In this document: positions 1 through 7,509 of the stretch, piece after piece | Layout: every line of letters starts with the position of its first letter | Position numbering within the stretch: the first letter of the stretch is position 1 | Virus record (IMG/VR): IMGVR_UViG_2695420486_000012 | Reading direction: 5' to 3' (one strand) | DNA length: 7,509 bases | DNA from: a virus | Taxonomy: Duplodnaviria; Heunggongvirae; Uroviricota; Caudoviricetes | Notes under the pieces: model-generated | What the model was told of the DNA's origin: nothing | Seen by the model: the letters and a program-made list of their open reading frames with translations, nothing else | Databases searched by the model: none | Position numbers and translations under genes: made by a program

Positions 1-3
1 ATT

Positions 4-603
4 ATGCGTAAAGTTTGTGCAGCCATTTTGTCCGCAGCCATCTGTCTGTCCGTATCCGGTGCGCCTGCATGGGCGTCTGAACATCAGTCCACACTGAGCG
101 CGGGGTATCTTCATGCCCGTACGAACGCTCCCGGCAGCGATAATCTGAACGGGATTAACGTGAAATACCGTTATGAGTTTACGGACGCGCTGGGGCTGAT
201 TACGTCCTTCAGTTATGCCAATGCTGAGGATGAGCAAAAAACGCACTACAGCGATACCCGCTGGCATGAAGATTCCGTGCGTAACCGCTGGTTCAGCGTG
301 ATGGCGGGGCCGTCTGTACGCGTGAATGAATGGTTCAGCGCGTATGCGATGGTGGGTGTGGCTTACAGCCGTGTGTCGACTTTCTCCGGGGATTATCTCC
401 GCGTAACTGACAACAAGGGGAAAACGCACGATGTGCTGACCGGAAGTGATGACGGTCGCCACAGCAACACGTCTCTGGCGTGGGGGGCTGGCGTGCAGTT
501 TAACCCGACCGAATCCGTGACCATTGACCTTGCTTATGAAGGTTCCGGTAGTGGTGACTGGCGAACGGATGCATTTATTGTTGGTATCGGATACCGTATC
601 TGA
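4..603 (+). CDS. lom: Lom outer-membrane protein (Ail/Lom/PagC beta-barrel family), prophage lysogenic-conversion gene
   Basis: ORF 4-603, 199 aa, ATG start, TGA stop at 601-603. N-terminal signal peptide MRKVCAAILSAAICLSVSGAPAWA. Near full-length match to phage lambda Lom as recalled from memory (SEHQSTLSAGYLHA...NLNGINVKYRYEF...RWHEDSVRNRWFSVMAGPSVRVNEWFSAYAM). Sits immediately upstream of stf as in lambda. Confidence 0.9.
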   Translation: MRKVCAAILSAAICLSVSGAPAWASEHQSTLSAGYLHARTNAPGSDNLNGINVKYRYEFTDALGLITSFSYANAEDEQKTHYSDTRWHEDSVRNRWFSVMAGPSVRVNEWFSAYAMVGVAYSRVSTFSGDYLRVTDNKGKTHDVLTGSDDGRHSNTSLAWGAGVQFNPTESVTIDLAYEGSGSGDWRTDAFIVGIGYRI

Positions 604-708
604 CAACAGACGCCGATTTATCTTCTGTAAATATTGTTATGATACGCAGGTTCATCCACCTTATGGGGTGAACTGCGTTTGAGGAAACGTAAAGTTACAC
701 TGTCCTGA

Positions 709-741
709 AGCCCGTGGCGTCACTGCTGCGGGCTTTTTTTA
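709..741 (+). terminator. Candidate rho-independent terminator between lom and stf
   Basis: GC-rich dyad agcccg...cgggct (709-714 / 729-734) followed by a run of seven T (734-740), located between the lom stop and the stf RBS (ggtggaaaag, then ATG at 755). The loop is rather long, so strength is uncertain. Confidence 0.45.
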
Positions 742-754
742 TTGGTGGAAAAGT

Positions 755-3511
755 ATGACAGTAAAAATTTCTGGCGTGCTTAAAGATGGCACAGGAAAAC
801 CAGTACAGAACTGCACCATTGTGCTGAAGGCCAGACGAACCAGCAGCACGATGGTGGTGAACACGGTGGCCTCTGAAAATCCGGATGAAGCCGGACGTTA
901 CAGCATGGATGTTGAGCATGGTCAGTACAGCGTCACCCTGCTGGTTGAAGGTTTTCCGCCTTCACATGCCGGGACCATTACCGTCTATGAAGGTTCCAGA
1001 CCAGGTACGCTGAATGATTTTCTCGGTGCCATGACGGAGGATGATGTCCGACCGGAGGCACTGCGCCGCTTTGAGCAGATGGTGGAAGAGGTGTCACGTA
1101 ACGCCTCCGCGGTTGCACAGAATACGGCAGCCGCGAAAAAATCAGCCAGCGAGGCGGCAACTCATGCAACCGATGCTGCAGCCTCAGCACGTGCCGCCAG
1201 CACGTCAGCCGGACAGGCCGCGTCGTCGGCTCAGTCAGCGTCTTCCAGCGCAGGAACGGCATCGACAAAGGCCCGTGAAGCAGCAAAAAGTGCTGCTGCA
1301 GAGTCATCAAAAAGCGCGGCAGCTACCAGCGCCAGTGCCGCGAAAACGTCAGAAACGAATGCCGCAGCATCACAAAAATCGGCAGCCACTTCTGCATCCA
1401 CAGCGACCACGAAGGCGTCAGAAGCTGCCACCTCGGCACGGGGTGCGGCGGCCTCAAAAGAGGCAGCGAAATCTTCAGAAACGAATGCATCATCAAGTGC
1501 CAGTAGTGCAGCTTCCTCGGCAACGGCGGCAGGAAATTCCGCGAAGGCGGCAAAAACGTCCGAGACGAACGCTAAGTCTTCTGAAACAGCAGCGGGACAG
1601 AGCGCCTCAGCTGCGGCAGGTTCAAAAACAGCGGCTGCATTATCTGCCAGTGCCGCGTCAACAAGTGCCGGGCAGGCCTCAGCCAGTGCCACCGCCGCCG
1701 GAAAATCGGCAGAAAGCGCCGCATCATCCGCTTCAACAGCCACAACGAAGGCTGGCAAAGCCACTGAGCAAGCCACTGCAGCAGCGAGGTCTGCTTCTGC
1801 AGCAAAAACCTCTGAAACAAATGCAAAGACTTCAGCAGACAATGCTGCTTCCTCTAAGGCAGCAGCCGCATCGTCAGCCAGTTCAGCGGCGTCATCGGCA
1901 TCATCTGCGTCTGCTTCAAAAGATGAGGCGACCAGACAAGCGTCAGCAGCGAAAGGTAGTGCCACGACAGCAACAACGAAAGCATCAGAGGCGGCAGGCA
2001 GTGCGACGGCTGCATCTCAGAGCAAAGTTGCTGCTGAATCCGCGGCAACGCGCGCCGAGACAGCAGCAAAACGGGCAGAGGATATTGCATCCGCCGTGGC
2101 GCTGGAGGATGCGAGCACGACGAAAAAGGGGATAGTACAGCTCAGCAGTGCGACCAACAGCACTTCCGAGTCACTGGCGGCAACGCCAAAAGCGGTTAAG
2201 GCGGTAATGGGTGAAACGAACAAGAAAGCGCCCTTAAATAGTCCTGCACTGACCGGAACGCCAACAACACCAACTGCGCGACAGGGAACGAATAATACCC
2301 AAATCGCAAGCACGGCTTTCGTTATGGCTGCGATTGCCGCCCTTGTAGATTCGTCACCTGATGCACTGAACACGCTGAACGAGCTGGCTGCGGCGCTGGG
2401 CAACGACCCGAATTTTGCGACCACCATGACTAACGCGCTTGCGGGTAAGCAACCGAAAGATGCCACCCTGACGGCGCTGGCCGGACTTACTACTGCGGCA
2501 GGCAAGTTTCCGTATTTTACGGGGAATGATGTCGCCAGCCTGGCAACCCTGACAAAAGTCGGGCGGGATATTCTTGCGAAATCGACCGTTGCCGCCGTTA
2601 TCGAATACCTCGGTTTACAGGAAACGGTAAACAAGGCTGGTAACGCCGTTCAGCGTTCCGGCGATAAAATGACCGGAGAACTGAAAATTGGCACGGTGAA
2701 TGCGCTGCGAATTTTCAATGATACCTTCGGTCTAATTTTCCGTCGTTCAGAAGATTTTCTTCATTTCATTCCGACGGCTGAAGGACAAGGCGAAAACGGT
2801 AATATCGGCCCATTAAGGCCATTCGCTATAAATCTGAGAACAGGTGCTATATCTGTCAGCCACGGGGCCAAAATTAAAGGAGGTCTAGCTATTGGAGCTA
2901 CTGATAACGCACTGGGTGAAAACTCCATTGTTCTGGGAGATAACGACACCGGATTTAGGCAAGATGGAGATGGTATTATTAGCTTCTATTCAAATGGTTC
3001 GCGCATCGGACATATTGATGAGTTAGGATTACATCTTTATAAAGATATTGAATCTAATGGCAGCAATTTTAGATTAAAAAGTAATTACCGCCACCACATT
3101 ACATTCGCCAACGAAGACGGAAGAATTCGTATGTTTTTGTGGAAAGATAACGGTGGTGATGGTGTTCATATTAATAACGGTTCAGATGGTGGTGGTGATT
3201 TCATTTTTAAAACAGATGGGGGATTTGCGCTGGGAAGTGGTGCGCAAGTTGCGTCTAGTGGCGATATTTATGGTTCAGTGTGGGAAAACAACTGGTTAAG
3301 CACATGGCTGCATAATCATGTCGTTCGGGATATTCGTCTTGGCAGCATTGAATATAAAAACGTATGGCGCGACTACGGCTTTGGCGATGCGTCAGGTTAT
3401 GTTTTAACAGCCGCAATTAACAGCAATGCGGATGATATTGTCGACACTGTTGCCAGAAGGCCAATTCAGAAATTGATTGGGGGAATATGGTACAACGTGG
3501 GGAGTGTTTAA
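755..3511 (+). CDS. stf: Side tail fibre protein: lambda-Stf-like constant N-terminal part joined to a variable C-terminal host-range domain
   Basis: ORF 755-3511, 918 aa. The N-terminal ~600 aa closely match lambda Stf as recalled ([22 protein letters not shown]..., [66 protein letters not shown]). The central part is an Ala/Ser/Thr-rich repeat region. The C-terminal ~300 aa after the conserved VIEYLGL junction differ from lambda and include a [14 protein letters not shown] motif also present in the - strand stf' segment. Confidence 0.9.
1100..2100 (+). repeat. Low-complexity Ala/Ser/Thr-rich repeat region inside stf (reiterated KTSETNA-type units)
   Basis: Protein-level repeats [12 protein letters not shown] / [11 protein letters not shown] / [15 protein letters not shown] / [15 protein letters not shown], with DNA-level reiteration of aaaacgtcagaaacgaatgc-like units near 1343, 1470, 1553 and 1805. 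This region produces long spurious ORFs in other frames on both strands. Confidence 0.7.
2598..2623. other. Candidate 26-bp invertase crossover site (pixL, gix/cix/hix-like) inside stf at the constant/variable junction
   Basis: TTATCGAATACC-TC-GGTTTACAGGAA. The right half GGTTTACAGGAA matches the gix/hix-type half-site as recalled. It encodes the conserved VIEYLGLQE junction. An inverted partner lies at 7037-7062 (22/26 identical when reverse-complemented). The central dinucleotide TC is at 2610-2611. Confidence 0.6.
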
Positions 3512-3512
3512 G

Positions 3513-4040
3513 ATGATGCACCTGAAAAATATTAAGGCCGGGAATCCGAAAACACCGGAACAATACCAGCTAACTAAAAAAGCGGGCGTGGTATGGCTCT
3601 TTTGCGAAGATGGCAAAAACTGGTATGAGGAACAAAAGAATTTTCAGCCAGACACCATAAAAATTGCTTACGATGAGAACAACATCATCGTTGCTGTCAG
3701 TAAAGACGTTTCAACTATTAATCCTGAAGGGCTAAGCATAGTTGAAGTTCCTGATATTACGGCAAATCGTCACGCAGACAATAACGGAAAATGGATGTTT
3801 CTGGATGGTAAAGTAGTAAAGAGGGAATATACAGAACAGGAACTGCAACAACAGGCCGAATCACAAAAGGCCGCATTGCTTTCCGAAGCTGAATCAGTCA
3901 TCCAGCCGCTGGAACGCGCTGTCAGGCTGAATATGGCGACGGACGAGGAACGCACACGACTGGAAGCATGGGAACGCTACAGTGTTCTGGTCAGCCGTGT
4001 GGATACGGCAAAGCCAGAATGGCCACAAAAGCCTGAGTAA
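3513..4040 (+). CDS. tfa: Tail fibre assembly protein (Tfa chaperone) paired with the expressed stf variable domain
   Basis: The ORF track calls 3477-4040, but that start overlaps stf. The preferred start is ATG ATG at 3513/3516, preceded by ggggag at 3499-3504 and overlapping the stf stop (taa 3509-3511). The C-terminus [25 protein letters not shown] resembles the lambda Tfa C-terminus (EAWKKYRVLLNRVDTS..EWP). The N-terminus is homologous to the - strand tfa' (MxHLKNIxAGNPKTxEQYQLTK...EDGKNW). Confidence 0.85.
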
Positions 4041-4045
4041 AAATT

Positions 4046-4065
4046 AAGGCCCGATATCGGGCCTT
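4046..4065. terminator. Perfect 20-bp palindrome, candidate bidirectional terminator at the convergent tfa / tfa' 3' ends
   Basis: aaggcccgatatcgggcctt is its own reverse complement. It lies 5 bp after the tfa stop, flanked by aaaatt on one side and gtttcatt on the other. Confidence 0.5.
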
Positions 4066-4068
4066 GTT

Positions 4069-4199
4069 TCATTCTGGTTGTTCGGGAAACGTTACTGGCA
4101 GGCTGGAGGTGTCTGTGGATTCGACCTTCTGCGCATAGAGCATCCACTCGGTTAATTTTTGTTTATTCTCGTCGGAAATAATGCCCAGCCGTAGCTGTG
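4069..4199 (-). pseudogene. 3' fragment (~43 codons) of a tfa'-type gene, truncated by the IS element
   Basis: The region 4069-4199 is ~94% identical to 5592-5722, the 3' end of the intact - strand tfa', offset 1523 bp. The homology stops exactly at the IS terminus at 4200. Confidence 0.6.
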
Positions 4200-4242
4200 T
4201 GAGGTGTACTGGCAATAGCGGACACTACCATTTGTTCTTTTT

Positions 4243-5061
4243 TTAAGCAGCCATCTGATGATATTTTTCCCTGAAGGCTGCCGGGGAGATATTCCCCAGA
4301 CGAGAGTGACGACGCTGACGATTGTAGAAAATCTCAATGTATTCCCGTATTACTGAGATGGCTTCATCCCGGTTATTAAAACGATAGTGGCTCAGGCTCT
4401 CATTTTTCAGCGTTCCCCAGAAGCTTTCCATCGGAGCGTTGTCGTAACAGTTACCTTTACGCGACATTGATGTTTTCAGACCAGACTGCTCCTGTATGAC
4501 CCGGTAATCGTATGCGCAGTACTGTGAACCTCGATCAGAGTGGTGGATTAGCCCGGCAGGTGGGCGCTGGCTCCTGAGCGCCATAAACAGGGCTTTACCT
4601 GTCAGCTCTTTTGTCATGCGCTCTCCCATGGCGTAGCCGACAATTTCGCACGTATAAACATCTTTGATGCCAGCGAGGTACAACCATCCCTCCTGTGTGG
4701 CAACATACGTCAGGTCCGCCACCCAGACCTGATTTGGTGCTGTAGGAGCGAACGTCTGGTTCAGCAGATTTGGCGCAACTGGCAGATTGTGGTTCGAGTT
4801 CGTAGTCGCTCTGAACTTGCGTTTCTGCTTACAGCGTAGCCTTAGCTCCTTACGAAGACGTGCCAGTCGGTCACGACCAACGATGATGCCATTCTCTGCC
4901 AGCTCCGTCTGGAGCCGCCGGGTTCCATATGTTTCGCGAGTGCGGATATGTGCCACCTTAATCTCCAGTTTTAGCCGCTCATCACTTTGTTTTCTGTCTG
5001 AGGGTTCATGCTGTACCCAGTTGTAATAACCGCTCCTGGATACACCAAATACCTGACACAT
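4243..5061 (-). CDS. IS3-family transposase OrfB (DDE integrase domain); in vivo the C-terminal part of an OrfAB fusion made by -1 frameshifting
   Basis: 272-aa ORF with rve-type motifs (HSDRGSQY, NAPMESFWGTLK, FYNRQRRHSRLG). The open frame extends upstream to 5160, in the -1 frame relative to orfA. Confidence 0.85.
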   Translation of the reverse strand: MCQVFGVSRSGYYNWVQHEPSDRKQSDERLKLEIKVAHIRTRETYGTRRLQTELAENGIIVGRDRLARLRKELRLRCKQKRKFRATTNSNHNLPVAPNLLNQTFAPTAPNQVWVADLTYVATQEGWLYLAGIKDVYTCEIVGYAMGERMTKELTGKALFMALRSQRPPAGLIHHSDRGSQYCAYDYRVIQEQSGLKTSMSRKGNCYDNAPMESFWGTLKNESLSHYRFNNRDEAISVIREYIEIFYNRQRRHSRLGNISPAAFREKYHQMAA

Positions 5062-5096
5062 CGCTTCAATGGGAAATTGTTGTCGCCATTGTTCGA

Positions 5097-5399
5097 TTAA
5101 CGCGTATTTTTCAGCGACTCCTGTGCAAAATACGCTGTTGCTTTTTTTAATATATCTCGCTCAAGGCGAGCTTCATTTAACGCCTTACGCAGTTGCAGAA
5201 TTTCAGATTCCAGTTCAGCCACCGTGCGGGAACCAGGAGTACCGAGCCCTTTTCTGGCGGCGGTAACCCATTGTCCTAAAGTGCCTTCAGGAAGAGATAA
5301 TCGGGAAGCGCCTTCACTGATCGAAAGTTGATTTTCAAGAACCGTTCTGACAGCTTCGGCTTTGAACTCTTTAGAGTAACGTTGGGTTTTTCTGCTCAT
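5097..5399 (-). CDS. IS3-family transposase OrfA (helix-turn-helix / leucine-zipper DNA-binding subunit)
   Basis: 100-aa [23 protein letters not shown]...[15 protein letters not shown]. aggag Shine-Dalgarno (reverse complement of 5403-5407) upstream of ATG (reverse complement of 5397-5399). Ends just past the slippery heptamer. Confidence 0.85.
5142..5148 (-). other. Programmed -1 ribosomal frameshift site (A AAA AAA G) joining orfA to orfB
   Basis: A run of seven T on the + strand (5142-5148) is A7 followed by G on the coding strand. The orfA frame reads ILKKAT. The -1 frame continues [37 protein letters not shown] into OrfB. Confidence 0.55.
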
Positions 5400-5464
5400 T
5401 ATTAGCTCCTTCTGATGCCATTCTATTTCAGGAAGGAGTGTCCGTTAAACTCAGGCTACCTCAA

Positions 5465-5563
5465 GACGAGGAACGCACACGACTGGAAGCATGGGAACGC
5501 TACAGTGTTCTGGTCAGCCGTGTGGATACGGCAAATCCTGAATGGCCACAAAAGCCTGAATAA
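5465..5563 (+). pseudogene. 3' fragment (32 codons plus stop) of a tfa gene abutting the IS element
   Basis: Encodes [32 protein letters not shown], 96/100 nt identical to tfa 3942-4040. The homology begins immediately at the IS boundary (5464/5465). Confidence 0.65.
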
Positions 5564-5568
5564 AAATT

Positions 5569-5588
5569 AAGGCCCGATAGCGGGCCTT
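5569..5588. terminator. Second copy of the palindromic bidirectional terminator (one mismatch in the loop)
   Basis: aaggcccgatagcgggcctt. Lies between the tfa 3' fragment and the stop of tfa' (reverse complement of 5592-5594). Confidence 0.5.
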
Positions 5589-5591
5589 CTC

Positions 5592-6125
5592 TCATTCTGG
5601 TTGTTCGGGAAACGTTACTGGCAGGCTGGAGGTGTCTGTGGATTCAACCTTCTGCGCATAGAGCATCCACTCGGTTAATTTTTGTTTATTCTCATCGGAA
5701 ATGATGCCCAGCTGTAGCTGAGAGTCCCACAGCTGGGTTTTATCCCTGACGAGCTGCAGCAGGCTCTGCTTTTCATTTTCCGCTTGTTGCCTTTGCTCTT
5801 CCTCGGTATAAGTTCGCTTTATCACCGCACCATCTTTGAACATCCAGTTGCCCGAAATATCAGCCCGGCGATTTGCTGTAATATCAGGCAACTCAACGAC
5901 ACTTAAACCTTCTGGATTAATTGCTGATACATCCTTGTCTATAGCAATAATTATTCCCTCAACTGTGTAAGCCAGTTTTATTGTATCCTCCTGAAAGTTT
6001 TTTAATTCCTCATGCCAATTTTTTCCATCTTCGGACCATAACCAGATAACATCAAAATTCTTTGTTAGCTGGTATTGTTCAACGGTTTTTGGATTACCTG
6101 CGACAATGTTTTTTAAATGCTGCAT
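5592..6125 (-). CDS. tfa: Tail fibre assembly protein of the alternative (silent-orientation) cassette
   Basis: 177-aa [40 protein letters not shown]... The N-terminal half is homologous to + strand Tfa and the C-terminal half diverges. The ATG lies 2 nt after the taa that ends the stf' frame, the same arrangement as stf/tfa on the + strand. Confidence 0.85.
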
Positions 6126-6127
6126 GA

Positions 6128-7048
6128 TTATACCTGCGATACGTTATACCATGTTCCGTTAATTAACTTTTGTATTGGTCTGAATACTGCCGGATCATCA
6201 CCATCGACTTCACCGATAATACCAAGCCCCGTGATTACATGGCCTGATTTTTCATACATCACGCCTTTCTTCATGGTCTAAACAACTCGTGTGCCAAGTC
6301 TGACATCTCTCACATAGCGGGAATCAAAGTTACCGTAATCCGAGGGATTAACACGTCCCGTAATATTTATGGTTTTATTACTTTGAATGCTTCCGGAGAC
6401 AAAGCGCATAACATGGACGTTATTAGCATAAACATCCAGATTACCATCGCCTTTTTGTTTAAAGCCCGTGTCATTATCACCCAATACAATCGAATTACCG
6501 CCAAGAGCACTGGATGTTCCGATACCCAGTGCACCATTCAGTTGACCACCAGATAACGGCAGTGCACCAACATCTCCTGCTGAAGGTTTTCTGGTGGTGT
6601 AAAATTCGGACCAGTCGGCTTCAAAACCATAACCATCACGGGCTGAACGATAAAAAATACCGCCATTTTTATAATTAATCCGAAACTGAGCTGCAGGACA
6701 ACTTCCTTCTCCCATATAAAAATGAATAATTAACGTTGATGCACCACTAATAGTTGCGTTATAGGCTCCGCTACTCCAGTTCCATCCAACTGCTTTATCA
6801 TTCGCAACGGTGCTTCCTGTTTTCCCTAAGGCAAACGCACCAACATGACTTGCTTTTAATGTGATATCGGAGGAACCATCAAAAGCCACATTGCTTATTT
6901 TCCTGGCAGTTTTTAATTTTGCAGCTGTAGAAGCATTGCCGGATAGTTCACCAGAAAGGCCACCGCTGAATGTTTGTCGATTAGTCCAGGTATTCGCTGT
7001 ACTGAGTAACGGTATTTTCTCCCCGCTTGTGCCGAGTTCTCGTAAACC
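6128..7048 (-). pseudogene. Alternative tail-fibre C-terminal variable segment (stf', promoterless and lacking its own N-terminus), interrupted by an in-frame TAG
   Basis: The - strand frame is open from the pixR crossover site (7048) to a TAG at 6278-6280 (GLRELGTSGEKIPLLSTANTWTNRQTFSGGLSGELSG...[20 protein letters not shown]...YVRDVRLGTRVV*). The same frame then continues for 49 codons (TMKKGVMYEKSG...[20 protein letters not shown]) to a taa at 6128-6130. That tail is homologous to the Stf C-terminus ...[19 protein letters not shown]. The frame would be continuous with the stf constant part after inversion at pixL/pixR. Confidence 0.65.
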
Positions 7049-7062
7049 GAGGTTTTAGATAA
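7037..7062. other. Candidate 26-bp invertase crossover site (pixR), inverted relative to pixL
   Basis: TTCTCGTAAACC-GA-GGTTTTAGATAA, about 23/26 match to the gix-type consensus TTCCTGTAAACCGAGGTTTTGGATAA as recalled. Located ~55 bp upstream of the pin start, as in Gin/Cin/Pin systems. Confidence 0.6.
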
Positions 7063-7116
7063 TGGCGGTTTCTGGCCTGCATGGCATGATTTGTGCTTTT
7101 GGACGGGAGATTCAGC

Positions 7117-7353
7117 GTGCTGATTGGCTATGTAAGGGTATCAACAAATGACCAGAATACAGACCTGCAACGAAACGCTCTTGTTTGTGCAGGATATGAA
7201 CAAATATTTGAAGATAAATTAAGCGGAACAAGGACAGGCCGACCTGGATTAAAACGTGCTTTAAAGCGCCTTCAAAAAGGTGACGCACTGGTTGTCTGAA
7301 AACTGGACTGACTGGGTCACTGTATGCGGCATCTTGTCGTGCTGGTGGTGGAA
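7117..7353 (+). pseudogene. pin: Pin/Gin/Cin/Hin-family serine DNA invertase, 5' portion only; in-frame TGA after codon 60, second TGA four codons later, 3' two-thirds missing
   Basis: GTG at 7117 preceded by gggaga (7104-7109). Encodes MLIGYVRVSTNDQNTDLQRNALVCAGYEQIFEDKLSGTRTGRPGLKRALKRLQKGDALVV, which matches the invertase N-terminus including the catalytic Ser in YVRVSTNDQ. Then TGA (7297-7299) where the family has Trp. The same frame reads KLD*LGHCMRHLVVLVVE, recognisably the VVWKLDRLGRSMKHLISLVGE region. The resolvase-fold remainder and the C-terminal HTH are absent. Confidence 0.75.
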
Positions 7354-7443
7354 GCCTAGAAAAAGTATCGGGTGTTGCTGAACCGTGTTGATACATCAAC
7401 TGCACCTGATATTGAGTGGCCTACGAACCCTGTCAGGGAGTAA
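7354..7443 (+). pseudogene. Lambda-Tfa-like 3' fragment fused in frame to the pin remnant, with a TAG at the conserved Trp position
   Basis: Frame reads [28 protein letters not shown], versus lambda Tfa C-terminus [24 protein letters not shown] as recalled. TAG at 7357-7359, final taa at 7441-7443. Confidence 0.6.
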
Positions 7444-7457
7444 TCATTGGGATTATG

Positions 7458-7490
7458 CCGCAGCACGTCTTAAGCAAGAACGTGCTGCGG
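7458..7490 (+). terminator. Stem-loop (11-bp perfect stem) downstream of the tfa-like fragment; possible terminator
   Basis: ccgcagcacgt (7458-7468) pairs with acgtgctgcgg (7480-7490) across an 11-nt loop. A T-run (tatttttt, 7499-7506) follows after an 8-nt spacer, so terminator function is uncertain. Confidence 0.35.
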
Positions 7491-7509
7491 TTGGATGCTA
7501 TTTTTTCCC

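Follow-up and report, generated by a model that had tools for sequence, protein, structure and literature searches.

The window analysed here (the whole stretch of 7,509 nucleotides, itself an entire draft contig) appears from its sequence to be the tail-fibre end of a defective lambdoid prophage that carries an invertible cassette of the phage Mu G-segment type. Sequence comparison matches it to Shigella sonnei 53G, with 100% identity from position 5464 onward, and we regard the prophage as defective because its gpJ gene is split into several ORFs. A lom gene for an Ail/Lom outer-membrane protein (4..603, + strand; PF06316 Ail_Lom, E=2e-125) lies upstream of stf, as it does in lambda. The constant part of stf, codons 1–619 ending in ...VIEYL, occupies 755..2610 on the + strand (PF08400 phage_tail_N, E=4e-69, residues 1–134) and is 96% identical to two E. 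coli prophage loci (L001 and L002). It runs into a variable segment, V1 (2612..3511, +), which supplies the expressed C-terminal 299 Stf residues in the window orientation (PF20744 gp37_trimer at Stf residues 782–847), and which matches Mu S' at 42% identity over its last 67 residues. Behind V1 is tfa, the tail-fibre assembly chaperone gene for this segment (3513..4040, +; PF02413 Caudo_TAP, E=2e-36; 82% identical to Mu U as protein). On the opposite strand are tfa', the corresponding chaperone gene for the second variable segment (5592..6125, −; PF02413 Caudo_TAP, E=5e-34; 85% identical to Mu U' as protein), and that segment itself, V2 (6128..7048, −), a silent, promoterless alternative Stf C-terminus recognized by translation and by a match to PF12604 gp37_C. 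The first-pass annotation had described the same gene content, tfa on one strand and a convergent tfa' and stf' segment on the other, and these profile matches agree with it.

Between tfa and tfa' lies a 1264 bp IS600 element of the IS3 family (4200..5463, −) that is 99.9% identical to elements annotated as 'IS3-like element IS600 family transposase'. It has orfA (5097–5399) and orfB (4243–5061), with Pfam matches HTH_Tnp_1 and rve, and terminal inverted repeats at 4200–4226 and 5437–5463; no target-site duplication was found at the ends of 4200–5463. A 256-bp imperfect direct repeat surrounds it (3942–4197 and 5465–5720), and terminator-like hairpins mark the tfa/tfa' junction. The left repeat arm is a variant convergent junction (3938..4199) made up of the tfa 3' end, a palindromic terminator (4045–4066) and the 3' end of a tfa'; 13 differences separate it from S. 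sonnei 53G, every one inside 3938–4198, and the same allele occurs in cassettes of a P2-like prophage and others (L012–L014, L016 and L017). The right arm (5465..5720; terminator 5569–5588) is the native junction and is 100% identical to 53G. Because the public record of the contig has an N at position 5464 and IS600 has no counterpart at this locus in the complete S. sonnei genomes, the insertion and its flanking repeat may be a scaffolding artefact; if they are real, the crossover sites are 4.4 kb apart instead of 2.9 kb. Neither IS600 nor the repeat had been mentioned in the first-pass annotation.

To locate the crossover sites, the window was searched at ≤3 mismatches with Mu gix as it stands at the G-segment boundaries annotated in NC_000929. 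Exactly two matches were found, at 2598–2623 and 7037–7062, and there were none in 200 dinucleotide-preserving shuffles of the window searched with the same tolerance. The left site (C|V1; 2598..2623, +), TTATCGAATACC TC GGTTTACAGGAA, is identical to gix at 24 of 26 positions, and the right site (I|V2; 7037..7062, −), TTATCTAAAACC TC GGTTTACGAGAA, at 23 of 26. Both have the central dinucleotide TC, and the repeat extends outward to 2592 and 7068, respectively, so that the inverted arms found in a repeat search of the window (2592–2623 and 7037–7068) are 32 nt long and 84% complementary. The window sites are unlike that of e14, CTCTCGAAAACCTTGGTTTGGGAGAA, at more than 7 of 26 positions. The left site falls within the stf reading frame. 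Thus, the two inverted 26-bp gix-like sites originally noted, one of them at the VIEYL junction of stf, are both present as described.

It had also been predicted that the stf frame would stay open across a site recombined at the central TC. Translated from the crossover site, 6128–7048 (−) reads GLRELGTSGEKIPLL..., and E. coli NZ_OZ040035 has a natural in-frame fusion of the constant part to V2, annotated as an intact CDS of 934 aa; the loci with such fusions are L002, L009 and L012. Its proposed likeness to tail-fibre variable domains is supported by the gp37_C match (above) and by 84% identity to Mu S' over V2 residues 71–162. V2 also contains an in-frame amber codon (TAG, 6278–6280) in the S. 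sonnei-type loci, where L010 and the E. coli locus L002 have CAG, and a fibre made in the flipped state would therefore lose its last 49 residues. This codon was missing from the first-pass annotation.

The invertase gene expected beyond the right site is present as a remnant, delta-gin (7117..7299, +), which begins with GTG and keeps 60 codons, among them the catalytic Ser9 context VRVSTNDQ, before a TGA that stands in place of Trp61. Its product is 95% identical in amino acid sequence to Mu Gin residues 1–60, and its DNA matches Mu gin nt 1–180 at 175 of 180 positions (5 mismatches, 97%). A second TGA follows at 7309–7311, and degenerate invertase-like sequence runs on to about 7345. Joined to the truncated gene is the 3' remnant of another tfa gene (7360..7443, +), whose translation ends in ...VDTSTAPDIEWPTNPVRE*. 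At the matching position L001, L002 and L018 have a gene annotated as 'tail fiber assembly protein, missing N-terminus', and the truncated invertase of this locus carries the label 'recombinase family protein, incomplete' in E. coli (O121, EC958 and NZ_OZ040035). The invertase gene has lost its 3' part by deletion, is joined to the tfa fragment and is a pseudogene, and the switch is therefore not autonomous. The previously noted serine invertase thus stands as regards its canonical position and its Gin-like residues 1–60, but the gene is a pseudogene in which no more than the N-terminal third of a serine recombinase is left.

Could the 7117 ORF nonetheless encode an active invertase for the segment beside it? 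The place of the gene beside the right site and its almost Gin-identical N-terminal 60 residues, Ser9 motif included, are what such an enzyme would have, but the TGA after codon 60, the second TGA behind it and the downstream tfa fragment make this practically out of the question. The PF00239 Resolvase match is confined to profile positions 2–69 of 145, and the ORF has neither the E-helix nor the HTH_7 DNA-binding domain, which in Gin are positioned past residue 100 (PMC3575834). An autonomous invertase at 7117 is, in short, already refuted by the sequence itself. The retained 5' part of the gene includes a candidate Fis-dependent recombinational enhancer (sis; 7162..7224), whose position we infer from homology and a loose literature coordinate: gin of Mu has three Fis sites within its coding sequence, some 550 bp upstream from where mom starts (PMC3378877). 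Two candidate 15-bp G-N13-C cores at gene nt 46–60 and 94–108, 48 bp apart, are identical to Mu, in a scan that is too permissive to discriminate.

The window itself has one orientation only, C|V1 plus I|V2, and the same orientation was found in all three complete genomes examined that have the locus (53G, L008 and L011). Exact reciprocal recombinant sites are present, however, in other assemblies with the same S. sonnei-type locus; these are draft scaffolds with single-N joins. In L009 and L012 the half-sites reassort exactly at the central TC to give I|V1 together with C|V2; C|V2 is the expressed junction of L002, delta-gin|V1 is found in L016, and the V1 that adjoins the invertase remnant in L009, L012 and L016 is the same V1 as in the window. 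L009 has C|V1 and C|V2 together in one N-free stretch, which is the assembler product expected from a culture of mixed orientation.

Such variants might have arisen by homologous recombination or gene conversion among similar cassettes of one genome, without site-specific inversion. V1 plus tfa is near-identical in lambdoid and P2-like cassettes, site-flanking alleles have been swapped between loci, and the two tfa/tfa' junction alleles move between cassettes, all of which would fit exchange of this kind. On the other hand, the polymorphisms of the outer and inner half-sites reassort exactly at the central TC, flipped and unflipped forms of the locus in E. coli ST131 are otherwise 100% identical over 699 nt, and RecA-dependent inversion would be inefficient because the homology between the arms is limited to about 32 nt at 84% identity. 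We consider this origin very improbable.

The ST131 comparison also bears on whether the locus became fixed. A delta-gin|V1 junction flipped in silico from EC958 was used as the probe, and hits in complete genomes were counted at ≥80% probe coverage; among E. coli complete genomes, ST131 included, the flipped junction was found in 143 and the unflipped junction in 239, and among the matches listed the flipped-junction probe is matched at 100% identity and coverage. Orientation differs between like-named isolates (4/0 versus 4/1-1 and 4/4, U12A versus U13A–U15A, and S2 versus S3, S4, S9 and S14). For EC958 Phi4, Forde et al. (2014; PMC4134206) assembled PacBio contigs in the alternative orientation, and, since its invertase is 'severely truncated', proposed inversion in trans with the Phi1 invertase as the source. 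If loss of the invertase had instead locked the V1 orientation in S. sonnei, the recombinant junctions elsewhere would be old or would belong to other lineages. The truncated invertase, the single orientation of the window, 53G, L008 and L011, the split gpJ of a defective prophage, and the V2 amber codon, fixed in the S. sonnei-type loci examined as expected if V2 is never expressed, are all compatible with such locking. Yet junctions of the C|V2 and I|V1 types occur in L009 and L012 even though these share the TAG allele of V2, C|V1 and C|V2 stand together in one stretch of L009 without Ns, and the same truncated locus flips in ST131; a frozen locus is accordingly unlikely, though less so than the alternatives above.

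We therefore return to a cassette that is flipped from outside. Inverted gix-type sites bracket two modules, V1 plus tfa (+) and V2 plus tfa' (−), one site lying inside stf at the constant/variable junction and the other just upstream of the invertase gene. A Gin/Pin-family serine invertase would cut both sites in a staggered fashion at the central TC and, after strand rotation, place the stf constant part in frame with V1 (as in the window) or V2. Both sites are kept, as is the 5' stretch that contains the Fis-bound enhancer in Mu; the locus's own invertase being dead (60 codons, nonsense codons and 3' deletion), the segment can be flipped only if another gene of the genome supplies a compatible invertase in trans. 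A P2-like prophage encodes an intact 195-aa Resolvase + HTH_7 invertase beside gix-like sites. This invertase shares contigs with the cassette in L007 and L009, is present also in L012 and L014, and is the obvious candidate for the trans-acting enzyme in the same-locus assemblies.

Among known systems the cassette is a relative of the Mu G segment specifically, and not of e14. Taken together, the right site and the 5' end of the invertase are 92.9% identical in DNA to Mu gixR-gin versus 74.6% to e14 pinE, and the TC centre of gix, the convergent arrangement and the invertase outside the segment are all shared with Mu. Unlike Mu, a transposable phage, the window element is a defective prophage with a truncated invertase, the place of Mu S as constant part is taken by a lambdoid Stf sequence (619 residues with the PF08400 N-terminal domain) encoded behind lom, and V1 is for the most part not related to Mu S. 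The e14 P segment of E. coli K-12 is also a stf/tfa invertible cassette beside a serine invertase in a defective prophage, and the degenerate stretch 7297–7345 is nearer to pinE than to gin; but PinE is intact, and its identity across the first 60 residues is no more than 75%. StfP, StfE and TfaE of e14 gave no match to window proteins at E≤1e-3, and TfaP gave one weak match to tfa' (26% identity). Of the Mu G, P1 C and e14 P architectures to which the locus had been likened, Mu thus fits well and e14 poorly. Resemblance to P1 Cin and S. boydii PinB was judged through the literature. The P1 C segment and the S. boydii B segment (Tominaga 1991) belong to the same family by the Sandmeier 1994 consensus quoted in Table 3 of PMC4134206.

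The closest likeness is to EC958 Phi4. Both 26-bp sites are letter-for-letter the Phi4_5prime (left) and Phi4_3prime (right) sites of that table, including the flanking ccgccg/ccgcca, with coordinates that match L018, and the lom-stf-tfa/tfa'-stf' layout, truncated invertase and tfa remnant behind it are the same. The two differ in host (the window matches S. sonnei 53G), in the V2 amber codon of the window, and in the insertions, IS600 with its repeat in the window and ISEc12 in lom in EC958. E. coli O121 has a sister locus with 98.8% identity to window positions 6294–7509; the Mu-like tfa and tfa' of the window are about 72–80% identical to the alleles there. A Gin/Pin-family invertible tail-fibre cassette within a lambdoid lom-stf-tfa module, and one of an already known class, had been proposed at the outset; the sites and the lom, stf and tfa profile matches uphold the first point, and the earlier description of the same locus in E. 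coli ST131 (EC958 Phi4, PMC4134206) the second.

The best joint explanation of these observations is very probably an orphan invertible switch that serves as a substrate for an invertase from elsewhere in the genome, and that may still invert in the window's own isolate. The switch is real, of known class and at a known locus, and decaying. Because the flipped fibre would be amber-truncated and the prophage is defective, the locus is a flipping relic and not a working host-range device.

The lambdoid tail module in the window begins with lom (4–603, + strand), whose product matches PF06316, followed by a terminator (707–736), by stf (755–3511, +), which encodes a 918-aa protein with the PF08400 N-terminal domain, and by the chaperone gene tfa (3513–4040, +; PF02413 match); with these three matches the segment is a lambdoid lom-stf-tfa module. 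In Shigella sonnei 53G the genes upstream are the tape measure gene, M, L, K, I and J, a lambdoid tail operon, and the prophage must be defective, since J is split up there and in related genomes, as two or three separate ORFs (5731–9182 in locus L006). Proteins identical to the 918-aa Stf are encoded by 53G (HE616528.1, the accession of S. sonnei 53G; PMC5447701) and by two other complete genomes. PMC5447701 also assigns CX.. accessions close to that of this contig to the S. sonnei drafts of Holt 2012, so that the source of the window is probably S. sonnei. The window is the entire contig of public record CXEB01000188.1 (assembly GCA_001255275.1), from which it differs at one position, 5464, with an A in place of the record's N. 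The constant part of stf is rich in Ala, Ser and Thr at 1100–2050, where it is made up of degenerate repeats of 33 nt (family D2) and 26 nt (family D3), and we take the long ORFs that run antisense or out of frame over 978–2634 to be by-products of these Ala/Ser-rich repeats.

The crossover sites were compared with gix as taken from the annotated ends of the G segment in phage Mu, where both sites read TTATCCAAAACC TC GGTTTACAGGAA. The inverted repeat that the first-pass annotation had placed here was recovered with arms at 2592–2623 and 7037–7068 (32 nt, 84% complementary), and the description of its sites as gix-like held up on alignment: the left site (2598–2623, +) agrees with Mu gix at 24 of 26 positions and the right site (7037–7062, read on the minus strand) at 23 of 26, both with a central TC. 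A search of the window for Mu gix allowing up to three mismatches returned these two sites alone, and 200 shuffles yielded no match. The window thus has two inverted 26-bp imperfect-dyad sites that share a central dinucleotide, as invertases of this class use. The base at 2593, 5 nt outside the left site, is the sole difference from 53G in the first 3937 bases, and the C found there also stands beside the tail-fibre site of P2-like prophage cassettes in three other assemblies (L009, L012 and L016); this allele could reflect localized conversion at the crossover sites or exchange between two cassettes.

Both parts of a tail-fibre tip exchange are present, the expressed tip V1 with tfa on the plus strand and the silent tip V2 (6128–7048, −; a promoterless tail-fibre C-terminal segment) with its own chaperone gene tfa′ (5592–6125, −; PF02413 match). 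The left site lies in frame within stf, and from the site the minus-strand segment translates as GLRELGTSGEKIPLL..., and the recombinant reading frame that had been predicted is therefore correct. The frame is open across the recombinant site, and V2 carries an in-frame amber codon further on (6278–6280, minus strand), because of which the flipped fibre would end 49 residues short. This codon is TAG in nearly all of the S. sonnei-type loci examined, and CAG (Gln) in the E. coli NZ_OZ040035 locus (L002) and in contig L010.

Inversion systems of the Gin/Pin type have been textbook material since the 1980s, and the first-pass annotation likened this one to the Mu G, P1 C and e14 P segments alike. 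Sequence comparison relates the cassette to the Mu G segment and not to e14. Mu gixR-gin shares 92.9% identity with the stretch made up of the right site, the spacer and the initial ~190 nt of the recombinase gene, whereas e14 pinE is 74.6% identical over the same stretch. The Mu U protein is 82% identical to Tfa and Mu U′ is 85% identical to Tfa′. Mu S′ is 84% identical to V2 residues 71–162; in V1, likeness to Mu S or S′ is confined to the first 24 residues and the last ~65. The e14 site differs from those of the window at more than 7 of 26 positions, and for this and for the low DNA identity at the invertase 5′ end we rejected e14 as the nearest relative. A GC-rich perfect palindrome lies between the convergent tfa genes at 4045–4066 and 5569–5588 (AAGGCCCGATATCGGGCCTT, and a variant differing by one base); both copies score as terminators on both strands, and the native allele also occurs between U and U′ of Mu.

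The serine invertase gene that had been reported at 7117 (+) starts there with GTG and is indeed gin-like over codons 1–60, which are open, 95% identical to Gin and retain the Ser9 motif, but it is a remnant. At codon 61, intact relatives, which are 184–195 aa long, read TGG and the remnant has TGA; four codons on comes another TGA, and beyond about 7345 a tfa 3′ end (7360–7443) stands in place of the 3′ part of the invertase gene. The Pfam Resolvase match covers profile positions 2–69 of 145, and Pfam gave no HTH_7 match in the remnant. An intact serine invertase, with Ser9/10, E-helix and C-terminal HTH, is consequently not present beside the sites, given the two TGA codons and the 3′ deletion. 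Proteins of the resolvase/invertase fold have both their E-helix and their DNA-binding domain C-terminal to residue 100 (PMC3575834), and since the remnant is missing both, its product can neither bind DNA nor recombine it. E. coli O121, NZ_OZ040035 and ST131 strain EC958 have the same truncation annotated at their homologous locus, and it is therefore old. The remnant is itself a mosaic, in which the gin-like 180 nt are followed by a degenerate stretch (7297–7345) closer to e14 pinE than to Mu gin, and the 3′ end of this third tfa gene (...VDTSTAPDIEWPTNPVRE, then stop) closes the mosaic part, 7297–7443. For annotation, the “recombinase” and “tail fiber” fragments at this locus are best read as pseudogenes. 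The autonomous switching that the first-pass annotation implied does not survive a truncation of the cassette's own invertase after codon 60, and its account of the cassette left out this decay along with the amber codon in V2.

Three lines of evidence, all from the same locus in other genomes, say that the orphan locus flips, and that it does so in trans. The outer half-sites differ between the stf side (TTATCGAATACC, “C”) and the invertase side (TTATCTAAAACC, “I”), and the inner half-sites differ between the two tips (GGTTTACAGGAA with V1 and GGTTTACGAGAA with V2). The window, 53G and E. coli O121 have C joined to V1 and I to V2 (unflipped). The assemblies L009 and L012 have the Stf sequence and the amber allele of the window, yet C is joined to V2 and I to V1, and these junctions are exactly the pair that a reciprocal exchange at the central TC produces; such reciprocal sites were found in L009, L012, L002 and L016. 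In L009, C/V1 and C/V2 junctions occur within one N-free stretch (9247–15877), in which the stf constant part is found at both ends in opposite orientation and encloses the whole invertible segment; such a path is what an assembler builds from a culture of mixed orientation.

A flipped right-junction probe, built in silico from EC958 and including a part specific to the truncated invertase, gave 100% identity with full coverage among the matches listed, which include ST131 strains such as JJ1886. In 143 complete E. coli genomes at least 80% of this flipped probe was covered, and the unflipped form was found in 239. Isolates whose relatedness was inferred from their similar names only differ in orientation (4/0 versus 4/1-1 and 4/4; U12A versus U13A–U15A; S2 versus S3, S4, S9 and S14). 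Both orientations, related by exchange at the central dinucleotide, are accordingly on record for this locus in other genomes. Forde et al. (2014; PMC4134206) described the locus as prophage Phi4 of EC958, for which PacBio reads gave contigs of the alternative orientation; they noted that its invertase is truncated and already proposed inversion in trans. Both 26-bp sites listed for EC958 Phi4 are identical to those of the window, and the coordinates match our EC958 locus, L018.

An intact 195-aa invertase (Resolvase plus HTH_7) is encoded in a P2-like prophage beside sites one base off Mu gix; it lies on the same contigs as the cassette in L007 and L009 and is also present in L012 and L014. 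The P2-like prophage with this enzyme and a gix-type invertible cassette of its own was seen in L007 (16236–16903), L009 (16749–21473), L012 (4257–7026), L013 and L014. The P2-like cassette can hold a V1 and tfa near-identical to those of the window, and several draft contigs bridge the two cassettes through single-N gaps. The exact 195-aa invertase was absent from the homologue-search returns when these were queried for a compatible enzyme in 53G or the isolate. One homologue with S. sonnei in its name, P0094, proved to belong to a Mu-like prophage on other contigs. Contigs L019–L022 carry another Gin-family invertase of 190 aa (gene 6001–6573 in L019) in a Mu-like prophage, and one of their sources names S. 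sonnei; this gene lies beside a small tail-fibre cassette in which the orientation of tfa varies between contigs, with com/mom homologues downstream.

DNA invertases of the Gin class require a Fis-bound enhancer in cis (PMC3798978), and that of Mu is within gin, whose coding region holds three Fis sites, roughly 550 bp ahead of the start of mom (PMC3378877). The remnant differs from nt 1–180 of Mu gin by 5 mismatches (97% identical), and because this part is kept, a putative enhancer is very probably retained. A G-N13-C scan for the Fis core was too permissive, giving many matches, among them one 48-bp-spaced pair identical to Mu. A retained enhancer would explain how the orphan cassette continues to flip.

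The IS600 element (IS3 family; 4200–5463, −) is complete at 1264 bp, with terminal inverted repeats and orfA/orfB, and shares 99.9% identity with annotated copies. On each side of it stands one copy of a 256-bp direct repeat that corresponds to the tfa/tfa′ junction (3942–4197 and 5465–5720, 96% identical). A 51-aa ORF running across the IS600 junction had no match on record. A 3-bp target-site duplication is usual for IS600, and none was found here, where the flanks are GTG and AGA; together with the imperfect flanking repeat, whose left copy is a different allele, this led us to reject a simple insertion. The window is identical to 53G from 5464 to its end and, save for position 2593, over 1–3937, and the other differences all fall within 3938–4198. 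The allele of the left copy recurs in further cassettes of this assembly and of related ones, that of the P2-like prophage among them, and the complete S. sonnei genomes compared have no IS at the tfa/tfa′ junction. The public contig has its single N at 5464, directly after the IS600 end, and sister drafts show similar single-N joins at IS600 ends and at other implausible adjacencies. On these grounds we consider it somewhat more probable that the structure is a scaffolding join of two cassettes that have a V1-tfa repeat, identical in both, in common; otherwise it would be a genuine product of recombination between two IS600 copies. Neither reading affects the two crossover sites or the integrity of either tfa gene. 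Short-read assemblies do acquire alternative-orientation and chimeric contigs from the cassette, possibly including the odd structure seen here.

The original observation is thus confirmed, and its interpretation was right in kind and wrong on autonomy. The class of system is, as had been said, a known one, and this locus, inversion in trans included, is already published for E. coli ST131 (PMC4134206); what the present copy adds is the amber codon in the silent tip and the doubtful IS600 structure. A switch can outlive its own recombinase provided that its sites persist, presumably along with its enhancer, and that the genome encodes a compatible enzyme at another place.

A broader and rather unlikely reading is that the orphan lambdoid and P2-like cassettes form one recombination network, in which a single trans-acting invertase works on four or more chromosomal gix-type sites. 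Hints in this direction are the near-identity of V1 and tfa in the two kinds of cassette, the site-flank alleles swapped between the two invertase loci (the 2593 SNP matches the P2-like tail-fibre-site allele), and a probe spanning the truncated locus that matches about 4100 of 5426 E. coli genomes. If such a network were real, the orphan segment would be flipped and tail-fibre tips exchanged between unrelated prophages, with the chromosome possibly inverted between them, and cassettes with truncated invertases would persist across E. coli and Shigella as a store of receptor-binding modules on which resident or incoming phages could draw.

Follow-up and report, generated by a model that had tools for sequence, protein, structure and literature searches.

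The alternative tail-fibre cassette described here, stf', is best explained as a silent cassette that has been inactivated by a nonsense mutation and has become a pseudogene, with the 49 codons behind its premature TAG being the orphaned end of the same gene; we give this reading a probability of about 0.9. The whole stretch of DNA that was analysed, hereafter the window, is 7,509 nucleotides in length and corresponds with high confidence to the tail-fibre end of a lambdoid prophage of Shigella sonnei that has degraded and that sits by the trp operon; in the S. sonnei genomes that have matching loci the prophage is found beside trpCBA. Related S. sonnei loci have a split J gene and a prophage interrupted by further IS elements.

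The window begins with lom (4-603), which is followed on the + strand by stf (755-3511), encoding the expressed side tail fibre of 918 amino acids in which a constant N-terminus is joined to a variable C-terminal cassette (Pfam phage_tail_N, E 3.6e-69, and gp37_trimer), and by tfa (3513-4040, + strand), the assembly chaperone of the expressed cassette (Pfam Caudo_TAP, PF02413, E 1.7e-36). Part of stf (1130-1831, + strand) encodes a repetitive shaft rich in Ala, Ser and Thr in which a 33-nt unit (AAKTSETNA-like) recurs in six loose copies, and these repeats yield spurious long ORFs of 244, 364 and 205 aa in other frames or on the opposite strand. The second cassette lies on the - strand and consists of the truncated body of stf' (6281-7048), which contains a Pfam gp37_C domain and is promoterless in its present orientation, and of tfa' (5592-6125), an intact chaperone gene of 177 aa (Pfam Caudo_TAP, PF02413, E 4.8e-34). 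The two pairs are therefore convergent, each cassette having its own Tfa.

The segment that contains both cassettes is bounded by an inverted repeat of 32 nt that is 84% complementary, the left copy (2592-2623, + strand) lying inside stf (...IEYLGL|QE...) and the right copy (7037-7068, - strand) at the 5' end of stf'. That these are paired crossover sites is borne out by two S. sonnei loci (L010 and L011) that are inverted exactly between them; we also take the sites to resemble the gix/cix consensus. An intact invertase gene does not adjoin the segment. What is found instead is the remnant of a Pin/Gin-type serine invertase of 68 codons (7093-7299, + strand) that covers positions 2-69 of the 145 in the Pfam Resolvase profile and then stops, and the same stump is present in relatives, where it is annotated as a 60-aa or partial 'recombinase family protein'. 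Downstream of the stump there is a tfa-like fragment (7349-7463) that is ~90% identical to another tfa fragment of S. sonnei loci, and in E. coli relatives the next gene after the stump is one for a SAM-dependent methyltransferase; a rearrangement, rather than a point mutation, seems to have cut the invertase short. The locus is thus a disabled member of the Din-type invertible tail-fibre segments.

Despite the stump, S. sonnei genomes are found with the segment in either orientation. In S. sonnei CP044151.1 (L011) the flipped segment places the TAG cassette in the expression site, where it is fused in frame to give an 875-aa fibre that terminates at the TAG, so that not every strain shields the TAG allele strictly from selection. 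Furthermore the overlapping ends of a single NCTC contig, UGZB01000001.1 (L009 and L010), differ in orientation, which hints that inversion may be ongoing, with an invertase presumably encoded elsewhere and acting in trans. In the window itself a promoter scan found no promoter-like site upstream of the stf' cassette on the - strand, a result that any silent cassette would be expected to give and that is not strong evidence.

A copy of IS600, of the IS3 family, has inserted within the invertible segment (4198-5464, - strand; orfA 5097-5399, orfB 4243-5061; Pfam HTH_Tnp_1 and rve) and is 99.9% identical to elements annotated as 'IS3-like element IS600 family transposase'. It separates the convergent tfa and tfa' and is flanked not by the usual 3-bp target duplication but by a direct repeat of 256 nt, the left copy of which (3942-4197) contains the 3' end of tfa, a hairpin and the 3' end of a tfa' copy, and the right copy of which (5465-5720) contains a 3' fragment of tfa, the hairpin and the 3' end of tfa' proper. 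The two copies differ at 10 sites (96% identity), and positions 3938-4190 differ at 12 sites from the corresponding locus of S. sonnei 53G (L007), which has no IS here. The long flanking repeat, together with the divergence of its left copy from 53G, suggests IS-mediated recombination or gene conversion at IS600 with a second, related prophage. The GC-rich hairpin, AAGGCCCGATA[T/G]CGGGCCTT, is present twice between the convergent tfa genes (4046-4065 and 5569-5588) because of this duplication, and looks like a bidirectional terminator.

The frame of stf', translated on the - strand from 7048 to 6128, opens near the crossover site at ~7048 as GLRELGTSGEK and runs for 256 codons before the TAG. 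It reads GLRELGTSGEKIPLL...NPSDYGNFDSRYVRDVRLGTRVV up to the TAG at 6278-6280 (- strand), the last residues before the stop being YVRDVRLGTRVV, so that the body ends ...RLGTRVV. Behind the TAG the same frame holds 49 sense codons (6131-6277) and is closed by a TAA at 6128-6130, making the orphaned 3' end, with the ancestral TAA, 6128-6277 on the - strand. The junction with tfa' then reads gta taa tc atg, the ATG of tfa' being at 6125-6123 after a spacer of 2 nt, and on the + strand stf and tfa are joined by TAA G ATG with a spacer of 1 nt. An earlier, sequence-only reading of the locus had described this in-frame TAG with its 49 following codons, had likened the tail to the true C-terminus of Stf and had held the two fibre-chaperone junctions to be alike. 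All of this stands: translation of the - strand gives the stop and the tail as described, the motif RPIQKLI(G/N)G(I/T)WYNV is common to the stf' tail and the C-terminus of the expressed Stf, and spacers of 2 nt and 1 nt are essentially the same arrangement. An open stretch of 49 codons has a chance probability of about 0.09 given the base composition and is not significant alone; it is homology, rather than length, that places the tail beyond chance, as all 49 residues are matched in an intact E. coli homologue (L001) and it aligns to the last residues of the Mu fibre.

The nature of the TAG is revealed by intact relatives, which have CAG (Gln) at this position and a frame that runs on to ...NGTWYNVxxV. 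One of these is found in E. coli NZ_OZ040035.1 (L001), whose copy of the cassette, 98.7% identical in nucleotides, is oriented for expression and fused to the fibre N-terminus as a single intact CDS. It has CAG at the column in an otherwise identical context, the stop codon of the window differing from it by one base at position 6280, and the two tails are identical at 49/49 amino acids, with one further nucleotide difference beyond the stop that is synonymous. A more distant relative, the fibre of a P2-like prophage (L002, 87.7% nucleotide identity), also has Gln at the column and ends ...RLGTRVVQTMQKGVMYEKSGHV...NGTWYNVAQV, with a Tfa gene behind it. Judged from these comparisons, the lesion is to be read as one C-to-T transition at window position 6280, which on the coding strand changed CAG to TAG.

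The same picture emerges from wider searches. A protein search returned 78 homologues, none of which ends at the TAG column; 61 of them span it and every one of the 61 has a sense residue there, Gln in 36, Asn in 7, Lys in 6 and others in 12. When phage genomes were searched with the last 123 aa of stf', with Gln entered at the position of the stop, 80 records covered at least 80% of the query, and the best matches, the H fibres of P2-like phages, were 93-95% identical over all 123 aa in single uninterrupted alignments. The S fibre of P1, Sv' of P7 and the fibres of Mu and SfMu likewise match through the TAG position to the last residue. In the orthologues, then, a sense codon takes the place of the stop and the frame stays open as far as a conserved end, and the proposal of the sequence-only reading, that the TAG is a nonsense mutation about 50 codons before the ancestral end, is upheld, with Gln as the residue that occupied the position.

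The part of the fibre that lies behind the stop is also the part that is most conserved. In an alignment of 33 homologues, numbered by the homologue P0003 with the Gln of the stop column as residue 167, four columns are invariant and three of these, Q203, W210 and Y211, are downstream of the TAG position, as are ten nearly invariant columns between G179 and V213 that include R200, P201, K204, I206, N207, N212 and V213. The family's most conserved motif, which is terminal, near-invariant and begins R-P, is present in the stf' frame of the window only behind the TAG, and truncation therefore costs the fibre residues that the family as a whole conserves. The read-through product of stf' matches the fibre S of Mu (5yvq_A, E 5e-16) over residues 424-502 of 504, an alignment that spans the TAG position and in which the orphaned tail corresponds to residues ~450-502; the match of stf' to the Mu S/S' entry 8ju3_A is stronger still (E 8e-55). 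This C-terminal homology, terminal motif included, identifies the region as a tip module of the Mu S / P2 H / lambda Stf type.

An AlphaFold model of a homologue that is 94% identical places three strands behind the Gln (E180-185, E195-206 and E209-212), in a part of the model where pLDDT is at its best, about 80-89, and the folds that it matches best are those of the Mu fibre, 8JU3 and 5YVQ, with low TM-scores. As a monomer of a trimeric fibre with a mean pLDDT of 68 (pTM 0.32) the model is only indicative, and it was used for the strands after the stop and the relationship with Mu fibres, not for the relative stability of fused and truncated forms. On this basis the tip of the mutant fibre would be without its final three or four beta-strands and without the most conserved motif of the family.

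Fibres of this class trimerise only with Tfa acting at their C-terminal end, and in the solved fibre-chaperone complex of Mu the region that corresponds to the lost tail is part of the distal tip, where the Tfa chaperone binds. In the same vein, a passage of PMC9608196 that cites North et al. 2019 describes Mu Tfa as binding the distal part of the fibre, staying on it and being needed for correct assembly and trimerisation. Since Tfa acts at the C-terminal tip and it is this tip that truncation removes, a Stf' that ends ...RLGTRVV would be expected to be unable to fold by means of Tfa' or to bind a receptor.

The TAG is also found close to a border between modules. Many E. coli fibres, for example from ST131 (L003), share 98.4% identity with stf' as far as ~6294 on the - strand and then switch to another tip and another Tfa, producing a sharp mosaic breakpoint at the motif SRYV(R/K)DVRLG, ~15 nt upstream of the TAG. 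This switch marks the motif as the module border and the last ~55 codons together with tfa behave as an exchangeable module; the TAG would consequently take away essentially the entire exchangeable tip.

The stop is present in every S. sonnei locus that was read. Positions 6100-7100 of the window are 100% identical to eight S. sonnei loci and 99.7% identical to two more, including that of 53G (HE616528.1), and TAG is present in all ten, which come from independent assemblies with finished genomes among them. In an exact-protein look-up the 48-aa and 203-aa ORFs that flank the stop were each found on at least 1000 contigs, including those of strain Ss046, in which the 203-aa ORF is entered as Q3Z104_SHISS and annotated 'bacteriophage tail protein'. 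A scan of species-representative genomes for the exact pattern around the stop (GGCACACGAGTTGTTNAGACCATGAAGAAAGG) gave no match, and these genomes evidently do not have the TAG allele. No record among complete E. coli genomes covers at least 80% of the whole window, which is consistent with a Shigella origin.

It could be argued that the TAG is a sequencing or assembly error that the real genome does not contain, as only one base differs from close relatives, however its recurrence in the ten independent S. sonnei loci, finished genomes included, and that of the flanking ORFs on so many contigs, has led us to reject this explanation, to which virtually no probability attaches. The same fate befalls the suggestion that the stop is ancestral, that is, that this type of fibre naturally ends ...RLGTRVV and has a conserved small gene behind it. 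The proximity of the TAG to the module border, where E. coli fibres that are ~98% identical as far as ~6294 switch tips, would suit a natural end, but each alternative tip forms one reading frame with the body, both in the ST131 fibre and in the alignment of 33 homologues, and none of the 61 spanning homologues stops at the column. The finding that would have counted against a nonsense mutation in the sequence-only reading, homologues that terminate here and have a conserved small ORF downstream, was thus not made, and the chance that the stop is ancestral is close to nil. The sequence-only reading had also raised the idea of a suppressible amber, and a programmed readthrough site would have the same effect, with the TAG being decoded usefully through a suppressor tRNA or its context so that full-length Stf' is made. 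The codon is indeed TAG, the ancestral residue is Gln and the 49 downstream codons are still intact; at a TAG that was once a Gln codon, the wild-type protein would be recovered with a glnV-type (supE) suppressor or if tRNA-Gln decoded the codon as a near-cognate. Against this, there is no tRNA gene within the 7.5-kb window, the stop is confined to the S. sonnei allele with all other homologues having sense codons, so that homologues which retain the downstream extension do not share the stop, as they would be expected to at a recoding site, and the cassette is promoterless in its present orientation within a prophage that is otherwise degraded. Low basal readthrough would furthermore give negligible product, as a trimeric fibre requires three full-length chains, and useful decoding of the TAG is accordingly regarded as highly improbable.

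The ATG that forms the second codon behind the TAG opens an ORF of 48 aa (6128-6274, - strand), which is how gene callers list the orphaned end of stf', and it had been proposed that the tail might be expressed from it as a separate peptide; such a tip peptide, translated alone from the ATG at 6274, could perhaps complement the fibre together with Tfa'. The ATG is near enough to the TAG that terminating ribosomes could in principle reinitiate, and in S. sonnei the ORF is annotated as a 'putative tail fiber protein (GpH)'. However intact fibres conserve the Met in question as an internal residue, in the motif QTM(K/Q)KG, and it is therefore not a new start; its predicted Shine-Dalgarno pairing is -2.5 kcal/mol, compared with -8.3 for tfa; the ORF has no Pfam domain of its own; and, among the homologues found, free-standing small genes occur only as fragments or as partial genes at contig ends. 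When the lack of a promoter-like site upstream on the - strand is also considered, a split gene of this kind is very unlikely. Finally, since the flipped segment brings the TAG allele into the expression site in CP044151.1, it could be proposed that S. sonnei has retained the allele for its usefulness, the product being a tip-less fibre of 875 aa, or a split or low-dose fibre, with a role that benefits the host. Were this so, a split or low-dose fibre could arise by reinitiation at the ATG or by readthrough that restores Gln, and the possible roles would include those of a decoy, a tailocin-like function or a function at the surface; we consider it scarcely credible.

Returning to the preferred reading, of a pseudogene that arose by decay, the locus has clear counterparts amongst known phages. 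In having two convergent cassettes, each with a fibre C-terminus and a Tfa, it resembles the G segment of Mu (S/U, S'/U', Gin), the C segment of P1 and P7 (Cin), the P segment of e14 in K-12 (Pin) and the B segment of Shigella boydii (PinB). Segments of the Din family also share its short inverted crossover sites, one of which is in the fibre gene, the in-frame fusion that results from a flip and the adjoining gene of the resolvase type, and the fibre tip is homologous to those of Mu S/S', P1 S and P7 Sv'. Unlike these systems, the host element of the window is a lambdoid prophage (with Lom, J and a Stf of the phage_tail_N type), the invertase has been reduced to its stump of 68 codons, IS600 sits within the segment and one cassette has a premature stop.

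At the level of the fibre tip the nearest likeness is with the H proteins of P2-like phages (Peduovirus), such as vB_EcoM-569R9, P2_AC1 and Yersinia phage vB_YpM_50, which share the 93-95% identity over the last 123 aa noted above and the same C-terminus followed by Tfa; in these phages, in contrast to the window, Gln is present at the stop and the intact module is borne on a P2-type shaft outside any invertible segment. Homology to the Mu S-Tfa (U) complex 5YVQ (North et al. 2019) and to 8JU3 likewise extends across the TAG to the last residues; identity in the tip is only about 40-50%, and these structures represent another tip type. A parallel for the lesion itself is found in stf of lambda PaPa, where a point lesion also splits a lambdoid side-tail-fibre gene into two ORFs and the downstream coding sequence is still recognisable; according to a passage in PMC9608196 that cites Hendrix & Duda 1992, this frameshift abolishes the fibre. 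The two cases differ in that lambda PaPa has a frameshift in an expressed gene of a viable phage, whereas the window has a nonsense mutation in a silent cassette of a defective prophage.

The course of events that we favour would begin with an invertible segment of the Mu G / P1 C / e14 P type, with two convergent cassettes, in a lambdoid prophage of S. sonnei. In the silent cassette a C-to-T change would have turned the Gln codon CAG into TAG, 50 codons before the natural stop, and any truncated fibre made from it would lose its tip strands and conserved motif and with them its folding or receptor binding. The TAG would then be one among several marks of neutral decay, the others being IS600, the truncated invertase and the loss of a Thr codon from stf', which through a 3-nt deletion at ~6600 reads EFYTT-RKP where L001, L002 and L003 have EFYTTTRKP. 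A further change that sets stf' apart from the same three relatives is that of Asn to Lys (FKQKGDG, ~6452). Given that the tail has only one more change relative to L001, and that a synonymous one, either the mutation is recent or drift is slow; the intact tail is compatible with decay but is no proof of it.

What is described here is an ordinary pseudogene in a system of a well-known kind, the product of gene decay and not of a new mechanism. In practical terms, the entries of 203 aa and 48 aa in S. sonnei genomes are the two halves of one cassette that was broken by a change of CAG to TAG, and should be annotated as a single pseudogene. The locus adds one more case to the decay of Shigella prophages, with little wider importance and no new biological question attached to it, and the C-to-T change at 6280 could act as a marker of the lineage.
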